Below, one piece after another: positions 1 through 64,000 of a DNA stretch of 64,000 bases. Position 1 is the first letter of the stretch, and every line of letters starts with the position of its first letter. The notes under the pieces were generated by a model. It made no database searches. It saw nothing but the letters and a program-made list of their open reading frames with translations, and was not told the origin of the DNA. Made by a program: the position numbers and the translations under genes. Source of the DNA: an uncultured archaeon (lineage in GTDB: Archaea; Asgardarchaeota; Lokiarchaeia; Sigyniarchaeales; SOKP01); assembly GCA_964388035.1 (NCBI GenBank), contig CAYLZE010000006.1, positions 1 through 64,000 of the forward strand, read 5' to 3'.

Positions 1-861
1 AAGGAAAGTGACAAGTTTTGTATTTACTGCGGTAAACCCATAGTAACTGATGTTCCAAAAGCGATAGATACAAAAAAGGAAGAAAAGAAGAAAGAAGTTA
101 AAAAAATTGAAGTCGAGGAAGTAGAAGAGGAAGAGGAAGAATTAGAAGAAGAGGAAGAAGAAGAGGAGGAGGAAGAAGAAAAAGAGGGGAAAAAGGGTAA
201 AAAGGATAAAAAGAAATCCAAAAAGGAAAAGGATAAGGAAGAAAAACGGGAACCAAAACCCCTTCCTGATGATGTGAAGGAACAAATCAACTTACATATT
301 GAATTGAACGATATTGACCTGAAAAAGAAAGCTCTTGCAGATAAACTTCGAGATTTATCTAGGATGGCCAAAGCTCCCGATTATGATGTGGATGTTGATT
401 ATCAAGAGAAGATCAGCCTTCAATTAGAGGCAGTAAAAAAAGTATCGGAAGAACTCAAGCAACAGGAAAATGAACTCAAGCAAAAGATCCAAGGAGAATT
501 TATCGTGAAAAAATTAAATGACGATATCAATACCAGAGAGTTTCAACTCAAGAATCTCACGCGAGAGTTTAGACTACATAAAATAGATAAAGCTACCTTT
601 GATAAATTAAGGGATAAATATAAGCGAGAGAGAAAAACCTTAAAAGAAGAACGAGAAGATTTAAGGAATGGAATCGAATTATGGATTGAGGAAATTAAGA
701 TGGAAAGATCGGAAACCTCTAGTTTAAAAAAACTAAATAAGGGACGATATTCCGCCAAAGAAATTGAAGAGGAAGAATTTACAAAAAAAGACGAGGAATT
801 CAAGAAGAAACTCGAGAAAATAGACAGCAAGATAAAAACCTTGGAAGAATTGATAAAATGA
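1..861 (+). CDS. 5'-truncated protein with zinc ribbon, poly-Glu/Lys linker and coiled-coil region containing SHOCT/CdvA-like helical repeats
   Basis: Frame 1 is open from base 1 (KESDKFCIYCGKP, the second half of a zinc ribbon) through the acidic run into the listed 274..861 ORF; the start lies outside the window. Confidence 0.75.
   Translation, partial: KESDKFCIYCGKPIVTDVPKAIDTKKEEKKKEVKKIEVEEVEEEEEELEEEEEEEEEEEEKEGKKGKKDKKKSKKEKDKEEKREPKPLPDDVKEQINLHIELNDIDLKKKALADKLRDLSRMAKAPDYDVDVDYQEKISLQLEAVKKVSEELKQQENELKQKIQGEFIVKKLNDDINTREFQLKNLTREFRLHKIDKATFDKLRDKYKRERKTLKEEREDLRNGIELWIEEIKMERSETSSLKKLNKGRYSAKEIEEEEFTKKDEEFKKKLEKIDSKIKTLEELIK
115..180 (+). repeat. GAA/GAG low-complexity tract encoding poly-Glu
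   Basis: Near-uninterrupted GAR codons inside the first CDS. Confidence 0.85.
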
Positions 862-906
862 GGATTAATAAATTATTTTTAACTATAATCATTCTTTTAA
901 TTGAAA

Positions 907-1032
907 ATGAGAAATAAATTAGTAGGTATTCTACTTTTCTTGTTAGCCCTTTCATTTCTCACGTTAGGAATCATTGCAGAACAATACTCCGCGATTGATT
1001 CTTTATATGAAAAAATGGCAGCGATTCCGTAA
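907..1032 (+). CDS. small single-TM membrane protein (41 aa), not in ORF track
   Basis: ATG..TAA reads MRNKLVGILLFLLALSFLTLGIIAEQYSAIDSLYEKMAAIP: basic N-terminus plus hydrophobic helix; fills the gap after the first CDS. Confidence 0.6.
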   Translation: MRNKLVGILLFLLALSFLTLGIIAEQYSAIDSLYEKMAAIP

Positions 1033-1066
1033 AGCCGAAGGAAATCTAAAAGAAGAGTAAAAAAGG

Positions 1067-1351
1067 TTATAAAACACCCGCATCAGAATCTTCCAAGAAT
1101 CCTTTTTTCTGGTACAGTTTCTCTTGTGCCTTTCTCACTTTCTTCACTTTATTATAATGTTCTTTACAAAGATATATTTTTTTCCGCTTATTTTCGACAA
1201 TTTTCAAACCCGCTTTCTCAACATATTTAGCATACGAGTTTTCAGAAAAAGAGCGAATTGCAGTTTTTTTGCAATCGTGTACCGAACAGGTTTTATTTTT
1301 TTCCGTGGTAGATAATTCTTTTTTCTCACGTAACTCTTTAGGTAATTTCAT
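1067..1351 (-). CDS. small basic Cys/His metal-binding hypothetical protein
   Basis: CSVHDC...YLCKEHY motif pair. Confidence 0.7.
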   Translation of the reverse strand: MKLPKELREKKELSTTEKNKTCSVHDCKKTAIRSFSENSYAKYVEKAGLKIVENKRKKIYLCKEHYNKVKKVRKAQEKLYQKKGFLEDSDAGVL

Positions 1352-1541
1352 TTTATATCCCTGTTATTCTGGGTTTGTTACCATTTATTATTTTGAATTA
1401 ATTACAATGTAAAAATGCATGATTTCTTATATTTTTTCTTAAAGCCAAAAGATTCATGAGGAATCCTTTAAAAAAGCGCTATTTCCAATAAATATGCAAG
1501 AGGTAAAGTGAAAATATTGCAAGTTTTGATTACTGGTTGTG

Positions 1542-2354
1542 TTATTTTTTAGCGTATAACATGAAAACGCCCAATTTCGCACTTATATCTTCCTCACCCA
1601 CGGTAGTGGTAAATCCCTTGGACTCCAATAAAAAAATTAAACTTTTTAGCAAGTTTTTCCCATTCCGAATATGTTCATGCACTTCCATGGATATTTGATC
1701 GATCTTATCCCAATCCCGATCTTCTATTCCATTGACGACTTGACGCTCATAATTTTCAGCGTCCACTTTTAATAGGTTAATCTTATCAACATGATTTTCT
1801 TGAATGATTTTGGATAACCGTCTTAATGTACAAGGAACTTTCTCTGCTTTATATAATTTCGTGAGAAATGAACGGACTACTCGTTTTCTTAAGAATTTTG
1901 GAACCACTTTAGCCATGGGGAAGTCTTTACAGACAGCTTCCTTGTAATTTTCAACATATTTATCCACTTTTTGTTCCATATCAAATGGGACGATCGCAGA
2001 ATCAGCGGAAACTTTGGAATAGTAATTAATTCCTGTTTCTGCATTTACATCCGATAATCCAATATTATGTTTTTTTATAACGCATGGGAGATCAGTCAAG
2101 TTCGCTGTTAACACCTCAAATATGATTTTTATCGGTTCAAACGCGTATATTTTAATATCCGGAGCTTTTTGGCAAATATAAAGAGAAAAAAGACCTATGT
2201 TTGCCCCAATATCAAATATCGTGTCCCCTTTATTTACTTCAATCCCGTGCTTCAAGTATACGTTATCACCAAAGATTTCATTATAAACATATAATGCGGT
2301 TAATTTATCAATATAAAAGAAATCTCTCCCATTCGGTAAGGTTAGCTTATTCAT
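1542..2354 (-). CDS. FkbM family SAM-dependent methyltransferase
   Basis: IFDIGANIGLFS, YAFEP and LLKVDAENYE motifs. Confidence 0.9.
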   Translation of the reverse strand: MNKLTLPNGRDFFYIDKLTALYVYNEIFGDNVYLKHGIEVNKGDTIFDIGANIGLFSLYICQKAPDIKIYAFEPIKIIFEVLTANLTDLPCVIKKHNIGLSDVNAETGINYYSKVSADSAIVPFDMEQKVDKYVENYKEAVCKDFPMAKVVPKFLRKRVVRSFLTKLYKAEKVPCTLRRLSKIIQENHVDKINLLKVDAENYERQVVNGIEDRDWDKIDQISMEVHEHIRNGKNLLKSLIFLLESKGFTTTVGEEDISAKLGVFMLYAKK

Positions 2355-2587
2355 TTTTTTAGGTTTTTTCCATATTTCTAGAAGTTATTAAAAAGTTAAA
2401 CATGAAAGAAATTAAAATTTTTTTTTATTCTCTCAGGTATTATACAAGTTCTAGATAAATTATTTTTTCTTAAAGGGAATGACAAATAAATAAAAAAAGG
2501 AGAAATTAAGTGGAATTATGCTTTCTAACAATATGAGGTAAAATACTTTTTATTTAAAAATAAAATCGGAGATGTCAAGAAACGACA

Positions 2588-3289
2588 GTAAATTTACCCT
2601 TCGATGAAGAATTAATACGAAAAAAGCTAATTCCCTGTGATTCTCCCTCCCGTCTCTCTCTTAATGATGATTATTTTACAAAGTCAGCAGTTCTTTTTCC
2701 CCTGGTTCCTCAGGAAGATGGTTCGTTTCAAATCATCATTATTCATCGCAGCAATAAAGGGTTTAAACATCGGGGAGAAATGTCCTTTCCCGGGGGAAAG
2801 TTTGACCTCTTGAAAGATAAGACCTTGAAAGATACGGCATTAAGAGAGTGTGAAGAAGAAATTGGCGTTCCTTCTTCGAAGGTTAAGGTTCTCGGGTGTC
2901 TAAATGATTTCCCCACTTTAACTAAATTTATCATCACGCCTTTTGTAGGAATCATCGACCGAGAAGAACCATTAAAAAGAGATGAAAGAGAAGTGCAAAC
3001 CATCCTAAAAATTCCTATAAATTTCTTCGTTACCAAAAAAAATTTTAAAGAAAAAACCTATGAGATTGAAAGCGAAAAATTTCCCATTTTTTACTTTAAT
3101 TACACGGATAAAGCAACCAAAATAAAGTATACTGTATGGGGGGCTACGGGATTCATGATAACCTATTTCATAGAATTAGTGTATGATATCAAGTTATCAA
3201 AACTTGGAATGAAGCGCTTTGAATTGGAGAAGATAAAATCCTTGAAGGATTACATAAAATATAAGAAGGAAATTACCAAGAGTTTTTGA
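2588..3289 (+). CDS. Nudix hydrolase, CoA pyrophosphatase (NUDT7-like); start uncertain
   Basis: Nudix box GGKFD..TALRECEEEIG and VWGATG. The frame is open upstream of the listed ATG 2780 (VNLPFDEELI...KSAVLFPL...HRGEMSFPGG) and aligns with the N-terminus of the adjacent paralogue. Confidence 0.8.
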   Translation, partial: VNLPFDEELIRKKLIPCDSPSRLSLNDDYFTKSAVLFPLVPQEDGSFQIIIIHRSNKGFKHRGEMSFPGGKFDLLKDKTLKDTALRECEEEIGVPSSKVKVLGCLNDFPTLTKFIITPFVGIIDREEPLKRDEREVQTILKIPINFFVTKKNFKEKTYEIESEKFPIFYFNYTDKATKIKYTVWGATGFMITYFIELVYDIKLSKLGMKRFELEKIKSLKDYIKYKKEITKSF

Positions 3290-3312
3290 AATAAATTTGA
3301 AGTGAACGGATC

Positions 3313-3990
3313 ATGAATCTATCTGATTTTCTATTTGATGAATCTTTAATAACCAGTAACCTAAAAAAGTATATCGATTCTTCAAGATTATCCATGAATC
3401 ATCCTGGATTTGTAAAATCTGCGGTAGTAGTTTTATTATTACCTTTAAACAATCAACCCTATGAATTAATATTAATTCGTCGCACAAAAAGAAAAGATGA
3501 TAAACATTCCGGTGAAATGGGTTTTGCTGGGGGCGTTTTTGATGGCCAAAAAGATAAAAATTATGAAGATACTGCATTAAGAGAGGTTAATGAAGAATTA
3601 GGCATTCCAAGAACAAATATAAAGATTTTGGGATGCCTGGATGATCATTTAACCCCTAAAGGATTCATTATTACTCCTTTTGTAGGATACGTGCGAAAAA
3701 ATACGGAAATGGTCAAACAAGAAGCAGAAGTTAAAGAAATCGTTAAAATTCCCGTTACTTTTTTCGCCAACAAGAAAAATTATAAAGAGAAAACCTACAT
3801 GATTAAAAATGATCGGATTGGAGTCGGGAAGTTTCGATTTACTGCTCCGAATGGAGAAATATATACCATTTTTGGTGCTACTAGCCATATTATAGTGAAT
3901 TACATGGATACTGTTCATGAAATTGGACTAATCACTCCCGGCATTAGACGTATCCGCTGTGAGGATATTGCGGACAAGATTGTAAAATAA
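3313..3990 (+). CDS. Nudix hydrolase, CoA pyrophosphatase (NUDT7-like), tandem paralogue
   Basis: KSAVVV, HSGEMGFAGG..TALREVNEELG and IFGATS motifs. Confidence 0.9.
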   Translation: MNLSDFLFDESLITSNLKKYIDSSRLSMNHPGFVKSAVVVLLLPLNNQPYELILIRRTKRKDDKHSGEMGFAGGVFDGQKDKNYEDTALREVNEELGIPRTNIKILGCLDDHLTPKGFIITPFVGYVRKNTEMVKQEAEVKEIVKIPVTFFANKKNYKEKTYMIKNDRIGVGKFRFTAPNGEIYTIFGATSHIIVNYMDTVHEIGLITPGIRRIRCEDIADKIVK

Positions 3991-4010
3991 TCATTTTTTT
4001 CAAAATAAGG

Positions 4011-4028
4011 GAAAATTTCAATTTAAAT
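4011..4028 (+). promoter_or_regulatory. putative BRE/TATA promoter of tRNA-Sec
   Basis: GAAAA followed by TTTAAAT about 25-30 nt upstream of the tRNA 5' end. Confidence 0.45.
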
Positions 4029-4068
4029 CAAAGGTTAAGCCTTATAGAAGTGGCCCTTGACGGTCGGA

Positions 4069-4098
4069 ATTTTAAATCACCTCGATTTTCGACGATAA
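4069..4098 (+). other. tRNA-Sec intron 1 (30 nt, D-arm, about position 15/16)
   Basis: Bulge-helix-bulge: helix GTCG(4063-66)/CGAT(4093-96), bulges GAA and AAG; removal restores the 7-bp D stem with a TGGT loop. Confidence 0.85.
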
Positions 4099-4156
4099 GT
4101 GGTCTCCGACGCTGGGCTTCAAACCCAGTTTTCCCGCGGAGGGATAGGAGTTCGAT

Positions 4157-4187
4157 AATGGATGGGAACAATCCCCTCGGTCGATAA
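4157..4187 (+). other. tRNA-Sec intron 2 (31 nt, T-loop, position 59/60)
   Basis: Relaxed BHB: TTCG(4151-54)/CGAT(4182-85) with one U-U mismatch, bulges ATA and AAT; removal gives the T-loop TTCGATT. Confidence 0.8.
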
Positions 4188-4430
4188 TCTCCTCGAGGGC
4201 CGCCATTTTTCTACTATAAAGAATTTTAGGTTAAATAGTTCTCTAATGAATGAAAATTCCTATATCTAAGTAAATTTGATCGATAATCAAACAGGTAAGG
4301 ATAATTTATTGAAGATTCACTTTCCTTAATATTATTCAAGAGAATTTAATTTTATTTAGCAAAAAAATATCTTGAAAAAAACCTTATTAATTGTATTTAT
4401 TACATCCAAGTACTATAGAAGAAACTTAAA

Positions 4431-5792
4431 ATGGTAGATTTTTCTAATATTATCCAATATTTTACAAGCACTCCCATTCCTCAGAACATGCTCAACAGAG
4501 GACAATTAGTATTGAATGAATTTTTAAAGCCAATAAAAATTCTTTTTGAGCAAAAAGCAGTTCCTGAGGACCCCTGGACGGATGAACAAATTAACTACTT
4601 GTTGGAGATTCTGTCGAACATGGATACGGATAAAGATGCAGGAGCTGCGAGGGTTGGAGAACGAGAAGCTCGAATTGCCACCAAATTGCACCTTCAAACC
4701 TCGGCAGGCTTTTGCCATGGAATCGGGAGGAGTGGATTTCTCACAGCACCTCAACCGAAAGCTCCGGGAGGTTCTATTATGTATGAAATTGCGAATTATT
4801 TGGCTCGTCATTTTTTAAAAAAATTTGGTCTTCCCAATATTAAAAAAGCCATCGTTGTTCCCTTATGCACGGGCATGTCTTTAGCTTTATGTTTAAGTGC
4901 CTTGAGACCAAAAATAAACGATTCCCAAGCGATATATAAGAATTCTGTTTTAATCCCTCAAGTTGATCACAATTCCTTGTTAAAAGCTTGTGATTTTGTC
5001 GGAGTAAATAAAAAAATAATAAATGGTAAAATATTTGGTGATGCAGTGCGAATCCCAATAGAAGATATCCATCAAAATTACGATGAAAGCTGTTTTGCCG
5101 TGATATCCTTGACGAGCTTTTTTCCTCCTAGAGAACCAGATGATATAAAAGGAATAAGCGTGTTTGCGAAAAAAAATGATTTGGTACACATCGTAATTAA
5201 TGCATATGGTGTTCAAAACCCCGAATGGATGAAATTAATAAGATCCGCCATCGATGCAGGAAGAGTAGACGCCATTATTCAATCGACTGATAAAAATTTT
5301 CTCACCCCCGTAGGTGGAGCGATTATTGCCTCTCCAAATAAAGAGACCATGACAAAGGTAAGTAGAACCTATGCCGGACGGGCAAATGCAACTCCCGTCG
5401 TCCAATTTTTAGTTTCTGCACTTTCTTTAGGAATAAATGGATATCAAGATTTATTAAATAAACAACAAGAAAATCGGCGATTATTGGAAGAAAAACTAGG
5501 AGAGCTTGCTGACAAGTTGGGGGAGAAAGTCTTAAACGTTTTCAATCCCGTGGCAGTAATGATGTCATTAAAGAATTTACCAAGAGATAAGATATACTCC
5601 TTGGGTGGAGCTCTTTACAACATAAGAGTTACAGGTCCAAGAGTATATAATCCCGCAGAAAAATCTTTTGGTACTTGTTGCGATAATTATCCCATTCCTT
5701 ATATCGTGATGAACTCTGCAATCGGTGCCACTAAGGAGGATATCATTAATGCTGTGGATCGCTTAGAACGAGCATATCATCAAATTAGATAG
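4431..5792 (+). CDS. spcS: O-phosphoseryl-tRNA(Sec) selenium transferase (SepSecS)
   Basis: GEREAR, HGIGRSG, QPKA, TGMSL, NAYG and PLP-lysine motif QSTDKNF; adjacent tRNA-Sec. Confidence 0.95.
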   Translation: MVDFSNIIQYFTSTPIPQNMLNRGQLVLNEFLKPIKILFEQKAVPEDPWTDEQINYLLEILSNMDTDKDAGAARVGEREARIATKLHLQTSAGFCHGIGRSGFLTAPQPKAPGGSIMYEIANYLARHFLKKFGLPNIKKAIVVPLCTGMSLALCLSALRPKINDSQAIYKNSVLIPQVDHNSLLKACDFVGVNKKIINGKIFGDAVRIPIEDIHQNYDESCFAVISLTSFFPPREPDDIKGISVFAKKNDLVHIVINAYGVQNPEWMKLIRSAIDAGRVDAIIQSTDKNFLTPVGGAIIASPNKETMTKVSRTYAGRANATPVVQFLVSALSLGINGYQDLLNKQQENRRLLEEKLGELADKLGEKVLNVFNPVAVMMSLKNLPRDKIYSLGGALYNIRVTGPRVYNPAEKSFGTCCDNYPIPYIVMNSAIGATKEDIINAVDRLERAYHQIR

Positions 5793-5879
5793 TTTTACAC
5801 GATTTCCGGCTAATTTGAAGAAAATCTACCTTCATTTATAATTTTTAAAAACCCCTTTTAAAACGGAATTAAAAGCCGG

Positions 5880-6551
5880 TTACAATACCGATCGAATTAT
5901 TTTCAATTTTTCACTTGAAATTAATAAACGAATAAAATCTTCTACCAAATCTCCTTCATGATATGATTGTTTGAGGGATTTCACGCAATTAGGACAGTAA
6001 AAATACTGATCCTCATCCTGGATATGCAATACTAAAAAACTTCCACAATTATTACATTTCAACTGTTCTAAGCATTCACAACAAAATAGATTTAGATTTT
6101 TGTTCATCCATAAGGAGAAGATCTTCTCTTCAGAAAACTCGTTCACATTTGCTGTAAAGAATTCTTCAAAATATAGTTGTTTTTTGCATCTATAAGAGAC
6201 TCTTTTAAAGGCTTTGGCTTTTTTCAAATTCTTTTCTTCCAAATTAACGGAAATATCTTCAAGATCGAATAATTCATCATCGTCTAATTCTTCGCTACCT
6301 ATTAATTCTTGAGCTTCTGCTCTTTCTAATGTTTTTTCATCACCCATCAATGAAATGAAATGAACATCTGCTTCGATTTCAAGAAATTTATCTTTGAAAA
6401 GATAGGCAATTTTCTCCAATCTTTCTGCATTTTCTCTCATCCCCTGTGCCCAAATTTTTAATGCTTCTTGTGGTGAACTAGTTCTCTCCAAAATCCATCT
6501 AAGATCATCTCCTTGCTTCATATGAACATGAATATAATATTCTTTCCTCAT
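5880..6551 (-). CDS. hypothetical protein with C-terminal Cys-rich zinc-binding region
   Basis: 223-aa ORF; CCEC, CNNC and CPNC motifs. Confidence 0.65.
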   Translation of the reverse strand: MRKEYYIHVHMKQGDDLRWILERTSSPQEALKIWAQGMRENAERLEKIAYLFKDKFLEIEADVHFISLMGDEKTLERAEAQELIGSEELDDDELFDLEDISVNLEEKNLKKAKAFKRVSYRCKKQLYFEEFFTANVNEFSEEKIFSLWMNKNLNLFCCECLEQLKCNNCGSFLVLHIQDEDQYFYCPNCVKSLKQSYHEGDLVEDFIRLLISSEKLKIIRSVL

Positions 6552-6897
6552 TCTTAGAGCTCCAACTATTTGATTTAAATTAATCTTGTTTTTAAGATTA
6601 GTAAGGTTAAACTTGGTTGTGATTTAGATTATTTAAATTTATAAACTAAACCAGTATTTTTTACTTAAAGCCCTATTTTTCCATCCTATTCCAATTGTTC
6701 CGATTCAAGTAAATCCTCAGATAATGATACTTATTATCAAGATAAGACTTATAAATGGCATGAATGATATAATTAATAAGTTAGAAAGTGTTTCTTTATT
6801 AATTCTTTTAAATAAAAATACACAATCCGTATCTAATGCTACAAATTTATTAATAAAGAAAGTTATTTGTATGATATATGGCATGTACAAATGAGGC

Positions 6898-7590
6898 ATG
6901 TTTTTAATCATGGAAAATCGTCTATTAAATCAATTTGAAACGGTAATCACTTCTGAATGGCCATCAAAGCAGATTCAAATTCATTATGATCCTTTAAATC
7001 GTAGAGAACTATTTGAATTGGCTTATCACACTTGCAATACTCTAAGTTCCAGAAATATTTTTATCAAAATAACACAAGATGAAACTAAAGCAGGTTCCTC
7101 AGCAATTTTATACGCCACCAATAAAAAAACGTTCATTTCGGTTGAAACGCTGGAAGATTATCTACAAATCACTCAATATTTTAATCAAGCAGCCGTGGAT
7201 GAATTGGAGCAAAAAATTTTGCCCACCTTTCAAGCACGAAAAGAAAAATATACGAATAAGGAAAGTGAGATTAAAACTCAGCTAATTAAAACAATTCTGG
7301 TCGAAAGAAAATTGGATGAATGTGCTAATCTGGTAATGCTGAAAGGATTAACAAGAAAAATTTATTTTGCTATCGGTGATGCCCGAGAAAGTGCTGCTGT
7401 AGTACCTATCTTCATGGAAGCAGAAGGTGCAAATTTAGTGCAGTTAGCTCTAAATAAATGGATGGAGATTACCCAAAATCTTCCCCCCGAAGAATTATTT
7501 CCCGAGACTCATTCCTCGGGAATGCTCAAAAACCTCGTACAAATTAAACGATGGGTTCTCAATTTAATTTCAACCTATTTAGATAAATAA
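6898..7590 (+). CDS. hypothetical protein
   Basis: 230-aa ORF, no recognised motif. Confidence 0.7.
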   Translation: MFLIMENRLLNQFETVITSEWPSKQIQIHYDPLNRRELFELAYHTCNTLSSRNIFIKITQDETKAGSSAILYATNKKTFISVETLEDYLQITQYFNQAAVDELEQKILPTFQARKEKYTNKESEIKTQLIKTILVERKLDECANLVMLKGLTRKIYFAIGDARESAAVVPIFMEAEGANLVQLALNKWMEITQNLPPEELFPETHSSGMLKNLVQIKRWVLNLISTYLDK

Positions 7591-7794
7591 AACATATTTT
7601 CAATACTTTTTTCTAATTCCATGAGGGAGAAAAATATAAGAACGTGGTAAAAGAAAGTACGAGAATAAACTTTTATACATTAATTCTCAAACAAGAAAAT
7701 TTTAATGATTTAGAGTTAAGAAGATTCAATCCAATACCCAAATTCGAGTAATAAAAAAATAAGGTTTTTTTAGATTTGAAAGATAAAAGATAAT

Positions 7795-8274
7795 TTATTT
7801 TGATTCCGAGAGCAAAACTATCTTGCCTCCCGCTTCTTCGACCTTCTCCAAGGCACCTTTTGATGCTTTCTTTACGGTGATGTTAAGCTTTTTGTTAACT
7901 TCTCCTCGTCCCAGAACTTTTTGAATGTTTAAATCATCTAAATTTATGGAATACGTATTTCCTGATTTGGTTGCTATATTTTCTTGGACTAAGCGGTCAA
8001 TTTGCAAGTCCAGATCCTTGATATTCATGGTGTTAATTTTTTCAATCCGGACCATATCTTGGGGTCTTTTAAAGCCATGACTCCCGTGAATCCAAGCAGG
8101 ATTGGGAAATCCCAAGCGTTTCTGCTTCAAATAATAAGAATATAAACTTTTTTTCCATTGAGCGGTAAGACCTTTACCAACAACCTGTCCGTGTCCCCGG
8201 TGCTGACCTACTCTACCGTATCCACAAGTTCTAGAACCTCTCATTTTCCGGATTTTCTTTGGGAATTTTCTCAT
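7795..8274 (-). CDS. rpl15: ribosomal protein uL15
   Basis: KMRGSRTCGYG, KVLGRG and EKVEEAGGK motifs; cluster position. Confidence 0.93.
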   Translation of the reverse strand: MRKFPKKIRKMRGSRTCGYGRVGQHRGHGQVVGKGLTAQWKKSLYSYYLKQKRLGFPNPAWIHGSHGFKRPQDMVRIEKINTMNIKDLDLQIDRLVQENIATKSGNTYSINLDDLNIQKVLGRGEVNKKLNITVKKASKGALEKVEEAGGKIVLLSESK

Positions 8275-8293
8275 GAGATCATGAACACCTTTT

Positions 8294-8815
8294 TTAAATC
8301 ATTTTATAAACTAATTCATTAATATATTCATCCACGTGCCCGAGAGTACCCCCTTCTTGATAGCTCTGTTTGATAGTTTTACGATGTCCTTTTCTAGGGG
8401 GATGAAGGCGGAACACGGGTTTAATTTTTAAAATATCGTTTGTTCTATATTCAATTTTTCCTTCGATAAGAGCTTTAGCTAATTGTTTAATATCCTTGTA
8501 TTCCGTTAGATTCTTCACATTTTCATCCGTTAGGGGGTAATTTCCTTCAGTTCTGCCCCGCACTCTTAATAATGTTATTAACGTTTTTTCATTAATCTTG
8601 CCATAAGCGATATAATCCTTGCACTTTCTTAGCATCCCAAGAGAAGAAGCTTTGCCCCAAATCAGAACCCCATGATTTACCTTATGCATTCTAAGCATTT
8701 TTAGTGTATCTAATATTTTTCGATTCATTCCTGGAGCCCCGCGGATGCGTATTGCGAAATAAAGTCCATTATCCTCCGGACTTTTTCCTTGTACTTTTTT
8801 GGTTGCCATTACCAT
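8294..8815 (-). CDS. rpl30: ribosomal protein uL30
   Basis: AIRIRG, DTLKMLRMHKVNH, FRLHPPRKG. Confidence 0.95.
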   Translation of the reverse strand: MVMATKKVQGKSPEDNGLYFAIRIRGAPGMNRKILDTLKMLRMHKVNHGVLIWGKASSLGMLRKCKDYIAYGKINEKTLITLLRVRGRTEGNYPLTDENVKNLTEYKDIKQLAKALIEGKIEYRTNDILKIKPVFRLHPPRKGHRKTIKQSYQEGGTLGHVDEYINELVYKMI

Positions 8816-8832
8816 TTCTCACCACTCAACCT

Positions 8833-9447
8833 TTAGATATTAAAACTATATTTATGTGCACTTTTAAGAGCATCGAAGGTAGCCTTGACTAAATTTTCAC
8901 TCGTTCTTGTATTTCCAAATGTTTTACTCCAAATATCCTCGATCCCGGCAAGCTTGAGTACTTGCTTTACTTTATCTGCCGATGCCAACCCCACTCCCGC
9001 TGGAGCAGGAATTAACTTGATTCTGATAGAACCGCACTTTCCCTTTAATCGAAAAGGAATGCTATGTATCCCACCACATCCGCATTCAGCACTTCCACAA
9101 CCTCGTATTACGGGAATAATGGACAATTTTGCTTTATCGATGGCTTTCCGAATAGCAGGACCTACTTCTCTGCTTTTGGCACTGCCCACTCCTAAGTACC
9201 CATCGGCACCTACTATCACCACTGCTTTAAATCGAGAGCGTTCCCCTGAAGCAGTTTGTAATTGAACCATCTTAATGGTGATAACATCTTCGGAAAGATT
9301 AGGCAGGAGAACATCAATGATTTCTTTTTCTTTTACGATTAGATTATTCTCAAAGATTTTATCTAACGTGATAAGACCATCTTGAACTAATTCTCCAAGC
9401 TTTGTTTTTGGAACCCAACTTTCTTCAAATTTTCTACCGCGACTCAT
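8833..9447 (-). CDS. rps5: ribosomal protein uS5
   Basis: WVPKTKLG, GERSRFKAVVIVG, LIPAPAGVG. Confidence 0.96.
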   Translation of the reverse strand: MSRGRKFEESWVPKTKLGELVQDGLITLDKIFENNLIVKEKEIIDVLLPNLSEDVITIKMVQLQTASGERSRFKAVVIVGADGYLGVGSAKSREVGPAIRKAIDKAKLSIIPVIRGCGSAECGCGGIHSIPFRLKGKCGSIRIKLIPAPAGVGLASADKVKQVLKLAGIEDIWSKTFGNTRTSENLVKATFDALKSAHKYSFNI

Positions 9448-9460
9448 TGTTTCTCACTCA

Positions 9461-10051
9461 TCATGCATTATTTTCAATTTCTTTTAACATTTTTTTAAAA
9501 TCTTGACTGATAGTAGTGGGATTTACCTTATTTTCAATATATCCCGAAAAGAATTTCTTGTATTTGTCTGGATCCTCATTCATTAACAGTTTACCATAAT
9601 TTGTAATGTGAGATCCGTCAATTCTTTCATTAAGGGTTTCGGGGAAAAATTCCTCATTATAAGGAATATCAATACCCGCATCTAACACGCCTTTTAATGC
9701 AGCAAGCACGCGATTGCGATGATAAAAAAGACCAAGATCGGGAACCAGTTCAGTTAATCCTGCTTTTTTAGCCCTGAGCCCTGCCAAATAGCCCGTCAAA
9801 TAAGCAGAAGGAATATTGCCCGAATTAACTTTCCAATCATAATTTTTCGCCAATTCTTTTGAATACGCGGAAATTAATACCTTATCTCCTTTCAATACAG
9901 ATTTTACCACTTGAATCCGAACGTGGTTATTGGAGACGCGGATGACTAACCGTTGCTTGCGCGACTTTAATAACTTTAGTCTTTTATGATAGTTCGTTTT
10001 TCCTTCTACTCTTCTCCGAAATGGTCTTCTATACCTGGGAGTCTTTCCCAT
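9461..10051 (-). CDS. rpl18: ribosomal protein uL18
   Basis: FRRRVEGKTNYHKRLKLL, NIPSAYLTG. Confidence 0.96.
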   Translation of the reverse strand: MGKTPRYRRPFRRRVEGKTNYHKRLKLLKSRKQRLVIRVSNNHVRIQVVKSVLKGDKVLISAYSKELAKNYDWKVNSGNIPSAYLTGYLAGLRAKKAGLTELVPDLGLFYHRNRVLAALKGVLDAGIDIPYNEEFFPETLNERIDGSHITNYGKLLMNEDPDKYKKFFSGYIENKVNPTTISQDFKKMLKEIENNA

Positions 10052-10054
10052 TTT

Positions 10055-10510
10055 TTATCGACCCCTTTTAATTAATTTATTTTCTTTAATATAACGATCA
10101 AGGTGTGCAACACTGTCAAACATGCCACCTTTAGCATTCTTATAGAGCTTACGATAGGTTCCAGGTGCGATTAATTTCCTATCTCTTAATTTCTTTAGCT
10201 CTCTCCTCAAGGGACGGATGCGCTTGATCCAATTTCTCTTTTTTGGAGATCTCGCATATTTTGCACCTTTTCTCTTACCTATACCTCTTGCTCGTCCTTT
10301 CTTCTTTCTTAAATGACGTAAATTTTTACGAGATTTGGAAATTCCTTTTTTATGTTTTTTCTGGATGATCCCCTCATCAATAAGATTACGAATATCTTCT
10401 CGGGTAATCGCCAGTTTAACTTCCTCAATTAGGTAAGGGTCCATCCAAATTCTGGACTGACCGCACTTCATTACCTCCGCAGCTAACCTTTTTTGAGCTT
10501 TAAGATTCAT
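10055..10510 (-). CDS. rpl19e: ribosomal protein eL19
   Basis: LKAQKRLAAEVMKCG..RIWMDP, ITREDIR. Confidence 0.96.
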   Translation of the reverse strand: MNLKAQKRLAAEVMKCGQSRIWMDPYLIEEVKLAITREDIRNLIDEGIIQKKHKKGISKSRKNLRHLRKKKGRARGIGKRKGAKYARSPKKRNWIKRIRPLRRELKKLRDRKLIAPGTYRKLYKNAKGGMFDSVAHLDRYIKENKLIKRGR

Positions 10511-10538
10511 GATTCATATCCTCTTGTTTATTAGTTCT

Positions 10539-11063
10539 TCACTCCTTATCTTCTTCTTCCAAGGAACCTTCCAGATCGTCTACATCTAAATATTCTTCAT
10601 CCTCATCCTTTAATCCTTCTATAGGCGTCTCTAGCATCTGCTCAAATTCTTCTAGAGCTCTTTGAGAGAGGCCCACATTCAGGATTTTAAAGTTCATTTT
10701 TTGAAGTTGCTCGATCAAGAGCATGCGTTTACGATTTCCTAATCTAGCGGAAATTTTGATGGCATGCTTTTTATTATTCAGATCTCTTGCGGAAACTTCC
10801 GCGATATTCGTGATGTTTACTTCTTCGTAACCAGAAGGATGCAACCCTCTTATTTTTTTTGGTGCTCTATATCCAACGGAGGGAGATTTTACCCCAGATT
10901 TTTCCTTTTTACGCGTTTGTGAATCAATACCGATAGCTTTTCTCCAAGGTGATTTTACTCGCACGTATCGCCAAGACTCTACTCTTCGAAAGGAGGGTTT
11001 ACGCTTCTTCATGGATTTACGTAATTTTATCAGTCTTTTATCATCATTTCCCATTTTTTCCAC
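10539..11063 (-). CDS. rpl32e: ribosomal protein eL32 with acidic C-terminal tail
   Basis: KPSFRR..WRKAIGIDS, GYRAP..RGLHPSG. Confidence 0.95.
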   Translation of the reverse strand: MEKMGNDDKRLIKLRKSMKKRKPSFRRVESWRYVRVKSPWRKAIGIDSQTRKKEKSGVKSPSVGYRAPKKIRGLHPSGYEEVNITNIAEVSARDLNNKKHAIKISARLGNRKRMLLIEQLQKMNFKILNVGLSQRALEEFEQMLETPIEGLKDEDEEYLDVDDLEGSLEEEDKE

Positions 11064-11075
11064 CTTTTTTAGTTT

Positions 11076-11657
11076 TTACTTGATTTCCCAGAGAACTTCC
11101 TCGCCGGCTTGCTTCTTATATAAGTATACACCATCTTGGAATACTCGGGGGTCTTTTAACCTTATTTTACAGCAACGCTTGAGGTTTGCCGCCGTTTGTC
11201 CTAAAGCTTCCTTATCGGGACCAACTAACAGGACATCATCTCCTTTCACGGATACTTCCACATTGTTTAGATATTTTGTTCTTCTGGGTGCTCTTTCTCC
11301 CAAAAAATTCTCTACCAAGATTTGTCTATTTTTTTCATCCACTCGTACGGTACAAGGAAAATGACTATAACATACCTTGCATACATACTTGTAATTTGTT
11401 TGGACTCCCAAAATAAGTCCTTTAACAATATTCATCATGGTATTGACTAATGCAAGAGTGCTCGTACGTGGAAAGTTGGCGGCAAAATGAATTTTCTTCT
11501 TCTCCACCCATACTTGAACTCCTCTCGCATGAGAAAAATCTTTTGTAATCGGACCTCCCTTTGGCCCTTTTATCGTGATTTGATTATTCCCCGTGATCTC
11601 TATTTTTACATCCTTGGGGATTTCCAATGATTCATTAAAGAACGCTGTTTTAACCAT
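11076..11657 (-). CDS. rpl6: ribosomal protein uL6
   Basis: YSHFP, ENFLGERAPR, DPRVFQDGVY. Confidence 0.96.
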   Translation of the reverse strand: MVKTAFFNESLEIPKDVKIEITGNNQITIKGPKGGPITKDFSHARGVQVWVEKKKIHFAANFPRTSTLALVNTMMNIVKGLILGVQTNYKYVCKVCYSHFPCTVRVDEKNRQILVENFLGERAPRRTKYLNNVEVSVKGDDVLLVGPDKEALGQTAANLKRCCKIRLKDPRVFQDGVYLYKKQAGEEVLWEIK

Positions 11658-11696
11658 CTGATTAACCTCCGATTTTTTTTAAACCTTTCATTCCCA

Positions 11697-12080
11697 TCAA
11701 TAAATATATGCTAAGGCAATTCCACCAATGTTTTTTTCCTTTGCTTCTTGAAGGGTCATTATACCTTGATTTGTGGATATTATTATGATCCCCAATCCGG
11801 GGGCAGGTAATAATCTTGTTTCTAATTCATCTAATTGTGTAAATTTATAATTCAACTTTAATAAAGCCGCACATTGATTTATTTTGCCTAATAAGGCAAT
11901 TTTAAACTTTCCCTGACGTCCATCATCATATCTTTCAAACTCTCCAATATAGGCTTTAGCTTGATAGATTCGAAGAATCCTTTGTATTAATTTTGAAGCG
12001 GGCTTAACAATGACTTCTTTCTTGCGAGCCATTTCCGCAGTCTTTATCATGTTCATGACGTCTGCCAAAGTATTAACCAT
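11697..12080 (-). CDS. rps8: ribosomal protein uS8
   Basis: KPASKLI, YIGEFE..DDGRQG, ISTNQGIMT. Confidence 0.96.
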   Translation of the reverse strand: MVNTLADVMNMIKTAEMARKKEVIVKPASKLIQRILRIYQAKAYIGEFERYDDGRQGKFKIALLGKINQCAALLKLNYKFTQLDELETRLLPAPGLGIIIISTNQGIMTLQEAKEKNIGGIALAYIY

Positions 12081-12123
12081 AATTCCTCTCTCCTTGATTA
12101 TTTTATTTTTTTTTTTTTACCTT

Positions 12124-12273
12124 TTAATCGTATCTATTAAACCCAATCTCGCGGGCTATTTCATAAAAACAACGACGACAAATATACAACCCATACCTTC
12201 TAATTACCGCTCTATGAGTTCCACAACGCCGGCATACACGAGCTCCCTTTCCAAATTTTCTTCCTTGTGGCAC
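12124..12273 (-). CDS. rps14: ribosomal protein uS14 (49 aa, zinc-binding), not in ORF track
   Basis: GTG start; [49 protein letters not shown]; canonical position between uL5 and uS8. Confidence 0.95.
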
Positions 12274-12303
12274 AATTTTCAACCTTTATTTGATATTTTT
12301 CAA

Positions 12304-12903
12304 TTACATGTATTCTAAATTTAATTTTTTAACGATTTCGATATTAAATTCTTTTTTTAAAAATTCCATTGTCTCTTGCTTTGAGACATAATGATGTTTA
12401 GCTACTTTTGCTCGGCGAGCTCTTCTATTCCTTACACGCATACCCGGTCTTACGAGCCTGCCTACGACGTCCAGGCCATAGATGCCGATCTGATTGTCGT
12501 ATTCCACGAAAGGGATCGAAATATGTTCCTGAATACCAAATCCGAAATTCCCATAATTATCAAAGCTATGCAATAAAATCTTATTATTATTAACAAGAAA
12601 CAATCTTAGGAGTAATTTTTTAGCTTCTTCACCGCGTATTGTAACCTTAACACCAATCGGACGTCCTTTTCTTAAATTAAATTCTTTCACATTTTTTCGA
12701 GAAAGGGTCTTTACAGGAGTCTTTCCGGTTATCGTCTGCAACACGGTAGCAGCTCTTTCTAATTCCTCCCCCGCCTCTCCAACGCCAATATTCAATACCA
12801 CTTTTTCTAAATAAGGGCGTTTCATGGGGTTTTTCCATGCTTCCTCAAAGGAAAGGTTTTGATTTGCTGCTTCTTTATTGGTTTTGGTTGCCATTTTATG
12901 CAT
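12304..12903 (-). CDS. rpl5: ribosomal protein uL5
   Basis: NPM..PYLEKVVLNIGVGE, FDNYGNFGFGI.EHI. Confidence 0.96.
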   Translation of the reverse strand: MHKMATKTNKEAANQNLSFEEAWKNPMKRPYLEKVVLNIGVGEAGEELERAATVLQTITGKTPVKTLSRKNVKEFNLRKGRPIGVKVTIRGEEAKKLLLRLFLVNNNKILLHSFDNYGNFGFGIQEHISIPFVEYDNQIGIYGLDVVGRLVRPGMRVRNRRARRAKVAKHHYVSKQETMEFLKKEFNIEIVKKLNLEYM

Positions 12904-12922
12904 TTCCTCTCATGATAATTTT

Positions 12923-13672
12923 TTAAATTGCTGGTAAACTAATTTCAGATTGTTCTTCTCCAATGATAAAAGTATAATCATATAACGTTTCGGTTTGCTC
13001 TCCTTCTTGTTGGATAGAAACCGTGCTCGCATTAGGGCCAAATCTCTTTGAAATGACGGCAATTTGCCCTAAACGCCCAATATTTTTACCGGACATGATC
13101 AGGGCTAGATTTCCTTCTTTGAATTTTAATACTTTAAGGATTTCTTGTTCAGGCACGGTAATTTTCAATACTTCCATGCGCTTGTAAATATCTTCTTTAG
13201 GATTCTTGGGATCTTCCACTTTGACTAAGATATTTCTTCCGTCATGCAAGTTTAATTGAATGTGCCCGCCCTTTACAGTTCTTTTATTGGAAATTCTACA
13301 TAATTTGAACAGGCTCTCTTCTTTTGAAATTTCATGGAGAATCAAGCCATAATGAGAATCGGGGAGTATTCTATAATACTTGTTCATTTTTTCTATGGAT
13401 AATACATCCATCAATCCTACTGGAAATCCCACATCCTTGACTGTTCTTCCGTCTACCTTAAAAAATCCTCGGCCAATTAACTTTTTTGCTTCACTGTAAG
13501 TATCCGTAATATCTAAAAGCTCTCTTACAACATGAAGTAAGGGCAAGCTAAACTTGCTCGGATGGGGCCCCGGTCTTGATTTGATAAAGAAGGTGCCTGT
13601 TTTTCTGGCAATTTGCAAAAAGCCAGGAGTATTGAGCCGCTTTACCCTTTTTTGACCTGCATGTCGAGTCAT
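12923..13672 (-). CDS. rps4e: ribosomal protein eS4
   Basis: KRLNTP, RPGPH, FPVGLMDV, QLNLHDGRN. Confidence 0.96.
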   Translation of the reverse strand: MTRHAGQKRVKRLNTPGFLQIARKTGTFFIKSRPGPHPSKFSLPLLHVVRELLDITDTYSEAKKLIGRGFFKVDGRTVKDVGFPVGLMDVLSIEKMNKYYRILPDSHYGLILHEISKEESLFKLCRISNKRTVKGGHIQLNLHDGRNILVKVEDPKNPKEDIYKRMEVLKITVPEQEILKVLKFKEGNLALIMSGKNIGRLGQIAVISKRFGPNASTVSIQQEGEQTETLYDYTFIIGEEQSEISLPAI

Positions 13673-14115
13673 GTATAATCTTCCTCCTTTTCTTTATCTT
13701 GTTTTCCTTTTTTTGGAGCAGTTATTAATTCTTCTGCTATAAATCCCGTTTTTCTCTGGATGAGTTTCGCACGCCATGGATCCATCTTTTTCTCGTCCGC
13801 AAATTTGGTAATTATAAGATTGGAAACATGAATTGGGGGATTAAACTGGGTGCCATCGGCTTTTTCAAAAACACATTCTTTTATTTTTACTCTTTGCGTT
13901 TTGGTAATAACTTCCAAGATAGTACCTTCAAAATTTTTGAATTCACCCCGGGTAACTCTGACGCTATCGCCCTTTTTGACGGGAACTCTTTTTATCCCGT
14001 AAGTTTCTCGAAGAAAATCGGCTAATCGCGTGGTCAATAAGTTGGACCGCTGATGATTCTTAGCCGTATAAAGGGCTTTTCTCTGTTTACCCGGTTTTTT
14101 TGACTTAACTTTCAT
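13669..14115 (-). CDS. rpl24: ribosomal protein uL24
   Basis: KPGKQRK, KOW motif VKKGDSVRVTRG, IHVSNLII. Confidence 0.95.
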   Translation of the reverse strand: MKVKSKKPGKQRKALYTAKNHQRSNLLTTRLADFLRETYGIKRVPVKKGDSVRVTRGEFKNFEGTILEVITKTQRVKIKECVFEKADGTQFNPPIHVSNLIITKFADEKKMDPWRAKLIQRKTGFIAEELITAPKKGKQDKEKEEDYT

Positions 14116-14137
14116 TTTTTCACCTTATTTTTCTTCA

Positions 14138-14563
14138 TCATACGATTAAAGAACTAATAGAAGCCAATCTGGGGAACATTTCCGCTGCCTCTCGTGCTAT
14201 GGGCCCACGGACTTCCGTTCCTTTGGGATCTCCTTCTTTTGTTATTAAAACTCCCGCGTTGTCTTCAAAGCATAACCTGGTACCATCGACACGACGATAA
14301 ATCATTTTTTGACGAACAACCACCGCTTTGAAGATCTGCCCTTTTAATTCGGGCTTACCGCGCTTCACCGTGACCGTGCACACGCTTCCCACGCTTGCTT
14401 TCGGCAATCGTCTTAATCGTGTTTTAGAGTGATCTACATTAATAATTTCGGCAATTTTTGCTCCAGAATTATCCGCAATCAATATACGGCTTCCATTTTG
14501 AACGCCATAACTTGTTCTTGGCTTTTCTACCTTCTTTCGTCCTAGCTTTCTGCGCGTTCCCAT
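14138..14563 (-). CDS. rpl14: ribosomal protein uL14
   Basis: ADNSGAK, AVVVRQ, FEDNAGV, KGTEVRGPIAREAA. Confidence 0.96.
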   Translation of the reverse strand: MGTRRKLGRKKVEKPRTSYGVQNGSRILIADNSGAKIAEIINVDHSKTRLRRLPKASVGSVCTVTVKRGKPELKGQIFKAVVVRQKMIYRRVDGTRLCFEDNAGVLITKEGDPKGTEVRGPIAREAAEMFPRLASISSLIV

Positions 14564-14564
14564 T

Positions 14565-14912
14565 TTATTCACCTGATAGTTTCTCTAATACAATAAAAGC
14601 TTTTGTTTTTGAAATTTTGCGAGACTCCCCCACTCTTACCAGATCCCCGACGTTAATTTCATTAGTTAAACACTCGGGCAAATGGCAAGCGAGTCGAACA
14701 TTACGTCTCTCATATCTTTGATACTTTTTAACGAATTTAACATAATCTCTTCTAATAATGACGGTATTCTTGGAGTTCTTGTTCACGACCACTCCTTTTA
14801 ATACCCTCCCCCTTATTCGAATGGTGCCGTGAAAGGGACAGTTAACATCTCCGCATGCCTCTTTATTTTTCGGGGGATTCACTCCCGGAATACCTATATT
14901 TCTCAAACTCAT
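14565..14912 (-). CDS. rps17: ribosomal protein uS17
   Basis: CPFHG..RIRG, KYQRYERR, ESRKISKTK. Confidence 0.96.
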   Translation of the reverse strand: MSLRNIGIPGVNPPKNKEACGDVNCPFHGTIRIRGRVLKGVVVNKNSKNTVIIRRDYVKFVKKYQRYERRNVRLACHLPECLTNEINVGDLVRVGESRKISKTKAFIVLEKLSGE

Positions 14913-14919
14913 GATGTGT

Positions 14920-15252
14920 TCAAATCCTTCTTTTTTTTCTTAAACTTCTCAATCTATTGAGTGGAAGTCCGATAATTTTTTCCCCATCGACTTCCAAGAT
15001 GGGATTCTTGCCATCCTTTTTAGATGGTGGAAGAATAAATCTGAAATCATAATCTTTTTTAATAAATTTTTTAACGTGATTATCGTGATTGGTAATTAAC
15101 ATGTCTCGGGATTCATCAATAACGATCCCGATCTCTCGAAAATTCGCATCTTGCGATTTTGATTTTAATCGGGCTAGCGTTTTAAACCCGATTAAATCGT
15201 GATATATAATATATTGGGGTTCCATGAACATCTCCTCATTCCTTGCTCTCAT
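14920..15252 (-). CDS. rnp1: RNase P protein component 1 (Rpp29/POP4)
   Basis: HDLIG, GIVIDESRDML, VDGEKIIG; conserved position between uL29 and uS17. Confidence 0.85.
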   Translation of the reverse strand: MRARNEEMFMEPQYIIYHDLIGFKTLARLKSKSQDANFREIGIVIDESRDMLITNHDNHVKKFIKKDYDFRFILPPSKKDGKNPILEVDGEKIIGLPLNRLRSLRKKRRI

Positions 15253-15436
15253 TAATAACAGTCAACATGCGTGCGATTTGTTTCTTTAATAACTTCACCT
15301 TAGCAGGATTATCTGATATACCTCCTCCCGTCTGATTGCTATAGAGAAGCATCAATTCTTCTCGTAAATCCTTTAATGCTCGTGCTCTCTCCGTGGGACC
15401 CATATTTCTAATTTCCTCTGCCTTGATTATCTTCAT
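15236..15436 (-). CDS. rpl29: ribosomal protein uL29
   Basis: AEEIRNM, NPAKVK.LKKQIARMLTV. Confidence 0.95.
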   Translation of the reverse strand: MKIIKAEEIRNMGPTERARALKDLREELMLLYSNQTGGGISDNPAKVKLLKKQIARMLTVINESKE

Positions 15437-15455
15437 GCTTTTTCACTCCAATTTT

Positions 15456-16292
15456 TTACTTTTTAGCTTTTTCGTTTTCCTCTTTTTCCTGCTTTTTGGG
15501 ATCCACGGACATTTCTGAGACCTCATCCATGTTTACTTCATCCAATAAAGCAGCATCATCTTCACTCAGTTTCCCCTCTTCTTCCGTGATTTCATAGTCT
15601 TTCTTCATGATCTTTTCAGCTCTCGTCTTTACCTTTTTAGCTGCGGCTTCCTTTTGAGCTTTCTCCAATTCTTCTCTTTTAATTTTTACATCGTCGCCCA
15701 TGTGGACATCAGCTCGCATGATCTTCACGATAATGCCAAGCACTCCTGATTTCTGAATGCATTGAGCTACTCCTTTATCTACCCCCACTTGGGCAATTTG
15801 ACCCGATTTTGACATCGTTCCAGCCCTAAAAATTTGAGTGCGAGCTCTTTGTGAGGTGATTTTTCCGGAAATGATAATCTCCACCCCTTTTGCTCCCGCG
15901 TCCATGACCTTCCTTAAGATATAATATCCCGCCCGTCGATAATGTCTTCCTCGATCCAGCGAATAAGCTAAGCGTTCCGCCATGATTTGAGCATCTAGAT
16001 CGGGGTTCTTCACTTCTTCTACTTCTATTTGCAGCATGTCAATAGCAAATTTTTCATTTAACATGTCCGTAATCTCTTGGATCCTCTTGCCCGATTTTCC
16101 GATCACCAGCCCAGGTCTGGAAGTTTTTAACACGATTCGGGTACCCAACGGTGTCTTTTGAAGATCTATACCTGCAAAACCTGCACGTACTAATTCTGCG
16201 CGTAAAAACTCGTCAATGCTCATCAATCTTATGCCCTGTTCAATAAAATGTTTTGCTAATGGAATTTTTTTCTCACTTTTTTTCTTTATAAT
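15456..16292 (-). CDS. rps3: ribosomal protein uS3; start uncertain (ATT 16292, ATA 16289, or frameshifted GTG 16276)
   Basis: KH motif RPGLVIGKSG and AKGVEIIISGK. The frame stays open upstream of the listed start (IIKKKSEKKIPLAKHFIEQGIRL) up to TAG at 16296-98. Confidence 0.93.
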   Translation of the reverse strand: MIKKKSEKKIPLAKHFIEQGIRLMSIDEFLRAELVRAGFAGIDLQKTPLGTRIVLKTSRPGLVIGKSGKRIQEITDMLNEKFAIDMLQIEVEEVKNPDLDAQIMAERLAYSLDRGRHYRRAGYYILRKVMDAGAKGVEIIISGKITSQRARTQIFRAGTMSKSGQIAQVGVDKGVAQCIQKSGVLGIIVKIMRADVHMGDDVKIKREELEKAQKEAAAKKVKTRAEKIMKKDYEITEEEGKLSEDDAALLDEVNMDEVSEMSVDPKKQEKEENEKAKK

Positions 16293-16300
16293 TGTCTATT

Positions 16301-16780
16301 TTAAGATGGAAATTCATAAATTACTATTTCTACATGAGTGAGGTGCTTGTACCTGGCAGAGGACCTTCCATGGGCTCTCTGAATGTACCTTTTAATCACC
16401 CTTCCTCTATGAGAGGCAGAATGAATGATTCTACATAAATCCACGTCTAATCCTTTAAACTCGGCATTGGACTCGCACGCATTCAAGACCTCATAGATTC
16501 TTGCAGCAGCTTTACGGGGATAGCGTCCCGTATGCCATTTGAATTGCTTTAAATCTTTTTTATGAGCCTGTTTTTTCTTGTATCTCCTGTAGGGAACCGA
16601 TTGCTTCATTAAAATTACTTTTTCTAAATAGGACTTCGCTTGCTCAACCTTCATCCCCTTGATTACCGCACATATCTCCCGGGCATCCTTTGGCTTGATC
16701 CTTAAATCCCTACCCGACGCTTTCGCTAATCGCTCAATGTCATATTTATGTTCAATAAAGGAATAATTCCAATTTGGCAT
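16301..16780 (-). CDS. rpl22: ribosomal protein uL22
   Basis: KDAREIC..IKGM, GRYPRKAA, RAHGRSS. Confidence 0.96.
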   Translation of the reverse strand: MPNWNYSFIEHKYDIERLAKASGRDLRIKPKDAREICAVIKGMKVEQAKSYLEKVILMKQSVPYRRYKKKQAHKKDLKQFKWHTGRYPRKAAARIYEVLNACESNAEFKGLDVDLCRIIHSASHRGRVIKRYIQRAHGRSSARYKHLTHVEIVIYEFPS

Positions 16781-16801
16781 TTTTAAAATTCCTCATTCTC
16801 C

Positions 16802-17374
16802 TTATTTCAATGGTACGTATTTTGAGCTCCTTGTGGCACCAATTCCAGGACTTCCGTGAGATACTCTTTTTCTGGTTAAGGAAAATTCTCCCAGGTAATG
16901 CCCGATCATGTCCGGCAAGATTTCTACTACCGTGAATTCCTTTCCATTATACACACCGATTTTGAGTCCCACCATTTCTGGAAAAATGAGCATGTCTCTT
17001 ACTTGCGTCCTCGTTATTAAATCTTTTCCCCGTTTTTTAGCCCGATACGCTCGTCTCAATCTCTCAAGCAACTTTTTCTGCCTCGGCGGCAATCCGCGTT
17101 TCAAGGAACGTCTTGCCCGTGCGGGTAATAATTGAATGAATTTATCCATGTTCATCCGTTTTAGTTCATCTAAGGTATATCCCCGATATTTAAAGCGAAG
17201 ACGGTCTAACTCGCTTTCCACTTCCTCTCCTTCCTTCTCCGGTTCTCTCCCTTCTCCTTCTTCTTCTTCGCTTTCGGATTCCTCTATCTCCTCCTCTTCA
17301 AGATCTTCCTCTATCTCCTCGTCTTCATCCCTTTCTTCGAAGTCTTCCTCGTCTTTTTCTTCGTCTGGAGCCAT
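16802..17374 (-). CDS. rps19: ribosomal protein uS19 with acidic N-terminal extension
   Basis: [42 protein letters not shown]. Confidence 0.96.
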
Positions 17375-17425
17375 TTAAACCATACCACTCTTTTTTTTTA
17401 TATTACTATATACGACAAATTTTTC

Positions 17426-17433
17426 TATATAAA
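17426..17433 (-). promoter_or_regulatory. putative TATA box of the ribosomal protein operon
   Basis: TTTATATA on the minus strand about 55 nt upstream of the uS19 ATG. Confidence 0.4.
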
Positions 17434-17613
17434 TTTTAACCGTGTATATGCAATTAATAATGCATTAAATTTTAATTTATTGATAGAAACTTGTGCAAGA
17501 GAAGTCCATTCTCTATAAAAAACAAAAACTTTAAAAGGAGTAGTTGCAAATTCCATGAAAAGATACAAAACCCGTAGTAGAATCTAAATATGTCGAATTC
17601 ATTCCATAAAAGA

Positions 17614-18282
17614 TCATCCATAGTGGTTCGGATTGAAGACTCTTTCAATATCTGCTTCATCAAAATTGCCGCCCCAAGACTCTTTTATAATTGCGTAATA
17701 TTTTTTATCGGGATTAATGATCCCATGAAAACCACCTTTTGGATTGCAAAATCGCGCTCCCTTTTTCACAAAATACTCCACTTGATTTCCAGAAAGAATA
17801 ATGGGTTCTCCTCCCATTACTTCCCAATATTCTTCCCGTTGTTCATGTTTTTGGAAAGAAATGCCCATTTCGGGCTTAATGTAAATTAGATTATAGGTTG
17901 GATAAGTAAATTTTATGCTGTACCATTTGGCTAAAATATCGATATATCCATCCGGCACCTCATGATTCCTTTTAAACTGTTCTGCTTCAATCAAAACCTT
18001 TAGTTCCTTTTCATATTTATAAGGATCATATAAAATGCGCTGGAGAGAAACATCCTTACTATAGTGCAGGGTTATTTGCTCATCATTCTTGTTAATAACC
18101 ATGTATGGATCATTTGAAGCTATTTTTAATTGGAACCCAGAAAGATTTTTCTGATAAAAAGAATTCCCATTTATGACAAGCAGATTCTCATGTTTGGGAG
18201 GAGATATCTTCATGATGAGGGGAGAGGCATCATTTATCCTTAAACAAGTGCCTCTATCGGGGGAAAGCGTCTCTACGTTCAT
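17614..18282 (-). CDS. cupin-domain protein (mannose-6-phosphate isomerase type II C-terminal-like)
   Basis: ISFQKHEQREEYW...FHGIIN...DEADIER; 4-bp overlap with ribokinase. Confidence 0.7.
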   Translation of the reverse strand: MNVETLSPDRGTCLRINDASPLIMKISPPKHENLLVINGNSFYQKNLSGFQLKIASNDPYMVINKNDEQITLHYSKDVSLQRILYDPYKYEKELKVLIEAEQFKRNHEVPDGYIDILAKWYSIKFTYPTYNLIYIKPEMGISFQKHEQREEYWEVMGGEPIILSGNQVEYFVKKGARFCNPKGGFHGIINPDKKYYAIIKESWGGNFDEADIERVFNPNHYG

Positions 18283-19268
18283 GTAACAACACCACTCTTT
18301 TCCATCGAGTCGGTAAATTCATTGAATCTTTTCTCTATTTCATCAAAATATGGTATGGAATCTTGAGCTCCTTTTCGGGTAACAGCAATAGAAGCCGCAG
18401 CAGTCGCATATTTCACGGCTGTGATCAAGTCTTTTCCTTGACATAGCTTGCTCGCTAAAACCCCGTTAAAGCAATCTCCCGCCCCGACCGTATCAACTGC
18501 TGTTACTTGAAAAGCTTTAATCGAATGAAGTCCCGTCTCTTTATCATGAACCAAGCACCCTCTTGCACCCAATGTGGTTATTATCGTGTCCACTCCTAAT
18601 TCTGAAATCTGATGCGAAGCTTGCACGATTGCAGCCTTATTATCCGTTGGTAAATCTCCCAAACGAAAAATTGAATGTAACCTCATTAATTCCCCCTCGT
18701 TAGGTATGATAATATCTATGTTTTCCAATAAGCGGGCAGGAAAGGGCTTCAAGGGCGCGGGGTTTAGAATTTTTATCGCGCTTTTCTGGGAAGCTATTTC
18801 AAAGATGACTTCGATGGTTTCTAAAGGAATTTCCATTTGTACCACGATTGCGCCCGCATTTTGAATGAGATCCCGATTCTTCTCAACATCTTCCACTGAT
18901 AGATTCTTATTAGCTCCTGGCGCCACGGAAATCATGTTTTCTCCCTGAGAATCTATCAAGATGAAAGCCACTCCGCTCTTCTCCCTTGGGTCTTTAATCA
19001 TGCGAGAAGTGTTTATGTCTTCCTTAGTAAGACGCTGGATCATTTGATCGCCAAAAGCGTCCATGCCAACCCTGCCCAGAAAGTTAGTGTCTGCCCCACT
19101 CCGAATTGACGCGACGGCTTGATTGGCTCCCTTACCTCCCAAAAATTGATCAAAAATGCCCCCAGTCACGGTTTCTCCTGGCTTGGGAAACCGCTCTATA
19201 TAAATATTTAAATCCATGTTACTTGAACCGATGATTAATACATAATTTTGGTCCAAATTCTTTCCCAT
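18279..19268 (-). CDS. rbsK: ribokinase (PfkB family)
   Basis: GSSNMD, GGKGANQA, LNPAP, PNEGE, DTVGAGDCF. Confidence 0.93.
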   Translation of the reverse strand: MGKNLDQNYVLIIGSSNMDLNIYIERFPKPGETVTGGIFDQFLGGKGANQAVASIRSGADTNFLGRVGMDAFGDQMIQRLTKEDINTSRMIKDPREKSGVAFILIDSQGENMISVAPGANKNLSVEDVEKNRDLIQNAGAIVVQMEIPLETIEVIFEIASQKSAIKILNPAPLKPFPARLLENIDIIIPNEGELMRLHSIFRLGDLPTDNKAAIVQASHQISELGVDTIITTLGARGCLVHDKETGLHSIKAFQVTAVDTVGAGDCFNGVLASKLCQGKDLITAVKYATAAASIAVTRKGAQDSIPYFDEIEKRFNEFTDSMEKSGVVT

Positions 19269-19529
19269 CCTTTCAGATCAACTCGATTGTAAATATCTTA
19301 CAAGTAGTATAAATTTTCTAATGTAGCATTTAAAAAAATCATTTTTAATAGCTGGAGCCATTAACTTCAATTATTTCACTCTTCAGTCAAATCCTTCAAA
19401 TTTAATTTTCGAATGGTTTTTATTATAATGGGTTTTATTTAAACATAATTAAACTTAGGTATTCTAAGTTTATTGTTAGTATATGAAAATTAAAATCAAA
19501 TAAAGTAAAATACAAAATGGTTGATGTAC

Positions 19530-19862
19530 ATGGCGAAGGATAAAATTATAGGCCTAGTGGTTATGATTGTGGGCGTGCTCATTGCCATAATTTACACGCT
19601 CGGTTCTGTCGTGGACCTATTCATGCAAACCATCGGAAAGCAACCCCAAGGAATTGATTTAACCTCCAGCTGGTTAGGAGTTGATCTTTTGGATTGGCGA
19701 CTTTTTGTAGTAGCTCCAATGTGGTTGCTGATCATCTTAGTATCAATTATTGCCATTTGGATTGGATACAGCATGTTAACAACTCCAGCTCCCGTTCCCT
19801 TGGAAGAATTAGAAGAGGAATTGGCTGCTGAGGAAGCTGCCGAAGAAGAAGAAACCAAATAA
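19530..19862 (+). CDS. small two-TM conserved archaeal membrane protein with acidic tail
   Basis: Two hydrophobic helices; WIGYSMLTTPAP.PLEELEEE motif. Confidence 0.75.
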   Translation: MAKDKIIGLVVMIVGVLIAIIYTLGSVVDLFMQTIGKQPQGIDLTSSWLGVDLLDWRLFVVAPMWLLIILVSIIAIWIGYSMLTTPAPVPLEELEEELAAEEAAEEEETK

Positions 19863-20240
19863 TAGCACGATATCTCATATAAATTACACATATTTTTTTT
19901 TGTTTTTAAATTCTCATTTTTTCTTTTTATCCTTTTTGAATTCTCGCTAATAGATTAAATTAGAGAGACCATTAGGAAATCAAAAACGATTGGACTTAAA
20001 ATTTGATAATTAATAAGAATAGATTAAAAAAAAATTAATTTAAAGCTCTTTCTATTTGGGAACTAATTGATCTTGTCCATTAGTTAGCCAATTCAAATCA
20101 AATTTTACCAATGTGTTAGCTTCTCGATAATCTATTTTCCTTATTATTCAACATTATACTAACAAATATACGGTTCTAATTTGTTAATATATTGTATTTC
20201 TTTTATTATATTTCCTTCATAAACATGGGACGTGTTAAAA

Positions 20241-20981
20241 TCATACTTCTAACTCATGCCAGCGTAGAGATAAATCCCTTAAATTTATCTGAAGGAGAGT
20301 TTTATTGGGTATCTCGCGAAAACCGTCCTGTAAGGGGGTAGTTCCTATTAAGATGGAATTAGCTTGTTCATGAATAAATAGAGTCCGGTGCCGTCCATTG
20401 AACCGCATGGCATGATAATTTATAACGTTACACTCCTTGGCATTAAACAAGAATGCATTGGCGGCAATTCCGATTTTAATTGTCTTTAATACCTCTTCCA
20501 GGGAAGTCTTTAAATCTGAGTGGCATTTCAAGGCATCCATGATATAGCAGAGATATTTTCTGGTATCTAAGGTGGTGGAGTTTTTTATCTCTTCCAACTT
20601 TTTGTCCTTAAGCTGCGGAAACGAATCATCATGGATGGTGCCATTATGGGTAATGAGATATTTTTCATTAATATTAATGGGATGAATATCCTCCGCGGCT
20701 TTTTTCCAAGGCATAGCTTTTCGGGCATGGACGACCAGAAAACGGGTTTTAATCCTTAAGATTCCTTTCCAATCGGCATGGTATATAGGGGTGATGTCCC
20801 TCTTCACTATCAAGTGATTTTCTCCTTCGGGAACATATGCCACTCCAAATCCTAAATTATGGTGCCCGAGCAAGTCATAACGGTGAAAATAATGCCAATG
20901 ACAAGTGGCAAGGAATTTCTTCAAAATATGCGGGTCTAAAACAAAAGATTCCGGAGAGCACTGAACGAACATGCGACACAT
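20241..20981 (-). CDS. class II glutamine amidotransferase (Ntn hydrolase, YafJ/EgtC-like)
   Basis: MCRM start placing Cys at position 2; HARKA, HP, HNGTI and DT motifs. Confidence 0.85.
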   Translation of the reverse strand: MCRMFVQCSPESFVLDPHILKKFLATCHWHYFHRYDLLGHHNLGFGVAYVPEGENHLIVKRDITPIYHADWKGILRIKTRFLVVHARKAMPWKKAAEDIHPININEKYLITHNGTIHDDSFPQLKDKKLEEIKNSTTLDTRKYLCYIMDALKCHSDLKTSLEEVLKTIKIGIAANAFLFNAKECNVINYHAMRFNGRHRTLFIHEQANSILIGTTPLQDGFREIPNKTLLQINLRDLSLRWHELEV

Positions 20982-21305
20982 GCAATTCACTTAGAAATTC
21001 TATTTTGAAGATTCTGATATGGGTGGTAAGAATTTTTTATATTTTAAAAAATTTCAGAATGGCACTCTTTCTCATGTCCTAAAATATTATTTATATAAGA
21101 ATTAGGGAAAATACATAGTTTTCAAAAAACCAAATTACTTGAATCTTTTAGATTTTAAACTTTTTACTTTATTTCTATTAATCTAAATAGATGAAATAGT
21201 TTTTCCCATAAATAGACTTTTTTAAATATTTTGGATAATTTATAATAGTATAAGACATTTTAATAATGTCATTTTCAAGTTAAAATAACGAGAAGGAATC
21301 AAAAA

Positions 21306-21503
21306 ATGAGTTTCTCCATAGATATCGATTTAGAAAAATGTACCGGATGCGGAACGTGCTATGAAGTCTGTCCTAGTGAATGTTTTGGCGAGCCGGAAGG
21401 TGGCAAGGTCAACGTTATTCAAGAAAACCGGGAGGATTGCGTGGGTTGCAGAGCATGCGAAACCCAGTGTCCGGAAGAGGCCATAACAATTTCGGAAGAT
21501 TAG
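21306..21503 (+). CDS. 2[4Fe-4S] ferredoxin
   Basis: Two CxxCxxCxxxCP motifs. Confidence 0.95.
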   Translation: MSFSIDIDLEKCTGCGTCYEVCPSECFGEPEGGKVNVIQENREDCVGCRACETQCPEEAITISED

Positions 21504-21959
21504 GCAGAATATAACGGCAAGAGCTTGAAGTTCTGGCTTAATTTTTTTATATACTTAATTTATCCTTTTTTTTCTTTCATTTTATTTTTCACAATAAATT
21601 CCTTAGATTAATTTAGAAATTAATTTTGCTGATAAAAGAAATAAGAATATAATATGATAAAATCTAGATTACTATTGATGTCCTATTTTAGAGTGTAGCG
21701 TTTAATCTATTAAAATTGCTTTCAATAAAATTGACCTTGCTTTATCTAAATTGACTTCTCTTAACGAAAACTGCTCAAGCAACAGGTTTTATTAAAAATC
21801 TTTATTTTATTCCTAAATGTTCATCGAAAGTTTTAGTTTTTTCTGAATCTAGGGTAATCACGTTTTCAATAGTATTGATCCAATTGACAAAACATGTCCA
21901 CAAAAGATCGGGTGATTCCTTTTTCTCTTCTTTCATTTTCCCTCCTCCGCTTATTCATT

Positions 21960-22760
21960 TCATTTGAGATTTTTATTGAAGAAATTAACGGCCAAATGCC
22001 AAGCATCTTCCGCGGAAGGTTTATCATAGACCGAGCTTGTTTCATTGAAAAAAGCGTGCTGAACTCCACTATACAGTTTCATCGCATAAGTCTTTTTATA
22101 CTTTCTCATTGCTTCGATCAATGGGGAAATGCCCGCATCAACCATTTCATCCTCGCCGGCATAAAAAGCGAGAACAGGACCTTTAATTTTAGCCACAGCT
22201 TCAAGGGGGTTAGGATTGGCTCCATAAAAAATTACGGATGCATCAAACGGCAACATGGTCGAGATTTGAAAAGCTAATCCCGCTCCGAAGCAAAATCCCG
22301 TCACGCCCATTTTCTTTCCTTTGGAATAATCTAAATCTTTCAAATAGTCATAACAGTCAATTATATCTTTGGCAATCTTTTGTTGAAAGGATTCTCTTTC
22401 CATGAATAAGATTTGTACCACTTTTTTCTCGGTATCTCCCATTTTTGAAATTATATTCTTAAGAGATGAGGGATCACTTCTTTTTTCTCGAGGTATGGAA
22501 AAAACAGGGACCATTGCTTTCTTAATGTTTTCTTCGGTTAGCACATCTCCTTTTCTACTAAAAAGATGAGGAGCTAAAGCAACATATCCTTGTTCAGCAT
22601 AGCGTCTCGCTACCCCTCTTATCTGATTGTTTAGCCCCCAAATTTCATGAATTATGATGATACTAGGATGTTGACCTCCTTCTGTTGGATGAGCGATAAA
22701 TGACTGGATGTCAATTCCATCTTTGCTTTTAATAGAAATACTTTCTTCAATAATCTTCAT
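21960..22760 (-). CDS. dienelactone hydrolase family protein
   Basis: HEIWGLN, GFCFG nucleophile motif, D and HAFFN. Confidence 0.92.
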   Translation of the reverse strand: MKIIEESISIKSKDGIDIQSFIAHPTEGGQHPSIIIIHEIWGLNNQIRGVARRYAEQGYVALAPHLFSRKGDVLTEENIKKAMVPVFSIPREKRSDPSSLKNIISKMGDTEKKVVQILFMERESFQQKIAKDIIDCYDYLKDLDYSKGKKMGVTGFCFGAGLAFQISTMLPFDASVIFYGANPNPLEAVAKIKGPVLAFYAGEDEMVDAGISPLIEAMRKYKKTYAMKLYSGVQHAFFNETSSVYDKPSAEDAWHLAVNFFNKNLK

Positions 22761-22964
22761 ATCTGATAAAAAAGATGCTGATTTATTTTAAAGCATCTCT
22801 TATAATTTTAATATAATTTTTCTCAAGGCAAATTTATCTTGAATAGCTATCTTATACAAACACGCCTCAAAAACTTAAATATAATTAAATATGGATTTGT
22901 AAAATGTTCTTGAATAATTTGAAAAGGTGAGGTTAATAAATGTCTATCTTTAAAATCTGTTGGG

Positions 22965-23846
22965 TCAAGCTATCATTAACATCCATGTTTCTCGAGTTTT
23001 TTTCCGATCCTTCAGTTTTTCAAGCAGAACTCGGGGGATATTTTTCAATAAGCTTCTAGAAATGACTCGACTGGATGGAACATCCACCTTTTTGTAAATT
23101 TTAAACCCATGGTCTGCAAAGAAAGCTTCTGCCATTTCAAAACTTTCGAATTTATTTTCTTCTACATTATGGTCTTCCAGAAATTCTTTTCCTTTCTCAT
23201 CCACAATTTTTGCCTCATGTGGAAAAGCCTCATCCTTTTTTACATAAATATCGGCCGTTATCCAAAAGCCGCCATGCTGGCTCAATACATTATGGATATT
23301 ATGGCATAATTTACTTTTCTGTCCATCTGTTAGATATACTAAAAGTCCTTCATTCACGATGGCAATGGGACCAGGAGAAAACAAGAATATAATCTTAGAG
23401 AAAGCTTCTCCATTTAACACATTCAAATCTTTCAAGATTAAATTATTAATTGAATACGAGCAATATTTTTTGGATAAGCTATTTATCAATAATTCTTTAT
23501 TTTTTATTAATTGAGGCAAATCAGTATCTATGTATTGAATTTCGGGATCTTTACATAAATCGAGACCTCGAAAAGAGTAGCCAGAGGAGAATTCTAAGAT
23601 TCTTTTCAGGTCTAACATTGAAAGACCCTCGTCTATTGACCAATACCTGGTTTCAAAATGAATTAGCCTTAATATAAAAATAAGGGAGGAAATTTTATCT
23701 TGAAAGGTGCGTAGAACTTCCTTATCCTGCCAGATCATTTCTATTGCTTCTTTAGCAAAAGGGATGTTCGTAAATGCCTTGGTAAGAAGCAAGGATTTAG
23801 CAGAAGGAGTAATAGAGTTGAAAACGATATCCAAGGAATCTGTCAT
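22965..23846 (-). CDS. class I SAM-dependent methyltransferase-like protein (LCM-like)
   Basis: ILEFSSGYSFRG, YIDTDLP, NEGLLVYL, WITAD. Confidence 0.7.
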   Translation of the reverse strand: MTDSLDIVFNSITPSAKSLLLTKAFTNIPFAKEAIEMIWQDKEVLRTFQDKISSLIFILRLIHFETRYWSIDEGLSMLDLKRILEFSSGYSFRGLDLCKDPEIQYIDTDLPQLIKNKELLINSLSKKYCSYSINNLILKDLNVLNGEAFSKIIFLFSPGPIAIVNEGLLVYLTDGQKSKLCHNIHNVLSQHGGFWITADIYVKKDEAFPHEAKIVDEKGKEFLEDHNVEENKFESFEMAEAFFADHGFKIYKKVDVPSSRVISRSLLKNIPRVLLEKLKDRKKTRETWMLMIA

Positions 23847-24093
23847 TATAAGGTTAAAAGAAGGTCAAATATAAAAGTTTTTTTTTAAAATGCTTAAAAA
23901 GCATATTATTCAAGGAATAAAATAAATTTCTAAGAAAAAAATTCTTAATTTCTTTAGTATCCCTAAAAAGTTGTACTCCCTTCTTGCTCCTGTTTCATTA
24001 TTCCTCATTCACACCCGGATGGGGTTCATTAATTCTTTCTTTTTGTTTACCAGTTGAAAATAATAAATATATCAAAAAAGAATAAAAATAGGA

Positions 24094-25392
24094 TTAGAAG
24101 TCAGAACAGAGGAATAAGATTAATTCCTTAATGTAAGTTTTTATATCTTTTAAGTATATAATTTCATTGACCGCATGTGCTCCGCTTCCCGCGTTCCCCA
24201 CACCATAGAAAATGATATCTTCCGTGTTTAAAATTTCAGATACATATCCCATATCCGTGGAACCAGACATTCCCACGGTTCTTACTTTTTCATCAGGAAG
24301 GTCTTGCACTACTTTGATGATCTCTCTTAACTTAAGCACGTCTGGGGCATTGACGTTCATTCTAACCGCAGGATAATCATAGATAAAAGTAGTTTTTAAA
24401 TCTAATAATTTACTTTTTGCCCTTCCCCGTTCAATTGCCTCTTCTATTTCCCTTTTCACATCCTCGTAATTTTCATCGGGAATGAGCCGTCTATTAATCG
24501 TAAGAGTGCATAGATCGGGGACGATATTGGTTTTTGTTCCCGCATGGATGATGTCCAGGTTAAACATGGGAGACATGTTCCATTGTCTATCGGTTCCTGG
24601 GCGTGGAAAACCAGGAATGTCCTTGCTCTCCCGCTGTTCAACAATTTCTTTCAATTTCATTAACTCTACGAGAATTGGGACTATTTCTTCTATAGCATTA
24701 ATACCCATAAAGTTCATTCCGGAATGACAACTTCTCCCGATAGCTTCCACAACCACGTTGAGCGCCCCAGCACAACCTGCGAAGATAATAGGGTCAACGA
24801 CGCCTTCCATGCAGAAGATAGTTCCTTTCACATAGCCCTTTTCTGCTAGATACCGTACTCCGGGATAGATTCCTATTTCTTCATCGGTACAATTAAGCAC
24901 GTGAATGTTGTAATTCGGCGTGAGATTTAATTTCTCGATCAATTGGAGGGCGAGGATGAGGGCCGCCATTGCACCCTTCATATCTGCAACACCGCGACCA
25001 TATATCTTGCCACTCTTGATCATGGTAGCTTCAAAAGGAGAGAATCTCCATTTTTTTGCCCCCTCATCGGGGACGGGAACGACGTCCATGTGCCCATAAA
25101 ACGTGATATCCTTACCTGCTCCATAAATTTTCGTAGCCACAAGATTAATTCGGGGTCCTTTTAGATTATAAGGGATTTGTGCTATTAATTCTTCCGGAAC
25201 TAGGACTTCCTCCAAGGAGTATCCTAATTTCTTGAAATACGGAATGAGCACGTCAACATACTCCCTGTAATTGTCTCCTGGGGGAACCACGGTTTTCACT
25301 CCGATTAGATCTCTCATGAGCTTCATGATTGTTTCTGTATTTAGATTATCCACTTCATTGAATATTTTTTCATTCTCCATTTTATTTTTCAC
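24094..25392 (-). CDS. M20 metallopeptidase (ArgE/DapE family)
   Basis: GHMDVV, GRGVADMKG, DEE, HSG, TDM, AHAVNE. Confidence 0.92.
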   Translation of the reverse strand: MKNKMENEKIFNEVDNLNTETIMKLMRDLIGVKTVVPPGDNYREYVDVLIPYFKKLGYSLEEVLVPEELIAQIPYNLKGPRINLVATKIYGAGKDITFYGHMDVVPVPDEGAKKWRFSPFEATMIKSGKIYGRGVADMKGAMAALILALQLIEKLNLTPNYNIHVLNCTDEEIGIYPGVRYLAEKGYVKGTIFCMEGVVDPIIFAGCAGALNVVVEAIGRSCHSGMNFMGINAIEEIVPILVELMKLKEIVEQRESKDIPGFPRPGTDRQWNMSPMFNLDIIHAGTKTNIVPDLCTLTINRRLIPDENYEDVKREIEEAIERGRAKSKLLDLKTTFIYDYPAVRMNVNAPDVLKLREIIKVVQDLPDEKVRTVGMSGSTDMGYVSEILNTEDIIFYGVGNAGSGAHAVNEIIYLKDIKTYIKELILFLCSDF

Positions 25393-25515
25393 GTTAACTA
25401 TTTTATGATAGATAATATATTATTTTCAGAAAAAATATAATCAATAACTTTTTTATCTATCTGAGGATTAATTTTTAGTGTTAAATGATTTAACAGAAAA
25501 TTCTCGGCAAGTAGC

Positions 25516-26046
25516 ATGGAGAAAAAAATAATAAAAGGACGCAGCAAGGAAAAGGCCAAAGTAACTGGCTCTGAAACCGTATTTGAAATGATCAAGAGAA
25601 AGACGCCTTGGATTTTAGGAGAAAAAGTAAGAAAACCAAAAATCATTTTTCCCAAATTTACCAAATTAAGAAAAATGAGTTTTCCAATGCCGGTAAAAAC
25701 CCTCAGTGTAATATTTATCTATGCCATTTTATTTGTCCTGCAGATGGGAGTAATTTACCTCATATATCGTGACCCTCCCGCATTAGGAGCCACTTCAGCA
25801 GGAGGGCCCCAATTCATGTACCAAGATTTACATGAAAGTTTCATCATTGAAGGAATCGTAGCTTCTATTTTGATTTTTCTCTGTTCTTTAGGCTACATCC
25901 TCTTGTATCAAGCCTCAAAATATGTATATAATAAAACTATGGCTCAGCGAATTCTGATCTTCGGGATCATCATAATTCTTACTGCTTTCGTGGCATTGCA
26001 ATACATGATCTCTTATAAGACGGGTGTCAAGACTATTTTTGACTAA
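25516..26046 (+). CDS. oligosaccharyltransferase subunit, OSTC/DC2- or OST3/OST6-like
   Basis: Three TM helices; GVIY...DPPALG...FIIEGIVAS.LIF...LG matches the DC2/OST3 pattern. Confidence 0.75.
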   Translation: MEKKIIKGRSKEKAKVTGSETVFEMIKRKTPWILGEKVRKPKIIFPKFTKLRKMSFPMPVKTLSVIFIYAILFVLQMGVIYLIYRDPPALGATSAGGPQFMYQDLHESFIIEGIVASILIFLCSLGYILLYQASKYVYNKTMAQRILIFGIIIILTAFVALQYMISYKTGVKTIFD

Positions 26047-26111
26047 TTATAATACCTAACAATTCAGGCACCAACATCAATTTTTCCATAAACTAGATTA
26101 AAAGAAATCTT

Positions 26112-27257
26112 TTATTTCACTTCACAGATTCTAAATTCCATGTAATCGGTGATTACTCGATAAAGTCCCCGGAATTCTTCATCCAGAACGGAATCTCTGG
26201 TATCCACTCTTAAAACCTGATTTTGAATGGAATTTAATTTGTATTTAGTGGAAATGATAATGAGATTTTTAGGACCAACTTTTTTCAGTATTTTTGGAGT
26301 AAATTGCAGGTTACCGCGCCCTAAAATGAACCCTTGTCTTCCGATGGGAGATAAAATGATTTTCACTTCCCCATCATTAACATAGTTTAAAATTTCTTGT
26401 TCATTCAAATCACTGGCAACTATTTTCTTATTAACTAATAAATCTACTCCAAGAATGGTCTTTTCTTGGTGCAATTCGTCTGTGATAGCTTTAGTGGTCG
26501 TGCCGGGACCGAGTAAATAATACGTGTCTTTTTCCAAGATTTCAACGATCATTTTCGCAATCCTTTCTTGATTGTTAAGATCCGTAGCAGGAGTGCCCAT
26601 TTTAGAGTCCTGGGAATAATCTGGAGCGTTAGGAACGAGTAAATATCCATGAGATTTTACCTTAAGATTACCTTTTCGATATTCATTCTCATCAATGTCC
26701 AAGACTTCCGATTCTCGAAGAGGCAATTCATCCCATAAATATTGAAGGATGATAGAAGCTCCTACCTTGGGGTTCAAGGAAAATACACCGGAATATATCT
26801 TGACGCCTGCTGGAATTCCCAAACAAGGCAGTTGTTCATCAATTACATCTAAAATATCCCTGGCAGTACCATCTCCTCCTACAAAAAGTAAAAGTTTTAC
26901 CTCTTTTTTTTTTTTAATGATTTCTGCCGCTTTCTTTGTATGTTCTGATGTGGTATCATACATGGAGTGAATATCTTCAAAAAGTGGATGGGAGAGAATT
27001 TCATGGTCTAACTGCATCTCTTTTAGTACTATTTCTCCCATATAAGAAGGACAAGTATAGAATTTAATCTTTTGCTTGATCGGATTTAATTCCTCCAATA
27101 ATTCTTTAGTTCTATTCAGCGCTGTGGGCTGAGCCCCTAGAGAAATTGCCTTTTTAAGAATATCTCTTCCATCCGTGCCTTTTAACCCAACAGCACCCCC
27201 CATTCCAGCAATCGGATTTATAATGAGACCTAAAGTAAATTCATTTTTCTCGTACAT
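26112..27257 (-). CDS. ATP-NAD kinase family protein
   Basis: INPIAGMGG, GGDGTARD, GIPAGVKIYSGVF, GRGNLQ. Confidence 0.88.
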   Translation of the reverse strand: MYEKNEFTLGLIINPIAGMGGAVGLKGTDGRDILKKAISLGAQPTALNRTKELLEELNPIKQKIKFYTCPSYMGEIVLKEMQLDHEILSHPLFEDIHSMYDTTSEHTKKAAEIIKKKKEVKLLLFVGGDGTARDILDVIDEQLPCLGIPAGVKIYSGVFSLNPKVGASIILQYLWDELPLRESEVLDIDENEYRKGNLKVKSHGYLLVPNAPDYSQDSKMGTPATDLNNQERIAKMIVEILEKDTYYLLGPGTTTKAITDELHQEKTILGVDLLVNKKIVASDLNEQEILNYVNDGEVKIILSPIGRQGFILGRGNLQFTPKILKKVGPKNLIIISTKYKLNSIQNQVLRVDTRDSVLDEEFRGLYRVITDYMEFRICEVK

Positions 27258-27322
27258 GTTAAAGTAGTGAATATAAAAAAAAGAAAAAATTATGTATTAT
27301 TCAATTGAAACTTTAAACACGG

Positions 27323-27736
27323 TTACAAGCTTTCTACAAAAGCTTTATACTTGGATGCGTTAAGCAAGTTTGCTTTTTCTGCATCTAAATTTGATGGTTT
27401 AATTACAAATAACCAACCGTCTCCATAGGGATCTGCATTAATCTTCTCCGGTTCGTCCATTAAACTGCTATTTATTTCTTTAACAGTTCCTGAGACTGGA
27501 GAATATACGTCCCCAACTGCTTTACTTGATTCTACAGTGGCATCAATGGGGTCTGAAGCAGGCTCATTGCCTGACATTTCAACTTGAGTTAATTCTGCAC
27601 CATCTAATCCCTCGACATCGACAAAGCTAATCTCTCCCAATTGCTCAGCGGCATAAGCGGTTATACCAACTTTCCCGCTAGCAGGGTCAAACCACTGATG
27701 CGTTTTTACAAATAATAACTTTTCCGGAAAATCCAT
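27323..27736 (-). CDS. gcvH: glycine cleavage system H protein (lipoyl carrier)
   Basis: VGITAYAAEQLG, VESSKAV lipoyl-Lys, DPYGDGWL. Confidence 0.93.
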   Translation of the reverse strand: MDFPEKLLFVKTHQWFDPASGKVGITAYAAEQLGEISFVDVEGLDGAELTQVEMSGNEPASDPIDATVESSKAVGDVYSPVSGTVKEINSSLMDEPEKINADPYGDGWLFVIKPSNLDAEKANLLNASKYKAFVESL

Positions 27737-27878
27737 TATTTAATATCACTTCTTTTTTTGGTTTTAAGAATTTTTTTTATATAATATAGAAAAAATTGAA
27801 TTGTATGTGGTTGTTCTTAATAATTTAGTAATATATTAAAATTTGTTCATTGAATAATCTAGAATAAAAGATCGCTTT

Positions 27879-28727
27879 TTGAAAATGAAAGATGAATTGT
27901 GGGAGAATATAGATTTTCATGATGAATTTCGTCAGTGGTATATTGAAATTATAAAAGACTTTAATTTCGATCAGCAAAAAGATAGAGAAGCAAGAGATAT
28001 GCTCTCTCATATCTTAAATTTGAAAGAGAAAAATTGGAATGCTAATAAAATTCTTCATTTATTTTATCATTCCTTAGAAAAGGGAAAAATTATATTTATA
28101 TTTGGGTGTGGACCTTCCTTGGAAACGACAATTGGTGCTCTTTTAAAAAGAGGCGGACGAGCCATTCTGAATCACACGATTAATTTAGCTGCGGATGGAG
28201 CGACTGTTTTTTTAACGGAAAATGAAATTCCCATAACCGCCACTTTCACGGACTTGGATGGAATAAGGAAAGAAGACTTCGGGATAGCACAATACATGAT
28301 AGTTCACGCTCATGGGGATAATATCGATAAATTAGAGGAGTTCAAACCCGAGATTATTAACTTTGAAAAAGTAATCGGAACCACCCAAGTTCAACCCTTG
28401 GAGAATATAGTTAACCCTGGGGGATTCACGGATGGAGATAGGATCCTTTTCTTCTTAAGATCATTATTATCTTCGGAACAAGTTATTTACTTAATTGGGA
28501 TGGATTTCAATGAAATTGTGGGCCGATATTCCAAACCTACTTTGAAGAGTAATCAAATAGCAACTCCTATTAAGAAGAAGAAGCTTGATTATGCTTTTAA
28601 ATTAATAACCTGGTTGGCGCCGAGGATAACTAATAAGTTATATTTTGTTAATAGCTCCATGAAAGGAGAAGATTTTAAACCAGTGACAATAGACCAATTT
28701 CTGAATCAGATAAATGGTCGATCATGA
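27879..28727 (+). CDS. mptE: 6-hydroxymethylpterin diphosphokinase MptE-like (DUF115)
   Basis: GCGPSL, AADGA, TDLDG, VHAHGDN, GGFTDGDR, GMDF. Confidence 0.85.
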   Translation: MKMKDELWENIDFHDEFRQWYIEIIKDFNFDQQKDREARDMLSHILNLKEKNWNANKILHLFYHSLEKGKIIFIFGCGPSLETTIGALLKRGGRAILNHTINLAADGATVFLTENEIPITATFTDLDGIRKEDFGIAQYMIVHAHGDNIDKLEEFKPEIINFEKVIGTTQVQPLENIVNPGGFTDGDRILFFLRSLLSSEQVIYLIGMDFNEIVGRYSKPTLKSNQIATPIKKKKLDYAFKLITWLAPRITNKLYFVNSSMKGEDFKPVTIDQFLNQINGRS

Positions 28728-28730
28728 AAA

Positions 28731-29549
28731 TCATCCTTCATCAATAATTCCTTGACTGGTAATTTCATAAAAGTTACTTTCATTCTCGGGTAAGTATTGC
28801 GAATTGACAACATGAACTCTCCTTTTCCCATTCGCCTGTACTTTTAAGTACAAATATTCAGAAAAATAATGGTTCAAAATGCTATTTCCTGCCGGTATCT
28901 CTGGAATAATTGCATTTTCTAAGAAATTAGGAGTCACTTGAGCCGTTGCGATGGTAATTATATTGAATTTCATGGTGATATTATGTAATACTGAGAGGAT
29001 GGACAGGAATTCTATTTTATGGGCGCGATGAGAAATGTTACTTCGTGAATATTCCGATCTATAAAGATTATTAATTGAATCTATAATTAAAAGCATTAAA
29101 GCGTTTTCTTTCTCATTTTTTTGAATTTCTTTCAATTTTAGCAACAATGTCGAATTACTCGAAATATGGGAATAATAGATACTGTCTAAGACGGATTTGG
29201 TGTTCAAACCTCGTAATTTTGAAAATTCTTCAATCCTTTCGGGTCGAAACGTATTTTCGGTATCAATATAATAGGTGAGTATTCGACTTTTTTGGGACTT
29301 TAGCTCGCTATCTTTGAGATACGCTTGAAAGCATAATTGATGGCATAATTGAGTTTTACCTGCACTATATCCCCCAAAAATTAAATACTTTTTACCCGCT
29401 AAGAAACCCCCCTTTAAAATGGTATCCAAGCTGCTTAAACCCGATTTTAATTGAAATCGGGTAGAGGATTGCTTTTGATCTTCATCCATCAATGTATTTG
29501 TATTTAATATCTTATCTGGTGCAATTCCTAATAATTCATTCAGTTTCAT
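28731..29549 (-). CDS. RadA/Rad51-like ATPase paralogue
   Basis: Walker A GGYSAGKTQ, YIDTENTFRPERI, IIDS. Confidence 0.85.
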   Translation of the reverse strand: MKLNELLGIAPDKILNTNTLMDEDQKQSSTRFQLKSGLSSLDTILKGGFLAGKKYLIFGGYSAGKTQLCHQLCFQAYLKDSELKSQKSRILTYYIDTENTFRPERIEEFSKLRGLNTKSVLDSIYYSHISSNSTLLLKLKEIQKNEKENALMLLIIDSINNLYRSEYSRSNISHRAHKIEFLSILSVLHNITMKFNIITIATAQVTPNFLENAIIPEIPAGNSILNHYFSEYLYLKVQANGKRRVHVVNSQYLPENESNFYEITSQGIIDEG

Positions 29550-29717
29550 TCTCGATTCGCTTTTAATAATCTCTTTAGATAATTTATATTTACATGAGGA
29601 AGTAATTTATTTTTATGTATAAATCACAAAATTAATTTTGAATAGTTATTTTTATAGTGTACTATTTGATGTATTTATTGTTATTCCTTTGATTCAACTT
29701 TTTTTAGGGTAAAAATC

Positions 29718-30332
29718 ATGACTGCAAAGAAGAAGGAGGTGTGTCCTTATTGTGGAAAAGCATTCACCCATTTATCTCGTCATAAATGCAAGATTAAGGA
29801 AAGAGTCGAGGGTTCCGAGGAAGAAAAATCCCAATCCGAAAGAAGGATTGAAATAATTGAAGAAAAAAAGAAGCAAATCTCCCGAACGCTTAAGAAGGAT
29901 GAACAAAAAGTACTAGACGTTATTAATAGTCAGAAAGAGATCATGTTCGATGATTTAATTGAAAAGCTAGGAATGCGCCGGTACCAAGTAGAAAATATTT
30001 TGGACTTGTTAGCAATGCGTTCTTTGATTAAAATAAACCGAGAACTTATTGACAGTTCATGGACTAAACACATTTTTGCCGTAGAACATTTTGAAGATGA
30101 GATAGACGTCCCCGAGCAAAAAATTGATATGGAACGGAAAGATTTCGTTTTGAACATGTTTGGGAGGCAACCTTGTTTTATTTGTCCATATACGGATAAA
30201 TGCAGCGAAATTACGGTGGAAATTTATAATCCGCAAATTTGTCCCTGGCTTTCAAATTGGATTTTGGAATCTTTAGAAGGAAAGGAATATAACGTGGATT
30301 TTGAACAATATCTAGAAGAATCAAGAGATTAA
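29718..30332 (+). CDS. TFEbeta / RNA polymerase III RPC34-like protein with N-terminal zinc finger
   Basis: Central winged-HTH-like segment; C-terminal PCFICP...C...P..CPWL..W Fe-S motif; N-terminal CPYC..H..RHKC. Confidence 0.7.
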   Translation: MTAKKKEVCPYCGKAFTHLSRHKCKIKERVEGSEEEKSQSERRIEIIEEKKKQISRTLKKDEQKVLDVINSQKEIMFDDLIEKLGMRRYQVENILDLLAMRSLIKINRELIDSSWTKHIFAVEHFEDEIDVPEQKIDMERKDFVLNMFGRQPCFICPYTDKCSEITVEIYNPQICPWLSNWILESLEGKEYNVDFEQYLEESRD

Positions 30333-30509
30333 GATTCAGATTAGAACGTGATCTTTTAGGATTTATTTTGAGTTAAAGACGGCTTTTTTTTAAAATGCAT
30401 ATCAAGTTGCGTGAAGAGTTTATTTAAAGCCATTTTTATTGGCGGAGTGTTTTATCCATGAATGTTAACACTCACGACAATTTTTAATACTATATTAAAA
30501 CCTCTCGGA

Positions 30510-31148
30510 TTAATTCTTACAAATCAAATAAATTTCATTGCTTCCTTTTTTAGAAGATCTTGGTTTGAATGATTGTACCCATTTGAATCCTTTTTTTATT
30601 GCAGCAAAGAATTCTTGAAAATCCGCTCCTTGGAACAACTTTATTACAAGGATCCCATTTTTTTTTAGGAGATTCTTGGATAATGCGATAATTTGTTCAC
30701 ATAATCGAATCTGCCTGATACAATCGCTGAAAGCATTACCAATTTTTTTTATAGCGGCATCGGAGAGAATTACATCCAGATTATCCTGAAAGTAAGAGCG
30801 TATTTCAGATTCAAGGGATGGATCGGTGATATCGATCTTGAGCGTCTTTACATTTTCTATGGGGGACACCTTTTTAACATCTACTCCCATGATTTTATAA
30901 TGATCCCGATGATAATATTGGTCACTATATTTAATCAGGTTTTCTTCTGCCAGATTTTTTGCAATTTGAAGCCAAGATCCCGGTGCAGAGCCTAAATCTA
31001 AAATATAAAACGCTCTCTTAAAGATATTAAAACGTTTTTGGATATCTAAGAGCTTGTAAGCCGATCTAGCTCGATAATTTTCTTGCCTTGCTTTTCTATA
31101 ATAATATTCTTTTTTATGCTTTTTTTGGTAATCCTTCACATAGAGCAC
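30510..31148 (-). CDS. rlmE: 23S rRNA 2'-O-methyltransferase RlmE/FtsJ
   Basis: YRARSAYKL, LDLGSAPGSW; K-D-K-E tetrad present. Confidence 0.93.
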   Translation of the reverse strand: MLYVKDYQKKHKKEYYYRKARQENYRARSAYKLLDIQKRFNIFKRAFYILDLGSAPGSWLQIAKNLAEENLIKYSDQYYHRDHYKIMGVDVKKVSPIENVKTLKIDITDPSLESEIRSYFQDNLDVILSDAAIKKIGNAFSDCIRQIRLCEQIIALSKNLLKKNGILVIKLFQGADFQEFFAAIKKGFKWVQSFKPRSSKKGSNEIYLICKN

Positions 31149-31150
31149 CG

Positions 31151-32374
31151 CTAAATTAATTCCGTTAACATTTTTCTCAAATCCTCATGAGCCATGGTTG
31201 TCTTAAAAGATACAAAGTCAAATTGCGTTCTTGTTGCTTGATACCCCTTGGAACGAATTGCTTCAATTACTTTTTCCATTTTCGGTACTTTAGAAAGATG
31301 TAATTTTTGACATAATTTGTGCAAGTTGTTGTAATAGGGGGGCATTCCAAGTTCATCCTTAGCAATGGTCAATAATTTATTTATTTTTTCTTTATTAACA
31401 TAAGATGTTTCCTTGTTCCTTTTTATCATTGCCGTCAAGAAATTAGTATCATGCAAGTCTCCTGTCCAGAGGGGTCCCGCAAGACTGAATTGGTCATTTC
31501 TCCCGCATAAGGGGCATAAAATGGGGATTTTCAACATATCATTGATAATACTTCGAAAATTACACTTGCAATGCAAAATATATCCATAATTTTTAAAACT
31601 TGCCTGAATCTGCTTTTTATTTTTGACGGTTAAAAGAAAGATACGTATAAAATGGTTGGAATAAAAAGTTAGAAGAGGTATTATGCCTAAATTATTGATA
31701 TTAGCAATTTTGGAAGAAAAGCATACTAAAATTCGGGCTCCGATCTCCTTGCAATATTCAACATGTAAGGGTGTTGCTAAATATTTTCGATAACAGGCTA
31801 AGGGGCGTACTCCAAAAAGGACGGCGGTGTCCGTTGCAGTAATGCACATCAACCCCTTTTCTTTTTTGATTGCTTTAAAAGCAGAGTCAAGGTATCGATT
31901 TGGGGTTCCAAAGGGATCGATAGAAATTACATCAGGAGAAGATTCTTCCTTTTCAGTCATTATGTGTGCTTTTTGATTGAGCTCATTGAAAAGTAGATTG
32001 GCATCCTCATTGGATACGATTATCTCCTTGTCATTCTGAACCAAATCATTCAATCGTAAATTTTCATGAATCATTTGAATTGCTAAGGGATTGATATCAT
32101 TGATGCAGATTTTATGGACATTTTTGCATTCTTTTAAAATCCTTATTGCTCCCACTCCCGACGCTGCCATTGGATCTACCACAAATAAAGAAGAGTTTTC
32201 TAAAATTGAAAAAGCATTAATCGCAAGTGAAGTAATATCTCGATTTATATCCATCTTTTTATTGTAAAAAACCTGCATGGATTTCGATGGAATGGATTGG
32301 AAATCCTGTTCATGAATGAAGAAGAGTGCTTTCCCTTCTTGAACTTTTTTATAGGTATTTTGATTATTCTTCAT
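31151..32374 (-). CDS. trm1: tRNA (guanine26-N2)-dimethyltransferase
   Basis: VFYN..M..NRD, NDIN, IDPFGTP, TATD, GPLWTG. Confidence 0.94.
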   Translation of the reverse strand: MKNNQNTYKKVQEGKALFFIHEQDFQSIPSKSMQVFYNKKMDINRDITSLAINAFSILENSSLFVVDPMAASGVGAIRILKECKNVHKICINDINPLAIQMIHENLRLNDLVQNDKEIIVSNEDANLLFNELNQKAHIMTEKEESSPDVISIDPFGTPNRYLDSAFKAIKKEKGLMCITATDTAVLFGVRPLACYRKYLATPLHVEYCKEIGARILVCFSSKIANINNLGIIPLLTFYSNHFIRIFLLTVKNKKQIQASFKNYGYILHCKCNFRSIINDMLKIPILCPLCGRNDQFSLAGPLWTGDLHDTNFLTAMIKRNKETSYVNKEKINKLLTIAKDELGMPPYYNNLHKLCQKLHLSKVPKMEKVIEAIRSKGYQATRTQFDFVSFKTTMAHEDLRKMLTELI

Positions 32375-33356
32375 TTAATCTGTTGAATAAACGAACTGCT
32401 TTTTCATTTCCTATTAATCCACCACATGTAGTCGAATGAATTTCATTTACATTTTCTTTTTTTAAAGGTTCTATTTCATCCATTTTCTTAATATTATTAC
32501 TAAAGTCAATCAGATAAAAGTCTCCTCCTAACGTTTTTGCCATAAAAGCTAAAGGAAGCCATTCATAGTATAAACGTAATTTCGCTTTTTTCTCTTCAGC
32601 AAAATAGGAATAAATTCCTCCATAAACCAAGATTGCATGAAAATCGCCAACAAAGCTGCCACTATAACGATCTTTAAAATTTTTTGCGATGAGTTCTTGT
32701 TCGTATTTTTTACATTTATTTGACCATTTATCAGCATTTCCTCCCAAGCATCGAATCCCTCCCGTACTCACATTCGGCATTTTTAAAAAATCCAAAAAAA
32801 TGTATTGAAAAAAGGTGATACTATAGGGTGCTTTATCTAAAATAAATTCCGCTACTTTGCCATTTAACGCAATAACTAAATTCGTGAATATTCCATAGAG
32901 AACATAAAAAGAGCAAATAATTTTACCCTCCGCATCCCAAATTCCCACGATGGTCCCGACTGTTCTATTGACTGCCACGTTGGAGGATCCATCGACAGGA
33001 TCGATGGTAATGCCGAAATCACCCTTTCCCAACACGGGAGCAGCTTCTTCTGAAGCAATAAAAGAATATATGGTCTCTCTTTCTTTTAGCGCTTTAAGAA
33101 TTATGGAATGAGTTAGAATATCTTCATGAATTTGTTCTTCGTCATAAATATTAATGGTGCCTGTTTCTGGTTCCTTAATATCCATTCGAAGATGAATTTC
33201 TTTAGAGGTTATCCCTTTTTCAAGCAATCCTCTAATTGGAATTGTTGCTCCCGCAATAATCTCGATTATATTTATTAAATCTCCTCTGTTGGGAAAATAA
33301 TGAGGTACATTCATTTCTAAAAATTGCGATAATTTCATGTATGTAGATTTTTCCAT
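32364..33356 (-). CDS. fbp: fructose-1,6-bisphosphatase class I
   Basis: ASEE, DPVDGSSN, VGTIVGI, RYSGSFVGD.H, KLRLYYE. Confidence 0.88.
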   Translation of the reverse strand: MEKSTYMKLSQFLEMNVPHYFPNRGDLINIIEIIAGATIPIRGLLEKGITSKEIHLRMDIKEPETGTINIYDEEQIHEDILTHSIILKALKERETIYSFIASEEAAPVLGKGDFGITIDPVDGSSNVAVNRTVGTIVGIWDAEGKIICSFYVLYGIFTNLVIALNGKVAEFILDKAPYSITFFQYIFLDFLKMPNVSTGGIRCLGGNADKWSNKCKKYEQELIAKNFKDRYSGSFVGDFHAILVYGGIYSYFAEEKKAKLRLYYEWLPLAFMAKTLGGDFYLIDFSNNIKKMDEIEPLKKENVNEIHSTTCGGLIGNEKAVRLFNRLNEE

Positions 33357-33514
33357 CCTATTTCTACATAATGAAAGAAGTGATAAAAATTTTACCCAAG
33401 CTTACTTTTTTTAAAAAAGAGAGATTCTTTGATTAATTCCTCGCATCGAACGCGGAAGGTTCTTTTAAATTTAAATAAGAAATCATGGCAAATCGAGTAA
33501 ATGAACATTCAAAG

Positions 33515-34222
33515 TTAAATGAATCCCCCTTTCGTCATTACCGAAGAAAATCTGATTTCTTGGTTACTTTTTTTATTTTTTAAAAGTAATTGTCTCTTAT
33601 TCATTTCTTTATCCCTTATTAAATGAATGGAATAAGTGATCCAATTTTCCATTACTTTTCGCCCGCTTTGAACTTCCACGGTACTTTGGTTTTGTTGTAT
33701 CTTGCTAATTTCATTAACTATCAAGACGTAGCATTCATATTCTTTATTTAAATAAGCTAAAGTCGCGAGAGATTGATTTAATTGGTAATAAATTTTAATG
33801 TTTTTCTTCTTTGAATCCGGATTCCATTCTAATCGCATTAATTCAGTCAAAGAATCAATTATGATCAAACCTTTAGATCGATTACTTTTAGGTTTCTCAG
33901 ATAAGATTTGAAATTCTAATTTAAAAATTAAATCATATAAAGCATCAAATTTGTCAATCCGAATGAATTTAATGTTTTCCAATATTTTTTTCTTTTTTTC
34001 TTTATCTTCCTTAATAGGAATGAGGGTTGATAATCTAACTAATGGAAAAATGGGTTTACTATAGATATATAATACTTTATATTCTAATCCTGCCATTTGA
34101 AGAGCAGCTTGAAGGGTAAGTGTTGTTTTTCCAACACCAAAATCTCCAAAAATTGAGACTAATCCTTCACAATGTGAATCCAACCCAAAAAACTCGTTTA
34201 TTTTCGAAATAGGAAAAAGCAT
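33515..34222 (-). CDS. RadB/RecA-like ATPase paralogue
   Basis: Walker A GDFGVGKTT, IIIDSL. Confidence 0.75.
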   Translation of the reverse strand: MLFPISKINEFFGLDSHCEGLVSIFGDFGVGKTTLTLQAALQMAGLEYKVLYIYSKPIFPLVRLSTLIPIKEDKEKKKKILENIKFIRIDKFDALYDLIFKLEFQILSEKPKSNRSKGLIIIDSLTELMRLEWNPDSKKKNIKIYYQLNQSLATLAYLNKEYECYVLIVNEISKIQQNQSTVEVQSGRKVMENWITYSIHLIRDKEMNKRQLLLKNKKSNQEIRFSSVMTKGGFI

Positions 34223-34291
34223 GAATATTTTTTATACTATTTTTGAATATAAATCAAAATTTTTAATTTTGAAGAATCCTATTAAGAAATA

Positions 34292-35158
34292 TTGAAGAAA
34301 AAACCTATAAAAAATATTTTCATTTTAACAAGGGATTTAAATTTTTTCTATCAAGCAAATAAAAGCTTGAAAGCTTTAAATATTCCTATAAAAATCCTTA
34401 ATCCTCAAGACAGAATTCCTAATATGGATTGCTTAATTTTGACTACGGTAAAAGAATTTAGAGAAATGTCAAGGATGGCGGAAACAGAGGCTAAATTCAT
34501 TCCTTATGATAAGAGCCAAAGCTTTGAAGAATATCTCGTGAAAATACTAGCTTTTTATAGGGTTGGGTATAAACAATTTTCGGAGGTAACTTTTTCAATA
34601 GATCCGGGAACAAAAAAGATAGGATTAGTGATAATCTTAGATAATTATTTCTTACATTCCCATACATTCTATGAAAAAACTCTCTTGTTGGAAAAAATTA
34701 ACCAATATTATTCTGCTCTTCAAAATGAGAACAAAAATCAATTATTTGTGAGATTTAAATTTGGCATGGGCGTGCTCTCTCTCACTGAGATGTTAGTAGG
34801 AGAAATTTTTGAACTCTTTAAAATTAATCGCAATTTGGAAGTTTTCCTTGTTGATGAATCAAAATCCTCTAAAATTCGCATACCTGATAAAAAAATAAGG
34901 ATATCTAAGCATGAAACTTCAGCTTTAATTTTAGCATTAAGAAAAGGAATACAAATAACTCGTGATGATTATGTATCAATTTTCAAGGCAATTCAAACTA
35001 AAAGGATCAGAAAAAAAGAATCTCATTCGCCTTATATATATGATTTCAATGATCTTAGAGGTGAAATAGGAAATATGGCAAAAAAGATTATAACAGGAGA
35101 ACAATCAATCAGTACGACTTGTAAATTAATAGAAAATTTAAAAGAATCTAAATTTTGA
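34292..35158 (+). CDS. RNase H-fold (YqgF/RuvX-like) domain protein
   Basis: SIDPGTKKIGL, VDESKSS, HETSALILA. Confidence 0.6.
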   Translation: MKKKPIKNIFILTRDLNFFYQANKSLKALNIPIKILNPQDRIPNMDCLILTTVKEFREMSRMAETEAKFIPYDKSQSFEEYLVKILAFYRVGYKQFSEVTFSIDPGTKKIGLVIILDNYFLHSHTFYEKTLLLEKINQYYSALQNENKNQLFVRFKFGMGVLSLTEMLVGEIFELFKINRNLEVFLVDESKSSKIRIPDKKIRISKHETSALILALRKGIQITRDDYVSIFKAIQTKRIRKKESHSPYIYDFNDLRGEIGNMAKKIITGEQSISTTCKLIENLKESKF

Positions 35159-35492
35159 GAAATTAAATAACTATTAAATGAAAAAGTTAAGTGATCCTTG
35201 AGATTCCATTCAAAATCAGCATGCTTTTCTTTTTTATTTTTATATTATTCATTAACAATTTATAAGATGCCTCACGTATTGTTTTTTATTTTTTTGTATT
35301 CATTAAATCTTTATCTCTTGTGTTTTTTTTATAATTATAACGATACCACTTAACAATTTTACTTTTAAATTTTTTTTTCAGAAGTTAAAAAAAATTGTCT
35401 TGCTTAAGGCACAATTAAATAGATTAAGCATGCTATTGGTACCTATGAATTCAAAGATTATTTCTTAAATTTATTAATTAAACGATGATGAA

Positions 35493-36662
35493 ATGAAGAG
35501 AATAAAGACTATTGATGTATTACGGGGAACAAGTATTCTATACATGCTGGTTGGTCATCTTCTAGAATGGTGGATCATTCCAGCAGATTTTTGGGCGTAT
35601 GTTCTTCTAAGAATATTATTTGAACCTATCGGGTCATCAGCTTTTATATTTATTTCAGGTGTGAGCACGTCTATCTCATATCGTAAACGGATGAGAGTGG
35701 CAGACCCTCTGAATATAGGAGAGTTAAAAAAAATAAAGCATGAGTATCTATTTCGTGGATTTCTACTATTCTTGATAGGAATAATATATAATCTTGTAGT
35801 TGCATTGGCTATTGACACGCTCTATGACACGTGGAAATATTTCGTGCTCGTCACTATAGGGCTCGCTCTCATGATTTCTTGGCCCTTGTTAAAGACGTCT
35901 AAATTATTTAGATGTACTCTTGGGATTGCAATATGGGCAAGCGATTATTTTATTTTGGGATTTTTAATGCCATTTCAAGGGCAATCAAATGTATATGGCA
36001 TTTTATTTCATTTTCTATTTAATTCCCTAGATGTGGATCCTCTCCTTTTCTTCTTCACTTTTTTCATCGTAGGGACCGTGATTGGAGACATTTTAGATGA
36101 GAGTTTGAAGGAGGATAGAGCTACTATGAATGAAACTTATATAAAAAATAAACTCCTCCTTCCCTCCTTGCTCTCGGGATCGATTCTTATTGTATTTGGA
36201 ACTTTATTCCAATTTCCCACATTTTTGCAACATCGAACCTTCCCTTGGTTTTTTTATGCGATGGGTGTTATCTTGATTGGTTTTTCGAGCCTTTTAACGT
36301 TGGAAATTTATCATAAGATATATAAAAAGCAGAAAAAAGGCATACTTTTTTATTTTTCTTATTATTCTCTAACGCTTTACTTAGGACATAATGTCTTGTT
36401 CTTTTTATTTCCAGAACAATTAAATTTCGTCAATTATCTACTAATAACAAGTATTATCGTTATACTTCTTGGAATTGCATTGAAATATGCCTATCAAAAA
36501 GTAGGAAATAAAATATCCTTGAAGTATCTGATCAATGTCATGAGTTCAGAATTAGCAAAATTTACCGTGCAATTATCTATTAAAAACGTGGTCAGTACTA
36601 CAATGGATGGGAAAGCCCAAAAAGCTAAAATAATTACTAAATTGCATGACCAAAGAAAATGA
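35493..36662 (+). CDS. membrane acyltransferase, DUF1624/HGSNAT-like
   Basis: RIKTIDVLRG...GH, FIFISGVS, SLTLYLGH; multiple TM helices. Confidence 0.8.
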   Translation: MKRIKTIDVLRGTSILYMLVGHLLEWWIIPADFWAYVLLRILFEPIGSSAFIFISGVSTSISYRKRMRVADPLNIGELKKIKHEYLFRGFLLFLIGIIYNLVVALAIDTLYDTWKYFVLVTIGLALMISWPLLKTSKLFRCTLGIAIWASDYFILGFLMPFQGQSNVYGILFHFLFNSLDVDPLLFFFTFFIVGTVIGDILDESLKEDRATMNETYIKNKLLLPSLLSGSILIVFGTLFQFPTFLQHRTFPWFFYAMGVILIGFSSLLTLEIYHKIYKKQKKGILFYFSYYSLTLYLGHNVLFFLFPEQLNFVNYLLITSIIVILLGIALKYAYQKVGNKISLKYLINVMSSELAKFTVQLSIKNVVSTTMDGKAQKAKIITKLHDQRK

Positions 36663-36684
36663 TGGTAAATTCAGGTGAAGAAAA
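36221..36684 (+). repeat. copy 1 of a ~460-bp degenerate direct repeat
   Basis: Colinear with 37649-38110 over its whole length (e.g. shared caattaaatttcgtcaattatctactaataacaag and ttactaaattgcatgaccaaagaaaatgatggtaa). Confidence 0.9.
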
Positions 36685-36778
36685 TATTTAATGAAGTTGA
36701 AAACTCTTAATTTAGATATAACATTAGAAAATTCCCTCACCTGAAAAATTCTTATTAAATTAAATTATTAGTGATAAC

Positions 36779-37444
36779 ATGGCTGAACAAAATGCATTGG
36801 TAAAATCGGAACAAAATTATATTATAAAAACGCTCTCTTCAACGATCGGTGCGCTTGTCGGTTTTGCTGGAATTGAACATGGCATTTTTGAGACGCTTCA
36901 AGGGAATATCGGGACAAATGGATTTATTATTGATGCCATTGGTCCTGCTCAAGAACTGTGGTCTGGGGCAATGGAACCTGCATTTAGTTTTATTCCGAAT
37001 TTTTTAATTACTGGGATATGTTCTATTTTGATTGGTATTTTTGTCGTGTTTTGGGCGTGTATTTTCATTCAAAAGAAGCATGGAGCTGTAATTATGCTGA
37101 TTCTTTCCATTTTGCTTTTTCTAGTGGGAGGCGGTTCACCTCCAATATTGCTAGGAATTATTTCTGCGGCTCTTGCAACAAGAATTAATAAACCCTTAAC
37201 ATGGTCTCGAACCCATCTAAGCAATAAAACCCTCGCTAAAGGATGGCCGTGGCTTTTCATTTTATTTGTCATTGTTTTTATCTTCATAATAATAGCCGCG
37301 ATTACAGGTTGGCCATTCTTAATATTCATGGATACAAGCAGTTTTACAAATATCTTAGGTCCGATTGGGTACATTTCTGATTTGATTTTGATATTGGCTA
37401 TTATTAGTGGGTTTTCGAGGGAAGTTAATAAATCCGCTTCTTAA
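36779..37444 (+). CDS. multi-TM membrane protein inserted between the repeats
   Basis: GIEHGIFETLQGN, EPAFSFIPNFLITG, LVGGG; about six TM helices. Confidence 0.8.
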   Translation: MAEQNALVKSEQNYIIKTLSSTIGALVGFAGIEHGIFETLQGNIGTNGFIIDAIGPAQELWSGAMEPAFSFIPNFLITGICSILIGIFVVFWACIFIQKKHGAVIMLILSILLFLVGGGSPPILLGIISAALATRINKPLTWSRTHLSNKTLAKGWPWLFILFVIVFIFIIIAAITGWPFLIFMDTSSFTNILGPIGYISDLILILAIISGFSREVNKSAS

Positions 37445-37648
37445 TCGATGACTTAAAGAAAAAAAAAAGGTAGATACAAAATTTTTGATCTTAATTACCC
37501 TTCCCTTTTCTTCGATTCGAACTCTTTTTTTGCACGATCTTTAAGGTTCTAACAAAATCCTGAGTTTTATCCCTCCTTTTTTCCTTCTTTAATCCTTTTT
37601 ATTAAATTTGACTCGATTTTATTATTAATTGCTCTATTATGGGCTTTA

Positions 37649-38089
37649 ATTTTTACACCATCAAACTTTTCCATGGCTTTTTCATGCCATGGGTTGTATC
37701 TTAATTGGTTTTTCGAGCTATTTAACGTTAGAATTATACCATGAGATATATAAAAAGCAAAAAAGAGGAATGTTATTTTATTTCTATTATTAATCTCTAA
37801 CGCTTTACTTAGGACCTAACGTCTTCTTCTTTATTCCTAGGACAATTAAATTTCGTCAATTATCTACTAATAACAAGTTGTAGCATCCTAATTCTTGGAA
37901 TCGCATTGAAATTTGATTATCAAAAATTAGGGAATAAAATGTCTTTGAAATATCTGAACAGTGTCATGAGTTCGGAATTCGCAAAATTTACAATACAATT
38001 ATCCATTAAAAACGCGGTCAGTGGTACAATGGATGGGAAAGCCTTAAAAAGCTAAATTAATTACTAAATTGCATGACCAAAGAAAATGA
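37649..38089 (+). pseudogene. degenerate 3' fragment of the 35493..36662 acyltransferase (repeat copy 2)
   Basis: Same sequence as copy 1 but with an in-frame TAA (tat taa tct) and indels. Confidence 0.85.
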
Positions 38090-39467
38090 TGGTAATTCAA
38101 GTGAAGGAAAATTGCGGCGAGAACTCGGGCTTTCCTCAATAGTTTTCTTTATCTTCGGTTATGTTGTAGGAGCAGGCATTCTCATACAAACGGGAGTCAC
38201 AGCAGGGACTACAGGCCCCTCACTATGGCTCGCATTTATCATTGCTGGAATTCCGAATATTCTTTCGGCGATAATTGTAGCCTATATCGTAAGTGCTTTT
38301 CCAGTATCGGGTGGATCTTGGGTCTATAGTTCTCGTTTGGCATCACCCGCCATTGGATTCATCGTGTTGGCTTCTGTCATCCTTCACATTATTGGAGCTT
38401 TGGCATTATTAGCAGCAGGATTTGGAAAATATTTTGAACTGTTTATCCCAGGGAGCTTATTACCCATGGCAATAGCATCGATCGTAATTTTTTATCTCGT
38501 CAATCTTTTTGGAATTAAATTTGCAAGTTGGGTTCAAATTTTAATGGCTATATGCGGAGATTTCTTAGTAATCTTCATTTTCATCATATTTGGCCTTCCG
38601 CATGTCAATCTTGATTTATTAACAGGAGCTAATTCTGGAGGTCTTTTTCCCACGGGTTTTGTCGGAATCTTTATGGGTGCTGTCATATTAAGTTTTAGTT
38701 ATGCGGGCTTTACTAGTGTCATTGAGATTGGGGGTGAAATTAAAAATCCACGTCGAAACATTCCCATCGGAATCCTCTTAAGTTTTTTTTTAGTTGCAAC
38801 TGTCTACATATTAGTTGCAGTAGTCATGACAGGAAACATGGATTGGCGTACTTTAGGGGCAATCGAGGGAACTTTATCCGATGTAGCAATGACCTTCTTT
38901 CCCATACAAGTTGTATTTATATTAAACATCCTTATATTGATTGCCATTGCCTCAACCATTCATGGAATTCTAATTGCCTTTTCGAGGGATTTATTTTCCG
39001 CAGCACGAGATCGGATCGTTCCTTCTTTTCTTTCAAGATTAAATAAAAAGTATAAAACACCTCATTGGGCACTCACTTTTTTTGTGGTTGGCACGATTAT
39101 TCTATTATTTTTTCAAACGAGCATTATTGACCTGAGCGTGTTATGCAATTTTGCGGTGACTATTCCTGGATTAATCTTGGCATACATCCCACTTAAGTTG
39201 GAGAAGAAGTTCCCCGAGTTGGTTAAAAAATCCCGATTTACAATGAATCGAAAATTAATGGTGGGGATAATTATTTTCAACGTCATGTATAGCTTGTTTG
39301 CAATAGTTGCCATGATTGCTCTGAGCCCTTGGGTAGTCCTTGGAGTTGCAATCTTTTATGCATTTGCTTTGCTTTATTATTTCTTTCGGAAAAGATGGTT
39401 AGATAAGAGAGGAATCGATATCAAAGAAATCTGTAATTCTGTGCCTGAAGAAGCTCTTGAATGTTAA
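38073..39467 (+). CDS. APC family amino acid permease
   Basis: LRRELGL, VGAGI, FPVSGGSWVY, YAGF, EIKNPRRNIP, SR.LFS.ARD; about 12 TM helices. Confidence 0.93.
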   Translation: MTKENDGNSSEGKLRRELGLSSIVFFIFGYVVGAGILIQTGVTAGTTGPSLWLAFIIAGIPNILSAIIVAYIVSAFPVSGGSWVYSSRLASPAIGFIVLASVILHIIGALALLAAGFGKYFELFIPGSLLPMAIASIVIFYLVNLFGIKFASWVQILMAICGDFLVIFIFIIFGLPHVNLDLLTGANSGGLFPTGFVGIFMGAVILSFSYAGFTSVIEIGGEIKNPRRNIPIGILLSFFLVATVYILVAVVMTGNMDWRTLGAIEGTLSDVAMTFFPIQVVFILNILILIAIASTIHGILIAFSRDLFSAARDRIVPSFLSRLNKKYKTPHWALTFFVVGTIILLFFQTSIIDLSVLCNFAVTIPGLILAYIPLKLEKKFPELVKKSRFTMNRKLMVGIIIFNVMYSLFAIVAMIALSPWVVLGVAIFYAFALLYYFFRKRWLDKRGIDIKEICNSVPEEALEC

Positions 39468-39603
39468 ATGCTTTTTTTAATTATTTTTATTTTTTTATTT
39501 TAGTTTTGATAAAGAGGTTTATTTTATCTTTCTCTAAGGAATGTATACGTGCTTCACATTTTTCCCTCAAGAGTTTAAATAGCAAGCTTTATTGCTATTT
39601 ATC

Positions 39604-39894
39604 ATGAATAAAGTTATAAAAGTAGCACTTCTTCTTTTAACTGCAACTCTAATTACCTTCATTTCGGGACTCTTTAACACCACGCCCTTCATGTTAGTGG
39701 GAGCAGAATGGTATGGATTTCCTTTTGCTTGGAGATATATCATAATCTATACAACTTTTATCGTATCCTACAATATTCTTTATTTCTTCCTTGATATCTT
39801 GTTTTGGTTTGCTATCATTTGGTTGATTTTAATCCTCCTGCATTGGATAAAAGTAAGAGAAAAATCCTCTCCCTCCAATTTAACCTCTATATAA
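39604..39894 (+). CDS. small membrane protein
   Basis: Hydrophobic ORF with YGFPFAW and D.LFWF motifs. Confidence 0.65.
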   Translation: MNKVIKVALLLLTATLITFISGLFNTTPFMLVGAEWYGFPFAWRYIIIYTTFIVSYNILYFFLDILFWFAIIWLILILLHWIKVREKSSPSNLTSI

Positions 39895-39946
39895 CTATTA
39901 TATAATCATAAATTAGTTATCATATTATTAATTTGTAATTTTTAAG

Positions 39947-41125
39947 ATGAACAAGGAAAAGCCACAAATATTTATACTTAAAACAAGCCCTGACATAATC
40001 CTGGGAGATTATGCTAAGTTAATGCATTTAGCCGAATATCAAAAAAGATTTCCTAAAAATTTAAAAACTATCATTAAATTAAATCTTAGTTGGTCTAAAT
40101 TCTTTCCTGCATGTTCTAGTCCGCCTTGGCAAGTGGAAGGAGTATTAAAAACTATGGTAGAAGATGGTTATGACCCCAGAAAGCTATTTACAGCAGAGAA
40201 CAGGACGGTAGTCACTAACATAGCGAAGGGATTGACCGGGAATCGTTGGAAGCCGATTATTAAGAAGTATGGTGCTTGGTTCGTTCCTTTAACAAAAATC
40301 CCGTTTGTTCCCTATGATGAGAAGTTGCGCAGTAAGTTTGAAAGCTTGCGGGATGCAGAATTACATGTTTTGGACTCAAAGATATTTCCCAAGGGATTTA
40401 GCATCCCAAAATTTTATGTTGGAAAGCCCATTATTCATTTACCCACCATGAAAACGCACGGTCATACTGGAGCTATGGGAGGGTCACTAAAAAATACTGC
40501 CGAAGCTCAACAGAACGGAGGTATCACGTGTGCGATGAAAAATGCGTTCGGAGGCCTTTTAACTAAGCGGCGACATTACTCGCACGAATATTTAGCTGAA
40601 GTCCTCCTAGATTTGCTCATTATCCAAAAGCAAATCCATCCCGAAATTATGGCCGTGGTTGATGGAACAGTTTGTGGGGATGGGGCTGGTCCTCGCACGA
40701 TGATCCCTCGTATCAAGAATTATATATTAGCGGGCTACGATCAAGTAGCGGTTGATACCGTTGTGGCAAAAATGATGGGATTCGAACCCCTTAAACTCCC
40801 TGCTATTAAATTGGCTCATGATGAGGGATTAGGATGTGGAGATTTCGACCAAATTGAACTCATTGGCGAAGATGTTTCAAATATAAATTGGCATTTCAAT
40901 GTTAAACGGAGTTTGGTCATTTGGGGGGATCAAATGGTGAGAAAAGGATCCTTACAATTTCTTAATCCCCTCATGAGAAATAAATTATTCATGGCCATGC
41001 CAATCATGGGATCACTTATTTATCATGACATGTTATGGTATCCCACAATCGGCAAAAAAAGGGTAAATGATTTTTTCGAAACAGATTGGGGAAGGAAGTT
41101 TTTGAGCTATCCAAATGGCCAATAG
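39947..41125 (+). CDS. DUF362 domain protein
   Basis: IIKLNL, LPTMKTH, CAMKN.FG, DQVAVD. Confidence 0.85.
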   Translation: MNKEKPQIFILKTSPDIILGDYAKLMHLAEYQKRFPKNLKTIIKLNLSWSKFFPACSSPPWQVEGVLKTMVEDGYDPRKLFTAENRTVVTNIAKGLTGNRWKPIIKKYGAWFVPLTKIPFVPYDEKLRSKFESLRDAELHVLDSKIFPKGFSIPKFYVGKPIIHLPTMKTHGHTGAMGGSLKNTAEAQQNGGITCAMKNAFGGLLTKRRHYSHEYLAEVLLDLLIIQKQIHPEIMAVVDGTVCGDGAGPRTMIPRIKNYILAGYDQVAVDTVVAKMMGFEPLKLPAIKLAHDEGLGCGDFDQIELIGEDVSNINWHFNVKRSLVIWGDQMVRKGSLQFLNPLMRNKLFMAMPIMGSLIYHDMLWYPTIGKKRVNDFFETDWGRKFLSYPNGQ

Positions 41126-41179
41126 AATTAAATTATGATTCGTGTAGATGCCATTGAATTTCAAGTCGGGAAAAAATTA

Positions 41180-42184
41180 TCACTGTTTTATCATGATTTC
41201 ACCCAACAAGCTTTCAAGATCGAAGGTTTCTTGCCGACTTATTTTCAGTGCCTGTCCAATAGCGTCTTGTATTTTGGTGGAAAATTGAGGGAGAATCAAC
41301 CTTAAAAGCCCTAATTTTTGTCCTGTCTTTCCAATTTCAGCACTGAACAAGGAATTATTCAATTTATTAATAAATTGAAACGAATCCTTGCAATCAATGA
41401 GAATATTTTCCACATTCATTTTTTTCAATAACCAAGCACAACGATCACCGATCTCTAATAAGGAACAACTCATGGCAGAGGTAATATCCAGATTGATTTC
41501 ATGTTCTTTAATGTTTTTAAAAACTTTTGAGGCAATAACTCCCCCTTCCAGAGATATAAAAGCATACTTTAAATCCGGTAGGGTAAGTGAAAAAGCATTT
41601 AAACTATCTTGTAACTCTTTTGCTATGCTTGAAGGGATGCTAAATGAAGGATTCGTAATTCTATAATCCGATTCTTCATCATCTTTTAATTTAAATCCTC
41701 CCATGATATGGTCGGTTTCTTCTTCGGTAAATTCGATTAAAGGAGGTTTAAAAGATTTTCCTGAAGTAATCAGCGCGGCCTTAATTTTCTTTAAGCTCTC
41801 TCCCGTTTGTAAAAATATTCCCCCTAGATTCACCTTAGGATGAGCAGTAATCGCGATGAAGAATTCATTCTGATTATCAACAAGCCCCATATCTTTAATA
41901 ATTTCATCTAGATTTGCGTGTAGAGGATTATTCAATGGAGCAATCAATATTTTAGCATTTTTACCCTCGATGAGGATGTATTTCAAATCTTTGGGATGCA
42001 GATGGATGCCAACATTAAATACTGCGCTGGTAGCTGAAGAAACATTGAAGATTTCTTTTTTGGAAAACCAAATTCCCGTTGATTGAATGGGATTTCCATC
42101 CCTTTGGGTTAACACCACATTCTCTACCCCTTTCAAATGCTTTATTTGTTCCAATGATAGCTTGATTCTTTCATTTAGATCCAA
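41180..42184 (-). CDS. tandem roadblock/LAMTOR-like domain protein
   Basis: Two roadblock-like units (GVENVVLTQRDGNPI...ILIEG and LKYAFISLEGGVIAS...SAMS...ILID..LGLL). Confidence 0.75.
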   Translation of the reverse strand: MDLNERIKLSLEQIKHLKGVENVVLTQRDGNPIQSTGIWFSKKEIFNVSSATSAVFNVGIHLHPKDLKYILIEGKNAKILIAPLNNPLHANLDEIIKDMGLVDNQNEFFIAITAHPKVNLGGIFLQTGESLKKIKAALITSGKSFKPPLIEFTEEETDHIMGGFKLKDDEESDYRITNPSFSIPSSIAKELQDSLNAFSLTLPDLKYAFISLEGGVIASKVFKNIKEHEINLDITSAMSCSLLEIGDRCAWLLKKMNVENILIDCKDSFQFINKLNNSLFSAEIGKTGQKLGLLRLILPQFSTKIQDAIGQALKISRQETFDLESLLGEIMIKQ

Positions 42185-42372
42185 TTTAGATTACCTCTTT
42201 TTAATACTACTTTTTTTAAAGAATAGTTATAAACTACCCGATTTATGATGGATCGTTCCCTCCATTCAAAATATAAAATAACAAGCTTAGAAAAATAAGT
42301 ATAAATCTGGGTTAAAAAAAAAGTAATTTCTTATTATGATTCCAATCAGGATGAAGTATAAATAAATTTAAA

Positions 42373-43059
42373 TTAAAAGTATAATCCCCTGAGGAACTTA
42401 TTAATTATTGTTTTGGCATGTACGAGAGGCGAGGATAAAACTCCTGCGCTTCTTGATTGTCTTGAAAATAAAGCTTTTTTAATATCCTCTTCATCAGATA
42501 TTAATTCTTTTTTAAGCAGGGTAAACCCATTCCCAATTTCATTCATGGTATGAGCATCAGAGCCTCCCGTTTCAAAGAAGTGAAATTTCCTGTTAAAATC
42601 TCTAGCTTTTTCAATACATTGCCTAAAAATTATCCTAGAATTCATTATCTCAATTCCATCAATACAGCCTAATAAAGATTCATCCCCTAATTGATCAATT
42701 TTAAGACGATTAGCCCGTAAAAAATCAAATGGATGGGGAATCACGATTAAACCTCCATCTTGTTTGATCTTATCCACAATTTCAAAAAAAAAATTATTGG
42801 TAGTTTTTATTTCATCATGAATGAAAAGGGCAAGAATTTCTCCCCTGTCCGTTTCAATTTCCATTCCCGGGATTAAATAAAAATCATCCGAATTGAAGTT
42901 TCTTTTTAGTAATTTCCACGCATCTAATGTCCCATGGTCGCAAATTGCCAAACCATCCAAGTTTTTTTTTAAGGCGTGCCTAATTAGATCTTGGGGGGAA
43001 ATTGTTGAATCCTTCGAATAAATTGTATGTACGTGTAGATCTAATTTTAACAGAGACAT
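42373..43059 (-). CDS. PHP-domain phosphoesterase
   Basis: DLHVHT.YS.D, CDH, GMEI, PHP, GGSDAH. Confidence 0.92.
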   Translation of the reverse strand: MSLLKLDLHVHTIYSKDSTISPQDLIRHALKKNLDGLAICDHGTLDAWKLLKRNFNSDDFYLIPGMEIETDRGEILALFIHDEIKTTNNFFFEIVDKIKQDGGLIVIPHPFDFLRANRLKIDQLGDESLLGCIDGIEIMNSRIIFRQCIEKARDFNRKFHFFETGGSDAHTMNEIGNGFTLLKKELISDEEDIKKALFSRQSRSAGVLSSPLVHAKTIINKFLRGLYF

Positions 43060-43071
43060 TAATAAGATCGC

Positions 43072-44019
43072 CTATGAAATTCCAAATAGAGTGATTAAAA
43101 AATTTAATACCGCATTAAAGTAAAAAGAATAAGCCAAAATCAAGAAAAGAATGACCCCGGCTATGATGATCCCCTTATCAAAAAATACAAGCTCAGGGTT
43201 TCTAGCTATTTTAGGCTTTGATGAAGTTAAATACATGTAGCGCATTAAAATGTAAAGTAATAGTGGGATGGTAAGAACTACAAAATATTGTTGAATATTT
43301 ACTTCTTCAGCGGAAAATAACTTAAAACTTAATATGAGATAAAGAGAATAGGTCATAAATAAAGAAGCTGCAATTAAAATGTGAAATTGGTCTAATAATT
43401 TGGCAGAATACTGATCATAAGACTTTTTATGCTCAATAGCATTTTCTTTTCCTAAGAGTAATAAATCTCCCTTCCTTTTCGCGATTACTAAAAATAAAGC
43501 CAGTTCAATAATCGCAAGAAATAACCAAGCAGATATAAACACGTTTATTAATAAACATCCTGCCAATGCCCTCCACAAATAACCTAGAGAAAGGATGAGG
43601 ATATCGATAAATGCAAACTTCTTAAAAAGATGGTTATACGATTGCCCCGTTATTAAAATCAAAAGGATCATCAATATAAAATTCCAATTTTGGATAAAAA
43701 AAATGAAACACGAGATAATAAATCCTATTAAGAGAAGGAGAATAATGATTCCACTCATTATAGAAAGTTCTCCTGATGCAAGAGGTTTCTTTTTCAACTT
43801 TTCTGGATGCTTTTTATCGTTCTCGATATCAACGATATCATTGATAATATAATTGATGGAGGAGGTAAAGCATAATAAAACAAAGCCTAAAATGAGAAGG
43901 GGATATAAATTAAAATTCAAAATATTTTTACTGAAAAAAGCACCAACGAATACTAAACCATTTTTATAATATTGGCGAATCCTTAAAAGATTGGAAATAC
44001 ATTTTATTTTATTTTTCAT
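43072..44019 (-). CDS. UbiA family prenyl/phosphoribosyl transferase (decaprenyl-phosphate phosphoribosyltransferase-like)
   Basis: RQYYKN, YIINDIVDIENDKKHP..KPLASG, AKR. Confidence 0.85.
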   Translation of the reverse strand: MKNKIKCISNLLRIRQYYKNGLVFVGAFFSKNILNFNLYPLLILGFVLLCFTSSINYIINDIVDIENDKKHPEKLKKKPLASGELSIMSGIIILLLLIGFIISCFIFFIQNWNFILMILLILITGQSYNHLFKKFAFIDILILSLGYLWRALAGCLLINVFISAWLFLAIIELALFLVIAKRKGDLLLLGKENAIEHKKSYDQYSAKLLDQFHILIAASLFMTYSLYLILSFKLFSAEEVNIQQYFVVLTIPLLLYILMRYMYLTSSKPKIARNPELVFFDKGIIIAGVILFLILAYSFYFNAVLNFLITLFGIS

Positions 44020-44056
44020 ATAATTCTTGTAAATCTATATGAAAATTAAACTTTTT

Positions 44057-46588
44057 TCAGATGATTTCTTTGGGTCTAACTTTCCTTAGAACAAGATATC
44101 CTATTTTACTGAAAATGCTTGTATCACTTTTTTTCTGAATGAACGCGGTGTCCTCCTTAAATGAAATTGCCTCGACTTTTTTACTAGGTAATTGGATGAT
44201 CTGTCCAAATATATTTTCTAAAACTAAAATAAATTCAGCATTATCTATTAATTTGGAATTATGGTCTATTTCCTCTTTATCTTCAAATTCGATTTTTTTA
44301 ATATATCCCAATTCGATATTATTCACCGGCTTTTTTAAAAAAATAGTTGCTCGAATTTGCGCTTTTATCATCCAATTTAAAATTTCGATAATAGAATCTT
44401 TTTCTTCCTGACGCTTTCGCATGGAAACATGGATATTTTTAGGATGGATAATGAGATCACTCATTCTAAGATTAACCTTATCTTCCCCGTTATTTCCGGA
44501 ACTTAACTCAATTTCGTAATTTTTTACAGTATCGTCGGTTTTAATATTTAGACATTTAAACAATTTTGTCATGCCTTTAACTTTCATAAAAACCATTTTT
44601 CCCTCTAGATGTTCAATAAAATTGATAGGATTCGGTAACTTGCATTTCTCAATTGATTTCAATATCTCATCATTTTTCTGATTGGTAAAGACATAAAACC
44701 CATTGGTTCTCTCCTCATTGAGGTCAATTCTATCTAATTTTAAAGGCTTTGAATTATTAAGTAAGTATTCTTGATTTAACTTTATAGCAGTTCTAGTAAA
44801 AAGAGATGAAGATAAAACACTAATGTGTCCATTATTAATATCTTTTACAATTAATTTATCTGGATCGGTAATATCATCTTCAAATTGTACGTCTATCATT
44901 TTTCCTATTACAATTTGTTTATCCATCTTATTTCTGAAGAGAAAATCCTGGTTAAGATCAAGTTTATATTTAGTCTTTTTATCGAGTCTTTGCATGAGGG
45001 ACGCAATGTTTTGAACATCAAAAAAAACTTTAAATTTATTGTTAGCTATTTCTTTGAATTTGTTCCTAGCGATTTCAAATTTTCGAGAATATTTCTCTTG
45101 CTCTTTTTTGGATAATAGGAGAAAGGGAAGTATGGCTTCCTTTTTAGGATTTAATCCGTCATCTAGTAAAGCAACAAGCCTGAAAAAGGTCGGCGGGTGA
45201 GAATTGAGAAAATTGGCCAGTAGCGACGTTTTAGAGGGTTTAATCATGGAATTATTAATATATTGAGCGGTTTCAAGATAATCTAACATTTGATTCTCGC
45301 GAGTAATTTTTTCATCGCTTAAAAGCATGGTATTAAGACCTATTTCCCGACCTACGGCATAGAAACTTTCTAAATTGTATAATGCAGTGGCAAGTTCCTT
45401 TCCATAACCTGCTTTTTTTGATCTTAGATCCGCATTCCCTTCTAAAAGACGTACAAAAATATAGAGAAAAGCATAAATCCCCACGTTTAATAAAATAAAT
45501 CCTAGCAAGGGTATTCTAGGTTCTCCAAATGTATAATCATAATACGTCGCAGGTAATCCTAAAATCATCCTAAATACCAAATCAAGAGAAGTGATGACAG
45601 TTAATATTAGTGTATGATTTCCTTTCGTGTGGGATAATTCATGGGCAACGATTCCTTCCAGCTCCGCTTTAGGAATTTCATTTAAGTCTGATGCAATGAT
45701 TGCAATCCTTTTATCAAAAACAGGGCCATAAGCCATGGCATTAAGAATGGGATATTTTCCGAAACCCGTTTTTACTTTTCCTTTTATGCCCAGTTTATTT
45801 TTAACATCATTAACTGTGTTTAATATCTCGTCATTATTCGATATTCTTCTAATTCCAAGCATTTTATCCAAAATTGGTCCCGAACTGAAATATACCAGCC
45901 AATTCACTAATATCAATACAAAATAAATATTGAAAATCAGATTTCCTAAAGTTAATTCATCAAAATTTAAGGGTGTATTCTGATTAAATTTTAGAGGGGT
46001 GTATTGATCTACGAATACTACTGCTATCCACGCCAATATATATAAAAATAAAGTCAGATAAGATGGACTCATGAATCTCCATACTACGATGTATTTTCTC
46101 CCGAATAAAAGGAATCCCAAACCCAAAATGATCCAAAAAGAGAAAGCAAAAGAAGTATTGAGAACGATAGGATTCTGAATAAAAAAAGAAATCAACCCCG
46201 CTATAAAGATTACATTGTAAGTTATTAGAGAAATCACCAGGATCTTATTCAACACGGGATAATCTTTCAGTTCAAATACTCCTACCCATAAATAAATTGC
46301 AAAGGCTCCCATGAGAGACGTCATTAAATCATTTGTAAAAAGCAAGATCAAAAAAAAGAAAAATAGAATAGCAACCACATCAGACATTTCACTACGTTTA
46401 CCAACTTTAATCCAAGAATAGAACTCCTCTACTGAAAATATGTAAAATAACACCATCGGATAAAAAGTCCAATTGAATAGCAGAGGATTCCAATTATTAT
46501 GAAGCACCAAAATAAAATAAAGAATGAAGGAAATAATGGAAGTTGTTATGTAAGCAAGACCTAGAATACTTCTATAAAATTTTCTCAA
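44057..46588 (-). CDS. multi-TM M48 zinc metallopeptidase (HtpX/Ste24-like) with large C-terminal extension
   Basis: NAMA, HELSH, EGNAD and SHPP motifs; about seven N-terminal TM helices. Confidence 0.85.
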   Translation of the reverse strand: MRKFYRSILGLAYITTSIISFILYFILVLHNNWNPLLFNWTFYPMVLFYIFSVEEFYSWIKVGKRSEMSDVVAILFFFFLILLFTNDLMTSLMGAFAIYLWVGVFELKDYPVLNKILVISLITYNVIFIAGLISFFIQNPIVLNTSFAFSFWIILGLGFLLFGRKYIVVWRFMSPSYLTLFLYILAWIAVVFVDQYTPLKFNQNTPLNFDELTLGNLIFNIYFVLILVNWLVYFSSGPILDKMLGIRRISNNDEILNTVNDVKNKLGIKGKVKTGFGKYPILNAMAYGPVFDKRIAIIASDLNEIPKAELEGIVAHELSHTKGNHTLILTVITSLDLVFRMILGLPATYYDYTFGEPRIPLLGFILLNVGIYAFLYIFVRLLEGNADLRSKKAGYGKELATALYNLESFYAVGREIGLNTMLLSDEKITRENQMLDYLETAQYINNSMIKPSKTSLLANFLNSHPPTFFRLVALLDDGLNPKKEAILPFLLLSKKEQEKYSRKFEIARNKFKEIANNKFKVFFDVQNIASLMQRLDKKTKYKLDLNQDFLFRNKMDKQIVIGKMIDVQFEDDITDPDKLIVKDINNGHISVLSSSLFTRTAIKLNQEYLLNNSKPLKLDRIDLNEERTNGFYVFTNQKNDEILKSIEKCKLPNPINFIEHLEGKMVFMKVKGMTKLFKCLNIKTDDTVKNYEIELSSGNNGEDKVNLRMSDLIIHPKNIHVSMRKRQEEKDSIIEILNWMIKAQIRATIFLKKPVNNIELGYIKKIEFEDKEEIDHNSKLIDNAEFILVLENIFGQIIQLPSKKVEAISFKEDTAFIQKKSDTSIFSKIGYLVLRKVRPKEII

Positions 46589-46776
46589 ATAATTAACCTA
46601 TCATGTTTATTCTTCTCTATTTGACATCGTGTTAATATAATCTATATAGTGATCGTAATATAAAGTTCGATAAAAAAGTCTTCTTTTCTAAATTAATTAT
46701 TTTTCTTTTTTTTCAAAAAGCAATATAATTTTTACTTGAATGCTTGCTTGCGCCTGATATTTTATTCTTTATAAGT

Positions 46777-48141
46777 TTATAGAGGGGACTGTTTCATTTT
46801 ATTTACAACATGATTAAAATATTTAATAGTAATTACATACCAAATGATAAGGAAAGGTATCGTAATTATTAAGGACAAAATTATATTTATGGGTATTTGG
46901 ATCGATAAAATTTCTAAATGTTCAAATTCTATAGGCATGATGTATATCTCGATAAAAATTAGAAATATACATCCACCTAATAAAAGTAATGCCATTAACA
47001 CGATTATTCCCCTTATTCTGGGTCGATAATAGGATAAAATGATGACGGGTATTAACATTATCAAGGAAAGTAATAGGGTAAGAGAAAGTTCCATCCTTCC
47101 CACGCTAAATAACATTAAGAAAGTAGTAATTATTGAAAAAAATCCACAAATAATCGAAATTATATAAATATTTTTTACTAAAACGGGTTCAGTCAAAGGT
47201 CCTCTTGCTAATATTAATCTTGGTAAGGTTAACACTGCTCTCTTTTTATCTGATGCAGCAATTCTATCATCTTCCAAGAGAATTATGTCACTGTTAGCTT
47301 TTTGAATACTTGCGCTTTCTAAAAAACCTCGAACAGAACTGAGGACATAAAAACTATTAAATATATGAATTAAAAGTGCTGAAAAAACAGCAGCTTCAAG
47401 GGAGCCAAACAAAGCAATACACGCAATCATCGAACCCATACTTAAAGTCCCTATATCTCCCGGAAAAGCACGGGCGGGATATCGATTTAATAGGAAAAAA
47501 GGAATGATTGCTGCGATTCCAACAATACAGAAGAGGATTGCTTCCGCTGAATCCCAAATCATTGCACAAATTAAGATAAACACGCAAGCTATCAAACAAG
47601 TACCAGATCCCTCCCCATTATATCCCTCTAACATGTTAACCGTATTCGCAAAAACTGCCACTATTAAGGGAGCTGCCAGAGGATAAATTACAGTTAATCG
47701 TAATTTCCCTAGAATCGGAATAGTAGGAGAAGTAATATTAATTAATGAAAAATAATTGGCAATAAAAATAACACTTCCCGTGAAAAGAGTAAGTATAATT
47801 TTAACAAAAGAGCGAAGCTTTAAACGATCATCAAAAAAACCAATGAGTGCAGAAAGAATTATGGTTATTAAGAATATTAGGATTTCGTTAATAAAAAGAG
47901 GGAAAAATAATATTAATAATACCGAACCAATCGCGAGTCCGATGACGATAATTGTCCCTCCCGATTCAGGTACTTCTGGTCTCTGGTTTTTATGAATATC
48001 GTATCCAACATATCCTTTTTTCTTAAGAAATTTGAGAATATGAGGAGAAAGGATGAACATCACGATAAAAATTATCGCAAATATAATAGCAAGATAAATT
48101 ATCTCTAAAATACCCCAATGTAAATCTAAAAATGAGGTCAT
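46777..48141 (-). CDS. UDP-GlcNAc:dolichyl-phosphate GlcNAc-1-phosphotransferase (GPT/AglH/Alg7-like)
   Basis: GYDIHK..RP.VPESGG, GFFDD, NTVNMLEGYNG, FPGDIG. Confidence 0.88.
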   Translation of the reverse strand: MTSFLDLHWGILEIIYLAIIFAIIFIVMFILSPHILKFLKKKGYVGYDIHKNQRPEVPESGGTIIVIGLAIGSVLLILFFPLFINEILIFLITIILSALIGFFDDRLKLRSFVKIILTLFTGSVIFIANYFSLINITSPTIPILGKLRLTVIYPLAAPLIVAVFANTVNMLEGYNGEGSGTCLIACVFILICAMIWDSAEAILFCIVGIAAIIPFFLLNRYPARAFPGDIGTLSMGSMIACIALFGSLEAAVFSALLIHIFNSFYVLSSVRGFLESASIQKANSDIILLEDDRIAASDKKRAVLTLPRLILARGPLTEPVLVKNIYIISIICGFFSIITTFLMLFSVGRMELSLTLLLSLIMLIPVIILSYYRPRIRGIIVLMALLLLGGCIFLIFIEIYIMPIEFEHLEILSIQIPINIILSLIITIPFLIIWYVITIKYFNHVVNKMKQSPL

Positions 48142-48394
48142 GATGATTTTTTAAATTATTCCTTTAAAAAAATCTTTTTCCAAATAATATCCTAACAAGC
48201 AATAAATCTCTAATTTTGTAAGAATGATGCTTAAAGAAAAAAAGATTGAAGAAATGTTTTAATGAAGTGATTTTCAATGTTCGAATTTATAATATATAGC
48301 GTAAATCTCCAAAATACACTCTCCACTACCAGGATAAAAAAGCGGATTATCTAATTTTCCCAATCTATATATTCAATAAGGGAATTTAGAGTAA

Positions 48395-48467
48395 TAGTCC
48401 CGTCCGGATTTGAACCGGAGTCTCAGGGTTCAAGGCCCCATATGCTTGGCCGCTACACCACGGGACT
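48395..48467 (-). tRNA. tRNA-Gln (anticodon UUG), atypical anticodon arm
   Basis: AGTCCCG/CGGGACT acceptor with A1-U72 typical of archaeal tRNA-Gln; D arm GTGTAGCGGCCAAGCAT; loop CCTTGAA; T arm TCCGG-TTCAAAT-CCGGA. Confidence 0.88.
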
Positions 48468-48678
48468 AAAGAATCGGCAACAATATTTGATGATAAAGGG
48501 TTAAGTGAAAAAACAATATTGTTGTAATATTAAAATGATCTAGTATTAAAAATATAACGAGATATTAATTTTTTATTATTTTTACCACTATTCTATAGTA
48601 CAAAACCTCTAACTAATGGGAGAAGTTTTTTCAAAACACGCAAATTAAAAATCATTTAGCGCATGAATAAAATGGGAT

Positions 48679-49308
48679 TTAATGAGTAAGATTAAATGGT
48701 TTTAAATCTACCAATAATAAATCTTTTTCAATTAACTTTTTATTTTCTTCAAGGAATTTGATATCTTTTTCTTTATCCCGATATTGATCTGGGAGCATTT
48801 GCGGAATTGTTTCTACAATGGGATACCAACGATTACATTCTTTACAGAAGAGTAATCCTGTTTCGATTTCCACCTCTAATTTGAGCTGGTTTATAAAGAA
48901 AAGTTCGGGTAATACGCAATTAATCTCCTCCTTGGTCATGTTCCGGGAAACTTCCTTTAATTTTTCCTTGATCGTTGTCTTACTCAATTCAAAACATTTT
49001 TTAGCTAATTCATTGGAAGATCTATCCTCAACATGATCAAATTCTTCAATACTTGAGAGAATTTTTTCAATATACTTGCCGAATTCCGTGAATTCTAAAA
49101 TAATATTATCCTTAATGAGCGTTTTCCCGTTTTCTTCGGATATCAATATTATTTCTTTTTGATCAATAACCTTCATATCTCTATTAATAAAGGTGTCCAA
49201 CATGGATTGAATTGATTCATTAGAGGTTTCATAGCTAAAAATCTTTAATTCCAAGGGGTAATATTTATCAATTGGGCAAGCAAGGATGTCAAAAAGCCAC
49301 GGTTTCAT
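48679..49308 (-). CDS. Trm112 family methyltransferase activator with long insertion
   Basis: MKPWLFDILACP..PLEL and EIETGLLFCKECNRWYPIVETIPQML. Confidence 0.85.
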   Translation of the reverse strand: MKPWLFDILACPIDKYYPLELKIFSYETSNESIQSMLDTFINRDMKVIDQKEIILISEENGKTLIKDNIILEFTEFGKYIEKILSSIEEFDHVEDRSSNELAKKCFELSKTTIKEKLKEVSRNMTKEEINCVLPELFFINQLKLEVEIETGLLFCKECNRWYPIVETIPQMLPDQYRDKEKDIKFLEENKKLIEKDLLLVDLKPFNLTH

Positions 49309-49390
49309 TTTAATTCACCAATATAAATTTTTATAAATTAAAGGTAAGAAAATATTTATACTTTTTATACCTTGATGTGATATCTTTCAA

Positions 49391-51226
49391 TTATTTCAAG
49401 AGATATGAACGAAGTTGTTGAATTATTCTGTCTATTGAGCGGTCGATTTTACTTCTACGCTTTTCAAAATCATCCGTTAACTTTTGATATGCGACTTTGG
49501 AAGGTAGCTTTCCCTTCTTGTAACGAACTTCAAGAAGCCTGAGACTATCATTCACGGAAAGTCTTTCTGCATCGAGTAATTCGAGTCTTTGAACAATATT
49601 TGCAAATGTATCATTAATTCCTGAGAGCACTTCTTTCAGGGGTTCTGTATCTTTTTTCAGTTCTTCTATTCTTGATTCATTTCGATCGATAGTGTTTTTA
49701 AATTTAGGTTTTGACACTCTCTTATATTTTAAATCTTCCAATAGGTTTCTATTTTCAATTAATAATGCGCTCCTTTCTTCATAAAGCAGGCAAAACTCTC
49801 TTATATCCGAAATGGGGAGGCGTTCTTCTTTGATAAAGGCAGCTTCTTCTCTCTTTCGAGTTTTAATAATGACCACAAAAATAGAGGCAATTGCCATTAA
49901 AGTTAATATTAAGATCATGACTGGCAAGAAGAGATCAAAAAAATCCAGAGTATATGTAAATTGAATTACTTTATTCTCTTTTGGACCTAGCAAGTTTTCA
50001 TTGTAAGTAATAATATCTCCGTCTATTGTATTCTCAAGCGCGTTGGGTGGGTGAGATATGTATGTAAATTGATGAGTTCCCTCGAGGACAATATTAATGG
50101 TTTGACTTCTACATAAAAAGTCAAATTTGGTGGTATAAATATTCATTCGGATGGATTCTTGGATCCAATTAAAGGTTAAGTATTTTCCAATAGGTAAATT
50201 ATATTCTAAGGTAAATCTAAATCTTGAATTTATAGGAATTATGGCTCGATTTTGGGTTAAATCGATAGTTACCTCTTTTTCAGGAAAAGTATAATTATAT
50301 GCTGGATTTATAGTTACTCCCTGAATTTCTCCTAATTCATCCGAAACGAAAATACTTTTAGCATCTCCGGGAATGGTAAAAGCTAAATCAGATACACTGA
50401 TTTCTCCCACATTTTCGACTAAAATATCATCAGTTACTTTTATGATTCCCCAAGGATTAATATATATTTCTCTATTCAAATCAAGAAGTTCCATTTTTGT
50501 TGTACTAGTTTCGGAAAAAGAAAGGGAGACATTCTCCTTTGAGCCTAGATTCCCTAAAAAAGGAGATAACTGCTTTTTTCCTCCACTGTAGGAACTAAAA
50601 TTATAAGTATATACATTTTCGCTTGACTCAGGTTCGACAAATGTCGACGTATCGGGAATTCTGAACGAAGAAACTATGCTTCCTTTGGCCACGTAAGGCA
50701 TTATCGGAAATATATATCCCGTATAGTTTATTTGTTGAGCGGATTGTACTATTCCATAATCCAGGAGATCCTTATATGTTTGAAGGATATATACATTGAA
50801 TTTCTCAAGAGGTAAAATAGGTTCATCAAAATATACTGAGATTAATTCAAATTGATCCACAATGATTGAATCGTACTGATATAATAAGGAACTTCCCTCC
50901 TTTCCGAGAACTTCCAGATAAATTAAATCATCTCGGTGATTTTTTGGGATTCCAAATAAAAAGGAATCTATAGGATTATCATTCACGTTCTGTATTTCTA
51001 TTTTATCTCCAATATCCACTAAGCCATAACTGCTAAAATTTACCTCTCTTTCTATAGCTGTTATTAAAATATTGTCAGTATCTTCTAACGAAGCAGAACT
51101 TTCTGGTTTTTGAATACTTCTCCTTTCTTCATTAGTGTTATTAGAATAGGAGGGAAAATTGCTCAATATTATGATACAAAATAAAAAGATAACCGAAAAG
51201 TAAATCAAGAAGAGTTTTTTGCGCAT
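49391..51226 (-). CDS. ribophorin I (OST1/RPN1)-like protein
   Basis: N-terminal signal, two luminal beta-rich repeats (REVNFSSYG; REIYINPWG.IKV.D.I.VENVG), one TM helix, cytosolic helical tail. Confidence 0.8.
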   Translation of the reverse strand: MRKKLFLIYFSVIFLFCIIILSNFPSYSNNTNEERRSIQKPESSASLEDTDNILITAIEREVNFSSYGLVDIGDKIEIQNVNDNPIDSFLFGIPKNHRDDLIYLEVLGKEGSSLLYQYDSIIVDQFELISVYFDEPILPLEKFNVYILQTYKDLLDYGIVQSAQQINYTGYIFPIMPYVAKGSIVSSFRIPDTSTFVEPESSENVYTYNFSSYSGGKKQLSPFLGNLGSKENVSLSFSETSTTKMELLDLNREIYINPWGIIKVTDDILVENVGEISVSDLAFTIPGDAKSIFVSDELGEIQGVTINPAYNYTFPEKEVTIDLTQNRAIIPINSRFRFTLEYNLPIGKYLTFNWIQESIRMNIYTTKFDFLCRSQTINIVLEGTHQFTYISHPPNALENTIDGDIITYNENLLGPKENKVIQFTYTLDFFDLFLPVMILILTLMAIASIFVVIIKTRKREEAAFIKEERLPISDIREFCLLYEERSALLIENRNLLEDLKYKRVSKPKFKNTIDRNESRIEELKKDTEPLKEVLSGINDTFANIVQRLELLDAERLSVNDSLRLLEVRYKKGKLPSKVAYQKLTDDFEKRRSKIDRSIDRIIQQLRSYLLK

Positions 51227-51412
51227 GTAATCAAGGAATCTAATTTTTTTTTTCTAATTTTTCTGTTACAATTAAATAATCTAATTTAAAAATTAATAAA
51301 AATTTATCAATATTTTAGAGGTTTTTAACTTTTTTTTCTTAAGTAACAATATTTTAATGGTTGTTTGTATTAAAGTCATAAAAGGAATATAATCATAATG
51401 TTCTGATGTAAA

Positions 51413-51637
51413 ATGTCAACTAATCGAAAAGCTTCTCGACGTAAGAGGAGACGACAAGGAAACACCCCGATGCCCATGGGAGGCGCGGGTTTAATGAGGT
51501 TTTTTGAAGACAGTTCAATCGGAATCAAGATAGGACCCATAACAACCGTTATTTTTGCAGGAATTTTAATCATAATCGTAATTTTAGCTCACTTGAATGT
51601 TTTCACGTGGTTATTTACGCCAGGGGCTGGAACTTAA
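51413..51637 (+). CDS. secG: preprotein translocase Sec61beta subunit
   Basis: AGLMRFFED..IGIKIGP followed by one TM helix. Confidence 0.9.
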   Translation: MSTNRKASRRKRRRQGNTPMPMGGAGLMRFFEDSSIGIKIGPITTVIFAGILIIIVILAHLNVFTWLFTPGAGT

Positions 51638-51693
51638 AATATTTCCAAGGTTATTTTTAAAAGACGATAATTAACGTATAGATTAGTCTACAC

Positions 51694-51990
51694 ATGGAAT
51701 TATCAAACTTTCAAAAGTTAATTCGGGATCTATATTTTCAAAAAGATAAAAAGAGAGGCATCCAAGGGACTTTTATCTGGCTTGTAGAGGAAGTGGGTGA
51801 ACTTGCACATCTTCTTAAAAATAAGGAATTAGATTTAAATAATATTTCTCAGGAATTAGCAGATATTATTGCATGGACCGCCTCTATTGCTAATCTATTA
51901 AATATCGATCTTCAAAAAGCTTTTGCCGAAAAGTATCCCTTAAAGTGTTCAAAATGTGGTCAAAATCCCTGTAATTGTCTTGAACAATAA
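51694..51990 (+). CDS. MazG-like nucleotide pyrophosphohydrolase
   Basis: WLVEEVGELA, QELADI, KYP..C..C..NPC.C. Confidence 0.9.
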   Translation: MELSNFQKLIRDLYFQKDKKRGIQGTFIWLVEEVGELAHLLKNKELDLNNISQELADIIAWTASIANLLNIDLQKAFAEKYPLKCSKCGQNPCNCLEQ

Positions 51991-52128
51991 TATTAATGTC
52001 TCTTTCTTTTAAATTTACGCATTGAATTTGCTCCTAAAAAGTATTCTTAGGGAGTATATTAAAAAAAGAAATAATATAACATGCTAGTTTATTCTAGATA
52101 CTTTAATTATTTATAACTCTATGGTAAC

Positions 52129-52893
52129 TTGATGAAGGAATATTTTAACAATTCTCAGCTAAAGAAAATTCATGAGGATGCAAAAGTTCATGAAAGTGCT
52201 TTTATCGATAATTTTAGTGTAATTGGTAAAGGGGTAGAAATCGAGAAAAATGTATATATTTCTTCAGGGGTTAAAATCTATGGAAAAGCACTAATACAAG
52301 AAAATGCTTATATTGGAGAAAATTGTATAATCGGGCATCCGATTAGAGAACATCTTCAACAATTAATCAGAGAAAAAATACCCGCTCACGATTCTGAAGG
52401 AGCTTTAGTAAATATTGGGAAAAGGTGTGTAATTCGTGCTGGAACCATCCTTTATTCCGGTACATCAATAGGAAATGATTCTCAGACCGGACATCATGTT
52501 TTAATTCGTGAAAACACGCAAATCGATGAAAAATCATTAATAGGTACAAAAACAGTAATTGATGGTAAAACGTCAATAGCTGCCGGAGCAAACATACAAA
52601 CAGGAGTCTATATCCCGTTGAATTGTAAAATTGGAGAGAACGTATTCATGGGACCTCATTCGTGCGAGACCAACGATAAATACATGGCACGTAAAGATCA
52701 GGAGCTTAGAGGACCTGTAATCGGTGATAACGTATCTTTAGGAGCAAATTCTGTTCTCTTACCTGGAATATATTTAGCAAAGGGGACGATGGTTGGTGCA
52801 GGATCAGTTGTAACCAAGGATACTGAGGAAAATGATATAGTTCGGGGCAACCCCGCACAATTTTTACGAAAAAAGCCAAAAAACTGGAAATGA
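52129..52893 (+). CDS. hexapeptide-repeat (left-handed beta-helix) sugar N-acyltransferase
   Basis: Hexapeptide repeats, TND, GAGSVVTKD, GNPA. Confidence 0.88.
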   Translation: MMKEYFNNSQLKKIHEDAKVHESAFIDNFSVIGKGVEIEKNVYISSGVKIYGKALIQENAYIGENCIIGHPIREHLQQLIREKIPAHDSEGALVNIGKRCVIRAGTILYSGTSIGNDSQTGHHVLIRENTQIDEKSLIGTKTVIDGKTSIAAGANIQTGVYIPLNCKIGENVFMGPHSCETNDKYMARKDQELRGPVIGDNVSLGANSVLLPGIYLAKGTMVGAGSVVTKDTEENDIVRGNPAQFLRKKPKNWK

Positions 52894-52946
52894 TCTCTTT
52901 TTTCCAGTTTATTACAAATTAAGAAAATGTAGGATTTGATAAGGGG

Positions 52947-54047
52947 ATGTCATTAGAAAGAAAGAGAATTTGGATAGATATCGAGGAACCTAAAACAGCA
53001 ATAATGTTCCGTTCATTAATTGATAAAATCTCGAAGGAAAAAGCTCGTATCTTAATAACTGCGCGAGATTACGATTCGACTTATCAAATTTTAGATGATT
53101 ATAATCTAGAATATGGAAAAATAGGGAAGTATGGGGGGCCCTCCCTAGAAGATAAATTACAAGCATACATCGAGCGCATATCTCAGCTTTATCCCATTAT
53201 AAAGTCATTTAATCCCAATTATTTCTTAACCTTTTCTTCGGTTGAGGGTGCACGAATCTCTTTTGGATTGAAAATTCCTTCTATTGGATATAATGATGAA
53301 CCCAGGAATGCTGCTGTGTGTAAATTGATTCTCCCACTTTTAGATAAGATATTGGTTCCAAAATGCGTACCCTTTGAAGATTATTTACAATTAGGAGCTA
53401 CCAAAGATAAATTAATACAATATAATGGTATAGATGAAATTGCATGGCTTTGGAACTATTCTCCTGATTCTACTATTCTTAATAAATTTCATCTCAAACC
53501 CAAAAAGTACATTATCTTACGAACTGAACCTTCCACTGCAAGTTATTTTTTAAATTCAATACCTCCCGAAAAAAGTTTAATTACAACCTTTTTTCCAAAG
53601 ATATTTCAAAATTATCCTAATTTTAAGTATTTAATTATCGCGAGAAGCATGCAACAAGAGAATTATTTGAAAAAGGAATTAAAACCCTTTTTGGAAAATG
53701 TTATAATCACCCGTTTTTTACCTAACATGGTTGATTTATGTTATCATGCCGCATTAGTAATTAGTGGAGGGGGGACTATTGTCAGAGAAGCTAGTCTTTT
53801 AAATACTCCTTGTATAGAATTTTTCCAAGGATATACTGCACCTCAAGAAGAATTTCTGATGGAAAATGGATTTCCAATTGAACATGTTAAAGATAGTAAC
53901 TTAATCGTGTCTAGAGCTCTGGAAATTCTTTCAAAATCTGCCAATTCTCACCAGTTTCAAGAGAGCTTTCGAGAGAAAATCAAAAGATTTGAAAATCCAA
54001 ACTTGATTTGTTTTAAAATCCTTAAAAAAGAACTGATAAAAACCTAA
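52947..54047 (+). CDS. DUF354 GT-B fold protein
   Basis: IWID, ITARD, SVEGARISFGL.IPS, SGGGT..REA. Confidence 0.85.
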   Translation: MSLERKRIWIDIEEPKTAIMFRSLIDKISKEKARILITARDYDSTYQILDDYNLEYGKIGKYGGPSLEDKLQAYIERISQLYPIIKSFNPNYFLTFSSVEGARISFGLKIPSIGYNDEPRNAAVCKLILPLLDKILVPKCVPFEDYLQLGATKDKLIQYNGIDEIAWLWNYSPDSTILNKFHLKPKKYIILRTEPSTASYFLNSIPPEKSLITTFFPKIFQNYPNFKYLIIARSMQQENYLKKELKPFLENVIITRFLPNMVDLCYHAALVISGGGTIVREASLLNTPCIEFFQGYTAPQEEFLMENGFPIEHVKDSNLIVSRALEILSKSANSHQFQESFREKIKRFENPNLICFKILKKELIKT

Positions 54048-54057
54048 GACATCCCGG

Positions 54058-55167
54058 TTATTGATTTAAAAAATTAGTATAAACTTGCTCCAATTTTTTC
54101 CCTACTGCTTTCCAAGTATACCGTTTAACAAATTCTTTAGAATTTCTGATGAGATCTTCTCTTTTTTCATCGTTTTTTAATATATTGATTATTCCTTGCG
54201 CTAATTTTCTTGGATCTCTTGGTCTAACAAATACAGCATTATCTTTTAGCACTTCCCTATATGCGAGTAAAGAAGAACATAGCACGGGCGTTCCGCAGGC
54301 AATTGCTTCTATGGGAGTTAATCCAAATCCTTCTCCGGCATGGGAATACGTTACAAATAAATCAGCCATAGAATAATACCAAGGTATTTCCTCTTCCGAA
54401 ACATGACCCAAAAATATGATATCTTTATATTTATTTTTCCAAGAATTATATTTTTTTTCCATGGTAAAATCAGGTAATCCCCCTATTATTAAAGTCACCT
54501 CATCAATCTCTCCTTTCACGATTTGATACGCTTGGATTAAATCTTCTACTCCTTTATATTTTGTAATACGTCCAATATATAATAGAACTTTTCCAGGGAT
54601 ATCCAAAGTTTCTCTTAATTTCTTTGCTTCTTCTGGATAAGGATGAAATTTATCCTCGATAGCTGAATACAAATTATAAATTCGGTCCTCATTTATCTGG
54701 GGATAAAAATACTTTATCTCCTTTTTGATAAAGCTAGAACAAGTAGTAATGAGAGAAGCTTTCTGTATTACATTTTTTATTAAGACTTTTTCAATAGGAA
54801 TTAAGGAAAAGTCCGTTTCCAAGGGTCCGAGGTCATGAATGGTAGAGATAAACTTCGTATTACTTTTAAAAAGAAGAGGTAGGGTACCTTTTGGACCATT
54901 ACAATGGATTATATCAAAGTGATTTGTTTGAATAAATTTTAAAACAGCTTGAATAAATTTGGGAACCCAAAAATAACTTCTTTTGAGGACATTAACTTGA
55001 AGAACATTCTCTTCCAGCAATTTATGAGTCCATAGGGCGGTAATTAACTTTACATCATGACCACGAGAATTTAGATAATTAAAAATACCCCGAAAAAACT
55101 TTGCGCTTCCATCTTGGCTGTCAGGACTAATAGTTAGAGAAACAAGCCCTATTTTCAATTTATCCAT
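54058..55167 (-). CDS. glycosyltransferase family 4
   Basis: GRITKYKG, EGFGLTPIEAIACGTPV. Confidence 0.92.
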   Translation of the reverse strand: MDKLKIGLVSLTISPDSQDGSAKFFRGIFNYLNSRGHDVKLITALWTHKLLEENVLQVNVLKRSYFWVPKFIQAVLKFIQTNHFDIIHCNGPKGTLPLLFKSNTKFISTIHDLGPLETDFSLIPIEKVLIKNVIQKASLITTCSSFIKKEIKYFYPQINEDRIYNLYSAIEDKFHPYPEEAKKLRETLDIPGKVLLYIGRITKYKGVEDLIQAYQIVKGEIDEVTLIIGGLPDFTMEKKYNSWKNKYKDIIFLGHVSEEEIPWYYSMADLFVTYSHAGEGFGLTPIEAIACGTPVLCSSLLAYREVLKDNAVFVRPRDPRKLAQGIINILKNDEKREDLIRNSKEFVKRYTWKAVGKKLEQVYTNFLNQ

Positions 55168-55199
55168 GCTATTTGTAATTAAAGTTGTTATTTCTCATC

Positions 55200-56300
55200 T
55201 CATGTAAGTTGCTCATGTCCATCCTTTGTAATAAGGATAGTTTCTTCACTCTGAGAAACATACTCGCCCTTCTTTTCCGCTAAAACGAAATGAGAATTAA
55301 TTTTTCCTTGTTGAAGGAGTTCCTGTAAGCCAAAAGCAACTCCCATTTGAAATTCTTCTGCTAACCATCGTTCTGCAAAAGGCAAGGTTTTATAATTCTC
55401 GTTGATAAATCCTAATATTTTTTTTGAACTTTTTCTCCTTAAGGGAACCCTTCCGGAATATGGATTTAATTCATATATGCTGCATGTATTTGTTCTGTGA
55501 ATCGAGCCCAAGCCGGTAGAAGCAAAGATTTCTACTCCAAAAATGTCTCCTTCCTCCATTAATTCTCCTCCTTGAGAACCTAATTCTGGTAAGGGTTTGT
55601 TTCCATGAACAATCCAACGCTCTATTTGATGTCCCCCTAATTCTTTTATGGGATTATATTTAAATCCCTTGACTATTTCTTCAATTTTTTTTCCAATTTT
55701 TTGAGTATGAGCTCCGGGTTTTGCCATCATTTTTGCGGCTTCAAGAGCAACTTGCGTGGCCTGAATGATGTTTTCTAGACGTTCAGAATTATTTAAATTC
55801 ACCGTAAAAGCAGTATCAACGATCCAACCTTCGATATGAACCCCCAAATCAATTTTAACAACATCTCCTTCCTCTATAGTGAGTTCATCATCTTTTAAAG
55901 GAGAAGTATAATGAGCAGCCACGTTATTTATACTTAAATTAACGGGAAATGCAAAAAAACCCCCCAATTCTCTGATTTTTGCTTCTGTTCGGGTAATAAT
56001 ATCAAGAGCCTTGATTCCTGCTTTAATTTCAGGTTTTATAAATTGTTTTACTTGTTTAGCAATTTCCCCTGCTTTCTTAAGGGATTCTACCTTTAATTTG
56101 ATCTCTTCTTCATTCTCTTTGGCCTCTTTTCCCTCTTTAGATGGTTTCTTAACATCTTGGGATGGTTTTTTGATCATTTCCTGCTTTACAGTTTTCTTTC
56201 CCCTTGCTCCAGATTTTTTCATAGTCTTTGAATCCGACATTTGGGATGGTGCATTCTTCGGTTTCTTCTTTTCTTCTTTTTCCGATTTTTTATCACTCAT
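55200..56300 (-). CDS. map: methionine aminopeptidase type II with Lys-rich N-terminal extension
   Basis: AFPVN, AAHYT, KIDLGVH..G.IVDTA, GGH, LPFAERWL. Confidence 0.93.
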   Translation of the reverse strand: MSDKKSEKEEKKKPKNAPSQMSDSKTMKKSGARGKKTVKQEMIKKPSQDVKKPSKEGKEAKENEEEIKLKVESLKKAGEIAKQVKQFIKPEIKAGIKALDIITRTEAKIRELGGFFAFPVNLSINNVAAHYTSPLKDDELTIEEGDVVKIDLGVHIEGWIVDTAFTVNLNNSERLENIIQATQVALEAAKMMAKPGAHTQKIGKKIEEIVKGFKYNPIKELGGHQIERWIVHGNKPLPELGSQGGELMEEGDIFGVEIFASTGLGSIHRTNTCSIYELNPYSGRVPLRRKSSKKILGFINENYKTLPFAERWLAEEFQMGVAFGLQELLQQGKINSHFVLAEKKGEYVSQSEETILITKDGHEQLT

Positions 56301-56505
56301 TAACTTTTTAAATGAAAAGATTCTTATCTTTTTTTGTTTTTTATCTTATTAATTCAAGGTTATAAAGCTTTATTGAGGTAGTTATTGATTTCCTTTTAAA
56401 AGAAAGGAAAATTTAAAATAAATAGAAGATGAAAAAATATAAAAACATAGAATTTTATCTTTATTTATAAGATCATACTACTCCTTATCATAGTTGATAT
56501 GAACC

Positions 56506-56877
56506 GTGAGTGAAAACATTTCCGAGCTCTTAGAAGCCCTTAAAAATTTAGAAGCAACGAATTCAGATATTCAAGGTAGTGCAATAGTTAGCGTACAAGG
56601 CCTTCCTATTTGTTCCGTTTTGAGCCAAAATAGCAATGAGGGAATCGTATCTGCCATGAGTGCCGCAATTTTGAGTGTGTCTGAAAGAGCTGTTGAGGAA
56701 TTGAAGCGCGGTCAACTTAAAAGGATCTTGATTGAAGGAAATGAAGGTCTAATTATTTTGTCCCGAGCAGGATCCAATGCAATTTTATGCACACTTGCAA
56801 AACCAAATTCTAGTCTAGGTATGGTTTTTATAAACATCCAGAGCATTAGTAAAAAAATTGCTCATTTATTGGACTAA
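56506..56877 (+). CDS. roadblock/LC7 (MglB/LAMTOR2-like) protein
   Basis: SAIVSVQGLPI, SAMSAAILSVSERAVEELKRG.L..ILIEG, LGMV. Confidence 0.92.
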   Translation: MSENISELLEALKNLEATNSDIQGSAIVSVQGLPICSVLSQNSNEGIVSAMSAAILSVSERAVEELKRGQLKRILIEGNEGLIILSRAGSNAILCTLAKPNSSLGMVFINIQSISKKIAHLLD

Positions 56878-57026
56878 TTACAGTAGATTTAAATCCCGAA
56901 TTTATAATTAATTGAATTTAGAAATTTATTGTTAATAAATAAGATCTTAAAATATAGATAACAAATTATGGGTTTTGCAATATTGTGGGAACAGAATCAC
57001 TCCTTACGAACATGTAAATCTAAGCA

Positions 57027-58643
57027 ATGCAACTGACAAATAAATTTAATCAAATCCAATCGCGTCTTAAAGAGGAAATTAAGCGGAATTCCCTAAATTT
57101 ACATGCCTTTTTTGACGAATGTAACATTCAAAGTCGGGAAGAGGCAATTCAAATCCAACTCGTGTTAAGGGAAATATTATTAGATTATCTAAATTCCACG
57201 GAATTTGACAAATTTAAAAGTGTTCTGCAATATCTTTCACGGGAGAATGATAAAGGGCTGATGATTTTTGCCGCTCCTTCAAATTTGAATGAATTTGTGG
57301 AGGGGATATTTTATCAAGGGTTATCACGGTATCTTGAATTAAAAGAATTTGAAAGCTTTAAAGAATTAGTATGCATATCTGACAAGGTAAATATATTTTT
57401 AACCACTGAAAAAATACCCGATCGTTTGGAAATTTTATCTAAATTGATTGTCAATTATATCAGAAAACTGAGTGAATCTTATCACACTGAAAGCTTGGGA
57501 GAAATAATTGAATCCATTCGATTTTTTAACCAATTTAATTTATTGACAAGAGATTTTACAGGAGTAGATATAAGTTTTATTGAAGAAACAAAAAGAGATC
57601 ACGTATTTTGCTCGAATTTAAAAGACTTATTCAATACAATTACAGATCCTTTAATATATTATATAAGAATGGATTTGCCAAGAATATTCTATGATTTCTT
57701 TATTAATAATCCTAATCCTTATTTTCCCGAACCTTTAACACTAGTACATTATATTAAGGATATTTTTCTCAATCAATATGCCATTTATGGCCTAAGCGTT
57801 AAAAATTTAGGGAATGTGGTAAAATTTTTAGAAGGGTTTGAAGAATACTTAAAGATTTTTCATCAAAATTCTGAAGGAGCAGATAAACTTATAGAATATT
57901 CTGTAGAACATAAATATAGAACTTATTCAATGTTTAACATGGAATATAAAAACACGGAATATAAAAGACATTTATTGAATCACTTGAATTTAAAGAAAAA
58001 TTTTCAAAAAATAAGGGATGAAGAAAATTACAATTTTTATTGTATATCCATGGTCATTCTTGGAGGACTAGGTCCACAGGGCCATGGATTTACCTATTCA
58101 ACTCCTAAAGGAGAGTTGATAGAAATATGTTCTGATCGAAAAGAACACGAAGCTATAATTATAAAGTACAAGCAATTTTTAAAACAGCAATTTTTAGAGA
58201 AATTAAAAAAAGAATTAATGACTTATAACATTGGACCTTCTACAATCGAGAAAATACTCTCATTTCTCAATGATCTATTAAAAAATAAAGAATTGATAAA
58301 TATTTATAAAAAAGAGCTAATCATCAATCAGCTTCATGATTTTTTATATGAAAACTTCTTGCAAGCAAAAAATAATGAGCAAGATTATGATTCCATAATT
58401 GAGCAAATTTCAAAAACTATTACCATTATATTACGACCAATAAATTTAGTAGATCAATTTAAATGTAGAATGGAGTTAATTGCTCAAAATAAAGTTAAGT
58501 CTGAGGATATTGCAAAATTAACGAGTCTTCGTGGCAAATCGCATTATGATGTATTACGGGAAAGATTTTTTTATCAATATGTTATTTCTTGGTTCTTTCA
58601 ATTATTTAAACAAAGGAGAATGAATATTTTAAATAAATTCTGA
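57027..58643 (+). CDS. hypothetical protein (538 aa)
   Basis: Long ORF with a glycine-rich island LGGLGPQGHGFTYSTPKGE. Confidence 0.75.
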   Translation: MQLTNKFNQIQSRLKEEIKRNSLNLHAFFDECNIQSREEAIQIQLVLREILLDYLNSTEFDKFKSVLQYLSRENDKGLMIFAAPSNLNEFVEGIFYQGLSRYLELKEFESFKELVCISDKVNIFLTTEKIPDRLEILSKLIVNYIRKLSESYHTESLGEIIESIRFFNQFNLLTRDFTGVDISFIEETKRDHVFCSNLKDLFNTITDPLIYYIRMDLPRIFYDFFINNPNPYFPEPLTLVHYIKDIFLNQYAIYGLSVKNLGNVVKFLEGFEEYLKIFHQNSEGADKLIEYSVEHKYRTYSMFNMEYKNTEYKRHLLNHLNLKKNFQKIRDEENYNFYCISMVILGGLGPQGHGFTYSTPKGELIEICSDRKEHEAIIIKYKQFLKQQFLEKLKKELMTYNIGPSTIEKILSFLNDLLKNKELINIYKKELIINQLHDFLYENFLQAKNNEQDYDSIIEQISKTITIILRPINLVDQFKCRMELIAQNKVKSEDIAKLTSLRGKSHYDVLRERFFYQYVISWFFQLFKQRRMNILNKF

Positions 58644-58749
58644 ACTTCTTGAAAGGATTTTTTATTTTTTTTTTCCATTCCACTTTGTCTTGAAAATTAT
58701 ATTGAAGCTTTCATTCTACTTATTAAAAATAGATTACTTTAGATTCTCA

Positions 58750-59790
58750 ATGCAATCGAAAAAAAAGTATTATCCTACGGGTAAATTAAGCCACGATGAA
58801 TTAACAAAATTGATTCAAGAATATGTTAAAGATCTTTCTATTAAAGATGAACGTGTGATATTAGGCAGCCAGATTGGTGAAGATGCCGCAGTAATTGATA
58901 TGGGGGATAAATACCTTATCTCAAAAACCGATCCCATTACCTTTGCAACGGATGAAATTGGATATTACGTTGTGAATGTTAATGTGAACGATGTGGTGTG
59001 CATGGGAGCAAAACCAAAATGGTTCCAATCTACCATATTACTTCCAGAAAAAAATACAGATGAATCTTTAATACAGAAAATTTTTAAAGATATACATGAT
59101 ACCTGTTTAAATTATGATATTACGGTTATTGGGGGGCATACGGAAATTACAACAAACCTAAATAGACCCTTGGTAATAGGATGCCTATTAGGAGAGGTAG
59201 AAAAAAAGGATTTAGTAACTACTGCAGGAGCTGAAGTTGGAGATGCTCTGGTGTTAACTAAAGGAATTTTCATAGAAGGGACGTCCATTATTGCAAGAGA
59301 AAAAGAGGATTTATTGAAAAAAAAAGGCTTTCAGCAAGATTTTATCGAGAAATGCAAGAATTTCTTATTTAACCCCGGAATTAGTGTTTATAATGAAGCA
59401 GTTTTAGCCCAGAAGTATTTTAAAATAAAGGCATTTCATGATCCTACCGAAGGGGGAATTGCTTGTGGAATTGCTGAAATGGCAAAAGCATCTCACACGG
59501 GTGTTTTAGTAGATCAAGAAAAGATCAATATTTTACCTGAATCGCAAGAGCTCAGTAAAACCTTCAATTTAAACCCTCTTAATACTATTTCATCTGGATC
59601 TTTATTAATCGCAATTGAAGAAGAGAATCATGACAAACTTATCCGCTTATTGGAAGAAAAAGGCATTTTTGCCAAAAAAATTGGAAATTTCATTCCTGAA
59701 AAAAAGCAATTACTAATAAAAAACCGGGAAGGGAAAATTATTCCAATGATATACTCAGAAATGGATGATATCCTTAAAATTTATAAATAA
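58750..59790 (+). CDS. AIR synthase/PurM-like family protein (HypE/ThiL-like)
   Basis: GEDAAV, KTDP, NDVVCMGA, GGHTE, HDPTEGG, ISSGSLL. Confidence 0.88.
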   Translation: MQSKKKYYPTGKLSHDELTKLIQEYVKDLSIKDERVILGSQIGEDAAVIDMGDKYLISKTDPITFATDEIGYYVVNVNVNDVVCMGAKPKWFQSTILLPEKNTDESLIQKIFKDIHDTCLNYDITVIGGHTEITTNLNRPLVIGCLLGEVEKKDLVTTAGAEVGDALVLTKGIFIEGTSIIAREKEDLLKKKGFQQDFIEKCKNFLFNPGISVYNEAVLAQKYFKIKAFHDPTEGGIACGIAEMAKASHTGVLVDQEKINILPESQELSKTFNLNPLNTISSGSLLIAIEEENHDKLIRLLEEKGIFAKKIGNFIPEKKQLLIKNREGKIIPMIYSEMDDILKIYK

Positions 59791-60001
59791 TGGGATGCGA
59801 TAGCACCAATCTTAATAAATACTTGGAATTTTAGTTATCCTTTATATTTTAATGTGATCATGATGAGTGGAAATTAGATGTATGTTTGACGGAAAGAAAT
59901 TAATGAAAAATGTCCTAAAATTTTTATTCTTAAAATTTAATTGTTAATTATATTAAAGTGATGTACATTCTTAATAACATAATTAGATATAAGATTATAA
60001 C

Positions 60002-61924
60002 GTGGTTAATAAGGAACTAAAGCAAGTTATAGACGATTTAATAGAGACGGTTAAGGAAAAACCAGAAAGATTTAGGGAAGAGAAAGAGTTATTTTTAGAA
60101 ATTTTAAAGCAAAAGGGAGATCTATTCAAGTTATTTAAAAAGGAGATTCGTTCGAAATGGCACCAGTTTAATATAAAAAATCATGATAGAGTAATATCAA
60201 AATCTTATACATCCTTTTTTCTACTGAATTTGCATGATTTATACATGCAATATTTACAAAGCTTTTATGGCTTTGATTCTAAATCAATAGAGCTCATCTC
60301 CACGGAAAAAATCTCAGATACAGATTTATACATGGAATATAAATATTTCATATCTTCAGAAGATGAAAAAATTTATAAAGAAGCATTAGAAGGTCTTAAA
60401 GATAAGATATATGGAATATCTTACCCCTTTGGATTATTATTTTTTGCGACATCAATATTTGGAATCATCATTAGAAATCAAATTAAAAAAAACATGTTTA
60501 TAATTTTGGAAGCAACGGTTTTAAAAAAAAAAGAAGAACGAAATTATATTCATTTCTTAATTTTAGTAAGGGATTCCCGTGATGAACAATTTAGAAATTA
60601 TTTTTATAAAGATCTCTACTATTTTCTAAGACCTTTTCGAGGAGTTCCCGAGAAATTTTACGAGAAGTTACTTGTGGGAAGGGAGAGATTATATCAACTG
60701 GCATTAAGAGAATATCCTCTCGCCAAAGAGAAGTTGATTGATTTATTTTATTACTTTTATAAGAAATGCACCCTTCTTCAAAGCATTAGCCCCTTATTGG
60801 ATTTCTTAAACTTTGTATGTGCACGTGTTGAAGATTCCGTATTTTCGAAGATTGAAGTTATTAGAAAGAATTTATTAAACAATCTTAACTATACACCGGA
60901 AGAAAAGAATGCCATTATACGGATATTTAACTTTATTGATAAAGAAAGTACCCTATATAGTACTTTTCAAGCAAATAATTTACCGTCAGAAAAATCTCAA
61001 TTAAATTTATTCTTGCTCTATATGAAATACTATTTTAGTTCAGGACTAGAAAGCTTAGAAGTAGGAGAACTTTTATTCTTTCCTACTATCTTTAAAGAAA
61101 AATTGAATGTAATCAATAAAAATAGAACACATGCTACTCTTGATTCAAATTCTATTAAAAATATTAACAATTTCATGAATTATTTTTCACGATTATCTGA
61201 AAATGAATATGAAGGCAACATTATTTTCTTTAAAATCTTTCATGCTAATGTTTTTAATTTGAATAATGATTTATTAAAAGCCTTCTTAACGAGCTTTAAT
61301 AAGAAAGTTCTAACTCTTATTGATCGAGAAAATGATGAATTATCCGACGTGATTGAAAGTAATAAGTTTACTTTTGAGAGAATTATTGGCGATTTCTGCC
61401 GGATATTATATGTATTGATCGAAAAAATATTCATTAAAACTACTCCTGATGAGGCCTCTAATAATTTCATAGATCCTCGCAGTCGTTATATTGGAAGGAA
61501 TATTGCATTGAGGGTCTTAGAATTATTCTTTTTTCAATCCTTAAATATATCGGATGATCTCTGGCCAGATTACCTCATAAGTTTAAATAGGCAAAATATT
61601 TTAGAAGAATTGAAGGAAAAGGTCTCCATCCCAGAAAAATATTTTTACAATATCAATGAACTGACGAATTTAATGTTATTTCACAGTCTACAGTCTTTTA
61701 TCAAACCCAAATATTTTGAGGACCAACTTATTGATGATGTTATTGTTCCCCTTAATGATTTTCTTTTAAAAATTCATAAGTCTGTCGAAGATCCTTCTAA
61801 TACAATAGAAGTATATGAAAAATTATTAGCTTTTTTTTTGGATGGTACCCCCAATAAGAAGATGATTAAGAGAATGGAATCTGCATGTCAAGTCATGGCT
61901 CCTTTTTGGAAAATCATGGAATAA
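60002..61924 (+). CDS. hypothetical protein (640 aa)
   Basis: Long ORF with GTG start, helical character, no recognised motif. Confidence 0.75.
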   Translation: MVNKELKQVIDDLIETVKEKPERFREEKELFLEILKQKGDLFKLFKKEIRSKWHQFNIKNHDRVISKSYTSFFLLNLHDLYMQYLQSFYGFDSKSIELISTEKISDTDLYMEYKYFISSEDEKIYKEALEGLKDKIYGISYPFGLLFFATSIFGIIIRNQIKKNMFIILEATVLKKKEERNYIHFLILVRDSRDEQFRNYFYKDLYYFLRPFRGVPEKFYEKLLVGRERLYQLALREYPLAKEKLIDLFYYFYKKCTLLQSISPLLDFLNFVCARVEDSVFSKIEVIRKNLLNNLNYTPEEKNAIIRIFNFIDKESTLYSTFQANNLPSEKSQLNLFLLYMKYYFSSGLESLEVGELLFFPTIFKEKLNVINKNRTHATLDSNSIKNINNFMNYFSRLSENEYEGNIIFFKIFHANVFNLNNDLLKAFLTSFNKKVLTLIDRENDELSDVIESNKFTFERIIGDFCRILYVLIEKIFIKTTPDEASNNFIDPRSRYIGRNIALRVLELFFFQSLNISDDLWPDYLISLNRQNILEELKEKVSIPEKYFYNINELTNLMLFHSLQSFIKPKYFEDQLIDDVIVPLNDFLLKIHKSVEDPSNTIEVYEKLLAFFLDGTPNKKMIKRMESACQVMAPFWKIME

Positions 61925-61930
61925 TAATGC

Positions 61931-62437
61931 TTAGGGAAGGTTAAAAATCTTAAGGAATTCTTTAAATTCTTTCTCAATATCAATACAAGACAAATTTCCT
62001 CTTAATTGTATAGGTCCAGTACTTTTATTGCAGATGATACCCGAAATCATTAGAACATTGTCTGTTAATTGTTCATCAACTTGAGATGGATTTTCCACGC
62101 ATAATACCGTAGGATAATTTAAATTTCTAAATCCTTCGGTCACGCACATATCAACTTTAAAAGGAGCTGTTTCCATCCAATTTAATAGGTTTGTAAGGGA
62201 GAGTTCTTTTTTTATGAAAATTGCAGTTTCATTGTAAACGTTTTTTGTGATAGCGAGGAGAGCTCCATTTTCAGAATAGCGAAAAGTATCCTTTCCTTCT
62301 TTATCAATCTGATGTTCATGAATATTTTTAATAATAACTAAGTTATAATCGAAATATAGATCCATTAATTTAATTAAATTAATAATTTGATGTGTTTTAC
62401 CACTTCCCGAATAACCAATGAAACTCAATATTTTCAT
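61931..62437 (-). CDS. mobB: molybdopterin-guanine dinucleotide biosynthesis protein MobB
   Basis: IGYSGSGKT, IK..H..IDKEGKDT.R, TEGF. Confidence 0.88.
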   Translation of the reverse strand: MKILSFIGYSGSGKTHQIINLIKLMDLYFDYNLVIIKNIHEHQIDKEGKDTFRYSENGALLAITKNVYNETAIFIKKELSLTNLLNWMETAPFKVDMCVTEGFRNLNYPTVLCVENPSQVDEQLTDNVLMISGIICNKSTGPIQLRGNLSCIDIEKEFKEFLKIFNLP

Positions 62438-62656
62438 TTAAACCCCTTTATTTTATGGGTAAATAAAACGATATATTGCAAATGCATTTTTTTTATTTGA
62501 AATTATCTAACTATTAACCGATAGAATTGTAAATAGTCATAATTATTGAAGCTCAATTTAATATAAAATGAAATATGAAACAAATATATATATGACTTGG
62601 TTTTTTTCTTTAAACTTAGTTTATTTAAAAATTTATTTCTAATTTAAAAAAATAAC

Positions 62657-64000
62657 ATGACAGGAGAAAAGCAAAAGATAGTATTTGACGCCAATTTCTT
62701 CATTTGCATGAATTCAATCCATGCAAAAGATTTTCTGGATAATTTAGGAAAAGCAGGATTTGAATTGGGCTATGAATATTATATATCAGAGATGGTGTTT
62801 GAAGAGATTAAAGCACCCCAAAATTTTAGGGAAAAATTTAAAGAAGTAGTAAATGTTAAAAAAATTGAAGCTAATCAAATTGACGAAATAAAGTCGAATT
62901 TAAAATCTTTCAACATACGATTTCCCGCTCAAGACCCCGATCTAAGTCTTGTTGCATTAGCAAATATTCTATTGAGTGAAGGTAATAACTCTAATGTACA
63001 TTTAGTTAGCGATGATTTTAAACTTGTAAAAAATACAAACCTACTTTACCGAGGAAAAATAAATATTCTTTCCCTATCCAGTTTCCTCTTAAAAGTTCAG
63101 AGATCCACGACTAAAAAAGTAAGACGGAATTATTTTGAGAATATTTGGAAGAAAAGCTTAAATTATACCTTGTCTTACATGATAGAACGCTCTAAAATAT
63201 ACCCTGCGGAGGAGAAAATACAATGGTTAATCGAGCGAGCTGTAGCGGTAACTGAAGATTCTATTGTCACGAAAGATGCACAATTATCATCCAATAAGAC
63301 GATGGAATTTAGAATAGGAGGGAAGAAATATTCAGAGCAAATTGCAATTGCAGAAAAATATATTGAAAACCAAAATCTTCCGGCAAGCGATGAAGTACTC
63401 GTTCAAAATATAATTACATTCCTCGAAAATTTGAAAATATCAAGAGAATACGTGAAGAGAGCCAGGGATGCCATTATTAAAAATGAGGCAAAAGAGGCGG
63501 TAAAATTCTTGAAAAAAGGAAATGGATTCTTGATTTCGCTGTTGCAATTAGCATCTGGGCGTCTACAAAAAGCTAATGATTATGAAATTGTGGAGCAATT
63601 AATTTGCATGGAAATTTCAAAAATGGAATTTTTACATTCATTTCTATTAATCTCTTTAGGAAGGGTAAGTACTTCAATAGATTCCTTAGAGCGTGCCGCA
63701 TTATTCTCAACCATAATTCATAATTATGAAACATGTCTTACCCTGAATTATTTGAAAGCTCTGATTCTCCTTTTTCATTCTTTTTATAATGAGGCAATTA
63801 AACAATATAACTTTACGGAAGAATTATCCGAAATATACTCAGACGATAAATTAAAGTTGAAATGCTTGATTGGAAAAGCTATCGCTTTATATCTGCAAGG
63901 TGGAGAAAATGGGAATGATACAAGGGCTGCAATGGCAATCATGGAAGACATTTCTAACATGGACCTCGATAATGATTTTATTGACGCCATCATTGTTTTT
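62657..64000 (+). CDS. 3'-truncated PIN-domain protein with TPR-like helical region, not in ORF track
   Basis: ATG 62657 reads MTGEKQKIVFDANF...ISEMVFEEI...DPDLSLVALA...LVSDDFKL (PIN acidic residues); the frame is open to the window end. Confidence 0.8.
   Translation, partial: MTGEKQKIVFDANFFICMNSIHAKDFLDNLGKAGFELGYEYYISEMVFEEIKAPQNFREKFKEVVNVKKIEANQIDEIKSNLKSFNIRFPAQDPDLSLVALANILLSEGNNSNVHLVSDDFKLVKNTNLLYRGKINILSLSSFLLKVQRSTTKKVRRNYFENIWKKSLNYTLSYMIERSKIYPAEEKIQWLIERAVAVTEDSIVTKDAQLSSNKTMEFRIGGKKYSEQIAIAEKYIENQNLPASDEVLVQNIITFLENLKISREYVKRARDAIIKNEAKEAVKFLKKGNGFLISLLQLASGRLQKANDYEIVEQLICMEISKMEFLHSFLLISLGRVSTSIDSLERAALFSTIIHNYETCLTLNYLKALILLFHSFYNEAIKQYNFTEELSEIYSDDKLKLKCLIGKAIALYLQGGENGNDTRAAMAIMEDISNMDLDNDFIDAIIVF

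Follow-up and report, generated by a model that had tools for sequence, protein, structure and literature searches.

Is the interrupted tRNA-Sec locus that lies next to the SepSecS gene in a Lokiarchaeial genome a working selC and, if so, how would its two inserts be removed? The locus occupies positions 4052-4205 (plus strand, 154 nt) of the window, by which we mean the whole 64,000-nt stretch of DNA that was analysed, and it yields a 93-nt archaeal-type tRNA-Sec only once 4069-4098 and 4157-4187 are removed. The genome is a MAG of 211 contigs (5.47 Mb, 96.7% complete, 7.3% contamination), placed in the Promethearchaeota (Lokiarchaeia-type) on the basis of the relatives of its SepSecS. The best explanation, to which we assign a probability of about 0.9, is that the locus is a functional selC, the only one found in the assembly, with two bulge-helix-bulge (BHB) introns that would be spliced by EndA and RtcB. 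Gene structure, junctions, motif conservation and the enzyme genes were computed; that the gene is transcribed, cut and ligated, and in which order its introns would leave, is inferred.

The interrupted gene and its detection

Joined, the segments 4052-4068, 4099-4156 and 4188-4205 reproduce exactly the 93-mer, with its coordinates, that was proposed in the initial annotation, and ARAGORN identifies this spliced form as tRNA-SeC(tca). The product has a 9-bp acceptor stem and a 4-bp T stem, that is, the 9/4 fold, together with a 6-bp anticodon stem, a UCA anticodon, the G73 discriminator and an encoded CCA. After removal of intron 1, the D stem reads GUCGGAG/CUCCGAC, with 7 bp and a 4-nt loop, UGGU. 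The variable arm is long, with a 4-bp stem and a 5-nt loop, and all 32 modelled stem pairs are standard in the exons.

All parts of the gene are on the plus strand. Exon 1 (4052..4068) contains the 5' strand of the acceptor stem (9 nt), a linker of 2 nt and all but the last nucleotide of the 7-nt 5' strand of the D stem; the intron-less orthologue L019 begins with the same 17 nt. Intron 1 (4069..4098, 30 nt) is inserted within the D-stem 5' strand, at linear position 17/18; its boundaries can be slid by 1 nt (to 4068-4097), leaving the product unchanged. Exon 2 (4099..4156) begins with the last nucleotide of that strand, followed by the D loop UGGU, the D-stem 3' strand and the anticodon arm, with the UCA anticodon at 4119-4121, and continues through the variable arm and the T-stem 5' strand to nucleotides 1-6 of the T loop. 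Intron 2 (4157..4187, 31 nt) interrupts the T loop between positions 59 and 60, and exon 3 (4188..4205) supplies nucleotide 7 of the T loop, the 3' strands of the T and acceptor stems, the discriminator G and the CCA (4203-4205).

The sequence around the gene contains two putative transcription signals. A TATA-like box, TTTAAAT (4022..4028, plus strand), precedes the 5' end of the tRNA by about 24-30 nt and is a possible archaeal promoter, weakly indicated in a spacer that is AT-rich throughout. The run of five T that directly follows the CCA (4206..4210, plus strand) is likely to be an archaeal terminator signal. The CCA itself is encoded here and in 22 of the 23 aligned tRNA-Sec genes, the remaining one (L023) ending in GCTT; archaeal tRNA-Sec genes have been said not to encode CCA (2022 review, PMC9499178).

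The initial annotation had claimed that the D-stem and T-loop introns both have to be removed for the tRNA-Sec fold to emerge and that standard finders would probably miss the gene, and both claims are borne out. ARAGORN makes no call on the unspliced sequence or on either half-spliced form, recognizing the fully spliced form alone, and under permissive settings the unspliced locus scores 25.3 bits against RF01852, versus a gathering score of 47. In the raw window, ARAGORN and Rfam (at the gathering score) call only a tRNA-Gln (48394-48468). The permissive RF01852 alignment pairs the tails of both introns as an acceptor stem; this pairing was discarded as an artefact created by the palindromic TCGA, since 9/9 positions are paired in the true acceptor stem. 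The intron-less orthologues, which serve as proxies for the spliced product, reach 53.9-63.6 bits on RF01852, and the closest intron-less allele, from a metagenome contig and with 5 differences from the predicted product over 93 nt, reaches 57.7 bits. In the genome search, a covariance model (R1) built from 11 intron-less orthologues aligns full length to 4052-4205 and accommodates the two introns as insertions (74.6 bits, E 8.5e-15); a local cmsearch run with its filters switched off gives a partial alignment only (48 bits). An intact selC elsewhere, which the initial annotation had raised as a competitor, was sought, and no second tRNA-Sec was found in this 96.7%-complete assembly.

Rfam at the gathering score and ARAGORN thus miss tRNA-Sec genes with a D-stem intron or with two introns, and therefore Sec-trait surveys of Asgard MAGs that use such finders can under-call selC. 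One earlier study identified no tRNA-Sec in Heimdallarchaeia or Odinarchaeia (PMC9723677). Annotation of the Sec trait is the main practical value of this case, which does not overturn current knowledge.

The genome-wide tRNA gene complement was also inspected. Across the 5.47 Mb, 22 tRNA genes are detectable with ARAGORN or 19 with Rfam RF00005; ARAGORN calls an intron in 15 of the 22, and 14 of the 19 RF00005 matches are 99-116 nt long. Given that most of the detectable tRNA genes carry an insert, interruption of tRNA genes appears to be heavy throughout this Lokiarchaeial genome, with most tRNA genes probably interrupted and many of them hidden.

Splicing motifs and folding of the precursor

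In the standard BHB layout, which is used here, the 4-bp helix H pairs the exon nucleotides immediately preceding the 5' bulge with the intron nucleotides immediately preceding the 3' bulge, and the cuts are taken after the second nucleotide of each 3-nt bulge. For intron 1 (motif 4063..4099, plus strand), helix H pairs GUCG (4063-4066) with CGAU (4093-4096), and the register table places the bulges at GA|A (4067-4069) and AA|G (4097-4099). The outer exon helix (4061-4062 with 4100-4101) has only 2 bp, G.U and C:G, and the intron contains an internal hairpin (4074-4078 with 4084-4088). For intron 2 (motif 4147..4192, plus strand), the outer helix is the T stem itself, GGAG (4147-4150) with CUCC (4189-4192); the central helix joins UUCG (4151-4154) to CGAU (4182-4185) through three Watson-Crick pairs and one U-U, and the bulges are AU|A (4155-4157) and AA|U (4186-4188).

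Pairing in these motifs was counted on two separate alignments (A2 and A3) because the MAFFT alignment A1 misplaces exon 3 in genes without intron 2. Among the ten homologues aligned for intron 1, 100% of the 68 cells are paired, compared with 18-59% after a shift of the partners by 1-3 columns. Helix H retains 4/4 pairs (one of them G.U) in 10/10 homologues, with the bulges in register, and one of its pairs changes from C:G through U.G to U:A. Among the twelve homologues aligned for intron 2, 85% of the cells are paired versus 48-67% in the slid controls, with the T stem at 100% and helix H at 90%; helix H has 3/4 pairs plus the U-U here and 3-4/4 pairs in the 11 other homologues, where the partner of UUCG is in most cases UGAA or CGAA. 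Because conserved pairing exceeds that in the slid controls, both introns are taken to be BHB introns in the correct register.

The initial annotation had described a BHB with standard cut points at each junction. The cut points stand: they coincide with the junctions of the intron-less orthologues, and in 11 of these and in one metagenome-contig allele the exons are joined at GGTCGGA|GTGG and TTCGAT|TC, as predicted. The motifs themselves depart from the standard form in the U-U of intron 2 and the 2-bp outer helix of intron 1. Compared with the strict hBHBh' form, intron 2 has the 4-bp T stem as h and a mismatched hairpin as h', and the h of intron 1 is only 2 bp long. The predicted BHB of intron 1 is accordingly a relaxed, HBh'-like motif, and that predicted for intron 2 is slightly degenerate in this genome; an alternative extended helix in intron 2 could remove the 5' bulge.

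Both introns here end in CGATAA (4093-4098 and 4182-4187). For intron 1, this ending is found in nine of the ten homologues, with CAATAA in the other one. The shared ending was considered as a conserved feature and rejected: intron 2 of the relatives ends in UGAAAA, CGAAAA, YGAAAN or similar sequences, so the sharing is peculiar to this genome. In intron 2, the CGATAA ending comes at the cost of the U-U mismatch in the T-loop BHB.

Folding predictions with ViennaRNA place the two motifs in different situations. In the free 154-nt precursor, six D-stem pairs are kept with a probability of about 0.99 and helix H of intron 1 has a probability of about 0; the BHB of intron 1 can be imposed only at a cost of 6.1 kcal/mol (-51.7 vs -57.8). 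In nine other genes with the D-stem intron, the cost is 1.0-6.1 kcal/mol, and this BHB is never part of the minimum fold. Helix H of intron 2 has a probability of 0.65-0.77 in the full precursor, and the T-loop intron motif would form within the cloverleaf. The D-stem intron motif would instead require GUCG, the first four nucleotides of the D stem, to pair with the intron decoy CGAU rather than with the D-stem 3' strand; with a probability near zero and a cost of 6.1 kcal/mol, cleavage of intron 1 would therefore need protein-assisted refolding. The competition between the D-arm intron fold and the D stem that the initial annotation had pointed out is thus recovered as a prediction, but its further suggestion that this competition acts as a maturation checkpoint is unsupported speculation.

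Splicing enzymes, the Sec pathway and competing explanations

The genome contains two genes with an EndA domain and an RtcB gene. The catalytic EndA (L031:1165-1773, 202 aa) matches the catalytic chain of the Aeropyrum pernix enzyme (3p1z_B, 1e-35), and its INKPR motif aligns with VEKPR of A. pernix, where K is chain residue 44 in the CSL/L1 loop; K44 of this Crenarchaea-specific loop is reported to confer broad EndA specificity (PMC5829648). The second EndA (L032:1201-1803, 200 aa) shares 29% identity with the first, and in the alignment to Methanocaldococcus jannaschii EndA a Ser occupies the position of the catalytic His. At least two EndA-domain matches are present in 36 of the 41 genomes of the order, so the second EndA is not a contaminant. 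The pair fits an (alpha-beta)2-type enzyme of broad specificity, its assembly and specificity being predictions, and (alpha-beta)2 EndA with the L1 loop in Asgard archaea has been published (Kaneta 2018, PMC5829648). The earlier proposal that a broad-specificity endonuclease removes these introns agrees with a catalytic EndA that keeps the CSL/L1 lysine alongside a structural paralogue lacking the His.

The gene for SepSecS, the O-phosphoseryl-tRNA(Sec) selenium transferase, lies at 4431..5792 on the plus strand (453 aa; Pfam PF05889, E 4e-115), next to the tRNA-Sec gene as first described. A selD homologue (G000:C47:26194-26994, plus strand; 184 bits) has one in-frame TGA and is presumably a selenoprotein that depends on this tRNA. 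With a SelB-like gene (236.7 bits) and a gene of the PSTK/KTI12 family also present, the Sec pathway of SepSecS, selD, SelB-like and PSTK-like genes appears, on paper, to be complete.

These components suggest the following route. The selC gene would be transcribed as a 154-nt precursor with two BHB introns, and the (alpha-beta)2 EndA would cut it at 4068|4069, 4098|4099, 4156|4157 and 4187|4188. RtcB would join the three exons into the 93-nt tRNA with the 9/4 fold, the 7-bp D stem and the UCA anticodon. The mature tRNA would undergo serylation and then phosphorylation by PSTK; the neighbouring SepSecS would convert it, and the SelB-like factor would bring it to UGA. Sec decoding in this lineage would thus hang on the tRNA-splicing machinery, and the D-stem intron sits in the very element that is read by archaeal PSTK.

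One could suppose that the T-loop insert is the sole EndA intron, with the D-stem insert either removed by another route or retained as an expansion. The 2-bp outer exon helix of the intron 1 BHB and its absence from the predicted free fold lean this way, as does the report that a substantial minority of Asgard D-arm inserts have no canonical motifs (bioRxiv 10.64898/2026.10.13.758758). We nevertheless consider it very unlikely, in view of the 4-bp helix and both 3-nt bulges in register in 10/10 homologues, with a compensatory change. A retained insert would, moreover, destroy the 7-bp D stem, to which archaeal PSTK binds according to Sherrer 2011 as cited in PMC5330540, and CSL-bearing (alpha-beta)2 EndA is known to cleave relaxed HBh'-type motifs (PMC5829648). 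Less probable again is a decaying selC pseudogene with two insertions, in a lineage that no longer decodes Sec or does so with a selC missing from the assembly. Such a scenario would accommodate the failure of standard finders, the fragmentation of the MAG into 211 contigs, and the divergent intron-less selC, with a D-stem mismatch, of the genus-mate G001. It is at odds with exons that are intact, have all 32 stem pairs standard and are conserved at 94% while the introns drift: across eight two-intron alleles, the mean pairwise identity is 94% for the exons, 65.6% for intron 1 and 54.8% for intron 2, which implies that the exons are under selection. At least nine further genomes from several genera have the two-intron layout, both inserts are in BHB register, and selD with its in-frame TGA is present along with the rest of the Sec machinery, no other selC having been found in the assembly.

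An assembly or binning artefact, that is, a chimeric contig or a contaminant selC, might be suspected from the MAG contamination of 7.3% and from the fact that this tRNA allele is nearer to those of other genera than to that of the genus-mate. This explanation is hardly credible when the contig that bears the gene measures at least 64 kb, SepSecS next to it clusters with that of the genus-mate (support 94/95), the synteny of NUDIX, tRNA-Sec and SepSecS is shared with relatives and the layout recurs in independent assemblies.

Intron states among relatives and published cases

A DNA search covered 40 relatives, after which 150 genomes of the phylum were searched with a covariance model, and homologous genes were found in most of the Sec-positive genomes searched. 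In this family they occur in several intron states. Genes without an intron are L013-L020 and L026 and, in a second family of the order, L022 and L023; the T-loop intron alone is present in G003 and G018 and, in the second family, in G039; the D-stem intron alone is present in G007, G008 and G175. Both the D-stem and the T-loop introns are found in this genome and in G004, G006, G011, G012, G013, G017, G024 and G139. An intron at 37/38 occurs alone in G172 and together with the T-loop intron in G021. Intron 1 occupies the same site in the 10 aligned homologues and in G139 and G175, and is absent from the 11 intron-less orthologues; intron 2 is present in the 12 aligned homologues.

The metagenome-contig allele comes from Ga0307433_1000339, a 39-kb contig with an intron-less tRNA-Sec (L091:6332-6424, minus strand) whose T stem, GGAG/CUCC, puts it in the allele class of the present gene. 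One metagenome scan for the spliced T-loop junction of this class returned a single hit, this 39-kb genomic contig with its intron-less allele, and no RNA-derived record. The allele can be viewed as a natural 'pre-spliced' counterpart of the two-intron genes.

In the survey made here, the D-stem 17/18 intron is confined to this Lokiarchaeial family, and other families have a D-loop intron instead. Other Asgard families have tRNA-Sec genes with two or three introns (L072-L076 and L079): D-loop, 37/38 and T-loop introns in G108, G091 and G056, D-loop, variable-arm-loop and T-loop introns in G061, and D-loop and T-loop introns in G075. Altogether, the number of introns in the surveyed Asgard tRNA-Sec genes ranges from 0 to 3, and five positions are used (D stem, D loop, 37/38, variable loop and 59/60). 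Multi-intron versions of tRNA-Sec are common in relatives and, judging from its sequence, the present gene would work as an ordinary archaeal multi-intron tRNA gene.

A Lokiarchaeota tRNA-Sec with a single 31-nt T-loop intron has been described (Mariotti 2016, PMC4989117) and was repeated as the only archaeal case in later work (Santesmasses 2017, PMC5330540; 2022 review, PMC9499178). The present gene resembles that tRNA-Sec, from Loki's Castle GC14_75, in its 9/4 fold, 7-bp D stem, 4-nt D loop, G73 and UCA, and in its 31-nt T-loop intron at the same site (here 4157-4187). Unlike the GC14_75 gene, for which one intron is described and whose distance from EFsec is about 6 kb, it carries a second, 30-nt intron in the D stem and is located directly upstream of SepSecS. 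Some Lokiarchaeia tRNA-Sec genes have been noted to contain 'unusual insertions and deletions' in a paper whose main text nowhere uses the word 'intron' (Sun 2021).

Multi-intron tRNAs of Asgard archaea have been reported (Valentin-Alvarado 2024, PMC11291895), and Asgard D-arm introns are described as systematically missed by annotators (bioRxiv 10.64898/2026.10.13.758758). The gene shares with the tRNAs of these two studies its short BHB-type introns at non-canonical positions, several per gene; unlike here, the studies cover Atabeyarchaeia, Freyarchaeia and Jordiarchaeaceae, and their text is silent on tRNA-Sec. Supplementary Data 4 of PMC11291895 lists an SeC(UCA) gene of 175 nt with 3 curated introns from Atabeyarchaeia and one with 1 intron from Freyarchaeia. 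The G075 gene (810387-810533) nearly coincides with the Freyarchaeia SeC entry, for which 1 intron is listed there.

The non-canonical and multiple tRNA introns of Thermoproteales and Crenarchaeota are cut by (alpha-beta)2 EndA with the Crenarchaea-specific loop (Kaneta 2018, PMC5829648; Marck and Grosjean 2003; Sugahara 2008; Hirata 2011). The present gene is similar to these in its relaxed, HBh'-like BHB at D-arm and T-loop positions, and the enzyme genes are of the heterotetramer type, with the loop lysine (K44) kept, as in A. pernix. It differs in that the host is an Asgard archaeon and the substrate is a tRNA-Sec whose elongated D stem is itself interrupted. The statement in the initial annotation that multi-intron tRNAs are mainly a feature of Thermoproteales is outdated (PMC11291895; bioRxiv 10.64898/2026.10.13.758758), and the novelty it implied was too high, with the 31-nt T-loop intron already published (PMC4989117) and a 3-intron SeC gene in the 2024 supplement. 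The literature searched yielded no account of a D-stem intron in Lokiarchaeial tRNA-Sec. What is new is the D-stem intron position for Lokiarchaeial tRNA-Sec; otherwise, the case is a modest extension of known biology.

The distribution of intron states can be set against the neighbouring genes. A NUDIX-domain gene (3313..3990, plus strand) lies directly upstream of tRNA-Sec, and the order NUDIX, tRNA-Sec, SepSecS is conserved, with the upstream NUDIX gene shared by L003, L020 and L021 whatever their intron state and SepSecS located downstream of tRNA-Sec in 16 related genomes. As a single-copy gene with conserved flanks and many states among close relatives, this selC is a well-resolved case for the gain and loss of Asgard tRNA introns.

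The adjacent SepSecS genes pair by genus: L001 with L020 (support 94/95), L004 with L015 (99/96) and L009 with L013 (81/38). In each pair, one genome has the two-intron tRNA-Sec and the other has an intron-less allele that is 11-20 nt different; the two-intron alleles of five genera are only 0-8 nt apart. This mismatch between SepSecS and tRNA-Sec suggests allele replacement, lateral exchange or repeated precise loss of both introns. Slow vertical decay would not fit the near-identical two-intron alleles across genera and the divergent intron-free alleles in sister genomes. A broader scenario, in which Asgard tRNA-Sec is a hot spot of intron turnover through whole-allele replacement or double precise loss and the D-stem intron, having to prevail over the D stem before it can be cut, makes the supply of mature tRNA-Sec depend on EndA as a regulated step in Sec decoding, strikes us as rather unlikely. 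One MAG (G012, 86% complete, 5% contamination) has a two-intron allele (L005) and an intron-less one (L026) on different contigs, a double allele that represents either a strain mixture or two real copies.

The neighbourhood is broken in some genomes, as the flanks of two of the two-intron genes indicate: in G024 (L002), tRNA-Sec is followed by a dihydroxy-acid dehydratase gene and not by SepSecS, and in G017 (L006), it is preceded by a 465-aa ORF. A homing-nuclease remnant beside the intron-bearing alleles was considered and not confirmed: the non-syntenic ORFs upstream of L002 and L006 have no Pfam or NCBIfam match, the L006 ORF has no PDB match, and the flanks of the present gene consist of NUDIX genes and spacer. 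The AT-rich spacer between tRNA-Sec and SepSecS (4206-4430) contains no ORF of at least 60 aa and gives only weak, chance-level Rfam matches. It is 225 nt long here, about 600 nt in the genus-mate G001 and well under 100 nt in most other members of the family.
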